A stretch of 64,000 bases of DNA, taken from Chloroflexota bacterium (GTDB lineage Bacteria > Chloroflexota > UBA11872 > VXOZ01). The position numbers and the translations under genes are program-made. Numbering within the stretch: the first letter of the stretch is position 1; each line of letters opens with the position of its first letter. The DNA lies in the NCBI GenBank assembly GCA_964291655.2, contig OZ219802.1:2080001-2144000 (forward strand). Reading direction: 5' to 3'. Below the pieces are notes generated by a model, which saw nothing but the letters and a program-made list of their open reading frames with translations, was not told where the DNA came from and did no database searches. Positions 1 through 64,000 of the stretch are shown here, one piece after another.

Positions 1-95
1 GCACAAGACAGGCAGGCCCAACACGTACGGCTTCACCGCCTCGTCCGTTACACTGAAGTGAGACTCTCCATGGCACAGCAGAGGAGACGGCGCCT

Positions 96-908
96 GTGAG
101 GATCCCGATTACGATGTCGCACGGCACCGATCAATACCCAGGCCAGCGCAACCCGCTGACCAAAGAACATTTCGCGCAGCTCGTTGCTATCGCGCACGAA
201 CTGGAATTCCAATCCATCAGCTACGATGACCTGGCAGCATGGCTGTGGCACGGCGGCACATTGCCGGAGCGTCCCATCATGTTCGACTTCGACCATCCGA
301 TGAAGTCCATGCGGCATGAGGTGTTCCCAGTGCTGGACGAATATGGGTACACGGCAAACCTCTTCATCAACACCGGTCTGATGGACGACATGTACCACGC
401 AGGCGTGCCGCACGTTGCCGAGCGGCGATACTTGCTCTGGGAAGAGGCCGGCGAACTGGCCGAGGCCGGCTGGCAGATCGGCGCGCACACGGTTACCCAC
501 CCCAACCTCTCGGAGCTCAGTCAGTTAGATCCCACCGGCGAGAAGCTGCGCGCCGAGCTGGAACAGTGCGACGCAACGATTGAAAAACACCTCGGCATCA
601 CGCCGCAGGATTTCGCCTTTACCGGCACGAGTTGGAGCAGCAGCGCGGAACGTGAAGTGAAGGCGCGCTATCGCTTTGGTCGCTTGTGGATTGTCGGAGC
701 GGAGTACCAGGTGGACGGCAAGAAGACCCGTTACGCAGACCTGGCCGGTGTGCCTGGAGCAGACGAGCCTGACGGCGGCCCGCCCCGCGCCGCGCGCTAC
801 ATCACGCGCCATGCCGATCCCTACCGCCTACCGTCCATGGAGATCAACGCGCTCATCTTCGCGCCCGCAGCCTTTCGCCGCTATCTGGAAGGTGCTTGGG
901 AAGCCTAG
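96..908 (+). CDS. polysaccharide deacetylase (NodB/CE4 family)
   Basis: FDFD (TFDD-like), GYTANLF and IGAHTVTHPNL motifs; GAGGAG SD upstream of GTG. Confidence 0.85.
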   Translation: MRIPITMSHGTDQYPGQRNPLTKEHFAQLVAIAHELEFQSISYDDLAAWLWHGGTLPERPIMFDFDHPMKSMRHEVFPVLDEYGYTANLFINTGLMDDMYHAGVPHVAERRYLLWEEAGELAEAGWQIGAHTVTHPNLSELSQLDPTGEKLRAELEQCDATIEKHLGITPQDFAFTGTSWSSSAEREVKARYRFGRLWIVGAEYQVDGKKTRYADLAGVPGADEPDGGPPRAARYITRHADPYRLPSMEINALIFAPAAFRRYLEGAWEA

Positions 909-1053
909 CAGGCGTTGTCAGCACCGTGTTGCACCAGCGCAGTCTGTGACTGCGCTTTGGCATTACACTCCTGCCCTGCCGTACGCCTCTAAGGTCTGAC
1001 GACATCAAGTAGCAGGAGTGCGGGAAAGGAGAGAGCTAATTCACAGTGTGCCG

Positions 1054-2340
1054 TTAGCCTGCGCGGTGCACCGGCGCTTGCGTACTTGAGAGTTTCTCCA
1101 GTAACCTTGCTCCGGTTTGGCCTGCATCGTATTGCTGCATCGTGCGGGCGAGCGCCGCAGCCTTCTTGTGCACATCTGCTGATCTCAGCATCGTCTCGAT
1201 AGCCCCGCGTAGCGCCGCGCTCGAGGCACGTGCAGGATCAACCGCAGTGCCGACCCCGAGCCACTGGACGCGCTGCGCATTGTCGGGCTGGTCGTCCGCA
1301 AAAGGCACAACCACCGCCGGCTTACCGTGCAGCAGCGCACCCATTGTCGAGCTCAAGCCGCCGTGGTGCACCACGACCTGCGCTTTCGGAATGATGATGC
1401 TGTTCGGCACGAACCGTTCAACGCGTACGTTGCCCGGCGGCGTGGGTAAATCGGAGAGATTGCCGCCGGTGGTCACCACCACGTCGGCATCAAGTCCCCG
1501 CGCTGCCTCAAAGAGCGTAGCGAAGAACGCTGACTGGTAGATGCTCTGCACCGTGCCGATGGTGGCGTACACAAGCGGTCGCTCGCCGGGCAAGGTCTCC
1601 AGCCACGCCGGCACTGCATAGTCGCGCGGGCGGTCCCAGAGAGACGGACCGACAAAGTGCACCGTGGGCGGCCAGTTCTGCCGAGGGTATTCGAACTCCC
1701 ACGGCATTAATGCGAGCATTAAGTACGGCGAAATGGTGCTCCTGAGGTAGCTGTCGCGGACGGGCGGCAAGCCGAATTCGGCGCGAATTTCGTTGAACTG
1801 GCGGTCGTGCCGACGCGCCACAATGCGGAAGAGCGACCAGAATAAGGGCGTCGCGCAGCGCTGGAGTAGGTTGGGAGGATAGGGTAGCCTGATTCCGTAG
1901 GGATGCGCGCCTTCGCCCTCAAGCAGCCCGGGCGCTACCGTCGTCGTAGCCCACGGCAGGCCGGTAGTATCCGCCACGATGCTGGCGAGATGCGTGAAGC
2001 CATCGAAGACAAGCACGTCCGGTTGCCACGACGTTACGGCGTCCAATACTTCACGGGCAGCGGTGGCGGCAAACGAGTAGAAGACCTCGCGAATCATGTA
2101 GTCCAAGCGTCGCTTGCCGCGCAGCCGTCCCAGCTCCGGCCAGCGCCTGAGCGCTTCTTCCGCTGTGATTGCCGGCCCCACCGGGAAGAATTGAGTTGCC
2201 AATGGCGCTACTGTCCCCTCCATGCTCGGACCGGTAGCGTAGCCTACCACGTGCCCGCGTTCACGCAACGCTTGCACAATGGGGAGCGTGGGGTTTATGT
2301 GCCCGGAAGCCGGTATGGCGGCAAACAGAAAGCGAGCCAC
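1054..2340 (-). CDS. GT1/MGT-family UDP-glycosyltransferase
   Basis: GHINP N-terminal motif; HHGG...PFADDQPDNA UDP-sugar signature. Confidence 0.9.
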   Translation of the reverse strand: MARFLFAAIPASGHINPTLPIVQALRERGHVVGYATGPSMEGTVAPLATQFFPVGPAITAEEALRRWPELGRLRGKRRLDYMIREVFYSFAATAAREVLDAVTSWQPDVLVFDGFTHLASIVADTTGLPWATTTVAPGLLEGEGAHPYGIRLPYPPNLLQRCATPLFWSLFRIVARRHDRQFNEIRAEFGLPPVRDSYLRSTISPYLMLALMPWEFEYPRQNWPPTVHFVGPSLWDRPRDYAVPAWLETLPGERPLVYATIGTVQSIYQSAFFATLFEAARGLDADVVVTTGGNLSDLPTPPGNVRVERFVPNSIIIPKAQVVVHHGGLSSTMGALLHGKPAVVVPFADDQPDNAQRVQWLGVGTAVDPARASSAALRGAIETMLRSADVHKKAAALARTMQQYDAGQTGARLLEKLSSTQAPVHRAG

Positions 2341-2609
2341 TCTATTTCAATTCACGTCTACAGCAGTCGCGTGGGCGGCTGCAACGAAACTCTCGCGGAT
2401 AGCGGGACGAAACGACCATAGTACAATGGTAGCAAAGGCGTCGGTTGGCAGGGCCGGTTTACCGATCATACTCGGGTCAACGGCAGCGAGAGGTGTGCAG
2501 GACCCAGATGACGCGCGGGCTGCAAGCCGTTTCTACGTGACTTCACTCACGGCAGACGGGTCCGTCTGCGGTGATCGTGACAGCATTCTGCAGTTTATGT
2601 GAGAGTAGC

Positions 2610-3962
2610 ATGAATCCCACTACCCAAAACGATAGGACACGCGGCGGCATAGAAGACCTCTCCGGCTGTCGGGCCGTGGTCATGGGGCTGGGTCTGCATG
2701 GCGGCGGCGTGGGCGTCGTGCAGTATCTGGCGGCACAGGGAGCTGCGGTTACGGTTACAGACTTACGGGACGCGGAGACGCTACGTCCCTCATTGGCAGA
2801 GTTGGAGGGTCTGTCGCTTCGCTACGTCCTGGGACGTCACGAGGAGGATGACTTCCAGCGCGCCGACCTGGTCATTCGCAATCCCGCCGTGCCGCTGGAT
2901 TCACCGTACCTGGCCGTGGCGCGCAAGGCCGGTGCGCGGATCGAGATGGAGAGCAGTCTTTTCATACGCGCATGTCCCAGCCCTTACATTGCGGGCATTA
3001 CCGGCACCAAGGGCAAGACCACGACCACGGTGCTGCTCTCCCAGATGCTGGCCGCGGCCGGATGTCACGTGGTTACGGCCGGCAACCTGCGCGTCTCGAT
3101 GTTGAGCCAACTTGCGGACATTAGCGAGGAAACGCGAGTGGTGTTGGAGCTATCCAGTTGGCAGTTAGAGGCCTTTGTGCCGCATGCCTACAGCCCGCCG
3201 CTGGCCGTGGTGACAAACGTACTGCCAGACCACCTGAATCGCTATGCGGGCATGGACGACTATGCGGCTGCCAAGGAGATCAATGTTCAGTACCAACACG
3301 CGGACGACATGGCTGTCCTCAATCGTGGCAATGCCTACACGCGGCAGATGGGCAAGCGGGCGCCTGGACGCGTGACGTGGTTTTCCGCCCAAGATACCAT
3401 CCCGGGTGAAGCAGATTCCCCGCTGCGGGGCGCCCACCTGCGGGAAAACCTGGCTGCGGCATCGGCTGCCGCGCGGGTATGGGGCGTGGACGATACCGCG
3501 ATCGTAGCGGCGGTGCAGAGCTTTGCCGGTGTGCCGCATCGGCAGGAATTGGTGCGGGAGTGGCGCGGCATCCGCTTCATAAACGACACCACCGCCACCA
3601 TGCCCACCGCTACGGTTGCGTGCGTCGAGACTATTCCCGGCCCGAAGGTACTCCTGCTGGGCGGCGCGGATAAGCAGCTCGACTTTGCGGGGCTGGCGCA
3701 GTCGCTGCATGCCCATAGAGAGGTGATCCGGGGTATTGTGCTCTTGGAAGGCAGCGCCACGGACCGATTAATGGCGGTATTGCCACTGCCTGTCGCTGGC
3801 CGGTATGCAGACATGGATGAAGCGCTTACACAGGCCGTCGCGCTGGCCCGCGCCGGAGACGCGGTCATCCTCTCGCCGGGCTGCGCCTCGTTCGGCATGT
3901 TCCAGCACGAGTTCGAACGCGGCGAGGCTTTCCGTAGGTGGGTCGCCGACTTGCCTGAGTGA
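2610..3962 (+). CDS. murD: UDP-N-acetylmuramoyl-L-alanine:D-glutamate ligase
   Basis: GLGLHGGG, ITGTKGKTTT P-loop, LELSSWQL, DHLNRY, LSPGCASFGMF; start chosen at ATG 2610. Confidence 0.92.
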   Translation: MNPTTQNDRTRGGIEDLSGCRAVVMGLGLHGGGVGVVQYLAAQGAAVTVTDLRDAETLRPSLAELEGLSLRYVLGRHEEDDFQRADLVIRNPAVPLDSPYLAVARKAGARIEMESSLFIRACPSPYIAGITGTKGKTTTTVLLSQMLAAAGCHVVTAGNLRVSMLSQLADISEETRVVLELSSWQLEAFVPHAYSPPLAVVTNVLPDHLNRYAGMDDYAAAKEINVQYQHADDMAVLNRGNAYTRQMGKRAPGRVTWFSAQDTIPGEADSPLRGAHLRENLAAASAAARVWGVDDTAIVAAVQSFAGVPHRQELVREWRGIRFINDTTATMPTATVACVETIPGPKVLLLGGADKQLDFAGLAQSLHAHREVIRGIVLLEGSATDRLMAVLPLPVAGRYADMDEALTQAVALARAGDAVILSPGCASFGMFQHEFERGEAFRRWVADLPE

Positions 3963-4100
3963 GCAACCAAATGTGACGCCCATTGTAGGGGCTCCGAGTT
4001 TCTTGCGGATTCAGCACGGGATAGGGAATTACAATTGGTAGGGCGCGCGTTGCGCAAACGTCGTACGAAAGAATGTTTAACTCGCAGAGAGGAAGTGTGT

Positions 4101-5315
4101 ATGAACACAGCACTGATCACTGGCTATGATCACTTTGGCGGTATCCACCCGGAAACTGCCACTATTGCTAACTGCCTGCGTTGTCTGGGCGTGGAGAATC
4201 CGGCCACCGGCAAGCCGTTCAGCGAGGCAATGCTCTTTGGCATCGCGGGCGGCTTGGGGGCATGCTACATCCTGTGGGAATTCAAAGAGTACAATCGCCC
4301 GGTCGTCGTGTTCGGATTTCAAAACACATTCAACTACCCGGTCCGGTATGTGACAAAGCTCTGCGAGCGGCTCAATGTCACGCCTGAGTTTCGTGAAACC
4401 GGCGGGATGAAGAAAGCGAGAGCAACTCTCGATGACGCTCTGGTAGCGAATCGACCCGCGATTCTTTGGTTGGAACGGGAACTGCTCGACTACTACAACC
4501 GCGACCCCGGCGACACCGGCTGGTTTAGCTGGGTTGTGACCGCCTGCGGCTACGATCCGAGCGCCGACGTGTACACGATAGACGATACGGGTGCGCGGCC
4601 GTTCACGGTGCCAAGCGCTTCCCTCACCGCCTCCCGCCAGCGCATTCCATCGTTTAAGAATCGCCTCTTGCTTCTTTCGCCAACGGAATCAATGGACCTA
4701 CCGGCAGCCATTAGAGAAGGTATTCAAGGGAATGTAGAATACCTAGGGTCAAAGTCGACCTCGTTCGCGCTGCCTACGCTGCGCAAGTGGGCGCGCATGC
4801 TCACGGATACCAAGAACGCGAAGGGCTGGCCCACCGTATTTGCGGAAGGCAAGTGTCTCTTCTCCGGTCTGGCCTCGGTCTACGAGGGGATCATGCATGA
4901 AGGCAGCGACGGCACCGCCCTGCGCGGCATGTACGCCGACTTTCTCGCAGAAGCCGCGGTGATTTTGGAGTCTCCGGCGCTCGATGAGGCTGCATCAGCA
5001 TACCGTGCATTAGGCGCAAAGTGGGAGGGGTTGGCGGAGATGGCGCTCGACCCGGCAGTAGAGCCCTTAGCTGCCGCCCGCGCGATTCTTGATGGGCGTG
5101 AAGCTGCCATTAAGACAGGCGGCGACGACCAGGCCGATGCGATTGTCGGACTCGGTAAGGAGTTTGAAGCTATGCGCCCGGCCCTGGACGCCGACTTTCC
5201 ACGTGACGAAGCCTGGATCGGCGACCTCTTTGCGCGGATGCAGAGTCAACTCAACGACATCTATGCTCATGAGATGGCCGCACTAGACTTGCTACGGTCC
5301 TCATTGGACGGGTGA
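4101..5315 (+). CDS. BtrH_N/DUF4872-like papain-fold protein, probably catalytically inactive
   Basis: GxHPET, SEAMLFGIAGGLG, GYD and LRGMYADFLAEAA motifs; ATG 4101 follows GAGGAAG. Confidence 0.75.
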   Translation: MNTALITGYDHFGGIHPETATIANCLRCLGVENPATGKPFSEAMLFGIAGGLGACYILWEFKEYNRPVVVFGFQNTFNYPVRYVTKLCERLNVTPEFRETGGMKKARATLDDALVANRPAILWLERELLDYYNRDPGDTGWFSWVVTACGYDPSADVYTIDDTGARPFTVPSASLTASRQRIPSFKNRLLLLSPTESMDLPAAIREGIQGNVEYLGSKSTSFALPTLRKWARMLTDTKNAKGWPTVFAEGKCLFSGLASVYEGIMHEGSDGTALRGMYADFLAEAAVILESPALDEAASAYRALGAKWEGLAEMALDPAVEPLAAARAILDGREAAIKTGGDDQADAIVGLGKEFEAMRPALDADFPRDEAWIGDLFARMQSQLNDIYAHEMAALDLLRSSLDG

Positions 5316-5391
5316 CCCGCGCGTTAACCTTCTCAGCCAGGCAGATCCTTGCATCACATCGGCCTCGGTGCAAGGGTTGCTCCCTCCCTGA

Positions 5392-5651
5392 GGAGACCCT
5401 TGCGAAACCTAAGGGGAAGCGAAAGCGTTCCCACTCCCTCGACGGGAGTGGGCTAGAGCCTGCCCCGTACGTGATACGGGGGTGCGGGTGAATCTCCTGA
5501 AGTCTCTCCATATGTACACCGATTCTGCCCTGATACGTCTTGACACTACTCAGCGTAAAGGCCATTGTAGCAAAGAGACCCCCTCACCCCAACTCTCTCA
5601 TCCAGGAGAGGGAGTGCCCCTGTTTGAAAGTGGGGTTATGCAAGGTTCTCC
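5392..5651. mobile_element. MITE with IS5-like GGAGACC...(G)GTTCTCC ends enclosing an inverted pair of CCCTCTCCC-type REP hairpins
   Basis: Colinear homologue at 51355-51591; terminal inverted repeats; no credible CDS. Confidence 0.65.
5457..5480 (+). mobile_element. 24-nt hairpin insert, type A (AGCCTGCCCCGTACGTGATACGGG)
   Basis: Absent from the homologous site at 51420/51421 (GGCTAG|GGTG). Confidence 0.7.
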
Positions 5652-5758
5652 GAGGGAGAGTCGGTGTGGGTAGTCTTGGATAATCCAACTCCCTCCTCAG
5701 CGTGGGAACCGCAAGGGTCTTCACCCGGGAGCAGCATCCCGAAGTTTCCCAGCATCTC

Positions 5759-7204
5759 CTACGGCTGCGACGCCGATCCTTCCAGCACGCGCCGGGCGGC
5801 TTGGGCTTTCACCAGTGTCTCTTCATACTCCGCTTGCGGATCGGAATCGGCCACCACCGCGCCGCCCACTTGCAGGTAGAGGCGGTCGCGCGTAAGAACC
5901 ACCGTACGGATGACGATGCTTGTATCCATCGTGCCGTCAAAGCCAAGATAGCCGATGGCGCCGCAGTAGATTCCGCGCCGCACGGGTTCAAGCTCTTCGA
6001 TGATCTCCATTGCCCGAATCTTGGGACAGCCGGTTACCGACCCGCCGGGAAACGCAGCCTCAAGCGCTGCCACGGCATCGGCTTCCGGGCGCAATTCTCC
6101 CGTAACCGCGCTGACGAGCTGCCAGACATTGCTGTAGCCTTCAACGTGCCAGAGGGAGGGCACGTTTATGGAGCCAAGCCGGCAGACTTTCCCCAAATCG
6201 TTGCGCAGCAGGTCGACGATCATGAGGTTCTCGGCGCGGTCCTTCTCGCTGGTGCGCAACTCCTCCGCCAGAGCGGAATCCAAAGTTGGCGTGCCCCCGC
6301 GCGGGCGCGTGCCTTTGATCGGCCGAGACTCCACAGCCCTATCGCGCACGTGGAGAAACCGTTCCGGAGAGGCGGACACGACCCAGCTATCGCCGAGATC
6401 GAGGTAGGCAGCAAACGGTACCGGACTCTCCTGCTGCAAGCGCTCGTAGAGTGTCCACGGCGATCCCTCCCAGCCTGCCGCAAACCGCTGCGAAAGGTTG
6501 ACCTGGTAAACGTCGCCGGCTGCGATATATCCCTGTGCCCGCTGCACCATTGCCAGGTACTGCTCGCGGGTCACATTCGCCTGCAAGGGCGTGGTGAGAC
6601 GGAAGCTTCCAGCGACATTTTCTCGCTCCTCGCGGGGCGTCTGGCAATTCGCAAGAATGTCTAGTATCTGCCCCTGCCGCGCCAAAGCGGCATCATCCGT
6701 GCCTTCCGGCAGGCCGGTAGTCACCAGCCAGGACGTTTCCGTTTGGTGGTCGTGGGCAAGCACCCAGTCGTAGCAGCCCAGGCTCATCTCAGGGGTAGGC
6801 ACGTCATTGCGGGCCTGCGACGGTAGTTCTTCAAGCTGGCGTCCTACGTCATAGGCGAATACGCCTACCGCGCCGCCTTGAAACGGCGGGCCGTGGGGCG
6901 CTGATGGGACGGCATACTCTGCCAGCAACTCGCGCAGCGCCGCGAACGGCTGCCCGTGGAACACGGTGGAGCGCTGGGGCTGCTGAGGCCACTCGACGGT
7001 GATGCGGTCGCCGGTGCTCTCCATGCGCACAAATGGGTCCGCAGTGAGGTAGGAATACCGTCCCAGCACGCCCTGTTGACTGCTTTCGAGCAGCGCCAAG
7101 CCCGGCAAATGGCCGAATGCCGGCGCGACCGCGCGAGGCACTATGGCCTCAGGTAACTGCCGTACCTGTACCGCAAGCGTGCTGGCGGTCACCGTGCTTA
7201 GCAT
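5759..7204 (-). CDS. pabB: aminodeoxychorismate synthase component I
   Basis: LLESS, YQVNLSQR, SPERF, PIKGTRPR, ENLMIVDLLRNDL, FPGGSVTGCPK; start trimmed to ATG 7204 because the longer ORF runs into a MITE end. Confidence 0.88.
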   Translation of the reverse strand: MLSTVTASTLAVQVRQLPEAIVPRAVAPAFGHLPGLALLESSQQGVLGRYSYLTADPFVRMESTGDRITVEWPQQPQRSTVFHGQPFAALRELLAEYAVPSAPHGPPFQGGAVGVFAYDVGRQLEELPSQARNDVPTPEMSLGCYDWVLAHDHQTETSWLVTTGLPEGTDDAALARQGQILDILANCQTPREERENVAGSFRLTTPLQANVTREQYLAMVQRAQGYIAAGDVYQVNLSQRFAAGWEGSPWTLYERLQQESPVPFAAYLDLGDSWVVSASPERFLHVRDRAVESRPIKGTRPRGGTPTLDSALAEELRTSEKDRAENLMIVDLLRNDLGKVCRLGSINVPSLWHVEGYSNVWQLVSAVTGELRPEADAVAALEAAFPGGSVTGCPKIRAMEIIEELEPVRRGIYCGAIGYLGFDGTMDTSIVIRTVVLTRDRLYLQVGGAVVADSDPQAEYEETLVKAQAARRVLEGSASQP

Positions 7205-7310
7205 ACGCCTTGGCCCCTCGTCCTGATGGAGACCTTTGCGTAGCCGCATTGGACCGGCGGCGCTGGGGCCGGACCGGCTGGATCTTTCCCCTCACCCCGA
7301 CCCTCTCCCC

Positions 7311-7598
7311 TGTACAGACCGGGGACATAGGTAACAGTTGTTCGGGGACATGGGTTACACATTTTACTGATTGACACCTACGAGAGCATTGGGTTGGTCC
7401 GGGTTTGAAAAGAGACTGGCGACACAGTGCACTCACTTTCCGCCTGTCAGCTTGTGCCAGAGAAACAAACAGTGTGCATAAGGATATTGAGTGGATCTAA
7501 CTTTCAAGGCAAGGACATCGCATACTACGAAAACCCCCTCGTTCTATGGTGTTACCTATGAGCCCGAACATGTGTTACCCATGTCCCCGGTCTATACA
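7311..7598. mobile_element. 288-bp IS481-like MITE
   Basis: TGT...ACA ends; 26-bp IR with 2 mismatches (TGTACAGACCGGGGACATAGGTAACA); internal repeated GACAT/GGTTACAC motif; 6-bp TSD CTCCCC (7305-7310 and 7599-7604). Confidence 0.85.
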
Positions 7599-7831
7599 CT
7601 CCCCCAGAGAGAGGGAGTACTACGTGCGCCTGCGGCCGAAATGTTGTTCAGGTCTCTTAAAGAGACTATGCCACAGGCAGGAGTGCTGCGGCATGTTAAG
7701 GGGGCACAGCTCCGAACACCTAGAGACCTATGCGCTACTGAGTAAGGCCAATATTAATGGGTCGGCGCAGGGGAGTCTTCCCTTCACCAATTGGCCGGTA
7801 CAGGGAAGTCTGCGCTTTCCCCCGGCCCTCT

Positions 7832-8245
7832 CCCCAGGTGGCCGTTTCACAAATGTATCGCTCCGTGTAGACTTGCCCTTCGACCCTTCGACAGGCTCAG
7901 GACAGGCAGGCTCTGGGCGAACGAATCAGGCAATAATCCGCACGTGCCGAGTGCTGCGCGAAGTCTGCTGCGCGAAACCTGCTTTCCCCAGGAGGCCGTC
8001 TCACAAATGCAACGCTCCGTGTAGACTTGCCCTTCGACCCTTCGACAAGCTCAGGGCGAACGGATTTGACAGGCTCTGGGCGAACGAAACAGGCAATAGT
8101 CCGTTCGTGCCGAGTGCTGCGCGAAGTCTGCTGCGCGAAACCTGCTTTCCCCAGGAGGCCGTCTCACAAATGCAACGCTCCGTGTAGACTTGCCCTTCGA
8201 CCCTTCGACAAGCTCAGCACAGGCTTGCCGGAGGGTCGAAGCACG
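7832..8245. repeat. three tandem 154-163 bp composite REP/MITE units
   Basis: CCCCAGG(T/A)GGCCGT(T/C)TCACAAATG...GTAGACTTGCCCTTCGAC recurs at 7832, 7986 and 8149. Confidence 0.85.
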
Positions 8246-8431
8246 ATTTGGCTACTCTAGTCGCATCATGAGACACCCTCACCATGGGGAGAAGGCCGGG
8301 GTGAGGGGCTATCTTCACCATTCCAGCCCAATTCCCGGCGTTCGTCAGAGTAACGCAGAAGGCTCTGAGAAGGGAGAAGGTCGCCACTTATTCTTAGCGA
8401 CTCCATGTTGGAAGAGCCTCATACGATGTGT

Positions 8432-9919
8432 TCAACTGCCCAGAGATTCCGCCACAGGGTGCTTACTACGCAACGTGCGGCTCGCTTCCGGGATGCGTTG
8501 CCATGTCGCAAGGGCTGACTTCCTGTCTCCCGCCAGCGCCTGGGCGTAGGCCAGGTTTGCCAGCACGTCCCAGCGGTTGCAGGGCTGCCAGAGGGCGATT
8601 GCTTGTTGGTCTGAAGAGGAGGGCACGGGCGTCGCAGTGAGTTCCACGACCCGATAGAGCCGTCGTCCAAACACCGTGATGGGCCTGCCCCCGCACACCG
8701 CCAAGACGGCAGAACCGTCAGCCGCTTTCACGACGCCGAGAAAGCGTCCGGTCGTCCAAATTGCGCTGCCGACCAAGCTAGCGTAGAGAACAAGGGCGCC
8801 ACCCACCGGCACCACGTGAAACGTCGGAAAGGCGGCGACCACAATACCGCTGACCGCCGCCAGGGCGCAGAACGTCCAGAGGAGCCACACCACGCGCAAG
8901 CGGCCGATCCCCAGCATTTCGAAGTGGTGGTGCAGCGGCGTAGCCGTAAACGGAATTGGAAACTCTGTATGGGGCACAAAGTGCGGTGTCCCGGCATAGC
9001 GTCCCAGGCGCACACAGTGGCGGAAGAACGGCGTAACGACTTTGGCTTGCAGAAACCCGGATCCGCCGTCCAGCAAGAAGACGCCGCCGATGAAGAGCCA
9101 AATCGCATCCGCGCCGGCAAAGAGCGCCAGTGCGGCAAAGGCGCCGCCGAGCCCCAGCGCGCCGCTATCGCCGAGATAGATGCGGGCGCGTCGTTTCACC
9201 GTCCCCGTCGACGACCAATCGGAAGGCTGATTGCAGAGCAGCAGCCCGATGCACACACCCAGCAGCGCCGCCGCAAAGGCGATCAGCTCGCCGTCTGCCT
9301 CGCGTATGATGAGCGAGAGCAACATTCCGCCGCCGGCTATAGTCGCCATGCCGGCAGTCAGACCGTCAATGCCGTCGCTCACGGCGACTGAAAACGCCGA
9401 CCCAAGCGTGAGCGCAAAGAGCCAGACCAGCGTGAGCCCGAGACCGACGATGCCGGCGACGTTGAGGGCTTGCAGCACTCTACCGCCCTGTGCGGCTGCC
9501 TGCGTGAAGTCTCCCGACCACCAAAACAGCGCGGCAACCGCAATTAGCGCCGCAATCGCGTGGGCAGACAGGTAGGCGCTGTCGCCGAAGCCGGTGCCTT
9601 GCCGCCACTTTAGCCAGTCATCGATGAAACCGATGCCAAAGAAGAGCGATGTCAGAAGAATGAGCAAGAGCAGGAGATCGCCGGTGTCGGGCCAGACGAT
9701 TCGCCAAACGCCGCCCACGCACCATAGCGTAATGAACAATGCAATGCCGCCGACGCTGGGCAGGCGCAGGCTGGGTAGGTCTTCATGGTCTTTGCTCTGC
9801 ACTACCGGCTTGACCTGGCCGGACGTGAAGCGCGGGAACAAGCGGCGCAACACGGCGCTCAGGAGCAATGTCAGCCCCGTTGCACCGCCCAACACCAGTA
9901 CGGTCGTGAGTACGTCCAT
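8432..9919 (-). CDS. mraY: MraY-like polyprenyl-phosphate sugar-phosphate transferase (glycosyltransferase family 4) with C-terminal extension
   Basis: GFIDDWLK, SDGIDGL, YLGDSGAL, PLHHHFE; many TM segments; divergent and not in a dcw cluster. Confidence 0.65.
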   Translation of the reverse strand: MDVLTTVLVLGGATGLTLLLSAVLRRLFPRFTSGQVKPVVQSKDHEDLPSLRLPSVGGIALFITLWCVGGVWRIVWPDTGDLLLLLILLTSLFFGIGFIDDWLKWRQGTGFGDSAYLSAHAIAALIAVAALFWWSGDFTQAAAQGGRVLQALNVAGIVGLGLTLVWLFALTLGSAFSVAVSDGIDGLTAGMATIAGGGMLLSLIIREADGELIAFAAALLGVCIGLLLCNQPSDWSSTGTVKRRARIYLGDSGALGLGGAFAALALFAGADAIWLFIGGVFLLDGGSGFLQAKVVTPFFRHCVRLGRYAGTPHFVPHTEFPIPFTATPLHHHFEMLGIGRLRVVWLLWTFCALAAVSGIVVAAFPTFHVVPVGGALVLYASLVGSAIWTTGRFLGVVKAADGSAVLAVCGGRPITVFGRRLYRVVELTATPVPSSSDQQAIALWQPCNRWDVLANLAYAQALAGDRKSALATWQRIPEASRTLRSKHPVAESLGS

Positions 9920-9975
9920 TCAACTCAACTGCTTATATTTTTCCACTAACTCATCGCAATGATTGAATGCTGCCC

Positions 9976-10229
9976 TTCGACAAGCTCAGGGCGAACGGAA
10001 TAGAAAAGTCCGGGACAAACGGATTCGACAGGCTCAGGGCGTACGCTATCGAAATGCTCAGAACGAACGCAGTCAACAAGCTCAGGGCGAACGCTATCGA
10101 AACGCTCAAGGTAAACGCGATCGAAAAGCTCGGATCGAACGAATTTGACAGGCTCAGGGCGATCGGAATCGCATAGTTCGGGACAAACGGATTTGACAGG
10201 CCCGGGACAAACGCATTCGACAAGCTGAG
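9976..10229. repeat. degenerate tandem array with exact 24-bp period, 10 full units plus 1 partial
   Basis: Unit consensus about TTCGACAAGCTCAGGGCGAACGGA; TTCGA at 9976 and at 10216 (=10x24). Confidence 0.9.
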
Positions 10230-10293
10230 AGCCTGCCCCGTACCTGATACAGCGAATCGACACGAAACGGGGGTGAATGGAAGAGCGGGGAAT

Positions 10294-10726
10294 CCGTTCG
10301 TGCTGAGCCTGCCTGTCCTGAGCTTTTCGAAGGGTCGAAGCACGGATTGGCGCATGAGAGCCGAACTATGAGATGCCTTCAAGTAGTCCAACACGATTGT
10401 ATTGATCGGTAGCGTAGTCCCTTCGACTGAGCCTGTACTGAGCACTTCGGCAAGCTCAGCACAGGCTCTGCCGAAGTGCTCTGGACACGTTTGCAACCCC
10501 GTATCACGCGCGGGGCAGGCTCTGCGCCATCTTGCCGTATCGTGGAGCGAGCACACCAGCCCGGGGGCAGAGCACAGGTTACAAACCTGTGCTACCGGAA
10601 CGCTTACTGTGCTACCGGAGCTCTTACCTATCTACCGGCGCTCCCGTTCGTGCTGAGCCTGCCTGTCCTGAGCTTGTCGAAGGGTCGAAGCACGGTTTGG
10701 CGCATGAGAGCCGAACTATGAGATGC
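10294..10726. repeat. two direct ~83-bp REP composites flanking a nested GTAG-REP pair
   Basis: CCGTTCGTGCTGAGCCTGCCTGTCC...CTATGAGATGC at ~10294 and ~10644; GGTAGCG...GCTACCGG pair between them. Confidence 0.8.
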
Positions 10727-10729
10727 TTT

Positions 10730-11581
10730 CTAATTCAACTCTTGCCAGATCCGGCGCACGAAAGCAATGGCCTCGCGGGTCTCCTCTACGCGGTTCTCCC
10801 CGGCCTCGCGCTCGATGCAGTGGTAACCCGTGAACCCGATGTCTTGATACGACTTCAGGTAGCGCGGCCACTCGATCCAGCCCTGGCCCAATGGAGTCTC
10901 ATGGCGGCCGGAGTCATCCTCCACGGCGGAATCTTTGATGTGTGTATGTATGATATGGTCCCGCAGGATGTAGACTGCTTCGTGGGGGTCGGATTCGGCA
11001 AAGGCCTCCGCGCGATCGTATGGGCGACCCTCTTGTTTGGCAATGCGCGCCGCCCACGTGATGAAGTTTGCCGGGTCGAGGTTAATCTTTATTCCATCGG
11101 TATCGATTGAGTTAATGAGATCCAGCAGCACGGACGGCGGTTCCGGGCCGGTCTCGATACCGAAGTACATGCCCGTCTGCTCCGCATGCGTACCGATTGC
11201 TTCCATAGCTTCGCGAAAGACCTGCCGTCGCGGGGCGTTGGCGTCTTTGGGCACGATGCCGATGTGGCTGGTGAGCGCCGGGGCGCCGAGAGCGCGGGTG
11301 TGGTCGAGCAGGCGCCTGGTTTCGTCCACCCGCTCAGCCATCGTGTCGGCATCTCCAAAGTCGTCCAGGCCGCCGTCGGTTGCCGAAATCACCATGCCCA
11401 AGTCTGACACACGCTGCTGCACTTCCTTGATTCCCGCCGCATCGAGCTCATCGGGACCGTATTCGCCGTGCCCTACCGTCAACTGCACGCTCTCAGCACC
11501 GATCTGCGCCGCCGTTTCGAGGCCTTCCGGCCCCGGCGTGCGCAAGCAGATGAGCCGCACACCAACTTTGATATCAGCCAT
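10730..11581 (-). CDS. sugar phosphate isomerase/epimerase (xylose isomerase-like TIM barrel)
   Basis: GIETGPE, NLDPAN, HTHIKD, CIERE metal motifs. Confidence 0.88.
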   Translation of the reverse strand: MADIKVGVRLICLRTPGPEGLETAAQIGAESVQLTVGHGEYGPDELDAAGIKEVQQRVSDLGMVISATDGGLDDFGDADTMAERVDETRRLLDHTRALGAPALTSHIGIVPKDANAPRRQVFREAMEAIGTHAEQTGMYFGIETGPEPPSVLLDLINSIDTDGIKINLDPANFITWAARIAKQEGRPYDRAEAFAESDPHEAVYILRDHIIHTHIKDSAVEDDSGRHETPLGQGWIEWPRYLKSYQDIGFTGYHCIEREAGENRVEETREAIAFVRRIWQELN

Positions 11582-11674
11582 GGCAATACCTTTCTTCTAC
11601 GACTTCCCCATTTCCATTTCTTAATTCAAACAAAATCAACACCGTCATTACCATGAAAATGGCAAGCCGACCTC

Positions 11675-11833
11675 CGTCATTCCCGCGCAAGCGGGAATCC
11701 ATCTTCTCTACACTGCACGCGAGAGGTTTCTTGTGAGAAACAACTCTCGCACTTGTTCAAGGTGCGTTGTTCGGAGGAAGGCCATGTTGGGACGATGCAG
11801 GGCACGAGATTCCTCGCTCCGCTTCGGAATGAC
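11675..11833. repeat. inverted pair of CGTC/GTCATTCC-type REPs
   Basis: CGTCATTCCCGCGCAAGCGGGAATCCA and GATTCCTCGCTCCGCTTCGGAATGAC; relatives at 24078, 31750, 43071 and 57790. Confidence 0.8.
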
Positions 11834-11901
11834 AATGCGCGCCAACACCGCTTTGCACAAAGCCGCCACTGCGCTGACATCATACCACGCCTGTTGCGGT
11901 G

Positions 11902-13116
11902 TCACGCCAGCACGTCACGAACCTGCTGTTCCATGTACTCAAGTGCCCGTGGCAGCATCACCTGACCGCGAATAGCCGCTTGCAGCGTCTCTGCGCAGAC
12001 TTCCTCCACCTGCGGATAGGCGGCAAACATTGGAAACGTCAGCATGTGGTTCTGAATGGTCTCCTCCAACAATTCCAGCCGCCTTGCATGCATCGTGCCC
12101 GAGGGTGTCTCGCTGCGGACGCGCGCCATCACCGCGTCTCTCGGCACAATTGCGCCGGCCTGGGTCTCCAGGTACTGGCTCTCTGCGGAGGTCAGAAAGC
12201 GCACGAGCGCCAGCGCGCCTTCCATGTCCCGCACCGATGCGGGAATAGCGAACGAGTGACCTCCCGCATAGACGGCGCGTTTACCAGCGGGGCCAAGCGG
12301 ATAGGGCGCAACGCCAAACGCATCGGCTACGGCGCTGGTCTGCGGGTCGGTGAGTAGGCCGTAGTAGGCTGGCCAGTCCGCGGTCAACGCGCAACTGCCG
12401 TCACGAAAGAGCTGCGATACTTCATCGAAGTAGGTCGCGGTGAGATCACGCGGGGTGAGGCCCTGCTGGTAGAGGTCGGCCAGGAAGCCCAATGCCCAGC
12501 GGCCGGCAGACGTATCAAATGACGGGTTAAGCTGCGTATCGAATAGTGTCCCGCCCGCCATGGCGACCAACTCGAAGAACGTCCCAAACAAACCCGAGGA
12601 ATGTCCGGGAAAGGCAAAGCCAAAGAGGTCGGGAGGCCGCGTGAAATACGTTGCCACGTCACGCACCTCATCCCACGTCCGCGGCACGCGCAGCGGACGG
12701 CCGTACTGCCGTTGAAACCGCGCGTGCTCCTCAGCATCTTCCAGCAGATCGCTCCGGTAGAAGAGAATGCGGGCGTCCACGTTGCGGGGAATCTGCACGA
12801 GCGCGCCATCGACCCGCGCAAGTTCGAGCAAAGCTGGCGAATAGTCTGCAAGCTCAGCTTCAGAAAAGTGCGTATCAAGGGGAAGCAGCCACGCCTGCTG
12901 AGCCGGTGCGTATTTGACGTGGGTTGAGATGACGTCGTAAGCTGCTGTGCCGGCAGCAATCACCTCGTCGATGTGGGCATTCAGCGCGGGATGCGGCAGG
13001 CGCACGTGGACATTGACCGCGTAACCGGTCTCCTGCTCGAATTGGGGTAAGCGACTGTAGAGCGCGTCATACTGCGGCCCGCTGATGAAGGCGACGTTGA
13101 GGTGTTGCTGCGGCAA
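11902..13116 (-). CDS. sugar ABC-type solute-binding protein with no obvious signal peptide
   Basis: SBP_bac_1-like motifs (IPRNVDARILFYRSDL, PRTWDEV, GGHSFAI); GAGGAG upstream of TTG. Confidence 0.8.
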   Translation of the reverse strand: MPQQHLNVAFISGPQYDALYSRLPQFEQETGYAVNVHVRLPHPALNAHIDEVIAAGTAAYDVISTHVKYAPAQQAWLLPLDTHFSEAELADYSPALLELARVDGALVQIPRNVDARILFYRSDLLEDAEEHARFQRQYGRPLRVPRTWDEVRDVATYFTRPPDLFGFAFPGHSSGLFGTFFELVAMAGGTLFDTQLNPSFDTSAGRWALGFLADLYQQGLTPRDLTATYFDEVSQLFRDGSCALTADWPAYYGLLTDPQTSAVADAFGVAPYPLGPAGKRAVYAGGHSFAIPASVRDMEGALALVRFLTSAESQYLETQAGAIVPRDAVMARVRSETPSGTMHARRLELLEETIQNHMLTFPMFAAYPQVEEVCAETLQAAIRGQVMLPRALEYMEQQVRDVLA

Positions 13117-13465
13117 GAGTGGCAGTACTCCTCGGCACGATGCTGTAGGTATATAGAATGCGGCCTGTTTTGTTCGGCTACCGAAGCCATTGCACAGATT
13201 CGTAATTCCGGCGAACCCCGGAATCTAGAAGGAGGCGGAGTCCAAGCACTCGCCGGCTAATTGCATTCAAAGTCTTCCCGACCTTCCCTCGGAGTCAGGA
13301 GAGGGGCGATTGAGCGCCTTCAAGTCAGGCGGGGGACAAGCCCCCACGCTACAAGGAGAATGGGCCGCTCTAGACTTCCGTCCCGCTTACCGCCATCAGC
13401 TACTTCTCGTGGGTTCCAGCAACAACTCCCTCATCAAGAGAAAGTGTTCTCTTGCGTAACTTACT

Positions 13466-14290
13466 CTACAGCATGCCAAAAAGCGGCTGGCCCTTTACAC
13501 CGATGTCGAGGCGGTAAACTGCGCCGGTCTCGGTTTCCGTGACGTAGAGTGAGTCATCCCAGAAGGCCACGTTCGTGGGATTCTTGCCTGACACCGGCAA
13601 CTCCTCAATCACTTCGCCGGTGGGCGCAATCACGGCCACTGCGCTCTTGCCGTAATGGGCCACGTAGAGGTTGCCGTCTGCGCCAAAGTCCATGCCGTCC
13701 GGCCCCACGCCGCCTTCCATCTGGGCGTACAAGCTGCGGTTGTTGGCGCTGCCGTCGGAGTTCAGGGTAAAGGCATGAATGCGCCGGGTAAAGGTCTCCG
13801 CAACGTAGAGCGTCCCCTCGTCCGCGGACAGACAGATGCCGTTTGGGAACGCCAGACCTACGGCAAAGACTGAGATCGCGCCATCTGCCCCTACACGGAA
13901 CACGCGTCCCACCGGGTTTTCCAGCGTAGACCCCTTAGGATCCGTGAAGTAGCAGTTGCCGTGACTATCGAGAATGAGATCGTTCGGGCCCCGGAACGGC
14001 TTCTTCTAAAACGACTCCGCCACCACCGACCACGTCCCGTCGGGCGTAAAATCAAGGATCTGCGCCAAGCCGTTTTCCGCGACAATCAGATGACCGCTTT
14101 GGTGCAGGCGCGACCCGCACGGCACACCGCCGGTCTCCGCAAAGACTTCCACGTGTCCATCCTGCGTTACCTTGCTGATACGTCCGGCATCACACTCCAT
14201 GACGTAGAAGTTGCCTGCGCGATCGAAGGAAGGACCTTCGGGAAAGCCAAAGCCGTCGGCAACCAGAATAGGATCAGCGTCGGTCTTCAT
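13466..14290 (-). pseudogene. SMP-30/gluconolactonase interrupted by one in-frame TAG
   Basis: FPEGP...AESF*KKPFRGPNDL...FPNGI...GPDGM all in one frame; TAG at 14008-14006. Confidence 0.85.
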
Positions 14291-14380
14291 GCGCAAGTTT
14301 CCTTTCTCTTCGGTAACGGTGTGCGCCTCCGCGCACACGCCCTGGCGCGCCCTTCCGCACAAGCATGAAAAGATTATTTG

Positions 14381-15259
14381 CTACTGCGTTGCAGCGTCTT
14401 TGTCGCGTTTCTGCGCCGCCGGACCCAACGGACGTGAGAGATCGTACTCCAAGAGCTCGGGATGACGTTGCAGGAACTCCTGCACTCGCGTACCGCCCAG
14501 ACCCTTGAAGCCAAGCAGAAACCCGCCATCTATAAGCAACGTGTGCCCCGTAACAAAGCGCGCGTCCGCCGAACAGAGATAGAGCGCCCCTTGGGCGATG
14601 TCCTCGGCGCGACCAACGGTGGGAAGAACATTCCAGAGGATATTCCGTTCGTGCCAGATCGGATCGTTGGCGTTTTCTTCTTTCATCTCATCCGACGGTA
14701 TGGCGCCCGGCGCAATCGCGTTGACGCGAATGCCGTCGTTGCCCAATTCGAGGGCCATTTGCTTTGTGAGCTGGATGAGCGCGGCCTTGGCCGTCTCGTA
14801 GGTAGGGTAGCCGGGGCTGACCTGGAAGCCGTGCACCGAGCTGAGGTTGAGGATCGCGCCGCCGCCGGCCGCTCGCATGTGTGGCACGGCGAATTTGCTC
14901 GCCAAGAAAGGCGCTCTGAGCAAGACGTCAAAACTCGCGTCCCAATCCTCCGCGCTCAGCTCTTCTATCGAACCGCGCCGCTCCCAATGAGCATTGTTAA
15001 CGAGAATTGTCACCCCGCCGTAGCGTTCCACCGCGGTGGCCACCATGTCGCGGTTGCCGGCTTCGGTGCCAACGTCCGCATGGAAGAATGACGCTTCGCC
15101 GTCGTCGCTGCATATAGCCTCCGCCACGGCTTCGCCCGCCTCGTCCTGGATGTCGGCAATGAGGACTTTCGCCCCGTCTGCCGCGAATCGACGCGCAATC
15201 GCACGCCCGATGTTATTGGCGGCGCCCGTGACGATGGCTATGTGATTCTGCAAGCGCAT
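14381..15259 (-). CDS. SDR family oxidoreductase
   Basis: TGAANNIG, NNA, YETAK, VNAIAPG. Confidence 0.92.
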   Translation of the reverse strand: MRLQNHIAIVTGAANNIGRAIARRFAADGAKVLIADIQDEAGEAVAEAICSDDGEASFFHADVGTEAGNRDMVATAVERYGGVTILVNNAHWERRGSIEELSAEDWDASFDVLLRAPFLASKFAVPHMRAAGGGAILNLSSVHGFQVSPGYPTYETAKAALIQLTKQMALELGNDGIRVNAIAPGAIPSDEMKEENANDPIWHERNILWNVLPTVGRAEDIAQGALYLCSADARFVTGHTLLIDGGFLLGFKGLGGTRVQEFLQRHPELLEYDLSRPLGPAAQKRDKDAATQ

Positions 15260-15571
15260 AATGCACGAGGGTCCTGTGTGCAGTCGATGTCGAGTGGAGT
15301 CTATGGCGTTTCAATCAAAGTCGCAAATCGCCCGGCATCTTCATCCGTAATCGGGGAGGGCCGCGCGGCGTCTGCCGGACTTGGGGTAGCGTGTTCGTCT
15401 CTTTACATGCGAAGGCTTGTACCTATTTGAACAAATGGGCAGCGATTTGTCTACCTTCATAGGGACAGTGGACAATTCTCAAGTGGCACGCAAGCCAGGT
15501 GCTCGACCTCCCAACGATACTACGCTTGCCAAATTGTCGTATCGGGCTAACCGCATGCGTACCTTCTCTTT

Positions 15572-15733
15572 GTAGCGCTGGGCATGTCCCCCCGCCAGTG
15601 CACCAGAAAACGTAGCGCGGGGCTTGTCCCCCGCCAGAGCACCAGAAGACGTAGCGCGGGGGCTTGTCCCCCGTCAGAGCAGCAGAAAACGTAGCGCGGG
15701 GGCTTGTGCCCCCGCCAGTGCACCAGAAAACGT
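15572..15733. repeat. four tandem ~40-bp GTAG-REP units
   Basis: GTAGCGCGGGGGCTTGTCCCCCG...CAGAAAAC at 15572, 15612, 15651 and 15691. Confidence 0.9.
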
Positions 15734-15861
15734 GAGCTGCAAGAGTCCGGCCTCAATCTGGCTTCCGACGTGCGCCGGATTGACGTATGCAAGCTTGCCG
15801 CCTGCGGGCATGGACGACTATTCTGCAACAGTGCCGTTTCACAGGAGTTTTCTTGGTCGCA

Positions 15862-16731
15862 ATGCCGTACATCCGCGTAGTCCTGGCGCTGATTGCCTCT
15901 GTGGCGATCATCAGCAGCGCCTCAATACTGATAAAGCTTGCCGACGCGCCGGTGCTCATCATCGCAGCCTACAGGTTGGGAATTGCCGCGCTGGTGCTGG
16001 CGCCGGTCACGCTCGCAGTACGCAGGGAACATCTGCGGGCACTGAGTCGCCGTGATTGGCTGATTGGAGCGGTGGCGGGCAGCTTCCTTGGTCTGCACTT
16101 CATCGCCTGGATTGCTTCGCTGGAGTATACGTCCGTTGCCAGTTCCGTCGTGCTCGTTACGATTAATCCCATCTTCGTCGGTCTCGGCATGGTCGTAATC
16201 TTCCGCGAACGGCTTCACCCGCTGCTGGTGTGGGGCATCGCGCTTTCAGTGACTGGCGGCATCCTGATCGGCTACAGCGACTTTCAGGTGGCAGGTCAAG
16301 CCATCTACGGTGATGCACTGGCGCTGCTCGGGGCGGTGTTTCACTCCGGCTACTTGCTGCTGGGACAACGTCTGCGCCGGCGCCTCGACCTGCTGCCGTA
16401 CATCACGGTAGTTTACGGCATGGCCGCGCTGCTGGTGCTCGTCGCGGCGCTGGTGACACAACAGACGTTCACCGGCTACGCGCCCGCGACCTTTCTCGTA
16501 ATGATCCTCTTGGCGCTCGGACCTCAACTCCTCGGCCACACGGCCTACAATTGGACTCTGCGTTACGTCTCCGCCGCGGTCGTCGCCGTGGCAATCCTGG
16601 GCGAGCCGGTGGGCGCGAGTATTCTCGCGTACTTCATCCTGGACGAGCACCTGACGTTGCTGCAGGTCAGCGGCGGAGCGTTGGTGTTAATAGGGATATA
16701 CCTCGCCCTGCGCACGCAAAGGCGCGAATAG
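15862..16731 (+). CDS. DMT/EamA family transporter
   Basis: About 10 TM segments; SLEYTSVASSVVL, LGEPVGA. Confidence 0.9.
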   Translation: MPYIRVVLALIASVAIISSASILIKLADAPVLIIAAYRLGIAALVLAPVTLAVRREHLRALSRRDWLIGAVAGSFLGLHFIAWIASLEYTSVASSVVLVTINPIFVGLGMVVIFRERLHPLLVWGIALSVTGGILIGYSDFQVAGQAIYGDALALLGAVFHSGYLLLGQRLRRRLDLLPYITVVYGMAALLVLVAALVTQQTFTGYAPATFLVMILLALGPQLLGHTAYNWTLRYVSAAVVAVAILGEPVGASILAYFILDEHLTLLQVSGGALVLIGIYLALRTQRRE

Positions 16732-16912
16732 TCGATTGTCAGTACCCTTGCCACCTGCTACTATCCCTGAAAGACTGCGCTTGAACTCTGTTCTCTTATG
16801 CGAGAACACTGGGCAGTCGTATTGATAAAGCTGTTGTCCATTCTTGTCGTGGTATCCCGTTTCTATAGAAGAATTTTGGCTCAGACGCTCAGCATAAAAA
16901 GGATTGTCTCTC

Positions 16913-18316
16913 GTGAACTGCATCGTCATCTGTCTCGACACCTTTCGCGCCGATTGTATCCGGCATCTCGGCGCAGAAAACATGCAAACGCCAACCCTCG
17001 ACGCCATGGCGCGGGACGGGGTCTGGTTTGAGAACGCCTTTGCCGAGGCGCTGCCGACCGTGCCCGCGCGGCGCTCGCTCTTTACCGGCATACGCGGGTT
17101 CCCGTGGCGCTGGACGATTGACACCACAGGCTCCTCACCGGGCGCGCCGGGCATGCCCGGCTGGCACGGCGTGCCGCCCCATCAGCAAACGCTGGCCGAG
17201 CGGCTTTCCCGCGCGGGCTACGCGACGGGCCTCGTGGCCGATACCTACCACCTCTTCAAGCCGACTATGAACTTCACACGTGGTTTCATGAACTGGGAGT
17301 TCTTTCGCGGCCAGGAGGCCGATCCCTACCGCCTGGGCACCGAGGAGGAACTCCAGGCCGAGCGCTACACCTACAATCCTGACAATGTGCCATTCGGGCT
17401 GCGCCAGTGGCTCTGGAACGTGAAGGACCGCCACACGGAAGAGGACTTCACTTTTGCCAAGTGCATGCGCCGGGCCATCCAATTCATCGAGGAAAGCCGC
17501 GACCAGCACCCGTTCTTTCTCTGGGTCGACTCATTCGAGGCCCACGAGCCCTGGCATCCGCCGTTCAGCTATGCCGACGCCTACATGGACGCGCCCTGGC
17601 AGGGCATCGAACCCATTCAGCCGCGCGGCGAGCCGTTGTCCGCGGCGGAAGAGGAGCGCGTTAAGGCGCTCTACTATGGCTCGATCACGTTCATCGACAA
17701 GTGGATGGGTGTACTGCTCAACCACCTGGCAGACAGCGGCTTGCTGGACGAGACCATCATCGTCTTTACGTCCGACCACGGCACGCAGATGAACGAGCAC
17801 GGCGAATTCGGCAAGAGCCAGCGCCACATGAACGCCTACAACACCCGCGTGAACATGCTCGTGCGCCATCCGGAAGGGCCCAGCGACACGGTCATCACGC
17901 CCTTTGTGCAGCACATCGATGTTGCCCCCACGGTCCTGAACTGGCTCGGCGTGCCCCACAACCGCCTGGACGGCGCGGACATGTGGCCGCTCGCCACCGG
18001 CAATCGGGACGAACTGCGCGATTGGTCGCTCACCGTCTGGGGCTACGAGGCGAGCGTGCGCGACCATACCTGGAACGCGGTGGTGAACATCCAGGAATCC
18101 GATCCGCAGTGGAAGCTCTACCGCATCGATGATGACCGCGATAGCTTTGACGACGTGGCAGCCCAGCACCCTGACGTAGTGGCAAAGCAACGCTCGCGCT
18201 TGGATGGCTACTTAGGTGAACCCCTGCCGGCCCGCCTGCCGGGTCAACATCCGGGCAGCCCGTATCCGCTGATGGACTTCAATGCGGCCCGGGCGCGGCA
18301 ACAAAAGGGGACTTAG
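16913..18316 (+). CDS. sulfatase-like alkaline phosphatase superfamily hydrolase (Thr in nucleophile position)
   Basis: LDTFRAD, PTVPARRSLFTG, HEPW, FTSDHG; GTG start after AAAGGA. Confidence 0.85.
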   Translation: MNCIVICLDTFRADCIRHLGAENMQTPTLDAMARDGVWFENAFAEALPTVPARRSLFTGIRGFPWRWTIDTTGSSPGAPGMPGWHGVPPHQQTLAERLSRAGYATGLVADTYHLFKPTMNFTRGFMNWEFFRGQEADPYRLGTEEELQAERYTYNPDNVPFGLRQWLWNVKDRHTEEDFTFAKCMRRAIQFIEESRDQHPFFLWVDSFEAHEPWHPPFSYADAYMDAPWQGIEPIQPRGEPLSAAEEERVKALYYGSITFIDKWMGVLLNHLADSGLLDETIIVFTSDHGTQMNEHGEFGKSQRHMNAYNTRVNMLVRHPEGPSDTVITPFVQHIDVAPTVLNWLGVPHNRLDGADMWPLATGNRDELRDWSLTVWGYEASVRDHTWNAVVNIQESDPQWKLYRIDDDRDSFDDVAAQHPDVVAKQRSRLDGYLGEPLPARLPGQHPGSPYPLMDFNAARARQQKGT

Positions 18317-18629
18317 GCAACCCGCTGCATGAGTTTGGCCTTGTCGACCGCTTGACGTCAAGGCGCTGAGACGAGGCGTTGCTATCTAATTCATACACGC
18401 GTTAGCTTGTTGGTGCTCATCATTTCTTTCGCGTTGGAATTACGCACATGAACTCTGCCAACAGTGGTTGAACCTGCGTCTCGCTTGGACAGCGGATTCT
18501 CCAGCATTCTCATCGCCAAGCGCGGCATGCCAAGACCCGATCACACCGTCAACAAGCACCGGCTATGCCAAACTGTTCGGTTGTTGTATACTATTATATT
18601 GTAAGGCAGCAACTGAGGAGTGTGATCAG

Positions 18630-18815
18630 ATGACCTCGATTGATGAGCGCGTCGCTCGCATCGAGGGCGGCTATGAACACCTGGCAACCAAGGCAGACAT
18701 TGCCGAGCTGCGCAGTGAAGTCCGGACGATGAAGTGGATGCTGGGGCTGGGCCTTACGGCCGTCGTAGCGGTGTCTGCTGTCTTGCAGGTGATCGCGCTT
18801 CTACCATCTGCCTGA
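18630..18815 (+). CDS. small coiled-coil plus TM protein (DUF1640/CCDC90-like)
   Basis: LATKADIAELRSEV..MKWMLG followed by hydrophobic tail; GAGGAG SD. Confidence 0.7.
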   Translation: MTSIDERVARIEGGYEHLATKADIAELRSEVRTMKWMLGLGLTAVVAVSAVLQVIALLPSA

Positions 18816-18908
18816 TGGGTCCTAGCATTGGGTAGGTCTGTGCTCCTTGCCCTCAGATGGCGGGCCGAAGCAGGTTTCCCCAATCGCTGTTCTCATTTCA
18901 GCGCCACT

Positions 18909-19346
18909 CTATGCAAGCAGCCGCTTCGTTCTCCACGCCCGGTAGGCGAATAGCACCGGCAGGCCCAGCACGAAGAGCCGCCCGACTAGTGCCCATATGG
19001 GATCTGGACGATAGACGTACTCAATTTCGTCGCGCACGGTGGTGAGACCCTCCCCACTCACCAGAAACGTATGCCGGTGGATCCAATGCGCAAACGGGCC
19101 GCTAAGCTGTTTATCGGCAAAGCCTGCCTCGCTCACGGATTCGATGGCGGCGTGCCAGCGGATGGGAAACGGGCCGAGCCAGAGCGTGAACCGGAGTTCG
19201 TCACCGGTTGACAGGACTTCCGGTCCCTCCTGAATCCGTACAATCATGGGCGGCGGCGTGATCTCGACGAGGCTCTGCCGCCTGCGGTGGAAGTGGGCCA
19301 CCTTCTCGCGCGGCGCGGCAATCGTGAATTCGTGCCTGAACGCCAT
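18909..19346 (-). CDS. SRPBCC family protein
   Basis: ITPP, FADKQLSGPFAHWIHRHTF; overlaps the stop of the upstream gene. Confidence 0.85.
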   Translation of the reverse strand: MAFRHEFTIAAPREKVAHFHRRRQSLVEITPPPMIVRIQEGPEVLSTGDELRFTLWLGPFPIRWHAAIESVSEAGFADKQLSGPFAHWIHRHTFLVSGEGLTTVRDEIEYVYRPDPIWALVGRLFVLGLPVLFAYRAWRTKRLLA

Positions 19347-20473
19347 CAGCGGCCAGGCGCAAAGGGGCGCAGCGCGTCAAGGTAGGCTGTAACGTCCGCG
19401 CTGTCGTTGTAAAGGTGGAGAGACGCACGCACGCGTCCGTCGCCGCCCCACGTGTGGACGTTCCTTTCGATGAGGGCGTCGCGCACGGTGACGGCATCTT
19501 CCACAGCGATGGCAATATTCCCGGCGCGGCGAACTTTCTCCTGCGGCGTCATCACGGTCCACCCCTGACCCTGCAAGCCCTCGATGAGCTCATCGCCCAG
19601 CGCCTCCACATGCGCGCCGATGCGGACGGCGCCGAACTGCTGCAGGTAGCGCACACCGTTCTCCAGGGCGTAGATCGCTGCGTATGAGGGCATGCCGAGC
19701 TCGAAGCGCTCGGCGGTCGGCTTCCAGGTGATTCTCTCGAAGCGATCGTCACTGAGAAAGTCACTCACAGAGAACCAGCCCACCGCTCCCGGGGCGAAGT
19801 CCGGCAACCGCGCGCGGTTCCAGTAGAGCACGCCGCCGCCGTGGATGCCGAGCAGCCACTTATACGTGCTGGCGACCGCAAAGTCGAAATCACTCATGTC
19901 CACGGGCACGACGCCTAACGACTGTGTTACGTCCGCCAGCAGCAACGCACCATGGGCGTGGGCGGCCTCGGCAATAGGGTCAAGATCGAGCCGCAGTCCC
20001 GATAGGTAGCTCACGTGGCTAATCGCCACCAGGCGTGTGCGCTCATCGATCTGCGCAACCACTTCTTCAGGCGTAAACTGCCAGTCCCGGCTGCGCACCA
20101 GGCGCACCTCGATGCCGTGCTCTTTCATCTGAATCCACGGCAGCACGGTGCTGGGAAACTCCAGGTCATTGGTGACGATGTTGTCGCCGGGCGTGAAGTC
20201 GATGCCGCTGGCAATCAAGATGATGGCTTCCGAGGCACTGCCCACCAAGCCGACGTCGTCCGCCGTACAGCCCATGAGGCTCGCGAGTTGCTGCTTGCAC
20301 CGCTGTTCGGTGGCAATGTGCTCCGCCCGCCCGGCCTCGGCACGCGGGCGCTCGTGGAGATAGCGCTCCAACGCCTCGGTCTGCGACTTCAGCGGCGCCG
20401 ACTCCGCGCCGGTATAGAGATACGACGTGTCTTCCACACCTATGAAGTCTTGCTGCGGCGCGAGCGATTGCAT
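19346..20473 (-). CDS. class V PLP-dependent aminotransferase (cysteine desulfurase-like)
   Basis: DLEFPS, DVTQSLG, STYKWL, VRASLHLYN. Confidence 0.9.
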   Translation of the reverse strand: MQSLAPQQDFIGVEDTSYLYTGAESAPLKSQTEALERYLHERPRAEAGRAEHIATEQRCKQQLASLMGCTADDVGLVGSASEAIILIASGIDFTPGDNIVTNDLEFPSTVLPWIQMKEHGIEVRLVRSRDWQFTPEEVVAQIDERTRLVAISHVSYLSGLRLDLDPIAEAAHAHGALLLADVTQSLGVVPVDMSDFDFAVASTYKWLLGIHGGGVLYWNRARLPDFAPGAVGWFSVSDFLSDDRFERITWKPTAERFELGMPSYAAIYALENGVRYLQQFGAVRIGAHVEALGDELIEGLQGQGWTVMTPQEKVRRAGNIAIAVEDAVTVRDALIERNVHTWGGDGRVRASLHLYNDSADVTAYLDALRPFAPGR

Positions 20474-20686
20474 GTGTCAATTCCTTTCTCTAGACCCAAT
20501 TGGAAACTGTTTCAAGTATGTCCCCGTTTACGGAGACTTACTCGTACCCTTGATGTCTGCGACGTTTGGAAAGACAAGTGAACAGTCCCCTCGCTCCGGG
20601 CCCCTCGATCAGGCAGAGGGCGTGCTTATTGGCCGCTGGCCCCACTAACGCAAGGGTCCGGGGGTGAGTGCGCGCACGTCTGGGAT

Positions 20687-20714
20687 GTAGGGGCACGATA
20701 TATCGTGCCCCTAC
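20687..20714. repeat. GTAG-type palindromic REP
   Basis: Perfect palindrome GTAGGGGCACGATATATCGTGCCCCTAC; copies at 21810, 54608 and 60214. Confidence 0.85.
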
Positions 20715-20794
20715 GGGACTACCACCGCTTTCGGCGCTAGAAAATCGGACATTTCGCCAGTTACACCCTAAACGAACGTACGCGAGTGAGGCCG

Positions 20795-21673
20795 CTACCC
20801 GCCAAACCGAAACGACGGGACACCTTGATACGGCGTCTTGATGGAGAAAAGCCCGCCGGCGAGCGGTTCCCGCTCCAGCGCCGCGGCATCGAGTTCCTGG
20901 GCTGCGGAGGTTATGAAGAGGGTATCAAGCTCCGGTCCGCCGAAGGCGCACGCCGTGACTTGGGTGACGGGAAGGTCGATCTTCTCCAGCATTTCGCCGG
21001 AGTTTGGATCCCACCGGCTCACACACGAGCCGCCGTAATGAGCCACCCAGAGCATGCCGTCGCTATCGATGGCCATGCCGTCCGGCATCCCGGCATCTTC
21101 CGGCCAGTCAATGATCACCCGTTCGTTGCCAATGTCACCGGTCGCGTTGGCGTAGTTAAAGGCGCGCACATTCATGCGCAGGGTATCGATGTAGTACATC
21201 GTCGTGTGGTCGAGGCTCCAGATGATGCCGTTCGAGATGGCCACACCCCCGAATATCCTGTGGACGCTCATATCGGTATCGAGGCGGTAGAGGCTGCCGG
21301 AGTCCTTGGGATTCGCGTAGGCCATGCTGCCCGCCCAGAAGCGGCCTCCCGGATCGCACTTGCCGTCGTTGAAGCGATTGCCGGGAATGTGCGCTTCCGG
21401 CGTGGCAACCAGCGTGAGCTCTTGGCTCTCCAGGTCGAAAGACGCAAAGCCGTCCGGTACCGCCAGCATCAGCCCGCCGGACGCGCGCGTCACCACGGTA
21501 CCTACGTGCTGTCCCACATCATTGGAGTGGTTTTCGCCCGTGGCCGGATCGTAGATGAAGAGCTTGGAGCTGAGTATATCCACCCAGTAGAGCACCTGCT
21601 CTTCCTCATCCCACAGCGGTCCCTCACCCACCAGGGCGCGCGCATCCACCAAGAGTTCTAGAGCGGCATCCAC
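20795..21673 (-). CDS. SMP-30/gluconolactonase/LRE family protein
   Basis: GEGPLWD, RFNDGKCD, SNG, PDGM, TACAFGG. Confidence 0.92.
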   Translation of the reverse strand: MDAALELLVDARALVGEGPLWDEEEQVLYWVDILSSKLFIYDPATGENHSNDVGQHVGTVVTRASGGLMLAVPDGFASFDLESQELTLVATPEAHIPGNRFNDGKCDPGGRFWAGSMAYANPKDSGSLYRLDTDMSVHRIFGGVAISNGIIWSLDHTTMYYIDTLRMNVRAFNYANATGDIGNERVIIDWPEDAGMPDGMAIDSDGMLWVAHYGGSCVSRWDPNSGEMLEKIDLPVTQVTACAFGGPELDTLFITSAAQELDAAALEREPLAGGLFSIKTPYQGVPSFRFGG

Positions 21674-21979
21674 GATTCAATCTCTCCCTTGCGTTTCTCA
21701 AGCATTGCTTAGCCGGCATTCACCTCTGATGATAGACTCTTTGCCTCTGCTGTGGCGAACCCCGGCCCTGTCGCAATCATCACGGATGTCCGCCGGACCC
21801 GCATTGGGCGTAGGGGCACGAAATATCGTACCCCTACGTGGGCGACTAATGGATGTGCACCACATCCTGCATGGTTTGTGCACTGTTGTTGCCGCGGCAA
21901 TCGCTTGTGTTTCGCCGATACGGCTTCTATCATGGTGCGAAAGCAGCACCTGACAAAACCAGCCACATTGGAGGACTTG

Positions 21980-22963
21980 ATGTCTGCCTCGAATAAAGTA
22001 CGCATCTGCATGATCGGCGCGGGCAGTCTCGCCAACGTCATGCACTATCCGTCGCTTACGGAGATGGAAGACGTGGAGATTGCCGGCACGTGCGATCTCG
22101 ACGCCGAGCGGCTGAAAAATACGGCGGCCCGTTTCAGCATCGCCAACACCTACTCCGACTATCGCGAGATGCTCGACAAGGAAAAGCCGGACGGCGTTTA
22201 CTGCCTCATGCCGCCGCACCATCTTTACGACATCTCGATAAACGTCCTGCAGCGCGGTCACCACCTCTTCGTGGAGAAGCCGCCAGGACTCAACGCGTTC
22301 CAGACCAGCAGCATGGCCAAGACCGCCGCCAAGTACGGCGCGCTCACCATGACGGCCTTCAATCGCCGCTTCATCCCGCTCATGCGCGAAGTGCGGGCCC
22401 AGGTGGAAGCTCGCGGGCCGATCATCCAATTCCAGTCGGTCTTTCTCAAGCACCAGTTCACGACGCCGGGCGACCTCCCCTACTACGGCGGCGCGACTGA
22501 CATTCTCAGTTGCGACGCGGTCCATGCGGTCGACGTTTGCCGCTGGCTGGGCGGCAGCGACGTGGCGGCGGTGGCCAGCGACGTGCGTGAGGTGTATGCC
22601 GATTACCCCAACGTCTTCAACGCGCTCATCAAGTTTGAAAACGGCTGCGCCGGATTCCTGCAGGCAAATTGGGTTGCCGGTACGCGGCGGCACATCTTCG
22701 AGATCCACGGCAAGGGCATCACCGCCTATGTCGACCCGGATGACACGGCCAGAGTCTATACGGACGGCAACGACGAGCCGACGGTGCTGGACGTCAACAC
22801 GGTCGCGGGCAGCGACGCGCGCCACCGTGCCTATGGCTTCTTTGGCGAGAGCCGCCACTTCATCGATTGCATCAAGACCGGCCGCCAGCCTGACACAAAC
22901 TTCACCGACGCTACCAAGACTATGGAACTCGTCGACTCCATCTATCACTCGGTACTGGAGTAA
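21980..22963 (+). CDS. Gfo/Idh/MocA oxidoreductase
   Basis: IGAG, VEKP, AFNRRF, DAVHAVD; GGAGG SD before ATG 21980. Confidence 0.9.
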   Translation: MSASNKVRICMIGAGSLANVMHYPSLTEMEDVEIAGTCDLDAERLKNTAARFSIANTYSDYREMLDKEKPDGVYCLMPPHHLYDISINVLQRGHHLFVEKPPGLNAFQTSSMAKTAAKYGALTMTAFNRRFIPLMREVRAQVEARGPIIQFQSVFLKHQFTTPGDLPYYGGATDILSCDAVHAVDVCRWLGGSDVAAVASDVREVYADYPNVFNALIKFENGCAGFLQANWVAGTRRHIFEIHGKGITAYVDPDDTARVYTDGNDEPTVLDVNTVAGSDARHRAYGFFGESRHFIDCIKTGRQPDTNFTDATKTMELVDSIYHSVLE

Positions 22964-23126
22964 CGCTTCCGCAGGGCCGCAGGTACGTCACGCCTCGTGG
23001 TCCAACTATTACGGATCGATGGGTAGCGCAGGTTCGCGCGTCCCGTGCGCGCAACCTGCGCGGACTTGCCGTGTTGCCGGGCAACGTCCTACGCAAAACT
23101 GGCAAAACGGAGTGAAAGAGATACGC

Positions 23127-23858
23127 ATGTCCAAGAACTTCCTTAAGTGGGCGGCGGTGCTGCTGATCGTCATGTGGCTGGCGGTCGGCTGTGGAAACGG
23201 CGACGGCGCCGCTACAACCGCCTCAAGTCCGGAAGCAGCTGCCCCGGAAGAGTCCTCCGGCCAGACCACAACGTCAGAATTCAAAGCTGAGGTGTGGGCA
23301 GATAATTGGTTTGCGCTCTACGTCAACGGGGAACTGGTCGGCGAGGATTCAACCCCCATAACGACGGAGCGGTCCTTCAACGCCGAGACTATCACCTTCA
23401 CCGCCGCGTATCCCCTGACCATCGCCATCGAAGCCAAGGACTTCAAGGAGACTGATTCGGGGCTGGAATACATCGGCGAGCGCAACCAGCAGATGGGCGA
23501 CGGCGGCATCATAGCGCAAATCACCGACCTGAGCACCGGCAATGTCGTGGCCGTCACCAATAGCGGCTGGAAAGTGCTGGTTATCCATCGCGCCCCTTTG
23601 AACCCCGAGTGCGAGCAAGCGGCAAACCCGGACACCGCCTGCCGTTTTGAGAAGTCAGAAGCCCCTCCCGGCTGGACCAGCGCCGACTTTGCCGCCGACC
23701 AGTGGGATTCCGCCACCGAGTGGTCGGAGGCCGCCGTGCGCCCCCGAGACGGCTACAACCGGATCCAATGGGACAGTTCCGCCCGCCTCATCTGGGGCAG
23801 CGACCTTGAAATAGACAACACAATCCTCCTGCGCCTGACCGTGGCTGCTCCTTCCTGA
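23127..23858 (+). CDS. lipoprotein with beta-sandwich/lectin-like domain
   Basis: Signal peptide with LAVGC lipobox; WADNWFALYVNG; Trp-rich. Confidence 0.7.
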   Translation: MSKNFLKWAAVLLIVMWLAVGCGNGDGAATTASSPEAAAPEESSGQTTTSEFKAEVWADNWFALYVNGELVGEDSTPITTERSFNAETITFTAAYPLTIAIEAKDFKETDSGLEYIGERNQQMGDGGIIAQITDLSTGNVVAVTNSGWKVLVIHRAPLNPECEQAANPDTACRFEKSEAPPGWTSADFAADQWDSATEWSEAAVRPRDGYNRIQWDSSARLIWGSDLEIDNTILLRLTVAAPS

Positions 23859-24549
23859 CGGTCCGGCCGGTATGGCTATGTGAATTCACATAGAGTGTCC
23901 TCGGGTAACGATTCTTGATACCACGTCTTCTCGATAAGTTGCCTAAAGACCGGCCTAAGACTGACCGACCACTCTCGTGTCTGAACGGCCCTGAGACGGA
24001 TTAACTCCCAAGTTGGCGAACTTCGTATTGCCCAGGCTTGCAGGCGAGGAGACACCCTTTCCACCATTTCGTAACACCGTCATTCCGGCGCAAGCCGGAA
24101 TCCAGAGCGCCTTTACAACTAAAGACAGCTGATGTCAAGTAATTTCGCCCCCATCCTAACCTTCCCCCTCAAAGGTGAAGGGCTATGCAAAGGTCTCCTC
24201 GGTGAGAGGGCTGGGGTGAGGGGAAATGGACGCCAAAGCGGCTCGCCTACGATCTCCCGGCACAGTTGCGGAGAAGTCTCCAGAAGTTGTGATCGTGACA
24301 TTGCGGAGAAGAAGGAGCGACCGATGGCAAGGCCGCAGCAGCAATAAGAGAAACCGGCAGCTTAGACAGCTCTCCATCTAGCAAGATTTCTTGCCTCTCC
24401 TTGCCGGCAATAGCGCCAATAAACCGAAAGTCGCCGTCAGCGACTCTGCGACAAATGACAACTGGGCTTGGCCCTCTTGAAAACCGCTCCTGGGACACGT
24501 ATACTTGTAGAGATTATACGTATACTAACTAGGAAGGTGGCAAGCCACG

Positions 24550-24777
24550 ATGAAACAGAAGCTCACCATTACAGTGGATGCCGACCTCTTGCCGGCGGCC
24601 AAGCGGTACGCTCGTTCTCGTGGCGTGTCCCTTTCGTCGCTGATCGAGCAGTCCCTCAGGGCAATGGCAGGTGAGGAATCGCCGTCATTCTCCGAGCGAT
24701 GGCGCGGCAAGTTTCAGGCGGCGGAGCGTGATGACGACCCGCGCTACGCTGCGCTGGCCGAAAAATTCCTCCGGTGA
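24550..24777 (+). CDS. RHH-type antitoxin (DUF6364-like)
   Basis: KLTITVD...AKRYARSRGVSLSSLIE; GTGA overlap with the PIN gene. Confidence 0.8.
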   Translation: MKQKLTITVDADLLPAAKRYARSRGVSLSSLIEQSLRAMAGEESPSFSERWRGKFQAAERDDDPRYAALAEKFLR

Positions 24778-25181
24778 TACTTCTCGACACCGACGTGCTC
24801 ATAGACGTCGCCCTGGACAGGCGCCCTCACGCCGACCCTGCAGCGAAGCTTCTCGACCGGATCGAGCATGGCGCTGAGGCGGCCTTTGTCGCATGGCACT
24901 CTCTCTCGAACCTCTATTACCTGGTGGCTCCAGCGCTGGGAGACGTGAGCACGCGCGACTTCATCGTCGAGCTTACGCGCTTCGTGGCGGTAGCTACGAC
25001 CGACACCGCAAGCATCCGCTACGCCGCCCAGCTGCCCATGGCTGACTTCGAGGACGCCATGCAGGTGGCTGCTGCCCGCGCCTGCGGGGCCAGACACATT
25101 GTCACGCGGAACGTGAAAGACTACGCACGCTCTCCCATTCGTGCGGTCGCTCCCCACGATGCGCTCGGAGAGTTGTTCTGA
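24774..25181 (+). CDS. vapC: PIN-domain toxin
   Basis: LLDTDVLID, DFEDAMQ, IVTRNVKDY. Confidence 0.88.
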   Translation: MILLDTDVLIDVALDRRPHADPAAKLLDRIEHGAEAAFVAWHSLSNLYYLVAPALGDVSTRDFIVELTRFVAVATTDTASIRYAAQLPMADFEDAMQVAAARACGARHIVTRNVKDYARSPIRAVAPHDALGELF

Positions 25182-25445
25182 CATCCAGTCAGTCGGTCCC
25201 AATTACATCCTGCGTGCTCACATTCGCCTCGCCGGCCGCAATCGATATAGCTTGAGACCGGTGCCAAAGCGCTCCAATCAATATGCTATGCTAAGGGTGC
25301 CGATCGATCTCCGCGCGAAAAGCTCAGGCACGCTTTGCGGTTTGTTGAATGTCCAGTCTAATTCCTGCAATTGACGCCAGTCCGCGTCTCGCCAATTGGC
25401 AATGGATCCGCAACGGCGTGAGCACAGAGAGGCAGAGGAAATTCC

Positions 25446-26375
25446 ATGGAACGTATCTGGCTGCGGTGGTGGGGGTGTGGGGCGTTTGACGTGCGCTTTG
25501 GCGACGTGAATATCGCCTTCGATCCGTATCTCTTTGGGGAGAACCTGGACAACGCCCAGCCGATTTACGACTACATCTTCATCAGTCACGAGCACTTTGA
25601 CCACTGCCATCCCAAGACGCTGCACAAGCTCTGTCAGGGCGAGCGGTTCAAGCGGCTGTTCGTGCCGCCGGGCGCCTTGTGGCCGGACGAGCCCATTGAC
25701 GAAAAGTACGGGGACGCGGCGTTTTCGCGCGATCTGCCCATCACCAAGCACGTGGCGGCCGACAAGATACAGGTGATGTATCCCAAGCACCAGAACGAAC
25801 TGCAGCGGGGCAGGCCGTGGGCGGGTACCGTGCACGAACGGGAGTTCCCCGGACCGGACGAGCTGGACCTGGGCTCGCTGCACGTGGAGACTATCGAAAG
25901 CGGGGAAAACCAGCGGCCCGATCTACCCAACCTCGGTTTTCTCGTGACGCACAAGGCCTTGAATGTCTCGTTCTTACATATTGGCGACGCCTGGGCGGCA
26001 TATCCCGCCATGCAGGCCTTGCGCGGACGGGTGGACTTTGCCATTCACATGAAACTCGGCCTGACGCCGACAACCTCTGACAACCAAACGACTGAACTCG
26101 AGGACTTCGTGGACTACATCCGGCCGCATGCCCTGATCCCGGTGCACTATCGCACCGACCGCAAGTCGGACCCCGTGCCGGAAGGGCATTGGCCGCCGAA
26201 CGCGAGCGACGTGGGCGCATTCATCGAGTACTATCGTGAGAAGGTTGGCGCGCAGACGCGGGTGCTGCCGTTTACGGCGGGCATCGAGTATGCGGTCACG
26301 CTGCCGGAGAAGCAGGTGGAGTGGCAGTGGGAGTGGGTGAATACGTGGGACGTGCCGCCGTGGCGTGAAGGGTAG
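25446..26375 (+). CDS. MBL-fold metallo-hydrolase (UlaG-like)
   Basis: FDPY, SHEHFDH, HIGD, IPVHY. Confidence 0.85.
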   Translation: MERIWLRWWGCGAFDVRFGDVNIAFDPYLFGENLDNAQPIYDYIFISHEHFDHCHPKTLHKLCQGERFKRLFVPPGALWPDEPIDEKYGDAAFSRDLPITKHVAADKIQVMYPKHQNELQRGRPWAGTVHEREFPGPDELDLGSLHVETIESGENQRPDLPNLGFLVTHKALNVSFLHIGDAWAAYPAMQALRGRVDFAIHMKLGLTPTTSDNQTTELEDFVDYIRPHALIPVHYRTDRKSDPVPEGHWPPNASDVGAFIEYYREKVGAQTRVLPFTAGIEYAVTLPEKQVEWQWEWVNTWDVPPWREG

Positions 26376-26410
26376 CCGGACAACGGATGCTTGCTGTGAC
26401 CTATGCTGTT

Positions 26411-26426
26411 TGTTTCACGTGAAACA
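26411..26426. promoter_or_regulatory. parS site
   Basis: Perfect TGTTTCACGTGAAACA. Confidence 0.92.
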
Positions 26427-26523
26427 TCCCGCGGCACTGCACGCAGCAGCCAAGCGAGACTCCGGCAAACCCAGCGTGACTGTCTTGTGCGCTTGCCGAG
26501 TCCACCGCGCCGGCCCGGCAGTA

Positions 26524-26539
26524 TGTTTCACGTGAAACA
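26524..26539. promoter_or_regulatory. parS site
   Basis: Perfect TGTTTCACGTGAAACA. Confidence 0.92.
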
Positions 26540-26693
26540 ATCGCCTGGACCGCCGCATCGCTGCTACAAGGACATGCCGAGTAGTTCACAAAGCGGGTTC
26601 CCCCCAGTTCGCTGCGCTGCCGCGCGGCCCGGGCTCGCCGTTTCACCTGATTTGACCGGCCTGCACGTCTGCTAGTGGGCCAAAGGACGCACC

Positions 26694-28010
26694 GTGTATC
26701 TCACCGCGCTCTCCCTTACGAACTTTCGCAACTATCGCGCCGTCGAACTTCCCCTCGCCCAGGGATTGACGATCTTTGCCGGACCGAACGGCGCAGGGAA
26801 GTCGAATATCCTCGAGGCCATCCACTGCCTGGCAACCGGCCGCTCCTACCGCGCCCGCTCCGATACTGAATTGCGCAGCTTTGCGCCCGATCCGGAGCGT
26901 CCCTACACGCGCGTAGCCGGCGACGTGGCCGCCGGCGATCTCACGACCACGCTGGAAGTCATCTGGGCTGCCGAACAGGACCAAGCGGCCGGCTTTAGCA
27001 AGCGCATCCGCATCGGCGGCGCGCCTCGCCGCGCCTCCAGCCTGCTGCAGCACCTGCACGTGGTGCTGTTTACGCCCCACGACATCGGCCTGGTGGACGG
27101 CGCGCCGAGCATCCGCCGCCGGTATCTCGACTACTTGCTCAGCCGCATCGATCCGAGCTATCTCCGCACACTGCAAGGCTATGAGCACGTCATGGCAGAG
27201 CGCAACGCCTTGCTGCGCGCGCTGCGGGAGGGAGCAACCCGCGACCGGCGGCAACTGGAAGCCTGGACTCAAGAGCTTACCGCCTTGGGGGCAACGCTCA
27301 TGGCATTGCGTACGGTCTACACGGCCCATGTGGCGGAACCCTTGGCGGCTTACTTCGCGTCGCTGACGGGTCTTGGCGGCGAACGGAGCCCCTCAGGCTC
27401 TGGAGCAGAATACGCCGGCGCCGGGCGGTCTTTGCAAGGCCCGGAGGTACAACCGGACGCAGCAGAAGGAGACCCATGTAAGGCTGCAGGTGACCTCCGC
27501 GCCGCGAGCTTGCAATTGCGCTACGAATCTACGGTGCCGCTGCCGTCAGGGCTCCCGCATTGCGACGAACTCCGTATCAGCGCGCTGCCTCAGGCGTGGC
27601 TCACTGAGATTCAGTTGGCCTTTGCCGCCGCCCTGTCCGAGCAGGCGCCCCGCGAACAGGCCCAGGCAGTAACGGTGGTGGGACCCCATCGCGACGACCT
27701 CACGTTCCTGCGCGGCGACCATCCCCTGGCGGCCTACGGTTCCCGCGGCGAACAACGGCTCGCTGCCCTTACCCTCAAGCTCACGGAAATAGCCCTGCTG
27801 CACGCGGAATCCGGCGAGTGGCCGGTGATTCTCCTTGATGACTTCCTCTCCGAACTCGATGCCCAACGCCGCCGGCACGTCCTCGCGTCACTGGCCCCCA
27901 ACGTCCAAGCCTTCGCCACCACCTCCGACCTCCAGCAATTTTCGCAGGACGTCGTGGATGGCGCCCACGTTTTGCGCGTCGGCGACGATTCTATTGTGCC
28001 CGCGCAGTAG
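26694..28010 (+). CDS. recF: DNA replication/repair protein RecF
   Basis: NFRNY, GPNGAGKSN, RRRYLD, GPHRDDL, GSRGEQR, LLDDFLSELD. Confidence 0.95.
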   Translation: MYLTALSLTNFRNYRAVELPLAQGLTIFAGPNGAGKSNILEAIHCLATGRSYRARSDTELRSFAPDPERPYTRVAGDVAAGDLTTTLEVIWAAEQDQAAGFSKRIRIGGAPRRASSLLQHLHVVLFTPHDIGLVDGAPSIRRRYLDYLLSRIDPSYLRTLQGYEHVMAERNALLRALREGATRDRRQLEAWTQELTALGATLMALRTVYTAHVAEPLAAYFASLTGLGGERSPSGSGAEYAGAGRSLQGPEVQPDAAEGDPCKAAGDLRAASLQLRYESTVPLPSGLPHCDELRISALPQAWLTEIQLAFAAALSEQAPREQAQAVTVVGPHRDDLTFLRGDHPLAAYGSRGEQRLAALTLKLTEIALLHAESGEWPVILLDDFLSELDAQRRRHVLASLAPNVQAFATTSDLQQFSQDVVDGAHVLRVGDDSIVPAQ

Positions 28011-28336
28011 GGCCCCCCGCAGACACCATCCCTCCTCCCACATTCCTTCACCACACCCGCCTATCCGGTTCGATCGGGTTACAGTGGGTTATATGGAGGT
28101 CTCCCCAGCGAACATGAGAGATTCTCGTGCCTCCGGGTGTGGGCAGACAACGGTCTCTTTGAGTGGCTGGGTTGTCCGAGCAGGCAGAACGTAACCTAAG
28201 TGTAATTGCCGATTCCGGGGATAGGGTGGGCCACGGCGAAGTCTCGTACGGGGCGCCTGCCGTGGACAGTGCGCCGCACAGTGTATAATCACTTCAAATC
28301 GAGCACGGATAGCGTTCACACAGAGAAGGAATACGC

Positions 28337-29500
28337 ATGGCAAGCAAGAAATTCACGGTTCACGCCGGCAATCATGATCGGAACGAGTGCCCGGTTTGGG
28401 CGGCCGCTGACGGGCTGGACCTCTCGGCAAGCTACAATGTGAGCGACGAAGAGACCGGCGCCGAATTGCCCGCGCAAGTGGTGCGGGGCTCCTCCGGCGC
28501 TCACCTCGTCTGGGTAGTGCCGTCCCTGGCCGCGGGCACATCACGTTCGTACACCGTGCGGGAAGGCACAGCGCCGGGCGGCGTGGCGGTGTCGGAGGGC
28601 GAGCACGGTGTGGACGTGCACATGAACGGCGCGCTCTTCACCTCCTATCGCTATGCGCCGCCGGTGGTGAAGCCCTATCTCTATCCGGTTATCGGTCCCA
28701 CCGGCGAGGGTATGACCCGCAACTACCCCATGATTCCCGACGTCCCGGGAGAAAAACACGATCATCCGCACCATAAGTCCATCTACGTCTCCCACGGCGA
28801 GGTGAGCGGCGCCGACGTGTGGAGCGAAGTGGAGGGTCACGGCTACCAGCGGCACGTGACATTCTTGCCTGCCTATGGCGACAGTGGCGAGCACGTGAGC
28901 GGCCCGGTGCTGGGCGCAATCCGCTCCCGCAACGACTGGACGGGGTCGGACGACCAAAAGGTGGTGGAAGACGAGCGGCGCTTTACGTTCTACCCCCTGG
29001 CCTCCGGCGCCCGTTTGATTGACGTGGACATCACGTTCCGCGCCACGGCGGGCCCGGCGCACTTTGGCGATACGAAAGAAGGCGGCATCATTTCGCTGCG
29101 GGTTGCCACCAGCATGGACGCCTCAGACGACGGCCGCATGGAGAACGCCGTTGGCGGCATCGGCGAAGCGGAATGCTGGGGCAAGCGCGCGCAGTGGCTC
29201 GACTATACGGGGCCGGTAAAGGGCGAGACCTTGGGGTTTGCCGTCTACGACCATCCCACCAGCTTCCGGCATCCGACGTACTGGCACGCGCGCAACTACG
29301 GGCTCTTTACCGCCAATCCGTTTGGCCTGCACGACTTCTACGCCAACCCTGGCATAGACGGCAGCCACGTGCTGCCCGAGGGCGGTCTGCTGCGCTTCAA
29401 GTACCGCATCTACGTCCATGCCAGTGACACCGCTACCGCCCAGGTCGCGCAACGCTATCACGACTACATCACCCCGCCGGAGGTTGCTTTAGCGGAGTGA
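28337..29500 (+). CDS. DUF6807/'PmoA family' galactose-mutarotase-like protein (not methane monooxygenase)
   Basis: KPYLYPV, DHPHH, FGDTKEG, WHARNYGLFTANPF. Confidence 0.8.
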   Translation: MASKKFTVHAGNHDRNECPVWAAADGLDLSASYNVSDEETGAELPAQVVRGSSGAHLVWVVPSLAAGTSRSYTVREGTAPGGVAVSEGEHGVDVHMNGALFTSYRYAPPVVKPYLYPVIGPTGEGMTRNYPMIPDVPGEKHDHPHHKSIYVSHGEVSGADVWSEVEGHGYQRHVTFLPAYGDSGEHVSGPVLGAIRSRNDWTGSDDQKVVEDERRFTFYPLASGARLIDVDITFRATAGPAHFGDTKEGGIISLRVATSMDASDDGRMENAVGGIGEAECWGKRAQWLDYTGPVKGETLGFAVYDHPTSFRHPTYWHARNYGLFTANPFGLHDFYANPGIDGSHVLPEGGLLRFKYRIYVHASDTATAQVAQRYHDYITPPEVALAE

Positions 29501-29519
29501 GTCTGAAGTGTCTGGGACG

Positions 29520-29941
29520 TTTGGATCTTTATAGCTTTGCCCGCGGTGCCGTGGCTGGCACGTCGGCTTGGCGACGGCAGGATGAGTTTGCTGGCCTTTG
29601 CGGCCATGGGTGTGGTGTCAGGACTGCTCGCCATCGTGGGGCTGCAATGGCCGGCGCTCGTCATTGCCGCTTTTTTCGGTGTGTTCACCGCCGGCATGCT
29701 GCCCTTGCACAGTGTTGTGCAAGCGGAGACCCCCGACTTCTTGCGCGGACGGGTACTAGCCAACCTTACAATGATTAAGATGCTAGTTATGGCCGGTTCC
29801 GCGACCTTGCTGCAGGCCCTCATCGAACTCACGAGCGCCACCCCGGTATTCCTTGCGACCGGACTTGCCATCCTGGTCTCTGGGGTTGTTCTCCTCTTCT
29901 TCAGAGAGCTAAGGGAAGTCCGGCTTGCCGCGCCCTCGTGA
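29520..29941 (+). pseudogene. C-terminal fragment of an MFS transporter
   Basis: VQAETPDFLRGRV motif; only about 4 TMs; no room for the N-terminal half after the upstream stop at 29500. Confidence 0.65.
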
Positions 29942-30002
29942 GCATGTTCGGGTTGACAGGACCTGGAATTCAACATGGCGAGGCTGTCCGCCAAGACCAG
30001 AT

Positions 30003-30032
30003 TTGACACCCTTTTGTGCAATGGTGCACAAT
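30003..30032 (+). promoter_or_regulatory. sigma70-type promoter overlapped by TTGTGCA-N4-TGCACAA operator
   Basis: TTGACA-18-CACAAT; perfect IR at 30014-30031. Confidence 0.6.
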
Positions 30033-30082
30033 CTTAATTTGGTGACGTGTTCTAGTACTAGTGCAGAAAGAAGGAGATGTAA

Positions 30083-31492
30083 ATGAACACTAGCACCTTG
30101 ATTAGTGGCATCACCCGCCGCAAGATGCTTGGTGGCTTTGCCGTCGGGGCCGGTGCTGTGCTCGCCGCTGCGTGCGGTGGCGCGACTACGGCCATGACCG
30201 ACGAAGCGCCCAAAGAAGAGATGGAAGAGAAGCAGGCCGAGGCGGCGCCAGCGCCTCCCGAAGAGGTCAATATCCTCTATCTCACCTATACCCGTCCGGC
30301 CCGCAACGAGGCCGAGCAGGCGTTGTATGGCGGGTTCCAGGAAGCCAACCCCGGCATCAACCTGGACATCAAGATCGTGGATGGCGGCGGCACCGGCGTG
30401 CGCCAGAACATCCCGATTCTCTTCGCCGCCGGCACGCCCGTGGATCTCTTTGAGAATACCTGGGGCACCTGGCTGCAGTTCGTGGACGGCGACCTGATCG
30501 CTCCGCTGTCCCCGCTGATGGCGCGCGATGGCATCGATCCCTATGAGGCGTTCGTCGCCGAAGGCGTGGACTTCGTCTCGAACCAGGGCGTGACCTGGGG
30601 TTTCCCCGCCAGCATGTCCGTGGACACGTGGGCCTACAACAAGAACATCTTTGATGAGGCAGGCGTGCCGTATCCGCCGTCCGACCCGGCCGATCCGAGC
30701 TGGACGATGGAAGCGTACATCGACGCTATGGAGAAGCTCACCAAGGGTACTGAGCAGTTTGGTATGCGCCGCGGTTACACCGGTTTCAACACCTTTGGCA
30801 TCGGTGACGGCACGTTCTTCGGCGGCCTGGCCTGGGACGCTGAGAACAACAAGGCGACCATGAACAACGATCACTACGTCCAGGGCATCAACTTCTGGAT
30901 CGATATCGAGGACAAGTTCCGCGTGATGCCGACGGCTGATGAGCATACCGCGATCGTTGGCGGCAGGAGCGGTCACCCGTTCTTCACCACCGGCGCTTTT
31001 GGTATCTCCGTGATGTTCGTGGTACCGCCGGAAGCCAAAGAAGCTGCATTCGACTGGGGCATTGGCGCGTTGGCGTACACGGGCGAGCCGCCGAACCACT
31101 CCGGCCGCCACTACACGCACGCGGTCTTCGCGGGCAACTCCGATCACATCGACCAGACGTGGGAAGTGATGAAGTGGTTCTTGCAGGGCGAGAACGGCCT
31201 CACCTATCTTGAGGTGACCGGCCACGTGGTAACGCCCATGCGGCATCTCTTTGACAAGGCCAAGACACACTGGGAAGCCAAGTACGACGGCAAGGTGGAC
31301 GGCACCACGTACTTCCTGGAGGCCCAGCACACGCCGCAGTCCGGTCACGGTATGTTGAAGTACTCCAACTTCTACGATATCCGCGACGTGCTGCAGCCGG
31401 TCTATAACAGCGTGCGCGCACGCGAGGCTTCGGTCGAGGAATTCCTGCCTTTCGCAGAGAAGACCATCAACGAGGACCTCAAAGTCGAGTAG
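30083..31492 (+). CDS. extracellular solute-binding lipoprotein (Tat signal)
   Basis: TRRKML twin-arginine motif, LAAC lipobox, YNKNIFDEAG; AAGGAG SD. Confidence 0.9.
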   Translation: MNTSTLISGITRRKMLGGFAVGAGAVLAAACGGATTAMTDEAPKEEMEEKQAEAAPAPPEEVNILYLTYTRPARNEAEQALYGGFQEANPGINLDIKIVDGGGTGVRQNIPILFAAGTPVDLFENTWGTWLQFVDGDLIAPLSPLMARDGIDPYEAFVAEGVDFVSNQGVTWGFPASMSVDTWAYNKNIFDEAGVPYPPSDPADPSWTMEAYIDAMEKLTKGTEQFGMRRGYTGFNTFGIGDGTFFGGLAWDAENNKATMNNDHYVQGINFWIDIEDKFRVMPTADEHTAIVGGRSGHPFFTTGAFGISVMFVVPPEAKEAAFDWGIGALAYTGEPPNHSGRHYTHAVFAGNSDHIDQTWEVMKWFLQGENGLTYLEVTGHVVTPMRHLFDKAKTHWEAKYDGKVDGTTYFLEAQHTPQSGHGMLKYSNFYDIRDVLQPVYNSVRAREASVEEFLPFAEKTINEDLKVE

Positions 31493-31550
31493 GACAGAGA
31501 CCGGCATCCAAACGCTCGTTGCTACGAGCGCGCGGATCAGTTCGACAGAG

Positions 31551-31583
31551 AAGGAGGGTCACCCACTGGGTGACCCTCCTTTC
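31551..31583 (+). terminator. strong hairpin, probable terminator
   Basis: AAGGAGGGTCACCC...GGGTGACCCTCCTT downstream of the SBP gene; short U-tract. Confidence 0.65.
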
Positions 31584-31687
31584 GTCTATCCTAAACGCGG
31601 CATCAGGAGAATTGGAATTTGACTGTAGGGAGAGGAAATTACAGCGTTCGCCCAAACGCGTACGGTGGCTCCTCGGTAAGTCAATTT

Positions 31688-32004
31688 TGTAAGTGTTGAG
31701 TAATTCGTTGACAGAAGTCGCTTTCCCGTAGAAGGCGCTACAAGGCCTTGTCATTCCGAGCGTAGCGTCGAACCCTGTTCGCGGAATCTAGGGTCCCTGC
31801 TCAACACACTTTCTCGGCCTCAGCACTCTAGATTCCGCGCTAAGAGCGACACTCCGCTACGCTCCGTTCGGAATCTAAAGTGTTGAGCCTATTGGGCGAC
31901 ACGTTGCATGGGCCCTAGATTCCTCGCTGCGCTCGGAATGACATGATCTGTCAACACTGCCAAATTGGGAGAGGATTCTGTCAACGAATTACTCAACACT
32001 TACA
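31688..32004. mobile_element. MITE-like element with perfect 29-bp TGT...ACA IRs enclosing REP hairpins
   Basis: TGTAAGTGTTGAGTAATTCGTTGACAGAA at 31688 and its exact reverse complement at 31976-32004; no TSD seen. Confidence 0.75.
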
Positions 32005-32536
32005 GGAATGACATGCGTACTATTCTTGTCTAGTCCTGCGTAAAGTTGCTTTTTAAGTCCGTCAACGAATTACCTGACATCTACAGGAATGATGGAATTG
32101 GAGAACCTTAATATTCGGCAAGGCATGCAGACCAGGTATGCTGTCAACGAACTTGCCAACACGTACAATTCCTAGAGGAACAACGAGCATAGGTGTCGAT
32201 CGGGCGCAATCAGCTTCCGTCACTCTGCGTTTACGAGTTATCCATTAGTAGCACCGCGCCAAGCGGTCAAGACACTCGAAATGTGGTTGTCTGCCAAGGC
32301 GGGGACCTCATGCGCGCGCTGCGCGCCCAAGCAACCCGGCAGAGGTCTACGTCGAGTGAGTTAGGTGCGGGAGTCTACCCAAGTCGAGGCCGGACTGCGT
32401 CCGCGAGACTTACTCATGCCATCTCCGCGTATCATGTCTCTCACGTCATCTCAGGTTTGATGCGGGCTTAATTCGCTGGTAGACTGCAACGAACCGCGTT
32501 ACGCGATTGTGGTGCGTGGGTAGTGCGAGGCAACGC

Positions 32537-33361
32537 ATGGACTCATCGCTCTTTCAACTCGAAGGCAAGGCGGCGCTTGTTGTGGGCGGCGGCCAGGGCA
32601 TGGGCGAAAGCACGGCAAAGTTCCTCGCCCGCGCCGGCTGCGGGGTTGCCGTCGCCGACGTGTTGAAGGAGCGTGCCGACCGCGTCGCCAACGCTGTCGC
32701 CGATCTCGGCCAACCTTCTGCCTCGATCGTGGGCAACGTGCTCGACGATAGTCAGGTCAAGGAGGTCGTTACGCGCGCCGAGCGTGAACTTGGCGGCCTC
32801 GATGTGCTGGTAACCATCGTCGGTCAGGCGTCATTCAATTCCCTCCTCGACATGACGCCGGAGCAGTGGGACTTAGATCATAGCAGGAACCTGCGTTATT
32901 TCTTCATGACGGCGCGCGAAGTCGCCCGCTCACTCCTCGCGCGCGGCAAGCCCGGCGCCATGGTCTGCGTCTCCTCCGTGAAGGGATTGCAATCGGCTCC
33001 TCACAACGCAGCCTACGGCGCGGCGAAAGCCGGCCTCGTAAACCTGGTGCGTACGATGGCCGTCGAATGGGCGCCCTACAACATCCGGGTGAACGCGATT
33101 GCGCCGGGAACCATCACCACGCCGCGCATTCCGGACACGGCTGAGCGGCTGGAGCGTGTCCGCACGGGGCACATTCCTTTCAAACGCCGCGGCACGGCAG
33201 ACGAGATCGGCAAGGCAGCGCTCTTCTTGGCCTCAGACCTGGCGAGCTACGTCACGGGGCACACCCTATCCGTGGACGGCGGCTGGATGGCCGCCTCTCT
33301 CACCGGCATTCCCGATATCCCTCCCGGCGGCACCTTAGACGCCACCGCTGGGTCGAGGTAA
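32537..33361 (+). CDS. SDR family oxidoreductase
   Basis: GGGQGMG, YGAAK, VNAIAPG, VDGG. Confidence 0.92.
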   Translation: MDSSLFQLEGKAALVVGGGQGMGESTAKFLARAGCGVAVADVLKERADRVANAVADLGQPSASIVGNVLDDSQVKEVVTRAERELGGLDVLVTIVGQASFNSLLDMTPEQWDLDHSRNLRYFFMTAREVARSLLARGKPGAMVCVSSVKGLQSAPHNAAYGAAKAGLVNLVRTMAVEWAPYNIRVNAIAPGTITTPRIPDTAERLERVRTGHIPFKRRGTADEIGKAALFLASDLASYVTGHTLSVDGGWMAASLTGIPDIPPGGTLDATAGSR

Positions 33362-33562
33362 GGGCCGAGCGCACGCTTCGTCGCTTGATACGGTATTATG
33401 CGGGTGACGGCGAAGGAGTCGACGCAGGCGGGCATGGGGATGGCATGGCAACCTGGGAGCCATGGTCGATACGGAGCAGGATGCCCGTGACCCAGCCCGT
33501 TGCTTTCGCCAAACCGAACTGCTTAGCAAATAGATCGCAGTTTTCGCTAGTGAAAGTGAGGA

Positions 33563-33859
33563 ATGAAGATGAAGACCTACGTGGTAGTGATTGACTTTGA
33601 GATTTCGGATGCGGCAAGTATCGATAGCCTGGCCGATCAACTCGGCGCGGAAGTCCAGGCCCATGGCGGCAGGTATCTCGTTCAGGGTGGCGCGGCACGC
33701 GCGCTTGGCGGGGACCTGGACGCTGAGCGTATCACAGTCATTGAGTTTGACAATCCAGAGCAGCCCCGGGCCTTGGTCGAGTCACAGACGTTTTCAGAAC
33801 TTCGCAGACGCCGCAACCAGTTTACAAAGGCCAGCGCTTTCGTTGTCGAGGGCGCGTAA
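33563..33859 (+). CDS. DUF1330 family protein
   Basis: HGGRYLVQGG, VIEF, terminal VEG. Confidence 0.85.
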   Translation: MKMKTYVVVIDFEISDAASIDSLADQLGAEVQAHGGRYLVQGGAARALGGDLDAERITVIEFDNPEQPRALVESQTFSELRRRRNQFTKASAFVVEGA

Positions 33860-33906
33860 CTCCTCCACGGCGTGCGACATCCGCATAGTTCCATAAGTAG
33901 GATGCC

Positions 33907-35622
33907 GTGAAAACAGTTGACGGCGTGACCCATGAACCGGACGAGTCCTGTTCCCTAGGGCTGACGCTCGGCGTGGGGTTTCAGGGCGTCCTGCTCTCCT
34001 TGCCGCCAACCGTGCTGACCATGTTGCTCTTCGCTCGCGCGTCGGGACTGGGTGACGGCTACGTGACGTGGTCCGTTTTGGCGGCGGTTGCCGTCAGCGG
34101 CATCGCCACCGCACTCCAGGCGGCGCGATTCGGTCCTATCGGCGGCGGCAACATCTTGATGGCCGGCGCCGCCCCCAGCTATCTTGCTATCGCGCTCCTG
34201 GCATTGGATCAAGCGGGCCCGGCTACGCTCGCCACGCTGTTGGTTGTTTCATCACTGTTCCAATTCGGCTTGGCGGCATCGCTGCCGCGTCTACGCCGTA
34301 TCATTACGCCGGTGGTCTCCGGCACGGTAATCATGCTGATTGCGGCGAGCGTCTTGCCGCTCACGGTAGATAAGCTCGAGCAAGTCCCAGAGGGCGCGCC
34401 CGCGTTGGCTGCACCGGCCGTAGCCGCCATCACGTTGCTCGCAGTCGCGGTGTTGGGGCTGCGCGCGACGGGTGCGCTGCGCCTTTGGACTCCGCTTATC
34501 GGCGTGGTGGTTGGGTGCGTTGCGGCTGCCTTGTTTGGCATATACGATCCCACGAGTTTCTTGGAGGCGCCGTGGATTGGCGTGCCCGAGCTGTGGCTGC
34601 CGGGTTTTGATATCTCTCCAGGAGCGGAATTTTGGGCCTTGCTCCCCATGTTTCTGATTGTGTCCGTATCGGGCGCAATCAAGGCGGTGGGTTCCAGTGT
34701 GGTGGTGCAGCAGGTCTCGTGGCGGGAGCCGCGGGTGACCGACTATCGCCGCGTGCAGGGAACGGTCAACGCCAACGCAATCGGCTCGGTGCTCTCGGGG
34801 TTTCTGGGTGTCTTGCCCACCGGCACCTACGCCGCCACCAGCGTATCGCTGACCAACTTCACGGGCGTGGCCACGCGCGCGGTTGGGTACACCATCGGGA
34901 TCATGCTGGTCGTCCTAGCGCTCCTGCCCAAGCCAATGGCGCTCCTCCTCACGGTGCCCAACGCGGTCACCAGCGCGTACATGCTCATGCTCATGGGCTT
35001 GCTCTTCGTGGAAGGTCTACGCACGGTGATGCAGGACAGTCTCGACCAGCGCAAGGTGCTCATCGTGGCGCTCTCACTTGCGGTAGGCGTCGGTTTGCAG
35101 AGCGAGAACGTGATTACGCAGGTCGTTGGCGGCGCCTGGGGGTTGGTGCTGGGCAACGGTTTGATCATGGGCGCCATTACCGCGATCTTGCTGACCACGT
35201 TCATCGAACTCGTGGCCCCGCGCCGCCGGCGGCTTGAAATCGCGTTGGACATCAGCGCACTGCCGCTCCTCGATGAATTCCTGACGCAGATAGCCGCCAA
35301 ACTGGGCTGGAATGACGCGTCGGCGAACCGGTTGCGTTTGGTGGGCGAGGAGGCGCTGTCGAGCTTGCTGGGTGACGAACATGAGGAGGGCGCGAGACGC
35401 CTAATCGTGCTGGCGCGTCCGGGCACGGGTATGGTGGAACTTGAGTTCATGGCGGTGTTGGAAGAGGAGAACATCGAAGATGCGCTCGCCTACATGAGCG
35501 AACAGTCCGGCGCGCCGGAGGCCGGTGAAATTTCGCTGCGTTTGCTCCGGCACTTTGCCTCCGGCGTGCGCCACCGCAAGTACCAGGGCATCGATATCGT
35601 TACGGTCGAGGTCCTGCGCTAG
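33907..35622 (+). CDS. NCS2/UraA-fold permease fused to a C-terminal RsbW-like domain
   Basis: IITPVVSGTVI and other NCS2-like TM segments; soluble ~133-aa tail from 35221 with an anti-sigma-kinase-like pattern. Confidence 0.8.
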   Translation: MKTVDGVTHEPDESCSLGLTLGVGFQGVLLSLPPTVLTMLLFARASGLGDGYVTWSVLAAVAVSGIATALQAARFGPIGGGNILMAGAAPSYLAIALLALDQAGPATLATLLVVSSLFQFGLAASLPRLRRIITPVVSGTVIMLIAASVLPLTVDKLEQVPEGAPALAAPAVAAITLLAVAVLGLRATGALRLWTPLIGVVVGCVAAALFGIYDPTSFLEAPWIGVPELWLPGFDISPGAEFWALLPMFLIVSVSGAIKAVGSSVVVQQVSWREPRVTDYRRVQGTVNANAIGSVLSGFLGVLPTGTYAATSVSLTNFTGVATRAVGYTIGIMLVVLALLPKPMALLLTVPNAVTSAYMLMLMGLLFVEGLRTVMQDSLDQRKVLIVALSLAVGVGLQSENVITQVVGGAWGLVLGNGLIMGAITAILLTTFIELVAPRRRRLEIALDISALPLLDEFLTQIAAKLGWNDASANRLRLVGEEALSSLLGDEHEEGARRLIVLARPGTGMVELEFMAVLEEENIEDALAYMSEQSGAPEAGEISLRLLRHFASGVRHRKYQGIDIVTVEVLR

Positions 35623-35842
35623 CGAATTGCCAGAGGACGTTTACCTCCGAGAATCGTAATGACCGCTACAGTTCGCCGTGTCTCGTGAATAAGGCATTCC
35701 GTCAACGCATTGCGCACCACGCGCGCCACCACACCGGCAACGCCTGCTCGGTCGTTATGCGTATTGTCTATAGGTCGTAGCTATGGTATATACATACTAG
35801 TCCAAATCGACTGTTGTCTTGTATCGCAAGGAGTGGTCCACG

Positions 35843-36700
35843 ATGCCATACACGGCGGACATCAGCCGCAATACCCCTGGCTGCTTCCTCTTTCTACTCG
35901 ACCAATCGGCTTCGATGAGCGGCGCCCTGGGCGGGCAGCCCGGCCTGCAAAAGATGGACGGAGCGGCCGATGCCATCAATCGGATTCTCGACGCCATTTC
36001 CCAACGCTGCTCCCAGGGCATGGATATCCGCGACTATTTCCATATCGGAGTTATCACTTACACCACCGACAGACAAGGGAACCCAACGCTGGAAACAATC
36101 TTTCCCGAAACTTCCCTGCAGCATCCCTTCCTGACAGTCAGCCAGGTGGTTGACGCTGCCGAAGTGGAGGAACGGCAGGTCAAGGAGTCCGACGGGGCCG
36201 GCGGCATCGTGGAAGGCACCCGCAAAGTGCCGGTGTGGCTCCGACCGAAGGCCAGCAATGGCACACCCATGTGCGCGGCGCTATCCGCCGCCTCCAGCGC
36301 CGTGCAAGCGTGGACGCAGAAGCACGCGGACTCCTATCCCCCGATGGTGATCAACATCTCCGACGGCGCTGCGGGCGACGGGGATCCGGAACCCATCGCC
36401 CAAGAACTCATGGCTCTGGCAACCAACGACGGCGCCACGCTGCTTTACAACGCGCACCTTTCCGAGGTGTCCGCGCCGCCGGTGCAGTACCCGGCCGTAG
36501 AGAGCGACCTACCCCCCGATGAATATGCGGCGGCCATGTTCCGCATGTCTTCCGTCTTTCCGGACCCGGTCCGCGACCTCGCCGCGAGCATGGAACTGCC
36601 GGTCGTGGAGGGTTCTCGCGGGTACGTCTACAACGCCGACATGGTGGCTCTGGTGCAGTTCTTGGATATTGGGACCCGTGCCGCTTCAGACCTGCACTAG
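35843..36700 (+). CDS. vWA domain protein (TerY-like)
   Basis: MIDAS DQSAS, GTP, ISDG; AAGGAG SD before ATG 35843. Confidence 0.85.
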   Translation: MPYTADISRNTPGCFLFLLDQSASMSGALGGQPGLQKMDGAADAINRILDAISQRCSQGMDIRDYFHIGVITYTTDRQGNPTLETIFPETSLQHPFLTVSQVVDAAEVEERQVKESDGAGGIVEGTRKVPVWLRPKASNGTPMCAALSAASSAVQAWTQKHADSYPPMVINISDGAAGDGDPEPIAQELMALATNDGATLLYNAHLSEVSAPPVQYPAVESDLPPDEYAAAMFRMSSVFPDPVRDLAASMELPVVEGSRGYVYNADMVALVQFLDIGTRAASDLH

Positions 36701-36717
36701 ATTGATGGAGGGTGAAG

Positions 36718-37491
36718 ATGGCTCTTCGACCCCCCAAAAGGCTCTGGTTGCCCAAGGCGGGTAATCGCCCGGACGAATACGAGGACGCGGCCCGGGCGGT
36801 CTATCCCCAACGCATCGGCGCGACCGGCCGCCGGACGGTCAGGGTAGCCGTAGCTGATGGCGCCAGCGAGTCTGCCTTTGCCCGGGAGTGGGCGGATGTC
36901 CTGACCGACGCCTTCGTCGACCGGCCCCTCGACCTCTGCGGCCTTACGGAGGAATCCCTCAATGTTTGGCTGGCTGTGGCGCAAGCGGAGTGGCACGATT
37001 GCGTGCCTTGGGACGGCCTGCCATGGCACGGAGAGGCCAAGGCGCGGGCCGGGGCCTTCGCCACCCTGTTGGGGCTGACCGTGGGCACGGCACCGGACGA
37101 CCCCCAGCGACTCCGCTGGCAGGCGGTTGCCGTGGGAGACTGCTGCCTCTTCATCGTCCGCGGCGGACGGCTGTGCCTCTCCTTTCCCCTGGAAGACGCC
37201 GCCCAGTTCGATAATACTCCCGACCTGGTTTGCAGCAACCCTGCCAATGTCGGAGAACTATGGGAATGCGTACAACGCAGCAGCGGCCAATGCGCGGTGG
37301 GAGACCTCTTGATCCTGGCGTCGGACGCCCTTGCCTGCTGGTTCCTCGCCAGCAACGCCGCTGACGAGAAGCCCTGGGAGACCCTACTGGCGTTGGAATC
37401 GCCAGCGTGGGACGCCTGGGTCGAGGAGCAGCGGCACGGAGGAGCGATGCGCAACGATGACACCACGGTGGTCGTCATCACGGTCGCCTAG
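36718..37491 (+). CDS. PP2C-like protein phosphatase
   Basis: YEDA, VADGAS, VGDC, SDA, NDDTT. Confidence 0.85.
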   Translation: MALRPPKRLWLPKAGNRPDEYEDAARAVYPQRIGATGRRTVRVAVADGASESAFAREWADVLTDAFVDRPLDLCGLTEESLNVWLAVAQAEWHDCVPWDGLPWHGEAKARAGAFATLLGLTVGTAPDDPQRLRWQAVAVGDCCLFIVRGGRLCLSFPLEDAAQFDNTPDLVCSNPANVGELWECVQRSSGQCAVGDLLILASDALACWFLASNAADEKPWETLLALESPAWDAWVEEQRHGGAMRNDDTTVVVITVA

Positions 37492-37513
37492 ACCGGAGAG
37501 GTGAAGCGCAGCC

Positions 37514-38821
37514 ATGTCCTGGCCGGGAATAACCGACTTTAGCGAGGCGATCCAAAATCCCCGCCTGTGCTTCAAGGGTTCCGCACTTGAAGCCGGGACG
37601 GTGGCCGTCAACCAACGGGGCATGCCTTTGGTGTATTCCGGCTCTTTCGCCTGCGTCTACTCGGTTTCCGTCGGCGGCGCGTTTGCAGTGCGCTGCTTCA
37701 CCCGCGAAGTAAAGGACCAACAGACCCGATACAATCAGCTCAGCGACTACCTGATCAACGTCCTGCCGCCGTCCTTCGTGCATTTCGAGTACCTGGAAGA
37801 CGGAATCAGTTTCAGAGGCCGCTCGTATCCCATCGTCAAGATGGAGTGGGTGGAAGGAGAGGTGTTGAGCAAATTCGTCGGCTCTAGGCTCAATGAGCCG
37901 GACACCCTCAGGCGCATCGCCGCCCAGTGGCGCGGGGGCACGACCGCCAGCTTGCGCGGGTTGCGCATCGCCCACAACGACCTGCAGCATGGCAACGTCA
38001 TGGTGCAGGGAGACGGAAATATCCGCCTGGTGGACTACGACGGCATGTTCCTGCCCCAATTTCGCGGGGAACGCAGCCCGGAACTGGGACACAAGAACTA
38101 TCAGCACCCACTACGGTCGTCGGCAGACTACGGTGACTACGTGGATAACTTCCCCATCCTGGTGATCTATCTTAGCCTGCTGGCAGTCGCAGCCGATCCC
38201 AATCTTTGGTCTTTCTATAACGACGACAACCTGATCTTTACGGGCAATGATTACACCGACCCAGGCAGTTCCGCACTATTCAATCGCCTGAAGAGTTCTC
38301 CTGACCCCACAGTGGCCAAACTGACGGAACGCCTGGAGGAGTGTTGCGCGCTTCCGGTGGAGAAGGTGCCGGACCTGGAAACCATTCTTCAGGACATTCC
38401 GCCCAGCCCAGCACCGTCATCGCTTCCAAAGGCGTCTGCGGCGAAGTCGGCTCCCCCAAAGCAGTCGGCTCCGGCGGCGGCTCCGCGTCCGGCGACGACG
38501 CCATCGGCGATTCCCCGTCCGGCAACGGCTCCGACCACGAGCGGGCCGGGCAACCGGCCGGCATCATCCCGCCCTCAGCCTCCTACCCGGCAAGCCTCCC
38601 GTCCGGCGCTGGCGACTGTCCTGCCCAGGCCCGCGCGTGCCTCCCGATTGGTTGCCTCCAAGAGTGCCGCCGGCCAACGCGCCATAGCGCGTGTAACGAC
38701 GTTTCCTCTTACAAGAAGAGACGCCCTGAGAGTGATGCTGGGCGTCGCGGCCACGGTGCTCATCGTTATCGCGGTGCTCGCGGCGCTGACTGTGTGGGCA
38801 GTTGCGCAGCGCGGGTGGTAA
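37514..38821 (+). CDS. Ser/Thr kinase-like protein with Pro/Ala linker and C-terminal TM
   Basis: SGSFACVY, AVRCF, MEWVEG, HNDLQHGN, VDYDG. Confidence 0.85.
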   Translation: MSWPGITDFSEAIQNPRLCFKGSALEAGTVAVNQRGMPLVYSGSFACVYSVSVGGAFAVRCFTREVKDQQTRYNQLSDYLINVLPPSFVHFEYLEDGISFRGRSYPIVKMEWVEGEVLSKFVGSRLNEPDTLRRIAAQWRGGTTASLRGLRIAHNDLQHGNVMVQGDGNIRLVDYDGMFLPQFRGERSPELGHKNYQHPLRSSADYGDYVDNFPILVIYLSLLAVAADPNLWSFYNDDNLIFTGNDYTDPGSSALFNRLKSSPDPTVAKLTERLEECCALPVEKVPDLETILQDIPPSPAPSSLPKASAAKSAPPKQSAPAAAPRPATTPSAIPRPATAPTTSGPGNRPASSRPQPPTRQASRPALATVLPRPARASRLVASKSAAGQRAIARVTTFPLTRRDALRVMLGVAATVLIVIAVLAALTVWAVAQRGW

Positions 38822-38996
38822 CGGCCCGGCCTTCAGGGAAAAAACCCCCACGGAGCGCGGGAGAATCGATACTAGCCGTGGTGGCGCGCTATCGTTGCAG
38901 TGGTGGGTAGGTGTATCAGCATTCGCGTCCGTCATGGCCATGAAGACTGCTAGACGAAGTCCGCGCTGCTCTTTCCGCCGCTCAGGGTACACTGCA

Positions 38997-39725
38997 TCAA
39001 GGCTTGGCCCCATACGCGGCCAGGAGACGCGCGACTCCCACGATCAGCGTAACGGCCCCAACCACCGCGGCTATGATAAAGGGCGCACCCCACCCCACCA
39101 CAGCGCCAATGATCCCAATCACGGTCAGCCCCAAGCCGAGCCGATTGACCCAGGAACCGAGCAGCGCCTGGAAGGGCTTCCCGAAGATCAGTAGGGCAAG
39201 CCCGCTCCAGAGCATGACATTGCCAACACCGAAGATCGTCTCCAGCGTCGCCATCGTCCCCGGCTGTCCATAGTTGTAGTGGAAGATCTCATAGAGGAGA
39301 AGCTCCGGCGTCTTAGCGGAGATGGATATGAGGAGCCCGAGCGCTGCCACGCCCAATCCCAGCTTGGCGCCCCACCCCAACTTGCTGGTCCATGCCGGCT
39401 TGCTAGCCACTCCCAACATGCCGAGCAGCAGACGGATACTGACAACGCAGGTCCCGCACGCAATGACTAGGCCGCCGAGCATCAGAAGCATTTGCTCACC
39501 TGCTTCCGGCTCACTCGGGGGTAAGAACTCTCGCTCTTCAGGCGCGCCCAAGAGTGTCAAGACTTTCATGAGCGCTTCGAAGAAGATTCCTCCGAGAATT
39601 CCGCCGGAGACCATAATGATGACGCCGGTCACCATCACAGCCAGCCCTATCTTGTAGGTCAGTTCCAGCCTAAAAGTCAACGCTCCCTGCGTTCTCCAGG
39701 GAGCGTTTGTCTTCCACGTCTTCAT
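38997..39725 (-). CDS. hypothetical multi-pass membrane protein
   Basis: 242-aa ORF, about 6 hydrophobic segments, GGAGAG SD. Confidence 0.65.
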   Translation of the reverse strand: MKTWKTNAPWRTQGALTFRLELTYKIGLAVMVTGVIIMVSGGILGGIFFEALMKVLTLLGAPEEREFLPPSEPEAGEQMLLMLGGLVIACGTCVVSIRLLLGMLGVASKPAWTSKLGWGAKLGLGVAALGLLISISAKTPELLLYEIFHYNYGQPGTMATLETIFGVGNVMLWSGLALLIFGKPFQALLGSWVNRLGLGLTVIGIIGAVVGWGAPFIIAAVVGAVTLIVGVARLLAAYGAKP

Positions 39726-40216
39726 CGCCGCTCTCCGTTGGCACCTGCTGTGCTTACGTTAAGACCGGGACTACCGCACGACCGATTCATAGCGATCATC
39801 GCCTAGCGCTGAAGCTGGCGGTTCGGGACGGGGTCGCGCCACTTCCCGTCCCACGTATCGGTTTGGCCGGCTACGCGGGTACGCGCGTACCATCAACCAA
39901 TGTACCGGGAATATTATACCTGTTGACATGTATGCAAGACAATTCAAATGTCAACAAAGTCTGAGCTTTGAGACCCGGTTGGCCTTCACCGGCCAGTGTA
40001 CGCTCGTTCCTCATAGATGAGCCGCAGCGCGGGGCGTTCCTCCCCATGCTTACGCACGAGGCAGCGCGAATGCTTCAACGCACTCAGCAGAATGGGTTTC
40101 CATAGTTTACGTTCGCCCCGCGCAAGCAGGCTTCCGCTCCTGACAAGAGTGCCGGTAGACCGGCCAAGTGCCTTTTAGTTCGAGTTCACACTGTCCGCTA
40201 CCGCGAGATCCCAAAC

Positions 40217-41191
40217 CTATGCCCAGTAGGCCGTGCCGGGTTGCTCGAAGATGAGGATATCTTTGAGGAACTTGACGCCCTTTTCCAGGCCCTCGTTGGA
40301 CGACATCAGGCTGTCCTCGTGCTCGATGGAGAGCACGCCGTCGTAGCCGACGAGGCGCAACTCGCTCACGATGTCTTTCCAGTAGCCATAATCGTGGCCG
40401 TAGCCGACGCTGCGGAAGAGCCACGAGCGGTTGATCTCATCGGTGTAGGGCTTCGTGTCCAGCACGCCGTGCTTGGCTGCGTTTAAAGGGTGCACCTTGG
40501 TGTCCTTGGCGTGGAAGTGGTAGAGCGCGCCGGCCTCACCGAGCTCGCGAATGACGGCGATGATGTCGCAGCCCTGCCAGAAGAGGTGGCTGGGGTCGAG
40601 ATTGGCGCCGATTTCGGGTCCGCAGGCATCCCGGAGCTGGAGGCAGGTCCCAGAATTGTAGACCACAAACCCCGGGTGCATCTCCAGGGCGATGCGGGCG
40701 TTGTGCTCCCGCAAGAAGTCCGCTTCTTCTTTCCAGTAGGGAATGACCTTCTGTTCCCACTGCCACTCGAGAATTTCCAGGTAGTCCGTCGGCCAGGGAC
40801 AGGTGACCCAGTTGGGATACTTGGAGCCATCGGAATCGCCGGGGCAGCCGGAGAAGCCGACCACGGTCTGCACTCCCAACTTCTGCGCCAATTGAATGGT
40901 CTTGCGCTGGGTCTCGATGTGCGCGCGGGCAATCTTGGGATTCGGGTGCAGGGGATTGCCGTGGGCGGCTAGAGCGCAAATCTCCATATCGCGGCTCTGC
41001 ACCGCCTTGAGGTATGCGTCGCACGCCTTGTCGTCGTTGAGCAGCGCGTCCGGGTCGCAGTGGGCGTTGCCGGGGTAGTTGCCGCAGCCGATCTCCACTT
41101 CCTGAATGCCCAGGTCGCGGAGGTAGTCCAACGCTTTTTCAAAGGGCAGATCGCCCAAGAGTACCGTCAATACGCCGAGTTTCATCGTCAT
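40217..41191 (-). CDS. sugar phosphate isomerase/epimerase
   Basis: EIGCG, HGNPLHP, EMHPG, DPSH, HAKD, SIEHED. Confidence 0.92.
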   Translation of the reverse strand: MTMKLGVLTVLLGDLPFEKALDYLRDLGIQEVEIGCGNYPGNAHCDPDALLNDDKACDAYLKAVQSRDMEICALAAHGNPLHPNPKIARAHIETQRKTIQLAQKLGVQTVVGFSGCPGDSDGSKYPNWVTCPWPTDYLEILEWQWEQKVIPYWKEEADFLREHNARIALEMHPGFVVYNSGTCLQLRDACGPEIGANLDPSHLFWQGCDIIAVIRELGEAGALYHFHAKDTKVHPLNAAKHGVLDTKPYTDEINRSWLFRSVGYGHDYGYWKDIVSELRLVGYDGVLSIEHEDSLMSSNEGLEKGVKFLKDILIFEQPGTAYWA

Positions 41192-41245
41192 TGCCTCCTG
41201 CTTGGGTAAAGCTTCGTTTGTTTGATTGTTTCCTTGCCTTTTCGC

Positions 41246-41497
41246 TCATTTGTCTCCCGAGTTTGCCTTCCATTGGCAGCCTGTGGTGAAAATGTCGCCC
41301 TTGATGCTAATCTTGCCCCGCAGGCTGCCGATGAGTTCGGCATCACGGGCACCGCCGTGTCCGGCACTACTTCCGTGAAGTGGCACGATACGGGCGACGG
41401 GTGCGCCGTCTCGCGTGATGATCAGGCCGCCGGCGTCCAGATTGTCCAGCGGTTCCAGGCAGTGCTGCTTGAATTCAGCGGCTTCGATCTTCTTCAC
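41246..41497 (-). CDS. Phd/YefM-family antitoxin (orphan)
   Basis: AAEFKQHCL...IITRDGAPVARIVP. Confidence 0.75.
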   Translation of the reverse strand: MKKIEAAEFKQHCLEPLDNLDAGGLIITRDGAPVARIVPLHGSSAGHGGARDAELIGSLRGKISIKGDIFTTGCQWKANSGDK

Positions 41498-41555
41498 AAC
41501 GGCTTCCCTTAGAGTGTGTTCCCTATTCGCTCGTTATGTTCATTGTCCGTTCGCC

Positions 41556-41579
41556 CCCGTATCAGGTACGGGGCAGGCT
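41556..41579 (-). mobile_element. 24-nt hairpin insert, type A, within a CTCAG|GGCGAACGG REP
   Basis: Removing it restores the REP seen intact at 9985-9998. Confidence 0.7.
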
Positions 41580-41676
41580 CTGAGCCTGCCTGTCCTGAGC
41601 CTGTCGAAGGGTCGAAGGGCGTTTTTGGCGGAACAAGCTCACTACGAACGCCATCCTGGACAATTCACATACGCTC

Positions 41677-42873
41677 TTAGTATTGTATCGGCACCAGGCC
41701 GCCGCCATTAGCCGCAGACTCCAGCACCGCATCGCAGATCACGGCGGCGCGGTAGCCATCCTCGAAGTCGGCGGCATAAGGGGCAACGGCCGTATCGTTC
41801 ACGATGGCGTCCAGCAGGTGGGTGAGTTCGTGGACGAAGGTGTGCTCCCAGCCGATAATGTGGCCGTGGGGCCACCAGTATTTCCAGAAAGGGTGGTCGG
41901 CCTCGGTGACCAGCACCCGGCGGAAGCCCTGGGTTTGTGCGCCCGGTTCGCTGTCGCTCAGATGGACTTCAAGCTCGTTCAGGCGCTCCAGATCGAAGAC
42001 GATGCTGCCTTTCGAGCCGTTAATCTCGATGCGCTGGTGGTTCTTGCGGCCGTTGGCGTAGCGGCTGGCTTCCAGGGTGCCGATTGCGCCGTTCTCAAAC
42101 TGCACCAGCGATACGAAGGCATCGTCCACGTCCACGGTATCGCGGCCGCCGTCGTCGGTGGGGCGTTCCTTGATGAAGGTCTGCGTGAGCCCTGAAATTG
42201 CCGTCGGCTCTCCAACGAGGAAGCGCGCCAGATCGATGATGTGCGCGCCCAGATCTCCCAGCGCGCCGCTGCCGGCGAGGTCTTTCTTCAAACGCCAGAC
42301 CATGGGAAACTGCGGGTCCATGATCCACTCCTGCAAATAGACCGCCCGGAAGTGGTAAATCTGGCCCAACTCGCCGCGCTCGATCATCTCGCGGGCCAGC
42401 CGCAAGGCCGGCACAAAGCGGTAATTAAACGCGCAGGCGTGCTTGACCCCGGCTTTCTGCACGGCCTCCAACATCGGCTTGGCCTCCGCGGCCGTGCGCG
42501 CCAGCGGCTTTTCGCAGATGATGTGCTTGCCGGCCTCGGCGGCGGCGATGCAGGGCTCGGCGTGGGTGTCATTGGGGCCGCCGTTGTCGAAGAGCTGGAT
42601 GGCGTCGTCCTGGATGAGTTCGCGCCAGTCCGTACAGTAGCGCTGGTAGCCGTAGCGGGCGGCGGCCTCCTGCACCGCGGCCTCATTGCGTCCACAAAGC
42701 GCAACAAGCGCGGGTACGGCCGGCAGAGGGTCCACCATGTAGGGAATCTTGCGCAGGGCGTTGCTGTGGGCCTTGCCCATGAAGGCGTAGCCTAACATCC
42801 CCACGCCTATCTCCGGCACGTCCTCTCGCCCGGACGACTGCCCCATGGTGACAAAACCAACGTCTTCAGACAT
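41677..42873 (-). CDS. Gfo/Idh/MocA oxidoreductase
   Basis: GYAFMG, CEKP, FNYR, GALGDLGAH. Confidence 0.93.
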   Translation of the reverse strand: MSEDVGFVTMGQSSGREDVPEIGVGMLGYAFMGKAHSNALRKIPYMVDPLPAVPALVALCGRNEAAVQEAAARYGYQRYCTDWRELIQDDAIQLFDNGGPNDTHAEPCIAAAEAGKHIICEKPLARTAAEAKPMLEAVQKAGVKHACAFNYRFVPALRLAREMIERGELGQIYHFRAVYLQEWIMDPQFPMVWRLKKDLAGSGALGDLGAHIIDLARFLVGEPTAISGLTQTFIKERPTDDGGRDTVDVDDAFVSLVQFENGAIGTLEASRYANGRKNHQRIEINGSKGSIVFDLERLNELEVHLSDSEPGAQTQGFRRVLVTEADHPFWKYWWPHGHIIGWEHTFVHELTHLLDAIVNDTAVAPYAADFEDGYRAAVICDAVLESAANGGGLVPIQY

Positions 42874-43258
42874 AGCGTTCCTCCGTGGTTGTTGGTTGAT
42901 AGTTGAGACAATGGTGACTCTAAGGACGGTAGTTCGTCAATGGGAAAGAAAAGTGGCGGCGAATTGTCCGTCATACCGATGAGAGGCCGTTAGCGGCATC
43001 CGTCATTTGTATGTTAGAAATGGTGGACATATGAGCGAATGTACGTGGGCAACGCAAGGGGCGAGTCGTCCGTCAATCCCGTGAAAACGGGAATCCATCT
43101 TCTCTGCCTCAGTCGCCAGGTGAGGCAGCCAGGAGCGGGGGACAAGCCCCCGCGCTACGAAAGATGAGGTGGAACACATTCCGCCGATCCCGCGCAAGCG
43201 AGAATCTGCGAGGCTGCACCCTTCATGTCTCAGTACGTGTCTTTTCGATTGAAACCGC

Positions 43259-45049
43259 TTAACGCCGCCATTCGGCGATATTCCACGTCTCGCCGTCCCA
43301 GGCGTTGGCTCTGACCCCCCGCAACGTATGCAGGGTTGCCGAAACCGAGCCCCGGTTCACGAGGGGAATCGCGTAGTAGTTCTGAATGAAGATATCGTTG
43401 AGTTGCTTGACCAGCGCCTCGCGCTCCGGTCCGATGGGGGTTTGGGCGAGTAGGGCATGGGTCTCATCGTACTCCGCATTGCACATGCGGGCGTTATTGC
43501 CGCTGGACCAACCGTTGTCACGTGCCTGGACATTACTGCAAAGCCCTCTTGAGAGGTATTGCTGAGGATCTATTCCAGAACTCTCAGTGTACATCTGTAC
43601 GTCCGCGAAGAATCGGAGGTACGACTCCTCCTCATGAACGGCCGGGTCACCGCCAAAGAAGAGGCCGGCGTCGTGTTGAATGAGCACGGTCTCGATACCG
43701 ATCTCGCGCCACCATTCTTGGATCAGGGCTTGGGTCGACTGCCTGATAGAGTTTTCGGTGGTCTGATACGTAATCCGCAGGGGAACGCCATTGTATTCGC
43801 GAATGCCGTCGCCATCATTATCGACGACACCATTCTCGTCCAGCAGTTTCTTGGCGCCCGCAATGTCTTGCACCGGACAGTCTTCATGCGCAGTCGAAGC
43901 GTAATTGGCAGGCGCTACGACCAGGTTGCAGGCGGGCGTTGCGGTGAAACCATAGAGTTGGTCAGCGATGAGGATGCGGTCTATCGCCAGGGACATCGCT
44001 TGGGCGATGGGTGTGAACGTCAGGAACGGATGGGGGTTCTGCCCATCGAGATACTCAGAGCGGTCGTCACCCAGCGCGGGGTCCGGATTTGTCTGGTTCA
44101 GGACGATGCGCTCGATCCGGCTGGCGAAAACCGTGGTCACCGTGCCGAGTCCGTTCGCCTCCATCTCTTGTAGAACGTCTGGCTCCACCTGCATGTTCCA
44201 CGCGTGATCGACATCACCCGTCACGAGGACGGACCGCGCCGCCTCCAGCGCGTCGCCGCCGCCCTGCAGGATCACCCGGTCGAAGTAGGCCGGTTCCTCA
44301 TGGTAGTAGGGGTTGCGCTCGTACATCGCGCCTTCGTTGGGTGAAAACGACACGATGCGGTACGCGCCGGTGCCCAAAGGCACGGCGTTCTGCGCTTCAC
44401 AGGTTCTGGCGGCCGCGCCGACGCAGTCGGCAAACTGTACCCGGCTGATTATGGGCGTGTCGGCGCTGACGAAAGCCGTGTAGGGATAGGGCGTCGGTTT
44501 GTCAAAAGTAATCTTCACCGTGTGTTCATCGAGGGCTTCGACAGCGACTATGCCGGCAAACGTGTCTCGCTTGGTGCAGCCGGTCGCTTCATCGGCACAG
44601 TAGCGCCACGTGAACACCGCGTCATCGGCCGTCATGGCGCTGCCGTCCGACCAGCGCACACCGGCTTTCAACTTCCACGTAATTGTCAGCAGGTCTTGGG
44701 AGACGCCGCCGTTCTCCAGCGTGGGGATTTCTACGGCCAGTCTCGGCACGAGGTTGCCGTCCGGATCATAGTTTGCCAGCGGTTCCAAGGTAATTGCACC
44801 TGCGTCCCTATCCTTGAATCCGGCGGCGAGATACGGGAACGGCAAGGTAGGCGCTTGCCAATAGCGAATGGTAAGGACTTGCTCTTCCTCCGGGGTTGCC
44901 GGTGGCGCGGAGGTGACCGTGCCCGGCGCCATGCTTGCGCCGCTGCAAGCAATGAGCAGGAGCGCAATTAGAGTTGCGAGGGCTGGCAGGATAAAGCGAA
45001 TCACGGCAAAGAGCTCTCCTTTGAGGTTAGCCAATTTGGTTGTCAGCAT
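43259..45049 (-). CDS. peptide/nickel ABC solute-binding protein (family 5)
   Basis: LIAC lipobox, WSDG..TADD, GTGAY; true start may lie slightly downstream. Confidence 0.88.
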   Translation of the reverse strand: MLTTKLANLKGELFAVIRFILPALATLIALLLIACSGASMAPGTVTSAPPATPEEEQVLTIRYWQAPTLPFPYLAAGFKDRDAGAITLEPLANYDPDGNLVPRLAVEIPTLENGGVSQDLLTITWKLKAGVRWSDGSAMTADDAVFTWRYCADEATGCTKRDTFAGIVAVEALDEHTVKITFDKPTPYPYTAFVSADTPIISRVQFADCVGAAARTCEAQNAVPLGTGAYRIVSFSPNEGAMYERNPYYHEEPAYFDRVILQGGGDALEAARSVLVTGDVDHAWNMQVEPDVLQEMEANGLGTVTTVFASRIERIVLNQTNPDPALGDDRSEYLDGQNPHPFLTFTPIAQAMSLAIDRILIADQLYGFTATPACNLVVAPANYASTAHEDCPVQDIAGAKKLLDENGVVDNDGDGIREYNGVPLRITYQTTENSIRQSTQALIQEWWREIGIETVLIQHDAGLFFGGDPAVHEEESYLRFFADVQMYTESSGIDPQQYLSRGLCSNVQARDNGWSSGNNARMCNAEYDETHALLAQTPIGPEREALVKQLNDIFIQNYYAIPLVNRGSVSATLHTLRGVRANAWDGETWNIAEWRR

Positions 45050-45120
45050 GTTCTAGGCAGGCTCAACCCTGTGCACATGCACCAGAGTGTGCCGGGAAAC
45101 TGCGCGTAACGCGGCAGCTT

Positions 45121-46065
45121 CTAGCGCGCCACTGCCGCAGCAACCCCGGCGTTTGCCTTCGCCACAAATGGCGCCATGTATTCCTGGAACTGCCGCGCGT
45201 AGGCATCCAGGTTGTCCAAATTGCCGCCGTCGCGCAGGGATGAGCACATCTCGTAGGCCACCGTGCCGGTGTAGCCTTCCGCGATGAGGGTGTCGAAGAA
45301 CGTCTCGTAATCGATGAGCCCTTCGCCCATGGCCACCCCCAGCATGCGCGCGGGTTCCGCGACATAGTTCACCAATGCCGGCTCGTAGCGGTAGCGGGGC
45401 AGCGCGACGTAGTCGGCCACAGTGGTGTACGCCATGAAGGGTGTCATGCGACGCACTGCCGCGGCCAGCGCCTCGCCGTGCAAGCCCTGCACCGCAGGTG
45501 ACCACGCGTCGAAGGCTGCCCGGCAGTTGGGGTGGTCTACTTCGCTGAGAAGTTGATACATGCTCTCGTAATCGACAGCAAAGTCATGATGATTCTGGAC
45601 GGTGAGCACCACGCCAAAGTCGGCGGCCAGGCGCGCTGCTTCCCGCAGGCCGGTGACCACGCTCGTCCAGCCCGCATCGTATGAGAGACCGTCACGCTCG
45701 TAGCCGGTGAAGACGCGGATGGCGGGACAGTCAAGATCGCGGGCGAGGCCCGCAAGTTCGGCGATGTAGACGATCTGGTGCTCCCAGAAGGGCACGTCAG
45801 GCCGTTCGGGGCCGACGGTAAAGTCGTTGTACCCAGCCAAAGAATGCACGCTGAGGCCGTGCTCCGCCAGCAGCGCGCGCAGGGCCTGCCGCTTCTCGGG
45901 CTGATGCGACGGATAGTCAAGCAGCGAGAGATGCGGCCGCTTGGCCACGAGCATGACGCCTGTGAACCCAAGCGCCGCCGCGCGGGGAATGAACTCTTCG
46001 AGCGTCAATCGCTCTTGTCCCGGCCATACGCCGGCGTAGCTGACCGAATGTAATGCGAGTTGCAT
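45121..46065 (-). CDS. sugar phosphate isomerase/epimerase family protein
   Basis: TIM-barrel pattern with QNHHD, FDAW, GEGLIDY, YEMC. Confidence 0.85.
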   Translation of the reverse strand: MQLALHSVSYAGVWPGQERLTLEEFIPRAAALGFTGVMLVAKRPHLSLLDYPSHQPEKRQALRALLAEHGLSVHSLAGYNDFTVGPERPDVPFWEHQIVYIAELAGLARDLDCPAIRVFTGYERDGLSYDAGWTSVVTGLREAARLAADFGVVLTVQNHHDFAVDYESMYQLLSEVDHPNCRAAFDAWSPAVQGLHGEALAAAVRRMTPFMAYTTVADYVALPRYRYEPALVNYVAEPARMLGVAMGEGLIDYETFFDTLIAEGYTGTVAYEMCSSLRDGGNLDNLDAYARQFQEYMAPFVAKANAGVAAAVAR

Positions 46066-46153
46066 GTAAATTCCTCCATGTTACCGAGCGATCGCTCACT
46101 ACCGAACGAGACTAACTCCAAGCGTAGCATCGTTGCCATTGACGCGTTAGATT

Positions 46154-48781
46154 CTAGGAAGGACGAATCTCCTCCGTTGGCTCACCATTTGTCAGGGGAG
46201 TATTCTCTTCCAGGCCGTTTTCCGTTACTGTCGGTGCAAGATTTGTAGCCTGTCGGGTTGCCACGGCGGCCTTGCTTTGGGATTCTGTCGCAGTCAGGGG
46301 GCTGTCCGCGCTGCCTTGTGGCGCACCGTCTGCGCCGGCTTCCGCGCTGTGTCGTGGTGGGGGGTCCCCGTTGGCCGGGGTGTTGGTTTCGGGCGTCTTG
46401 TCTTGCGCAGATTGTGCAGAGCCGCCTGCTGCCGGCGTGGCCGGAGGATTCGGCGTAGCTGGCGCGTTCAGGGGCTGTGCCGCGGGAGGGGCTATTCGAG
46501 GGCTTTGCGACTCAGTTGGCTGCGCTGTTTTCGAGGTCTCGTCTTTAGATTCGGTAGGTGCATCTTCGGGGGTGCTGCCGGTAGCCGAAGGAACCTCTCC
46601 AGCAGTGCCGCCGCCTTCCAAAGCTATCTGGGCGACACGCAGCAATTGCGCCCGCAGGAGGTCGTTTTCTGACCGCAGTGCACGCAGGGATTCCTCCTCG
46701 AGTTTCGCCTGCATCTCCTTAGCCAGAATCGCCGCTTGTTGAGCCAGAGCGGTTTCCATCTGCTTTTGCTGCGTCTGGTCGCGTACTACGCAAATGAATT
46801 GCTCGTCCGTCAGCGCCGCCACGCCGCCCGCGAGCACTTGACCGCCAACCGGATGGCACGTGAAGCGGTGCGGCTGTCCGTCACTTTGCGCACGCTCGAC
46901 AGCCGCCATCAATTGGGACGCCAAGTCAACCGGCAGTACCTCCCGTACTCTGGCATCTACTAAGCACTCTCCGTCACGCGGGCCGAAACTTTCGGCGGGC
47001 TTGCACTCCAAAATGGTGCCGTCCGTCCGCAGGCGGAGCACCAGGTCGGGCAGGAGCGTTTGCAAGATGCGCACGGAGGTCTCCGCTTGGGTCAGCGCGG
47101 ATGCCTGCTCGGCATTCAGCCGCTCCAGGTGCGCGCGCAAGGCCTGATTCTCTTCTTCACTCACCTGCAACTGCGCCGTTGTGTCCTTCAATTCCGTAAT
47201 GTCGCGCAGCAGGCAGAGCACCGCGTCATCGGTATGGGGCGCGACGCGCACCGCCAAGACCTGACCGCTCTGCCGCAAGAATGACAGCTCCTGCACCGCG
47301 TTGCTTGCCAGCGACGCTGCTGCCGCTTGTACCAGCGGCGTCACGTCATCGCCTTGAAAAACGTCTCTCAGGTGCTTACCGGCGAACATGTCCGCGTACG
47401 TCGCCGGCGCTGCGGCGGCCGGCGGCTGCAGGTCTTGGATAGTGCCCGCCCGGGACATGTAAATGAGCCAGTCTCCCGTTACGAGACGCAGGGCATTTGC
47501 CGCGCGGCGCTGCTCATCCAGCTCCTGGACCGCGCGCGTGTGTGCGGTGTGGTCCTGGATGATGCACAGTACCTGATCGGCGGTGTGCGGGGTCACGGAT
47601 CCACCCAGAACCACGCTGCCGTCGGCGGCGATGTGCTGCAGCCGTTCCGTCTTGCCCGCTTGGAGGACACGGGCAACGGCGGCCATAATCGATTCGGCTT
47701 GGTCGGACGGCAGGACCGCACGGACATTCTTGCCCAGGAATTCGCTCGGCATGGCAGAGGGACCGAAGTCGGCGGCCGGTTTCCAGTCGGTTATGGCGCC
47801 GTCGCTGCGCAGGCCGACCAGCAGTCCCTCGGTGGCGTTGCGTAGCGCGCGATGGCTGGCTTGGAGGTCGCGCAGGGCGAGTTCCGGGCTGCGGGCGGGT
47901 TTTTCTGCCGCGGCGCTGGTGGGCTCGGCGGCATCTGCGGCAAGCGGCCTAGGTGTTCTTTCCGCTGCTACTGTGGCTGCCGGTCGCGCGGCAACTCTCG
48001 GGACAACCCCGGCGATCACACAGAGATAACTCGCCAGCGTCAGGACTTGTGATAGGAGAAGTACCGCCCCGGACGGCCACGCTTGGAGTAGTGGAAAGCG
48101 CGCCAGGGCAACGAGAGTCACAATGAGGGCGAGCAGCAGCCAGCGGTCGAACGGGTCCGCGCGCCACCGGGCCCTCCGCAGAAGCCCTGCAATGCCGGTG
48201 ACTGTCAATGCCGTCACAAGCAGGAGTTCCGGCTGGGCCGCAAGCGGCGAGATTGGTTGTCCCAGTATCTCCACCAGGTGGCTGGATTGTGGCACCGGGA
48301 AGACCAGCGCGCCGACAGCTACGATGAACGCGAGCGTGGCGGCAGCGAAAAATATGCCTGCGGGTTGCGCGGTGGAAGGGCGGCTCTGCCTGCTCGCAAG
48401 CAGACTCAAGACAAGAAAGAGACAAACGAAGAGCGTGGGGATAAGTTGACCACGCAACACGGAGGCTGCGCCAATCAGGGAATCGGCGGGACCAAATACT
48501 CCGGCGTACGCCGCAAAGTGATAGAGGTGCAGCGCGGCAGCAACCCACAGTCCCGCGCTGATAAGCAGCAGTGCATCGCGCTGTTCCGTGCGAAACCGCT
48601 GCAAGGCCAGTTCCCCGCCGATCAGCGCAGCCGCTGTGGCGAGGATTCCGCCAAAGGCATAGAGGGCTTCACCGGCAGTTGCAAAGGTGTTGAAGCGCGC
48701 GGCATACACTGCCGCCAAGATGACAAAGGCTGCGGCATACGCGGCGGTGCGCCTCGGATTATTCTGCAAGACTGCCAGCAT
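46154..48781 (-). CDS. membrane sensor-like protein: ~8 TM, 3 PAS-like repeats, coiled coil, disordered tail
   Basis: Three PAS-like units ending QDHT, RDIT and RDQT; start trimmed to ATG 48781 because the longer ORF reads through REP repeats. Confidence 0.75.
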   Translation of the reverse strand: MLAVLQNNPRRTAAYAAAFVILAAVYAARFNTFATAGEALYAFGGILATAAALIGGELALQRFRTEQRDALLLISAGLWVAAALHLYHFAAYAGVFGPADSLIGAASVLRGQLIPTLFVCLFLVLSLLASRQSRPSTAQPAGIFFAAATLAFIVAVGALVFPVPQSSHLVEILGQPISPLAAQPELLLVTALTVTGIAGLLRRARWRADPFDRWLLLALIVTLVALARFPLLQAWPSGAVLLLSQVLTLASYLCVIAGVVPRVAARPAATVAAERTPRPLAADAAEPTSAAAEKPARSPELALRDLQASHRALRNATEGLLVGLRSDGAITDWKPAADFGPSAMPSEFLGKNVRAVLPSDQAESIMAAVARVLQAGKTERLQHIAADGSVVLGGSVTPHTADQVLCIIQDHTAHTRAVQELDEQRRAANALRLVTGDWLIYMSRAGTIQDLQPPAAAAPATYADMFAGKHLRDVFQGDDVTPLVQAAAASLASNAVQELSFLRQSGQVLAVRVAPHTDDAVLCLLRDITELKDTTAQLQVSEEENQALRAHLERLNAEQASALTQAETSVRILQTLLPDLVLRLRTDGTILECKPAESFGPRDGECLVDARVREVLPVDLASQLMAAVERAQSDGQPHRFTCHPVGGQVLAGGVAALTDEQFICVVRDQTQQKQMETALAQQAAILAKEMQAKLEEESLRALRSENDLLRAQLLRVAQIALEGGGTAGEVPSATGSTPEDAPTESKDETSKTAQPTESQSPRIAPPAAQPLNAPATPNPPATPAAGGSAQSAQDKTPETNTPANGDPPPRHSAEAGADGAPQGSADSPLTATESQSKAAVATRQATNLAPTVTENGLEENTPLTNGEPTEEIRPS

Positions 48782-48810
48782 AAGTGAAGTTCGCTTTGCT
48801 CGTTTCCAAC

Positions 48811-49116
48811 TACCGTGCCAAGACGGCTGCGTCGCCAAGTGGCGGGGGACGAGCCCCCGCGTTACGCCTGATATCGCGCCGTGGCGACCACGTTGCTCAG
48901 AGGCGGGGGACAAGCCCCCGCGGTACGTCGGACACCGTGTCAAGGCGGCTGCGTTGCCAAGAGGCGGGGGACGAGCCCCCGCGCTACGCCGGATACCGTG
49001 TCAAGACGGCCGTGTTGCCAAGAGGCGGGGGACAAGCCCCCGCGCTACGCCCCGGATACCGTGCCGAGGCGGCTGTGTCGCCAAGAGGCGGGGGACAAGC
49101 CCCCGCTACGCCGGAA
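48811..49116. repeat. five tandem ~61-bp GTAG-REP units
   Basis: Units at 48811, 48872, 48933, 48994 and 49057 containing GGCGGGGGAC(A/G)AGCCCCCGCGCTAC. Confidence 0.9.
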
Positions 49117-49219
49117 ACTGCGCACGCAGTTCCGGTCACGGACGATGTGGGAAACTTTCGTCGCGGTCACGTGCATGCCGCGGAGCGCGTGACCTGAGCT
49201 ATCTGGGCGACGGCGACGA

Positions 49220-50098
49220 CTAGCAATTGACGTCTTTGCCCTCACTCCCGAACACCGCCATGCGTTCTTCCTGCTCGGTCTTCTCGGTGCCGGCCGGAAT
49301 GAAGTGGAACTGGAGCGCCCGGCGCCGGCTCTCGCTGCGGTTTGCCGGCGTGCCGTGGTGCATGAGGCCGTCGAAGAACAGCACGCCGCCGGGCGGCAGC
49401 GGCACCGCTACATCGCGGTTGAGGTCGAGGTGTTCGTCGCAAATCTGCCAATCGCGCCGCCGAAAGTGCACCACCGGGCCTTCTCTATGGGTGCCGGGCT
49501 TCACGTGCATGCAGCCATTCTCGAGCGTAGCCGCATCCAGCGCCGTCCACGTGCCGACAATCGGCGTGCCCATCGGCAGGTTGAAGAAGGCGTGGTCTTG
49601 GTGCCAGGGCTTTTCACGTCCTATGCCGGGCGGCTTGCTCAGGGCCTGATCGGCAAAGAGTTCCGGCTCGGCTTCCAGCAGGCGGCTGACGACGCGCTGT
49701 AGATTGGGATGCCACGCCATCGCCTTCATGCGCGGCTCAAACTCGACAAAATGCTGGAGTTTGCGCACGCAATCGAGTTGTTGCTCTGGCGGCAAGGTAC
49801 GGACGTATTTCTTGGAGGCAGCCTCGAACTGCACGCCCACAAAATCGGCGTGCTTGCCGATTACGAGAGCCGTAAAGCCAGCCAATGCCGATTCTACCTC
49901 CCGGTCGGTAAACACTCCCTGAATGACCAGGAAGCCGGTTTCCCGATAGAACGCCACGTGCTCATCGGAGAATTCATCGATGCTGGCTATCCCGGTGGCG
50001 CTGTTGTCGAAGCGATAGAGTTGCTCGTTGTAGGGATCGCCCTCATACTGGTCGAACTTTAGTTCTGCGGCGGTTCCCAGTTCCTGAACTTGTGCCAT
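49220..50098 (-). CDS. phytanoyl-CoA dioxygenase (PhyH) family
   Basis: PWHQD, ENGCM, HHG..N..RRA. Confidence 0.92.
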   Translation of the reverse strand: MAQVQELGTAAELKFDQYEGDPYNEQLYRFDNSATGIASIDEFSDEHVAFYRETGFLVIQGVFTDREVESALAGFTALVIGKHADFVGVQFEAASKKYVRTLPPEQQLDCVRKLQHFVEFEPRMKAMAWHPNLQRVVSRLLEAEPELFADQALSKPPGIGREKPWHQDHAFFNLPMGTPIVGTWTALDAATLENGCMHVKPGTHREGPVVHFRRRDWQICDEHLDLNRDVAVPLPPGGVLFFDGLMHHGTPANRSESRRRALQFHFIPAGTEKTEQEERMAVFGSEGKDVNC

Positions 50099-50152
50099 TG
50101 TGCTGTCCTCATTCAGCCAAATACTGGGGAATTGGAGGTTTGCTTGCCTTCG

Positions 50153-50181
50153 ATGGTAGAACTGACAATGCCTACTGTCAA
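50153..50181 (-). promoter_or_regulatory. sigma70-type promoter with TGACA-N8-TGTCA inverted repeat
   Basis: TTGACA-17-TACCAT on the minus strand, 55 bp upstream of the PhyH start. Confidence 0.65.
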
Positions 50182-50281
50182 GCTGGAATCTCGGTGCCGA
50201 CTTTGCAACGGCGTGAACATAGTGAGTTGTGCTGATGGAGCGGATTCACCAGCACATTTGGTGGCCTAAGTTCGAGTCTAG

Positions 50282-51340
50282 CTACAGCCAACGGTCGAAC
50301 CAATCGAACGCCTTGGCGCCGCTGAAAGCATGGCCGCCGGGATGCAGGTCCAAGTCCAGTCTATCGGTAACGCCGGCTGCGGCGAAGATGCGTTCCACGT
50401 CAGCATAACAGCGCAGGGCGTCATCCTTCACAAAGCAGTCGTCCAGTTCGCCGACTTCGACGAGGCACGGGCGCGGCGCAATCAGACCGGCCACGGACGC
50501 AATGTCGCCAAAGGTCAGCAGGCCGCGGGCGAATTGCGAGCCGCAGGTGTTGCCCCGACCGCGATGGCCGATGGCGTCCTCTAACGTGCTGAGGTAGCAT
50601 ACGATGTCGGCGCAGCGAACGCGTTCGTCCAGGGCCGAAAGGTACGTCGTCATCGTGCCACCGAAGGAGAGGCCGATCATGCCGATGCGATCGGGGTCTA
50701 CATTTGGCAGACCCTGAAGCAGGTCGATACCGCGCATGCCGTCCCAGATGTCGAGCGCGAGTAACTGGAACCCCAGGTAGCCGTAGCCCAGATAGAGCGC
50801 GTTGCAGCCATCCCGGGAGCTGCGCCGCCACTCCTCCGGACCCTTTCGCTCGCCGAAGCCGCGCCAGTCGGGGGCCAGGCAGACGTAGCCGCGCTCGGCA
50901 AGCTGCTGGGCGTAGTTGACGCCGGACTGCCGTTCCTTCTGTTGCGCATAGTTGGGATCGTCCGGTGGAGGCAAGATTCCTGCGGGGTCATCCTTGCCAC
51001 GTCCGTGACCGTGGGCGCAGAGTATGGCCGGCCGCCGTTCGCCATCCTTGATGTCCTTGGGCGTGAAGAGCCAGGCGGGCACGGTGGCAAAGGCCTCGCT
51101 GTCGTAAAGGACTTTCTCCCGCACGTAGCTGCCCTCGTCGTGGCGCTCGACCACCTCGACATTGAGCGGCACGGCATCGGGATACGGGCCGATCATCTCG
51201 CGCACCTGGATCAACGTACGCTCATGCCATGCGCGCCACTCCGCCGCAGTAGACGGCAGCGCCAGGGGCGCCGCGGTCGCTTTGGCGCGGGCAATCAGCC
51301 CTTCTACGGGGTCAATGTACGGTCGCGAACTGACACTCAT
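50282..51340 (-). CDS. alpha/beta hydrolase (dienelactone hydrolase/Abhydrolase_7-like)
   Basis: HGHG, DWRGFGER, GLSFGG, D, GGH; start trimmed to ATG 51340. Confidence 0.88.
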   Translation of the reverse strand: MSVSSRPYIDPVEGLIARAKATAAPLALPSTAAEWRAWHERTLIQVREMIGPYPDAVPLNVEVVERHDEGSYVREKVLYDSEAFATVPAWLFTPKDIKDGERRPAILCAHGHGRGKDDPAGILPPPDDPNYAQQKERQSGVNYAQQLAERGYVCLAPDWRGFGERKGPEEWRRSSRDGCNALYLGYGYLGFQLLALDIWDGMRGIDLLQGLPNVDPDRIGMIGLSFGGTMTTYLSALDERVRCADIVCYLSTLEDAIGHRGRGNTCGSQFARGLLTFGDIASVAGLIAPRPCLVEVGELDDCFVKDDALRCYADVERIFAAAGVTDRLDLDLHPGGHAFSGAKAFDWFDRWL

Positions 51341-51354
51341 GCTCTCTTCCTCCT

Positions 51355-51591
51355 GGAGACCTTTACGTAACCCTAGCGGATGTGAGAAAAGTCCCCTCTC
51401 CCTCGATGGGAGAGGGCTAGGGTGAGGGTGGTTCTCCTGAAATCCCTCTATATGCACTCCGATTCTGCGCTGCTATGCGTTGACACTGCACATCGCAAGG
51501 GACCTATGTAGCAAGAAGACCCCTCTCCCCGACCATCTCCCCAGGGAGAGGGAGTCTTTTCGTCTGCAGGCGAGGTCATTCACAGGTCTCC
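51355..51591. mobile_element. IS5-like MITE carrying an inverted REP pair
   Basis: GGAGACCT...AGGTCTCC ends; 4-bp TSD TCCT; homologous to 5392-5651. Confidence 0.78.
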
Positions 51592-51644
51592 TCCTTGGGT
51601 TAGGTAGGCCCGTCAGTCTTCTGCCATGCTACGGCAAGAGCAGT

Positions 51645-52043
51645 CTACTCTCTCCAGCCTGTCGTTTCGCCAAAGAGCGCCATAGTTTCCGCCCGTGTAA
51701 GCGCCCATAGTGAATACACGCCAATAGCCGTGCCAAAGGGAAAATTGAAGAATTGGAGCACGCTCAGGATGAGCACGAGGATCCGCGCCCAGTTCTGCCG
51801 CTGCAGCAGGCCGATGCCGCCAATCAGCCCTGGTACCGACACGAGAAACAAGAACACACCGATAAAGGTGCCGATCGCCGCCCAGATGCCCATTGCCGAC
51901 GTTCCATCGGTGGCAGCCAGCAGCAGCCCGATACCCACAAACACAAGAATCACGAGCGCGGTTACAAGGAGCCCCAGAGCGCTCAATATGATGTGCAACC
52001 ACGCCACAATCTTGACATGGGTCTCGGTGTCCTGTGGGCTCAT
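51645..52043 (-). CDS. small membrane protein
   Basis: HVKIVAWL, WARIL, FPFGTAIGVYSLWAL; 3-4 TM segments. Confidence 0.8.
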   Translation of the reverse strand: MSPQDTETHVKIVAWLHIILSALGLLVTALVILVFVGIGLLLAATDGTSAMGIWAAIGTFIGVFLFLVSVPGLIGGIGLLQRQNWARILVLILSVLQFFNFPFGTAIGVYSLWALTRAETMALFGETTGWRE

Positions 52044-52332
52044 GGGAGCAACCTTTCGTGTTTACAATGATAACGCGGTGTATGTTTAAGTTTCGTCAAT
52101 CTTGTGAAAACAAAACGCCGAGTTCCGTTACTTTCATGAAAATAGCGCGAGAGACTCCGTAATTACCGCGAAAGCAAGAATCCATCTACTCTCTTGGCAC
52201 GTGCGTGTCGCCCTAGGCGGAGGGCAGGCCCCCTTCTTCGGTACTGCCGCTTTCTCTTCAAGAGGTGGGGGACAACCCTCAATGTTGTCGCAATTGCGTA
52301 TGATGGCGACGAATACCGCGCCTTACATCCCC

Positions 52333-52428
52333 GGTAGCGCAGGCCCTTCGACAGAGCCTGCACTGAGCCTGCCGAAGTGCTCAGGACACGTTTGCAACCC
52401 CGTATCGAGTACGGGGCAGGCTCTGCGC
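52333..52428. repeat. GTAG-REP host carrying three short inserts
   Basis: Removing the inserts gives GGTAGCGCAGGTTTGCAACCTGCGC; sister composite at 10408-10527. Confidence 0.8.
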
Positions 52429-52561
52429 CGCTGCAAGGTTAATTCTTTTCGTGTCCGTTTCTCTTTGCTCTGGAGGGGGACACGCCCCCGCGCTACAGCC
52501 TACCCATCGGGCGTGATCTTATGCTCTTTCAAGGCGCGCGCAAACTGCGCAATACCGGCAC

Positions 52562-53557
52562 TCAAGCCAGTGATTGGCGCACACGGTGGGTGGCTTCCAC
52601 TACGTTCTCCAGCTTAGCTACGGCAGACCCGTAAGGAACTGCCTGCAGGCCGCAATCGGGATTGATCCAGAGCTGTTCCGGCGCAAAGTATTCCAGCGCC
52701 AGGCGGATGCGCGCTTCGATCTCTTCCACCGATTCTACACGCGGGTCTTGCGCGTCCACAACTCCATAGCCCATGCCGCGGTCCGCGGGAAACGGATGCT
52801 CGCGCAGGATGTCGAGCATTTCGGGCGCTACGTGCGCCAGCTCCAGGCAGAAGACATGTGCGGGCAGCTCCAGCATCTTGGGATAGACCTCGTGGAACGC
52901 GCCGTAGCACATGTGCGTGAAGACGGTAACATGCTCAGGCAATCCAACGCAGATGCGGCGCATGGCTTCAATGGCTACGTCGAGCTCGGCCGGTTGATCG
53001 TAGCGCGTGACGAATGCCGGTTCGTCGATCTGCAGGTAGCGGACACCTGCCGCCACCAGCCCTTGCACCTCTTCCCGGACGTACTCCGCCAAGCCAAGCA
53101 CCGCAGCGCGTCGGTCGGGGTAATAAAGATCGAATACCCAGTCCCGCAGGGTATAGGAACCAGTAACGGTAACTTTTAGATCGCGCTTGGCGCGCGCCGC
53201 GGCGAATTGGTACCAATCGAGAAGCAACGAGCGCGGCGCGGTTGCCTCACGCCTAATGACCGCCCGCTGGCCGTACATATTGTCCAGTACCCACACGGGA
53301 TCGGGATCGATGTCGGCACAGCCCCAGCCTTCCAAGAAGTAGGTCGTCATGGAGCGGCGGTACTGTTCGCCATCCACGAGCACGTCGATGCCCAGGGACT
53401 CTTGAGTGCGGATCCAATCTGCTACTGCCGCTTCCTGGGCCTGACGCATCCAGGCGCGGTCTTGCTGCTCCAGCGGCGCCATCTCCGCCTGAAACAATTC
53501 AGGTGGCTTGGGCAAGCTGCCGATGCTGGAAATCGGTAGGAGTGGAAGCTGGCTCAT
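52562..53557 (-). CDS. metE: cobalamin-independent methionine synthase, catalytic half
   Basis: IGSLPKP, DGEQYR, QIDEP, THMCYG, E, NPDCGL zinc ligands. Confidence 0.85.
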   Translation of the reverse strand: MSQLPLLPISSIGSLPKPPELFQAEMAPLEQQDRAWMRQAQEAAVADWIRTQESLGIDVLVDGEQYRRSMTTYFLEGWGCADIDPDPVWVLDNMYGQRAVIRREATAPRSLLLDWYQFAAARAKRDLKVTVTGSYTLRDWVFDLYYPDRRAAVLGLAEYVREEVQGLVAAGVRYLQIDEPAFVTRYDQPAELDVAIEAMRRICVGLPEHVTVFTHMCYGAFHEVYPKMLELPAHVFCLELAHVAPEMLDILREHPFPADRGMGYGVVDAQDPRVESVEEIEARIRLALEYFAPEQLWINPDCGLQAVPYGSAVAKLENVVEATHRVRQSLA

Positions 53558-53559
53558 CG

Positions 53560-54570
53560 TTATGCCCCCTTGCCGTCGAACGCATGCGCTACCTGCGCCA
53601 GCATGGCTAGCTTTTCGAATGCGGCGTGGCGCGGCAGGTACAGCAGCGCGGTACTTGGCGCTGCCCAGCAGTTCGCCGCAGGCACGGCAGACGTAATTGC
53701 GGCCAAAGTTTCGCGCAATTCGTCCTCGCTTTCCACACGGATACTGCGGGCGTCGGCGACACCGGCCTGGAGAACGGCGTTTCCGCTCCAAGACTTGAGA
53801 GCCGCCAGGTTCGGCGCGCGGTAGGCGTCCGTGAAGTCCAAGCCCAGCCCGCCCAGGCCGGGGATGGCGAGAAACGGCTGCAGCAGATCGCCAATCTCGC
53901 CGCACGCCAGATGGACGATTACGATCGCTTCCGGCGCCGCTTGCGTAATCCGTTCGATGGCTTGTGCTACCAGCGGAAAGTCGGCGCGATGCTTGGGACG
54001 CAAGACCACTGATTCCTCGATCTGAATATACCGCGCCCCGGCAGCAGCCAGAGCGGCCACGTCCGCCGCCCACATGTCCACGAGCGCCGCAAAGGCTGCC
54101 GGCGTGTCGCCCTGACCCTGCCGGTCCGCGTACGCCCAGATGGTGTAGGGCCCGAAGAGCGCGGGCTTAATGGGCTCCTTGGTAAGCGAGGCGGCGTGGC
54201 GGTAAGCGCTTGCCAGGGGGCTTTTGCCATTGCGTGTCGGCGCCCTATCCAGGACCCAATGGTGGTAGTACGTATTGGTATCCAGGTAGCGTAGCGGGGC
54301 GGCGACTTCCAGGTCCGGCACCACCCGTGCCATCTGAAACCACTCGTCGTATACCGGCACGAAGCCCGGATCGAGGATGTCCACGCCGGCGTCTGCTTGT
54401 GCCGCCAGCAACTCCGCTTGGGTCTCCGTCTGGACAGTGCGCAACTCCCGGTCTTGCCACGCGCTCTCAGGTGTGGGCGTCACTCGCGCCCGCCACTCCT
54501 CCACGGCGGCGCGCAAGGGGTGCTGGCCGTCGCTGACTATAGGAAACCTTCCGGAGGTCGAAACGAGCAT
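53560..54570 (-). CDS. MetE N-terminal-like half (split MetE)
   Basis: RYLDTNTYYH (cf. WFDTNYHY), GPYT, QIEE, PSTALLYLP; 2 bp from the catalytic half. Confidence 0.8.
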   Translation of the reverse strand: MLVSTSGRFPIVSDGQHPLRAAVEEWRARVTPTPESAWQDRELRTVQTETQAELLAAQADAGVDILDPGFVPVYDEWFQMARVVPDLEVAAPLRYLDTNTYYHHWVLDRAPTRNGKSPLASAYRHAASLTKEPIKPALFGPYTIWAYADRQGQGDTPAAFAALVDMWAADVAALAAAGARYIQIEESVVLRPKHRADFPLVAQAIERITQAAPEAIVIVHLACGEIGDLLQPFLAIPGLGGLGLDFTDAYRAPNLAALKSWSGNAVLQAGVADARSIRVESEDELRETLAAITSAVPAANCWAAPSTALLYLPRHAAFEKLAMLAQVAHAFDGKGA

Positions 54571-54667
54571 GTGTTCTAATCCCTGGTGCTAGGCAAGGTC
54601 AATTCACGCAGGGGCACGATATATCGTGCCCCTACCGCTGCATCAAACGAATATTGGCGAATAGCTT

Positions 54668-56062
54668 CTAGCCCTCCGCCATCAGCGCGTTGGCGCGGTC
54701 TGCGGCTTCGGTGAATGCCTCCGCCACCGTAATCTTGTCCTCCACGATGGCCGTCTGCCATGCTTCCGCGAGGAGGCCTAACACGTCGGCATCTTTGCGG
54801 AAGAGGCCGCCGTTGGGCCACGCGTACTTGCCGCGCACGGGATGCGCGAACGCATCCAGATTCTTATCCGCCAAGGCCGGGAAGTTCTCGCTCATGATGC
54901 TGATGTAACGGTCTTGCATCGAGGCGCGCGGATGCTGGATGCTGGCAATCTGGCACTGTAGGTCAAGGTACGTATCGGTCTGCAGGAATTTCATGAAGTC
55001 CCAAGCGGTATCCGGGTCTTTCGTGCCTTCCCAGACCACCCACGCGTCAATGGAGCCCTGGGTGGCGCGGGCCACCGGACCCTGCGGCAGTGGGGCCACG
55101 TCCCAGTCCGCGACGTTATCGGGGAAGTCAATCGAGTACTGCCCCGGCCCCCACGAACCTTCCTCCCAGGTTGCCAGCGTGCCCTGCATGAGGGCCTGAA
55201 CTTTGCTGCGGTCCAGCGCCGCCCACTCCTCGCCGTGCACCATGCTCCGGTCCTGGTGGAAGCGGGCGTGGACCCACTCCATGGCTTCAATTGCCTGAGG
55301 ACTATCGAAGGTGGCGTGGCGGTCGTTATCAGGATCGACCACGGTGCCGCCGTTTTGAATGATCTTCCAAATGCCGCGGCCCCAGCCCGCGTCCACGCCG
55401 CCAAAGACGGTGTTGGGGCGGTCGGTAAGCCTGAGCATCGCATCCTGGTATTCGTCCCAGCCCCAGGTGTCGTCGGGTAACGTCATGCCCTTCTTATCGA
55501 AGACCTGCTTGTTGTACCAGAGGACGTAGACGTTGATGTACATGGGCAAACCGTACTGACCCGTTTCCGGCCAGTGCATAGCACCAAGCTGGAAGGGGAT
55601 GTAGTCATCCATGGGAAAGCTGTCGCGCTTAATGTAGGGATCCATGTTGAGCAGCAACCCGTCCCGACCCGCCTTGACGAGATTCGTGCCCCACATCATC
55701 GCTATGTCGGTCCCGGACCCGGCCACCCAGGCCGTGATGTAGACTGACGGACTGTCCTTTACACCGAGGACTTCCAGGGTGACGTTGGGGTTGTCCGCCG
55801 AGTATGCATCCGCGCCGGCCTGCGCCGCTTCCACCCAGGTGGAGTCGCCCCAAAGCGACCAACTGAGCGTGACCGGCTCAGCCTGGGGTTCGGCTTTGGG
55901 AGCCTCTGCTTCTTGCTCTTCGGCAGCAGGCGCCTCATCCGTTGTCGCCGCGGGCATGGTCGCTTGGCCGCAGGCGGCCAGGGCGATGGCGCCGAGAGTC
56001 CCACCGCCGAGCCAAAGCACTGAGCGTCGTGTCAAACGGGTCTTGCGATCATCAGTTTCCAC
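54668..56062 (-). CDS. extracellular solute-binding lipoprotein (Tat signal)
   Basis: TRRSVL, LAAC, YNKQVFD; GTG 56062 after GGGAGG. Confidence 0.9.
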   Translation of the reverse strand: METDDRKTRLTRRSVLWLGGGTLGAIALAACGQATMPAATTDEAPAAEEQEAEAPKAEPQAEPVTLSWSLWGDSTWVEAAQAGADAYSADNPNVTLEVLGVKDSPSVYITAWVAGSGTDIAMMWGTNLVKAGRDGLLLNMDPYIKRDSFPMDDYIPFQLGAMHWPETGQYGLPMYINVYVLWYNKQVFDKKGMTLPDDTWGWDEYQDAMLRLTDRPNTVFGGVDAGWGRGIWKIIQNGGTVVDPDNDRHATFDSPQAIEAMEWVHARFHQDRSMVHGEEWAALDRSKVQALMQGTLATWEEGSWGPGQYSIDFPDNVADWDVAPLPQGPVARATQGSIDAWVVWEGTKDPDTAWDFMKFLQTDTYLDLQCQIASIQHPRASMQDRYISIMSENFPALADKNLDAFAHPVRGKYAWPNGGLFRKDADVLGLLAEAWQTAIVEDKITVAEAFTEAADRANALMAEG

Positions 56063-56702
56063 TTGCCTTACCTCCCGACTTGCCTTCACGGCAAGTCACA
56101 CCTTAACCATAGCGGTTGTCGATTACCTGGTGAGTAAAGCGGTCTCAATTGGATCCCCCGTTGAAGCTGTCTAACCGGTTGTCGCCCTCCCTTCGTTCGC
56201 CCAAATGAATTGAGGGATTCCGTAGTCTGTATTATGCCGGGAGTGAAAGGTTGATGCAATACATTTGGGGAAGTCAAGCCCGTTGGATTGGGGCAAATGG
56301 GCTACACTTGTGAGCCACGCAAGGGGATGGGTAAGCGCACGAACGCTTTTTCCGCCTAGGATGGGCATTCGGATGCAAGAAGAGATGGTCTCCCGCCCCT
56401 AATCACGTGCCGGGAAGGTATCGCGGAGGAGTGACGGATGTCGTCCGCTTTCCATAGTGGCGCGGAAATGGCGACATTAGTCCGGATTACATCGTGGCGC
56501 GGAATTGACGGACTTTGTCCGCTTCACATTGTGGCATGGGATTGACGGTTGCTTTTCGCGTCCGCTGTAGCGCGGGGGCTTGTCCCCCGCTCTTCGCGCA
56601 CAGGACAGGCATAAGCATGAGGGAAGTATTCGCTCATTGCGCAACTGAGCGCGATGCAGTCGTTTCCGACGCACCAACCTCTGACCAGAGCAGTGGGCCT
56701 CC

Positions 56703-57710
56703 CTAACTCAGCAATCCCAACTCACGCTGCGTTTCCTCAATCCGCGCCAGCGCCGCCGCCGGCAGGGGGCCAAGATCGGAAATCGCCGCGTTCTGCTCGA
56801 GCTCAGCGGGATTCATGGCGCCGGGTATCACCGATGACACGCCGGAAAAGCTGAGGATGTAACGCAGGGCGGCTTCGCTCAGACTTCCCGCTATCCCATC
56901 TTCGACCAGCCACATGAAGGACTCCGCCTCCCGTAGACGCGCGGCGAGCTGGTCCCGGGTCATCAAGCTGCGGTGGTCGTCCGGCGCGAACGTATGGTCC
57001 GCCGTGAATGAGCCCGAGAGGAATCCGGAGGCGAGCGGTGACCGGATGACGATGCCGACGCCGCGCTCTTCGGCCAATGGCAAGAGCCGCTCGGTGGGTG
57101 CAGGTTCCAGCAGGCTGAAACCGATCTGTATGATCTCCGCGCGGCCGTCTTCTTCGATGAGCCGAATAGCCTCAGCCGTGGTCGTGGCGGATACGCCGAT
57201 GTGGCCGACGTGCCTTTCTGCACGCAGGTCGACAAGCAGTCCCAGCGGGTCTTCCGCCATTTCGTCTGCGACCGGACTATGCAGGAGCACACCTTCAATG
57301 AGGACCGTCTGCAGACGATCCTTGCTGCGCTGGACACTGGCGCGCAAGGCATCTCGGGTGAAGTCGCGGGCGAGAACCGGCGGCCCACCGTCAGCGGCCG
57401 GCAGAACGTGCTCGCCGCCTTTGGTCTCCACAAAGACCTCAATGTCCTGCAGATGTTGAGGCCGTTGGCGCAACGCCTCGGCAATGTAGACTTCAGCTTC
57501 CGAGTACACCGGCGCGGTGTCGATGAAGTTGAGGCCCAGCGACAGTCCATGATGGATGGTCTCCACCGCCGTCTCAAGGGTTACGGTGCCGTACGTGGCC
57601 GGACCCGACCAGTAGCTGCCGCTCGTAATGAGCGCACCCCCCAGCGGGTACGTGCCTAACCCGACTTCCGACACCTGGTGTCCCGTGTTTCCCAACGGAC
57701 GATAGCGCAT
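56703..57710 (-). CDS. aldo/keto reductase
   Basis: LGNTG..VSEVGLG, IDTAPVY, TK, PLASG, VIPG. Confidence 0.92.
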   Translation of the reverse strand: MRYRPLGNTGHQVSEVGLGTYPLGGALITSGSYWSGPATYGTVTLETAVETIHHGLSLGLNFIDTAPVYSEAEVYIAEALRQRPQHLQDIEVFVETKGGEHVLPAADGGPPVLARDFTRDALRASVQRSKDRLQTVLIEGVLLHSPVADEMAEDPLGLLVDLRAERHVGHIGVSATTTAEAIRLIEEDGRAEIIQIGFSLLEPAPTERLLPLAEERGVGIVIRSPLASGFLSGSFTADHTFAPDDHRSLMTRDQLAARLREAESFMWLVEDGIAGSLSEAALRYILSFSGVSSVIPGAMNPAELEQNAAISDLGPLPAAALARIEETQRELGLLS

Positions 57711-57789
57711 ATTTCCCCCTTCTCACTCTTCCATGTGGCCGGATATCATCGATCAAATGTGTCACAATTGGACAGGAGCGGCTTTGTAT

Positions 57790-58050
57790 GTCATTCCGAG
57801 CGCAGCGTCGAACACTGTTCGCGGAATCTAGGATCAATGTCGAACATAGTCATACAGCTCAGTACACTAGATTCCTCACTCCGCTCGGAATGACATGATC
57901 TGTCAACACTGCTAATTGGGGAGAGAATTCTGTCAACGAATTACTCAACTCTTACAGGAATGACATGCGTGCAGGCAAGCACAGAGCCCTGCTACTAAGT
58001 TTCTTCTGCCAAATCTGCCTGCGAATTACCTGACCTTTACAAGAATGACA
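57790..58050. repeat. second copy of the REP-pair plus TGTCAACGAATTAC end module
   Basis: Colinear with 31750-32092 at both ends; interiors differ. Confidence 0.8.
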
Positions 58051-58136
58051 CTTGAGACTGTCTCTGCGGCTTCCCACCTTCATACCGGGCCAATCAGCAA
58101 CAGTCTTATCACCAGCAAGCGACCGGCTATGCCTGA

Positions 58137-59303
58137 TCACCCACCCAGCGACTCCCAATCTTTCAAAGGAAAGTCGATGCGCCGGCCCTCCTGCGCGGCG
58201 AGATACGCGCCCTCTACCACTTCCAGCGCCCGGGCGCCGTCGATACCGTTGGACTCCGGTTCGCGGTCCTCGCGAATAGCGGTTAGGAGTTCCTTCTCCT
58301 GGGCGGTGAAGCCTCCCGCAAAGGGCACGTGCAGCACGAGCTTTTCATTGGCCATTTCCGGATTGTTGCGGTGCGGCAGCTCGAAGGTGCAATCGGCAAA
58401 TGCCTGGGCAACCTGGGCATCGTCAAACGTTAGCCACGGGAGCTTGTTACTGAAGAGCGTGATCGTCGCATCGGAACCGTGTCCAATGCCGCCGTGAAGT
58501 TTCACGTAGCCCTCGCTGCCGGTCACGAAGATCTCGCGGTGCTGGGGCCCCTGCAGGCACCACACCATTTCAAATACGCCGATAGCGCCGCTATTGAAGC
58601 GGAAGAGCACGTGGGACGTCGTCTCGATCTCCGCCGTTTCCCACAGGAAGTTGTCGAACTCCGCCCCCGCGACGTGCTTCACGCCGCTGCCTTCCCAGAA
58701 GAGGAGGGTATCGATGTAGTAACAGCCGTCGCGGTGGAGCGCGCCGCCGCCGGCCGTGGCCTTGCCGAGTTTCCAGCCCATGTTGGAGCGCGACCCCTGG
58801 GTGATCACGTCCTTGTGCAGCATGTGGCGTTCCAGCACGTGGTAGACGTCGCCAATGAGCCCGGCGTCGAGGATGCGCTTGACCGCGCGGGCAGGAGGCT
58901 CGAAACGGTCGCGGTCGGCGGTCATGAGCTTCACACCGGCCTCGCGGCAGGCGCGGATCGCTTCCACTGCCTCGTCCATGTCGAGCACGAGAGGCTTTTC
59001 GCAGAGGATGTGCACACCGGCTTCCGCTGCCGCCAGAATAGCGGGCAAGTGGAGGTGATGGGGCAGGCAGATGTCCACGGCCTGCACCTCCGGCCGCCTG
59101 ACCACCTCCGCAAAGTCGGAAGCCGCAGCCCTGGCGCCGTACTGCTGCACCCTGGCTTCGGCGCGTTCCAGGTCGTTGTCGCAAGCCACCTCCAGCCGTG
59201 CCTCTCCGGCCTTTTCCAGGCGCTGCCAACCGTCGAAATGAGGATGGGAAATGCCGCCGCACCCCAGGACCGCTACCCCTATCGGACCGCTCGTTGTTGC
59301 CAT
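58137..59303 (-). CDS. Gfo/Idh/MocA oxidoreductase
   Basis: LGCGGI, CEKP, GGGAL; GGAGG SD. Confidence 0.9.
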   Translation of the reverse strand: MATTSGPIGVAVLGCGGISHPHFDGWQRLEKAGEARLEVACDNDLERAEARVQQYGARAAASDFAEVVRRPEVQAVDICLPHHLHLPAILAAAEAGVHILCEKPLVLDMDEAVEAIRACREAGVKLMTADRDRFEPPARAVKRILDAGLIGDVYHVLERHMLHKDVITQGSRSNMGWKLGKATAGGGALHRDGCYYIDTLLFWEGSGVKHVAGAEFDNFLWETAEIETTSHVLFRFNSGAIGVFEMVWCLQGPQHREIFVTGSEGYVKLHGGIGHGSDATITLFSNKLPWLTFDDAQVAQAFADCTFELPHRNNPEMANEKLVLHVPFAGGFTAQEKELLTAIREDREPESNGIDGARALEVVEGAYLAAQEGRRIDFPLKDWESLGG

Positions 59304-59662
59304 GGTTGCTCACTTCCTCCATTTGAACGTACTGCCACCCCTTACAGGCCTATTGTATGGTACGCCATTGACGGTAATGTCAGCTATGCGATGCAGTACC
59401 CCTCCCCGCGCAGGGCAACGGTACGCCTATGGCAAGCGAAGAAGCTGCTGCACTGCGATTGGCAAACTTGCCGTCCTTCTTCACGCAATCCAGGCTGCTG
59501 AACAAAATACTCCTCCCCAGTATGAAGCCGAGTATTGTACAATGTCAGCCAGCGAATGAGAGAGGTGTTTTGGGTCGACAGCAGGCGAGAGGGTCGGCGC
59601 CGTTTCGCGAACGGCAACGGCGGCCCGGGTCGTCGCTTCGACGAGCACAGGACAGAACCTTC

Positions 59663-60172
59663 ATGAGTGTACGCAGGTCGGCGAGAAAGAGCCAGGGCAC
59701 ACCCGGGCGGTGGCTCGTACTGATTGCGGCCGCTGTGGTGACGGCGACTGTCGTGCTGGCGGCCGTATGGTTATTCGTTGGGGGCGCGGGCGAACCCAGC
59801 CGGGCCGACGCCACCAATCGGCAATTGGTACGCAACGGTGAGGTCCTGTATCAATTGCACTGCGCCAGTTGCCACGGTGCGGACCTGGAAGGACAACCGA
59901 ACTGGCGCGAGCGGGACGAGGACGGTCTGCTGCCGGCGCCACCCCACGACATGACTGGACACACGTGGCACCACAGCGACGCGCTGCTCTTCGACGTCAC
60001 GAAATACGGTTCAACCGCTGTCGTCGGCAGCGACTATATGAGCAACATGCCCGGCTTTGAAGACAAGATGAGCGACGGCGAGATTTGGGCGGTGCTCGCC
60101 TACATTAAGAGCACCTGGCCGCCGGACATCCAGGAGATACAGTCAGATCTGGAAGACACGCGGCAGCAGTAG
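59663..60172 (+). CDS. membrane-anchored monoheme cytochrome c
   Basis: TM segment, CASCH, GHTWHH, MPGF. Confidence 0.9.
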   Translation: MSVRRSARKSQGTPGRWLVLIAAAVVTATVVLAAVWLFVGGAGEPSRADATNRQLVRNGEVLYQLHCASCHGADLEGQPNWRERDEDGLLPAPPHDMTGHTWHHSDALLFDVTKYGSTAVVGSDYMSNMPGFEDKMSDGEIWAVLAYIKSTWPPDIQEIQSDLEDTRQQ

Positions 60173-60301
60173 GTGTCGTTTTGCCCGCCTGTCGGAGAGG
60201 CGCTCGTATCGTTGTAGGGGCACGACATGTCGTGCTCCTACGCGCGCGCATCGCCGATGGATAGCAGCCAGTGCAAGAACTCGACAGTGTAATACCGCAG
60301 C

Positions 60302-61651
60302 CTACATACCCACGTTGAGGTTCCAAGTGTAAGCGGTCTTGCCATTGGCGTTGTCGACCTGGCACGTCACGTGATGCGTTCCGGGATCCAGCGAAGAGAA
60401 GCGTAGCGTGCCGGTGCGCTCTGCGAGCGGCTCCCCATCAATGGTCCACGTATACCTCAGCGTGGGGTCGGTGTGCTCTGCAACGTCGAGCGTCGCGTAG
60501 CCGATGTGGCGGTAGGCGAAGCCCCGACCGGGGCCTGGGGTGCCGTCGGCCTGCACCCAGCCCTCCAGCATGTCACGGGCGGAGTAGTAGAGCACGTAGC
60601 GGCCGGGCAGCTTGAGCACGTGGGGCGTGGAGGTGTAGCGGGCGTCGAATGCATTCTTGTCCGCGCTAGGTGGGAACACGGGATGCCCGGGGCGATCCGT
60701 CCACTCCTTGCCGTCCGTCGAGCGGGCAATGGTGAGGTCGAACCAGTCACCATAGGCGTCGTCGAGTTTACCCCGCGCAAACGCTACGTCATCCCGCAGA
60801 CTCTCACGGTGGCCGCCGTGCCACATGACGAATCCCGGTCCGTCGCGAATGACGTGCGGATAGACGCACGACTTGTAGATGCCTTCCGGTTGAATGACGT
60901 CGGCAATCTCCTCCCAGTGAATGCCGTCGGATGAGCGCAAGAGCATGATGTGACCGTAGATCGAGCTGGGGTCGGGATCGCCCAGCGGCCGGGAGTTTGC
61001 CCACATGGTGAAGGTGCCGTCGGCTTCCTGGATAACGGAGGCGCAGCGTCCGCTGCGCGTGACCGGCTCCGGGTGGATGTCCCACGCAATGCCGTCGGGG
61101 CTCTCGGCATAGCCCACCTGCTGCGTCATCTCCACCAGCTCGCCGTCGTCGGTCTGCTCCCAGTGCGTGAGCGCGGAAAACCACATGCGATATTTGCGGT
61201 CTGCCAGGTCGTAGAGCACGAAGGGACTCTGAAAGCACCAGCCCCAGCCGCCGGCCTTCTGCAAGTCTTCATCGGTGACGATGGGGTTGCCGGGATACTC
61301 TTCCCATTGGATGCCGTCAAGCGAGGTGGCGTAACCTAAACTGCAGTTGGCGGGCCGCGGCGGGCCGGACGTGGCAACGTACCACATCTTGTAAAGGCCG
61401 TCGGCGCGAATGACCCGCGGCATGTAGAGCATCACCCGCGACCAGTCCTGCGTGGTGTTCGTGGTGGAAAGCACCGGCTCCGCACGCCGCTGCCACGCCT
61501 GCTCCGACGGCACCGTCTGCCAAGGCTCGATCTCCACACTCAACTCGACCGTTTCCCCAACCGCCAACGCTATCTCCGGGCCGGTGGGGTTTATCGCACT
61601 AATGTGGGGTACGTACCACTTGGAAGGGAAGCTTGAAGACGTGCTTGGCAT
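60302..61651 (-). CDS. five-bladed beta-propeller glycosidase-like protein (GH32/43/130-like) with split Ig-like domain
   Basis: Repeated S-x-DG-x-x-W motifs and YKMWY; beta-rich termini. Confidence 0.75.
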   Translation of the reverse strand: MPSTSSSFPSKWYVPHISAINPTGPEIALAVGETVELSVEIEPWQTVPSEQAWQRRAEPVLSTTNTTQDWSRVMLYMPRVIRADGLYKMWYVATSGPPRPANCSLGYATSLDGIQWEEYPGNPIVTDEDLQKAGGWGWCFQSPFVLYDLADRKYRMWFSALTHWEQTDDGELVEMTQQVGYAESPDGIAWDIHPEPVTRSGRCASVIQEADGTFTMWANSRPLGDPDPSSIYGHIMLLRSSDGIHWEEIADVIQPEGIYKSCVYPHVIRDGPGFVMWHGGHRESLRDDVAFARGKLDDAYGDWFDLTIARSTDGKEWTDRPGHPVFPPSADKNAFDARYTSTPHVLKLPGRYVLYYSARDMLEGWVQADGTPGPGRGFAYRHIGYATLDVAEHTDPTLRYTWTIDGEPLAERTGTLRFSSLDPGTHHVTCQVDNANGKTAYTWNLNVGM

Positions 61652-61804
61652 AGATGAACTCCACTGACGGTTGCAGTGATTAGAAGACTACGGCAACTAC
61701 TGATAGGGGAATGAGTCCAAGGCCCGCTTTTCCCCGGTGTGAAGACGCCGCCGCAAAACGCCATTTCACGCGACTCATAGCGCGCTTGAAATTGGCCTCG
61801 GCAG

Positions 61805-63346
61805 TTACCGCGAGTAGTTGGGCGCTTCTTTGGTCAGGATCACGTCGTGGGGGTGGGCTTCGCGGAGGCCGGAGGAGGTCATGCGGACGAAGCGCGCGTG
61901 CTCCTTCATTTCCCGGATGCTCGCGTTGCCGCAGTAGCCCATCGCTTGGCGGAGGCCGCCGACCAGTTGGATCACCAGCGCCGAAAGCGGGCCTTTGTAT
62001 TGCACGCGGCCCTCGATGCCTTCCGGTACGAGCTTCGCTTCCTCGCCAATGTAGTCCTGGAAGTAGCGGTCGCGGCTGGCGGTGCGCGCCTTCATAGCGC
62101 CCAGTGAGCCCATGCCGCGGTACTCCTTGAATTGCTCGCCCTGGTAGAGCACCACCTCGCCGGGACTCTCTTCCACGCCGGCAAAGAGCGAGCCGATCAT
62201 CACGGTGTCGGCTCCGGCGGCGATGGCTTTGGCCACGTCGCCAGCGTACTGGATGCCACCGTCGGCGATCACGGGGACGCCGTACTGCGTGGCAACGGCA
62301 GCTACATCGGAAATTGCCGTAATCTGCGGCACGCCGGTACCGGTGACGACCCGTGTCGTGCAAATGGAAGCGGGTCCTACGCCGACTTTCAGCGCGTCTG
62401 CCCCGGCCTTGATGAGGTCTTCTGCAGCCGCAGCCGTGGCGATATTGCCGGCAATCACCGGCACGTCGAAGAGCGTCTTGAACTTGCGCAGCGTTTCGAT
62501 GACGCCTGCCGAGTGGCCGTGGGCGCTATCCAGCACCAACACATCAACACCGGCTGCCACCGCCTCTTGGGCGCGCTTGATGCCTTCGACACTCGTGCCA
62601 ACAGCCGCGCCCACGCGCAGGCGGCCTTTTTCGTCTTTCGTCGCCAGCGGGAATTGAATCTTCTTCGCGATGTCTTTGACTGTTATGAGACCCTTCAGCA
62701 TGAAGTTGCCGTCCACCACCGGCACTTTTTCGATGCGGTGGCGGCGCAAAACGTCTTTGGCCTCTTCCAGCGTGGTGCCGACGGGAACCGTGATGAGGCC
62801 CTCTTTGGTCATCACGTTGTTCACCGGCTGATCGAGATTCTCCTCGAAGCGAATGTCGCGGTTGGTGAGTATGCCCACCAGCTTGCCGTTTTCGGTGATG
62901 GGCACGCCGGAGATGTGGTAGCGTTCCATCAGGTCCACGGCCTGGCGCACGGTGGCATTGGGCCCCAAAGTGATGGGGTCCACAATCATGCCGGCTTCCG
63001 AGCGCTTGACTTTGTCGACCTCGGCAGCTTGGACGTCTATTTCCAGGTTGCGGTGAATGACGCCGAGGCCGCCTTCTCGCGCCAGAGCAATTGCCAGGCG
63101 CGCTTCGGTCACGGTATCCATGGCGGCGGAAATGAGGGGGATATTGAGGGCGATGGACGGAGTCAGCCACGTGCGGGTGTCGGCATCTTTGGGCAGAACA
63201 GCGGAATAGTCGGGAATGAGTACAACGTCGTCGAAGGTAAGACCTTGTTTCAGCAACTTGTCATTGGACATGGGGTCGCTGGTCGGAGCTAGGGGCTCAA
63301 GAGTGGTGGCTATGCCCTCGCTCCCGGCGGTATCATTCCGTATCAC
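61805..63346 (-). CDS. guaB: IMP dehydrogenase with CBS pair
   Basis: [41 protein letters not shown]; GAGGAGG SD before GTG. Confidence 0.96.
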
Positions 63347-63700
63347 CGGCAGTCCCTCCTCTGCTACACGTAACGCTCACGCTCGCTGAGTTCTCTTGCC
63401 CCCATTATACGGCACGACAGTTGACTGCGGAACCGGATTTGCACGCATGAGACCACTTTTCCTCTAGACTTTTTGTGGCCCCCACGTAGCCTACAATACG
63501 GCTTTTCGCAACCAGGCTCAGTCTCTATGTCGTTCTCTTAGCCTCTACGCATCATCATTCGGGAGCACTCCGCCCCGTTTGCCCTGAGCCTGCCTGTCCT
63601 GAGCACTTCGACAAGCTCAGCACAGGCCTGGCGAAGAGTTAACGGGGCGACATCAGTGGTTAATTGCCACTATATGGTGCGTAAGGCCCACAAATTGGTC

Positions 63701-63735
63701 TTGCTTTTCTGTCACTACTTAGATATTCTATATAC
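63701..63735 (+). promoter_or_regulatory. promoter for a probably leaderless PadR transcript with TAGA-N3-TCTA operator
   Basis: TTGCTT-17-TATTCT-6-ATG; no SD. Confidence 0.55.
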
Positions 63736-64000
63736 ATGTTACGCGAATTACGCAAGGGCACGGCCAGCCTGCTGCTGCTCGATCTGCTGGCAGCCCGGCC
63801 CATGTACGGTTTCGAACTCGCCGAGGCGCTGCGGGAGCGCACCAGCGGTGTGCTCGCCTTCAAGGAAGGCACGCTCTATCCTGCGCTACACCGCTTAGAA
63901 GCCGATGGGCTGGTGAATCCCTATTGGCAAGACAGCCCGCGCGGGCCGCGCCGACGGTACTACCGTCTGACAGCGAAGGGCCGCAAAGCGCTGGCCGAAC
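63736..64000 (+). CDS. PadR family transcriptional regulator (partial, runs off the window)
   Basis: Manual translation MLRELRKG...MYGFEL...EGTLYPALHRLE...RRRYYRLT; absent from the ORF track. Confidence 0.9.
   Translation, partial: MLRELRKGTASLLLLDLLAARPMYGFELAEALRERTSGVLAFKEGTLYPALHRLEADGLVNPYWQDSPRGPRRRYYRLTAKGRKALAE

Follow-up and report, generated by a model that had tools for sequence, protein, structure and literature searches.

AGCCTG-tagged 24-nt hairpins in a Chloroflexota genome appear to rank among the smallest known mobile DNA elements

Results

Copies in the window and a four-level nest

The window, i.e., the whole 64,000-nt stretch of Chloroflexota DNA that was analysed, contains seven copies of two short units, type A and type B, which share a tag (AGCCTG) and a target. 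Each copy is preceded by AG (in one case, the outer type B described below, by TG) and followed by G, and target duplications are absent at all junctions. Type A comprises 24 nt, namely the tag AGCCTG followed by CCCCGTA, a loop and TACGGG, after which the G is found. One type A copy (5457-5480, plus strand) lies in an approximately 221-nt MITE-like element, H1, with the junctions gggctAG/A/GGTGCGGG (A stands for the unit, slashes for its boundaries), and an empty twin of this host is present at 51420/1. Another occupies an H2 repeat (41556-41579, minus strand; caggctcAG/A/GGCGAACGG). A third was found in a REP (52399-52422, minus strand; gcggcgcAG/A/GTTGCAAAC) and is also filled in the closest relative, G008. 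A 23-mer of this same REP holds a type B (52355-52378, plus strand), for which the orthologous site in G008 is empty (locus L065, 24-nt gap).

The other copies form a nest at 10408-10527, in which type B lies within type B within a 23-mer within a REP; apart from the two inverted inserts, its parts are given on the plus strand. The outermost host is a GTAG-type REP, the left arm of which (GGTAGCGTAG plus T) covers 10408-10418 and the consensus words of which, GTAGCGCAGGTTTG and CAGGTTTGCAACCT, are present at 44-78 copies. The 23-mer belongs to a 23-nt class (ggtagcgcag/GCCCTTCGACAAGCTCAGGACAC/gtttgtaacc); its left half (CCCTTCGACTG) is located at 10419-10429 and its right half (GCTCTGGACACG) at 10478-10489. 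Between these halves, the 5′ part (10430-10443, AGCCTGTACTGAGC) and the 3′ part (10468-10477, CTGCCGAAGT) of the outer type B are split by the innermost type B, which is inverted, 24 nt long and reads AGCCTGTGCTGAGCTTGCCGAAGT on its own strand (10444-10467, minus strand). When aligned with G008, the outer type B is intact in the relative and the innermost copy corresponds to a 24-nt gap. The REP loop and the start of the right arm (TTTGCAAC, 10490-10497) are followed by a type A at 10498-10521 on the minus strand, inserted at CAAC/CTGCGC (own strand GCGCAG/A/GTTGCAAAC) and filled in G008 too, and by the rest of the right arm (CTGCGC, 10522-10527). A tandem array with a period of 24 nt adjoins the nest.

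Re-reading the sequence reproduced the seven copies, the AG/G junctions and the four nested levels reported in a first-pass annotation of this DNA. Of the empty hosts it had listed, 51420/1, 9989/90, 7894/5 and 52368/9 were recovered when 18 nt with at most two mismatches were required, and 23055/6 and 10577/8 fell below this stringency; the REP hosts concerned (23025-23063 and 10572-10592) do possess an unoccupied CAAC/CTGCGC site. The supposed decayed copy at 10230 is really a 42-nt long form of type A (10230-10271, plus strand) with an 18-nt hairpin piece in the loop, one of 26 such copies in the genome. This long form resembles a local direct-inverted-direct triplication of CGATAC. An 11-nt core with at most one mismatch occurs seven times in the window compared to 2.9 expected, a number reached in three of 100 shuffles; the genome-wide data below are the stronger test. 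Public contigs from four runs, compared with 9900-10800, break at the repeats; no record crosses a junction of 10444-10467 with 31 letters on each side, and the matches listed include no 24-nt joint.

Anatomy of the two units

The 18-nt hairpin of type A has a 7-bp stem (-7.4 kcal/mol, z of -2.8), and its base pair 7 is completed by the G just 3′ of the unit. The exact tag AGCCTG was detected on 45 of 54 hairpins and near-matches on the other nine, indicating that tag and hairpin travel together. The stem is constrained: pair 12-20 is T-A in 46/49 copies here and in 45/46 copies of G008 and is replaced by G-C in 54/58 copies from viral contigs, so that the two positions are paired in 47/49, 45/46 and 57/58 copies, respectively. 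The two ends of type A, AGCCTG and ACGGG, lack inverted-repeat symmetry and no target-site duplication accompanies them, which distinguishes the unit from a MITE, and type A has no similarity with its targets. A search of the whole 64,000-nt window against Rfam at gathering thresholds returned no matches. Literature searches by sequence words gave unrelated primer matches or nothing, with the supplementary SDR and SRM sequence lists lying outside this comparison.

Across the genome, type B measures 23 or 24 nt, because its leading A is optional. It does not form a hairpin by itself (z about 0) and pairs with its host instead. For type B, this corrects the description of the family as hairpins of exactly 24 nt. 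Type B largely corresponds to its own target read as the reverse complement and is therefore able to enter its own copies, resulting in the nested "dolls" of the window. Local template switching was considered as the origin of the innermost type B (10444-10467) and rejected, since this copy is identical to a distant one at C2:1530650 in 24/24 positions, compared to 22/24 for the host around it, read as the reverse complement.

Precise insertion across the genome

In the entire genome, 90 copies of type A were found. Excision of exactly 24 nt yielded a sequence present elsewhere in the genome for 45 of the 90 copies, whereas excision of 20-23 or 25-28 nt did so for 0-2 of 90; when exact matches were demanded, the numbers were 26/90 versus 0/90. 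The target is A at position -2 in 83, G at -1 in 80 and G at +1 in 80 of the 90 copies. For 146 copies at 120 loci of other genomes, the corresponding numbers are 115, 111 and 141. AG/G is the prevailing target in both sets; a genome scan with a target logo had been proposed earlier as a check. Variable lengths and a missing target consensus had been named as observations speaking against a mobile family; what we found for type A is restoration by 24-nt excision only and AG/G.

Of the hosts, H1 accounts for 43 copies, H2 for 16, REP for 10 and SRM for eight, while 13 copies are located elsewhere; 77/90 copies are therefore in four repeat families, each with many empty members. The empty H1-type target site reads CTAG/GGTGAGGG. 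In SRMs, type A often sits in the loop. Judged by eye, the host H4 (CGTCATTCCGGCGAAAGCCGGAATCC) fits the published NTS/SRM motif CGTCATTCCCGCGMAVGCGGGAATCYRG, but type A does not. In-frame copies are present in unrelated genes, among them a 902-aa ORF and phage structural genes, the unit being read as PGSGPGQA in the latter. Orientations are mixed on both contigs without visible replichore bias, the GC skew being too weak for the origin to be located. In every close pair (C1 at 21 kb and 742 kb, C2 at 1015 kb and 2485 kb) the copies point in the same direction, and the other copies are single; no inverted doublets of type A were found among the genome copies, and the ORFs between close pairs in this genome revealed nothing recurrent.

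Filled and empty sites in relatives

Orthologous loci were compared with the closest relative, G008, by alignment. Besides the two type B copies at 10444-10467 and 52355-52378, which are filled here and empty in G008, sites filled in G008 and empty here were detected: a 23-nt type B at about 10672 and a cleanly aligned type A at locus L048. A probable further type A filled in G008 only was found at locus L027. These polymorphisms are unpolarised, i.e., each could be a gain or a precise loss. The approximately 221-nt H1 host at L048 is present only in this genome and in G008 and, therefore, gain and precise loss are indistinguishable there. Further, the orthologous site in G006 is empty for a type A located in unique sequence (C1:357754-357777). 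G008 and many other carriers are metagenome assemblies, in which repeats are prone to assembly error. Precise filled/empty polymorphism had been put forward as a test of mobility, and its presence in comparison with both G008 and G006 favours mobility.

In a tree of 36 H1 copies, calculated with the insert columns removed, filled and empty members are interspersed. Eight changes are needed, at least three of which are forced by supported branches. The filled/empty label is, nevertheless, somewhat clustered on the tree (eight changes versus 11.3 when shuffled; 12 of 500 shuffles were as low).

Distribution across bacteria

Type A was detected in 16/16 genomes of the genus and in 5/7 of a second family, and reversed-pattern controls gave zero. 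The 24-mer is multi-copy in Chloroflexota, in Pseudoxanthomonas isolates, in other phyla and in viral contigs, with the AG/G target kept and with host repeats that differ across phyla. It was found in at least 120 stretches from species-representative genomes, Pseudoxanthomonas isolates included; judged by record titles, the carriers are not cyanobacteria. Five distant genomes have 41, 10, 10, 20 and three copies, the 41 being those of Pseudoxanthomonas sacheonensis DSM 19373, which is a carrier in culture. An adapter or assembly contaminant was considered as the source and rejected, since compensated variants differ between lineages, copies are conserved at orthologous sites and a target is preferred.

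Discussion

A probable gene-less mobile module

Since type A is inserted precisely in repeats, in unique sequence and in genes, and since many copies occur in distant groups, the 24-nt hairpin seems to belong with the smallest mobile DNA elements described so far and to be moved by some enzyme. Mobility of the 24-nt units is well supported. The earlier proposal of minimal non-autonomous mobile units inside other repeats is sustained by 24-nt-only excision, by filled/empty sites at orthologous positions, by the copy in unique sequence and by the interspersed H1 tree. We consider it fairly probable that type A is a real gene-less mobile module with precise insertion, likely using a single-stranded DNA route and a protein supplied in trans which reads tag and hairpin.

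Under this model, a unit would most likely be excised or copied as single-stranded DNA and then be joined into a single-stranded target by a trans-acting protein that recognises the tag plus the hairpin. Insertion is precise, leaves no target duplication and takes place before G, usually after AG. The sites are prone to become single-stranded: most are in, or at the edge of, the loops of hairpin repeats (REP, SRM, MITE-like), and unique or coding DNA is hit less often. Type B can enter copies of itself via the reverse complement of its target, which produces nesting. The data show precise boundaries, the target preference, filled/empty polymorphism, constraint on the hairpin and spread across phyla; the single-stranded route and a dedicated protein are inferences.

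Candidate enzymes and alternative explanations

None of the candidates (RAYT protein, Y1_Tnp, Ssn protein, GIY-YIG, RVT_1) is present in all carriers of type A; in G033 (15 copies), Y1_Tnp, small GIY-YIG and RVT_1 were all missing at the thresholds used. The statement of the first-pass annotation that the window encodes no candidate enzyme holds with respect to Y1 and small GIY-YIG genes. When 120 loci of other genomes (up to 8 kb each) were searched by tblastn with Ssn and RAYT, ssn was found in none of them and a weak RAYT-like match in one. The 2610 ORFs lying no more than 2.5 kb from type A were clustered all against all, which gave no family in more than 6/120 loci, the largest cluster being what we take to be putative IS transposases.

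The HUH/RAYT transposase considered as mover in the same annotation is not supported by the data. A RAYT or another Y1 HUH enzyme would act in the manner of IS200/IS605, with recognition of hairpins in single-stranded DNA, cleavage beside a short motif and no target duplication. The REP-like anatomy of type A (5′ tag plus hairpin, short target motif, no duplication) agrees with this, and IS200/IS605 elements, which depend on hairpins and pass through single-stranded intermediates, likewise insert precisely on the 3′ side of a short motif; a RAYT is encoded in the genome (one gene; NF047646, 82.2 bits with a cut-off of 80), and Y1_Tnp matches occur in the distant carriers G042 (eight) and G044 (17). 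However, this RAYT is bracketed by GCGGGCG-type hairpins rather than by type A, and its orthologs (at least 78% identity) were found in only 7/17 genomes of the genus, compared to 17/17 for type A. No Y1_Tnp match at E ≤ 0.001 was obtained in G039 (61 copies, 96% complete) or G033, and the only match in G021 is an 83-aa fragment. Further, the tag is AGCC and not GTAG, and inverted doublets do not occur. IS200/IS605 elements have two different subterminal hairpins, and their gene-less derivatives are still roughly 100 nt or longer; type A, in contrast, has one hairpin in 24 nt and type B none of its own. An enzyme of this kind is, therefore, a rather unlikely mover.

A small GIY-YIG single-strand nuclease of the Ssn type could cut the DNA instead, with host repair or ligation finishing the reaction and type A being a tagged hairpin related to SRM. 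Three Ssn-like genes (about 95 aa) are present in the genome; each is bracketed by SRM hairpins and not by type A. Thus, the proposed check for RAYT or GIY-YIG genes flanked by the units turned up other hairpins around the RAYT and around all three ssn genes. Among 41 relatives, Ssn homologs were detected in 17/22 carriers versus 4/19 non-carriers, host H4 conforms to the NTS/SRM motif, and one type A variant has the loop ACTYGAT, which is that of an SRM variant serving as host. Type A is often placed in SRM loops, and loop identity or extensions are described as no bar to cleavage in PMC11893778. Against this, GIY-YIG matches in G012 (45 copies), G033, G021, G010 and G011 are limited to open frames longer than 600 aa. 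These frames are presumably UvrC-like. The absence of ssn from the 120 loci of other genomes and the difference between the type A tag and CGTCA also count against such a nuclease. Moreover, GIY-YIG nucleases are not known to form a covalent intermediate and hence would not transfer strands alone. We regard this explanation as unlikely.

Alternatively, most of the spread might consist in the transfer of units from one paralogous host repeat to another, by gene conversion or by homing-like break repair on a filled template, de novo insertion being very rare. Conversion between filled and empty paralogs of one host family could mimic insertion, and both the concentration of copies in four families with many empty members and the clustering of the label on the H1 tree are in line with it. 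However, this leaves unexplained how five or more unrelated hosts were entered, why a copy in unique sequence has an empty counterpart in G006, and how in-frame copies in unrelated genes and the different host repeats across phyla arose, which makes this alternative quite unlikely as the main route.

Movement via an RNA copy and reverse transcription has reportedly been suggested for cyanobacterial small dispersed repeats. Two reverse-transcriptase genes are present in the genome, one of them in a 2.7-kb insertion that G006 is without, and reverse transcriptases making hairpin cDNAs are reported in a 2026 preprint. RVT_1, however, was not found in G012, G033 or G037 (a one-contig genome with 10 copies), truncated copies were not noticed in passing among 89 core matches, and poly-A or priming marks are lacking; we consider this route very improbable. 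Finally, a view in which nothing is mobile, the units being static mosaic repeats or having arisen locally at palindromes by replication slippage or template switching, is scarcely credible and, for type A, already contradicted: type B being largely the reverse complement of its target, the triplication-like 42-nt form and the 24-nt-period array beside the nest would fit, but type A is unlike its targets, empty sites are regained only when exactly 24 nt are taken out, a unique site has an empty ortholog, the innermost type B is closer to a distant copy than to its host, and the same unit recurs across phyla.

Relation to known systems and significance

The units have their closest precedent in the small dispersed repeats (SDRs) of cyanobacteria. 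SDR1-8 of Nostoc and relatives, the subject of work by Elhai and colleagues in 2008, are said to be units of about 21-27 nt which are nested in themselves and in other repeats, to have a conserved stem-loop with compensatory changes and to be confined to one cyanobacterial subgroup. To our knowledge, no enzyme is known for SDRs and a mechanism has been lacking since 2008. The units described here share with them the 24-nt size, precise insertion at a defined short target, nesting in their own copies and in other repeats, as at 10408-10527, and, for type A only, a stem-loop with a compensatory change (T-A to G-C at pair 12-20). Judged against the descriptions of SDRs, they differ in the AG/G target and in being found in Chloroflexota and several other phyla rather than in one cyanobacterial subgroup, and probably in sequence. 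SDR5 is described as inserting between the third and fourth bases of HIP1 (PMC4390886), and the function of SDRs is still called unknown in 2026 (PMC13756078).

REPs and REPINs combine a short tag with a 20-40-nt hairpin, are dispersed, extragenic and non-autonomous, and are probably processed in single-stranded form (Bertels and Rainey, 2011, PMC3116915; Di Nocera et al., 2013, PMC3733652). Type A resembles them as a dispersed, mostly extragenic imperfect palindrome (90 copies). In contrast to them, its tag is neither GTAG nor CGTC, it occurs as single units and not as the inverted doublets of REPINs, and it neither flanks nor co-occurs with RAYT; REPs are targets here and not movers. A tag-plus-hairpin layout is also shared with the NTS/SRM hairpin repeats and their Ssn GIY-YIG single-strand nucleases (Chenal et al., 2025, PMC11893778), no mention of unit-length inserts having been found in the parts of this description that were consulted. 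Type A differs in misfitting CGTCATTCCCGCGMAVGCGGGAATCYRG, in not bracketing ssn and in occurring in genomes without a small GIY-YIG gene. Rickettsia palindromic elements, about 100-150 nt in length, can sit in frame in protein genes without breaking them, as the in-frame copies of type A do; we know of no report of their nesting at a fixed dinucleotide.

More tentatively, AGCCTG-tagged 24-nt hairpins could represent a third class of tagged hairpins beside GTAG/RAYT and CGTC-SRM/Ssn, pan-bacterial and among the smallest proposed. They might travel between phyla partly on phages, enter single-stranded hairpin loops at AG/G and be moved by an unrecognised or universal host enzyme acting on a dumbbell-like single-strand intermediate of 24 nt. 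We take this possibility seriously without holding it to be probable.

If the 24-nt unit truly moves, it would set a lower size limit for mobile DNA, and the minimal signal for a transposition machinery may be no larger than a six-base tag and a seven-pair hairpin. Serial insertion of such units explains how complex mosaic repeats are built up, and the units add eight in-frame residues to proteins, phage structural proteins included. A protein which reads tag and hairpin and precisely joins single strands would be a possible tool for work with single-stranded DNA. Cultured carriers like P. sacheonensis DSM 19373 make the old question of the SDR mechanism experimentally accessible.

Nested repeats in the window

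Short repeats pack the 811 nt that separate two convergent genes (about 9920-10730), and the nest lies among them. Its outermost host within 10408-10527 is a GTAG-type REP (GGTAGCGTAG...TTTGCAAC...CTGCGC) containing a 23-mer (10419-10429 and 10478-10489), which is interrupted by a type B unit (10430-10443 and 10468-10477) and this, in turn, by a second, inverted type B (10444-10467). The other REP arm carries a type A unit, i.e., the tag AGCCTG with an 18-nt hairpin, on the minus strand (10498-10521). This order of nesting and the positions of the remaining type A and B copies agree with the first-pass annotation, as do the junctions, where AG precedes each copy (TG for the outer type B), a G follows and target duplications are absent. 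Excision restores a host seen empty in the window at 51420/1, 9989/90, 7894/5 and 52368/9 (18 nt, at most 2 mismatches), and two REP copies (10572-10592, 23025-23063) have their type A site unoccupied. Two points were corrected: the copy at 10230, taken to be decayed, is instead a 42-nt long form of type A, and type B units are not "exactly 24 nt" throughout, as 24-nt but also 23-nt units occur genome-wide.

The long form (window 10230-10271) was observed at 25 other places in the genome. Its loop holds an 18-nt piece, CGATAC-AGC-GTATCG-ACA, forming a direct-inverted-direct triplet of CGATAC; the piece may represent one more nested unit or have arisen by local template switching. A tandem array of units of the host repeat H2 (window 9977-10131; 24-nt period, TCGAAAAGCTCAGGGCGAACGCTA, 6.5 copies) differs by two 24-nt units from that of the closest relative, G008; this period matches the length of the insert, and the target lies within the unit. 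At 10587-10643, a 20-nt tandem repeat (CTGTGCTACCGGAACGCTTA, 2-2.7 copies) built from pieces of the REP right arm adjoins the REP at 10572-10592.

Genome-wide excision and target sites

The source genome, of which the window is C2:2080001-2144000, consists of contigs C1 and C2 (3.47 Mb) and contains 90 type A copies with at most 3 mismatches to AGCCTGCCCCGTACTCGATACGGG. Between 20 and 28 nt were removed from each, and the remaining 12+12-nt junction was sought elsewhere in the genome. Removal of 24 nt restored a sequence present elsewhere for 45/90 copies, compared to 2/90 for 23 nt, 1/90 for 25 nt and 0/90 for 20, 21, 22, 26, 27 and 28 nt. With exact 10+10 matching, the numbers were 26/90 for 24 nt and 0/90 for all other lengths. 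The insert is preceded by A at -2 (83/90) and G at -1 (80/90) and followed by G at +1 (80/90). Thus, the in silico excision and target analysis suggested in the first-pass annotation yields, genome-wide, a specific length of 24 nt and the consensus AG/G (slash, insertion point).

Almost half of the copies (43/90) reside in H1, a MITE-like element of approximately 221 nt (GAGAGGGYTAG/GGTGAGGG); 16/90 are found in H2 (CTTCGACAGGCTCAG/GGCGAACGG), 10/90 in REP, 8/90 in H4 (GTCATTCCGGCGAAA/GCCGGAATCC) and 13/90 in other contexts. The left boundary of the insert is exactly fixed in H4, since the preceding base there is A. Inserts prefer the 3' side of hairpin loops (H4 GAAA/G, reversed SRM, i.e., Ssn-related motif, TCAA/G, H1 CTAG/GGTGAGGG, H2 CAG/GG). 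In a de novo scan for frequent 20-mers broken by 12-80 nt, type A, type B, the 23-mer and an 18-nt loop piece each emerged as a class of their own. Other GC-rich hairpins of 17-19 nt were observed in loops of REP and SRM hairpins (window 23025-23063; C2:1986418; upstream of the ssn gene C2:1259759-1260040), and it seems that insertions land in the loops of hairpin repeats quite generally. The region C2:1-409000 has zero type A copies, though they are spread across the rest of this contig.

Filled and empty orthologous sites

Genes flanking the nest are syntenic in 16/16 other genus genomes, spaced by about 0-260 nt in most of them. In G008 (93% identity over the whole query, near-identical around the nest), precisely the 24 nt of 10444-10467 are absent, leaving the outer type B intact. 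It also lacks the type B at 52355-52378 (L065 alignment), whereas at about 10672, where the source genome has an empty site, it carries a type B of 23 nt. For each of the 49 type A copies in G008, the corresponding place in the source genome was sought. Seventeen of them are each spanned by one alignment of at least 600 nt; 16 of these are filled in both genomes, and the remaining one, L048, is a copy of G008 whose site in the source genome is precisely empty (cacactcacc/ctagccctctccc). For 16 copies the flanks are collinear, but the entire host segment is different; another 16 had no anchor, among them L027, probably a precise absence from the source genome, where the left flank extends over 702 nt and the right flank is shorter and less similar. 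The type A at C1:357754-357777 sits in unique intergenic sequence, and the ortholog in a further relative, G006, reads AGGCC/CGTCGTG without the 24 nt; the alignment gap is 25 nt, since an A run differs too. Precise filled/empty polymorphism between relatives, proposed earlier as a check, is thus found.

H1 (window 5393-5628; 26 full-length copies in the source genome) is itself present or absent between the source genome and G008 (e.g., L042, L022, L037, L060) and is missing at the L048 locus in 15 other genus genomes. A reverse-transcriptase ORF of 583 aa lies in a 2.7-kb segment (C1:353196-355908; L070 9197-11909), probably a mobile group II intron, that G006 lacks at the orthologous place; the segment sits between the two type A copies of the source genome outside repeats.

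Repeated gain or loss and origin of the inserts

H1 copies from the source genome and available G008 loci were placed in a tree with the insert columns removed (four truncated or over-long rows dropped, 36 kept). The filled/empty label changes 8 times, at least 3 of them forced by well-supported branches (shuffled labels: mean 11.3 changes, 12/500 shuffles as low as 8), and the orthologous H1 pair empty in the source genome and filled in G008 are sisters (96% support). Within one host family, the insert has thus been gained or lost several times; gene conversion could contribute to the pattern, and the 221-column alignment is short. A local copying error as the source of the inserts is contradicted by the innermost type B, identical at 24/24 positions to a copy in another REP (C2:1530650) and at only 22/24 to the reverse complement of its enclosing type B, and by type A, which has no similarity to its targets.

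Hairpin constraint

Folded as single-stranded DNA, type A with the next G forms a 7-bp hairpin (-7.4 kcal/mol, z -2.8) and the entire nest reaches -33 kcal/mol (z -4.35); no hairpin of its own was found for type B (z about 0). Stem pair 12-20 is T-A in 46/49 copies of the source genome and 45/46 of G008, and G-C in 54/58 viral copies. It is complementary in 47/49, 45/46 and 57/58 copies, respectively, and the shifted control pair 13-20 in only 3, 2 and 7. Because the pair switches between T-A and G-C yet remains paired, unlike the control, the type A hairpin is evidently constrained. The search patterns fixed positions 1-11 and 21-24, where conservation is read from the mismatch-tolerant search of the source genome only. 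There, the hairpin nearly always comes with the tag (exact in 45/54, near-match in the others).

Distribution in bacteria and viruses

The pattern AGCCTGCCCCG-N5-G-N3-CGGG occurs in 22/41 related genomes, namely in 16/16 of the genus (2-54 copies), 5/7 of a second family and 0/17 of four other families; its reversed control gave one match in total. A stricter pattern, AGCCTGCCCCGTAC-NN-GATACGGG, with a chance expectation below one by our own estimate, was found in at least 120 stretches of species-representative genomes, most of them Dehalococcoidia or Chloroflexota assemblies by record label. Other carriers among the matches listed, also by label, are two Pseudoxanthomonas isolates, Syntrophaceae, Desulfatiglans, Methylococcales, Nitrosomonadales, Saprospiraceae, Flavobacteriaceae, Entotheonella and Brocadiaceae; five distant carrier genomes have 10, 41, 10, 20 and 3 copies. 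The 120 loci listed hold 146 copies with 104 distinct flank pairs; 115/146 have A at -2, 111/146 have G at -1 and 141/146 have G at +1. Their hosts include SRM-type loops and GGGAGAGGG-type repeats, and some copies are in coding sequence.

In viral contigs, a looser pattern gave 83 matches, 59 with both free stem pairs complementary, most of these being the variant CCCCGGAC..GATCCGGG. The type A at C1:345588-345611 forms an in-frame segment of a 902-aa ORF of the source genome, in a repetitive region where the G006 alignment is not clean. In-frame copies were also observed in viral loci (L247, L261, L263, L221, L288, L289), where they translate to PGS(G/S)PGQA on the opposite strand, at one shared site of diverged homologs, and the 24 nt are more conserved than the coding flanks. 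The genes holding them may be phage or gene-transfer-agent structural genes.

Candidate enzymes

No gene linked to type A was found among the 120 loci listed. The first-pass annotation had pointed to HUH transposases, and one RAYT gene does exist in the source genome (C2:2523382-2524059, minus strand). Not type A but GCGGGCG-N4-CGCCCGC-type hairpins bracket it, and these hairpins are also unlike the GTAG repeat most abundant in the genome (GTAGCGCGGGGGCTTGTCCCCCGC, about 150 copies). RAYT orthologs are present in 7/17 genus genomes, and Y1_Tnp was not found in the carriers G039 (61 copies) and G033 (15 copies). A role of RAYT in moving type A as a single-stranded module in trans is, therefore, improbable. 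An Ssn-type GIY-YIG nuclease in the same role appears slightly more doubtful still. The source genome has three such genes of about 95 aa (C2:1711905-1712189, plus strand; C2:1259759-1260040, minus strand; C1:823702-823965, plus strand), each between inverted hairpins of a different variant fitting the SRM motif, a layout matching that described for NTS-ssnA-NTS (PMC11893778). The flanking hairpins of the RAYT and all three ssn genes are not type A. Furthermore, Ssn homologs occur in only 17/22 type A carriers and also in 4/19 non-carriers, and five carriers, including G012 (45 copies), have GIY-YIG in long ORFs only. Reverse transcriptase is a candidate in view of two RVT_1 genes in the source genome, but RVT_1 was not found in the carriers G012, G033 and G037.

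Known systems and proposed mechanism

A literature search by sequence words found no paper with the type A unit, which supplements and papers outside the search may contain. The host H4 is an SRM and, thus, an already known kind of repeat; the available part of PMC11893778 describes no type A insert in this loop. The closest known kind are the cyanobacterial small dispersed repeats, which, like the type A/B family, are of about this size, insert at precise targets, nest, have a stem-loop with compensated changes and lack a known enzyme. The family differs from them in sequence, target and its very wide distribution.

At the level of sequence, the comparisons establish a unit of fixed length, sequence and left and right boundaries, with a short target, no duplication, a constrained hairpin and repeated gain or loss. 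The unit is rather likely to be a mobile module that an enzyme acting in trans moves by way of single-stranded DNA. Unit and targets would then be handled as single strands by a protein reading the tag plus hairpin, and a 24-nt circle of type A is predicted to fold into a dumbbell, its 7-bp stem capped by a loop of 5-6 nt at either end.
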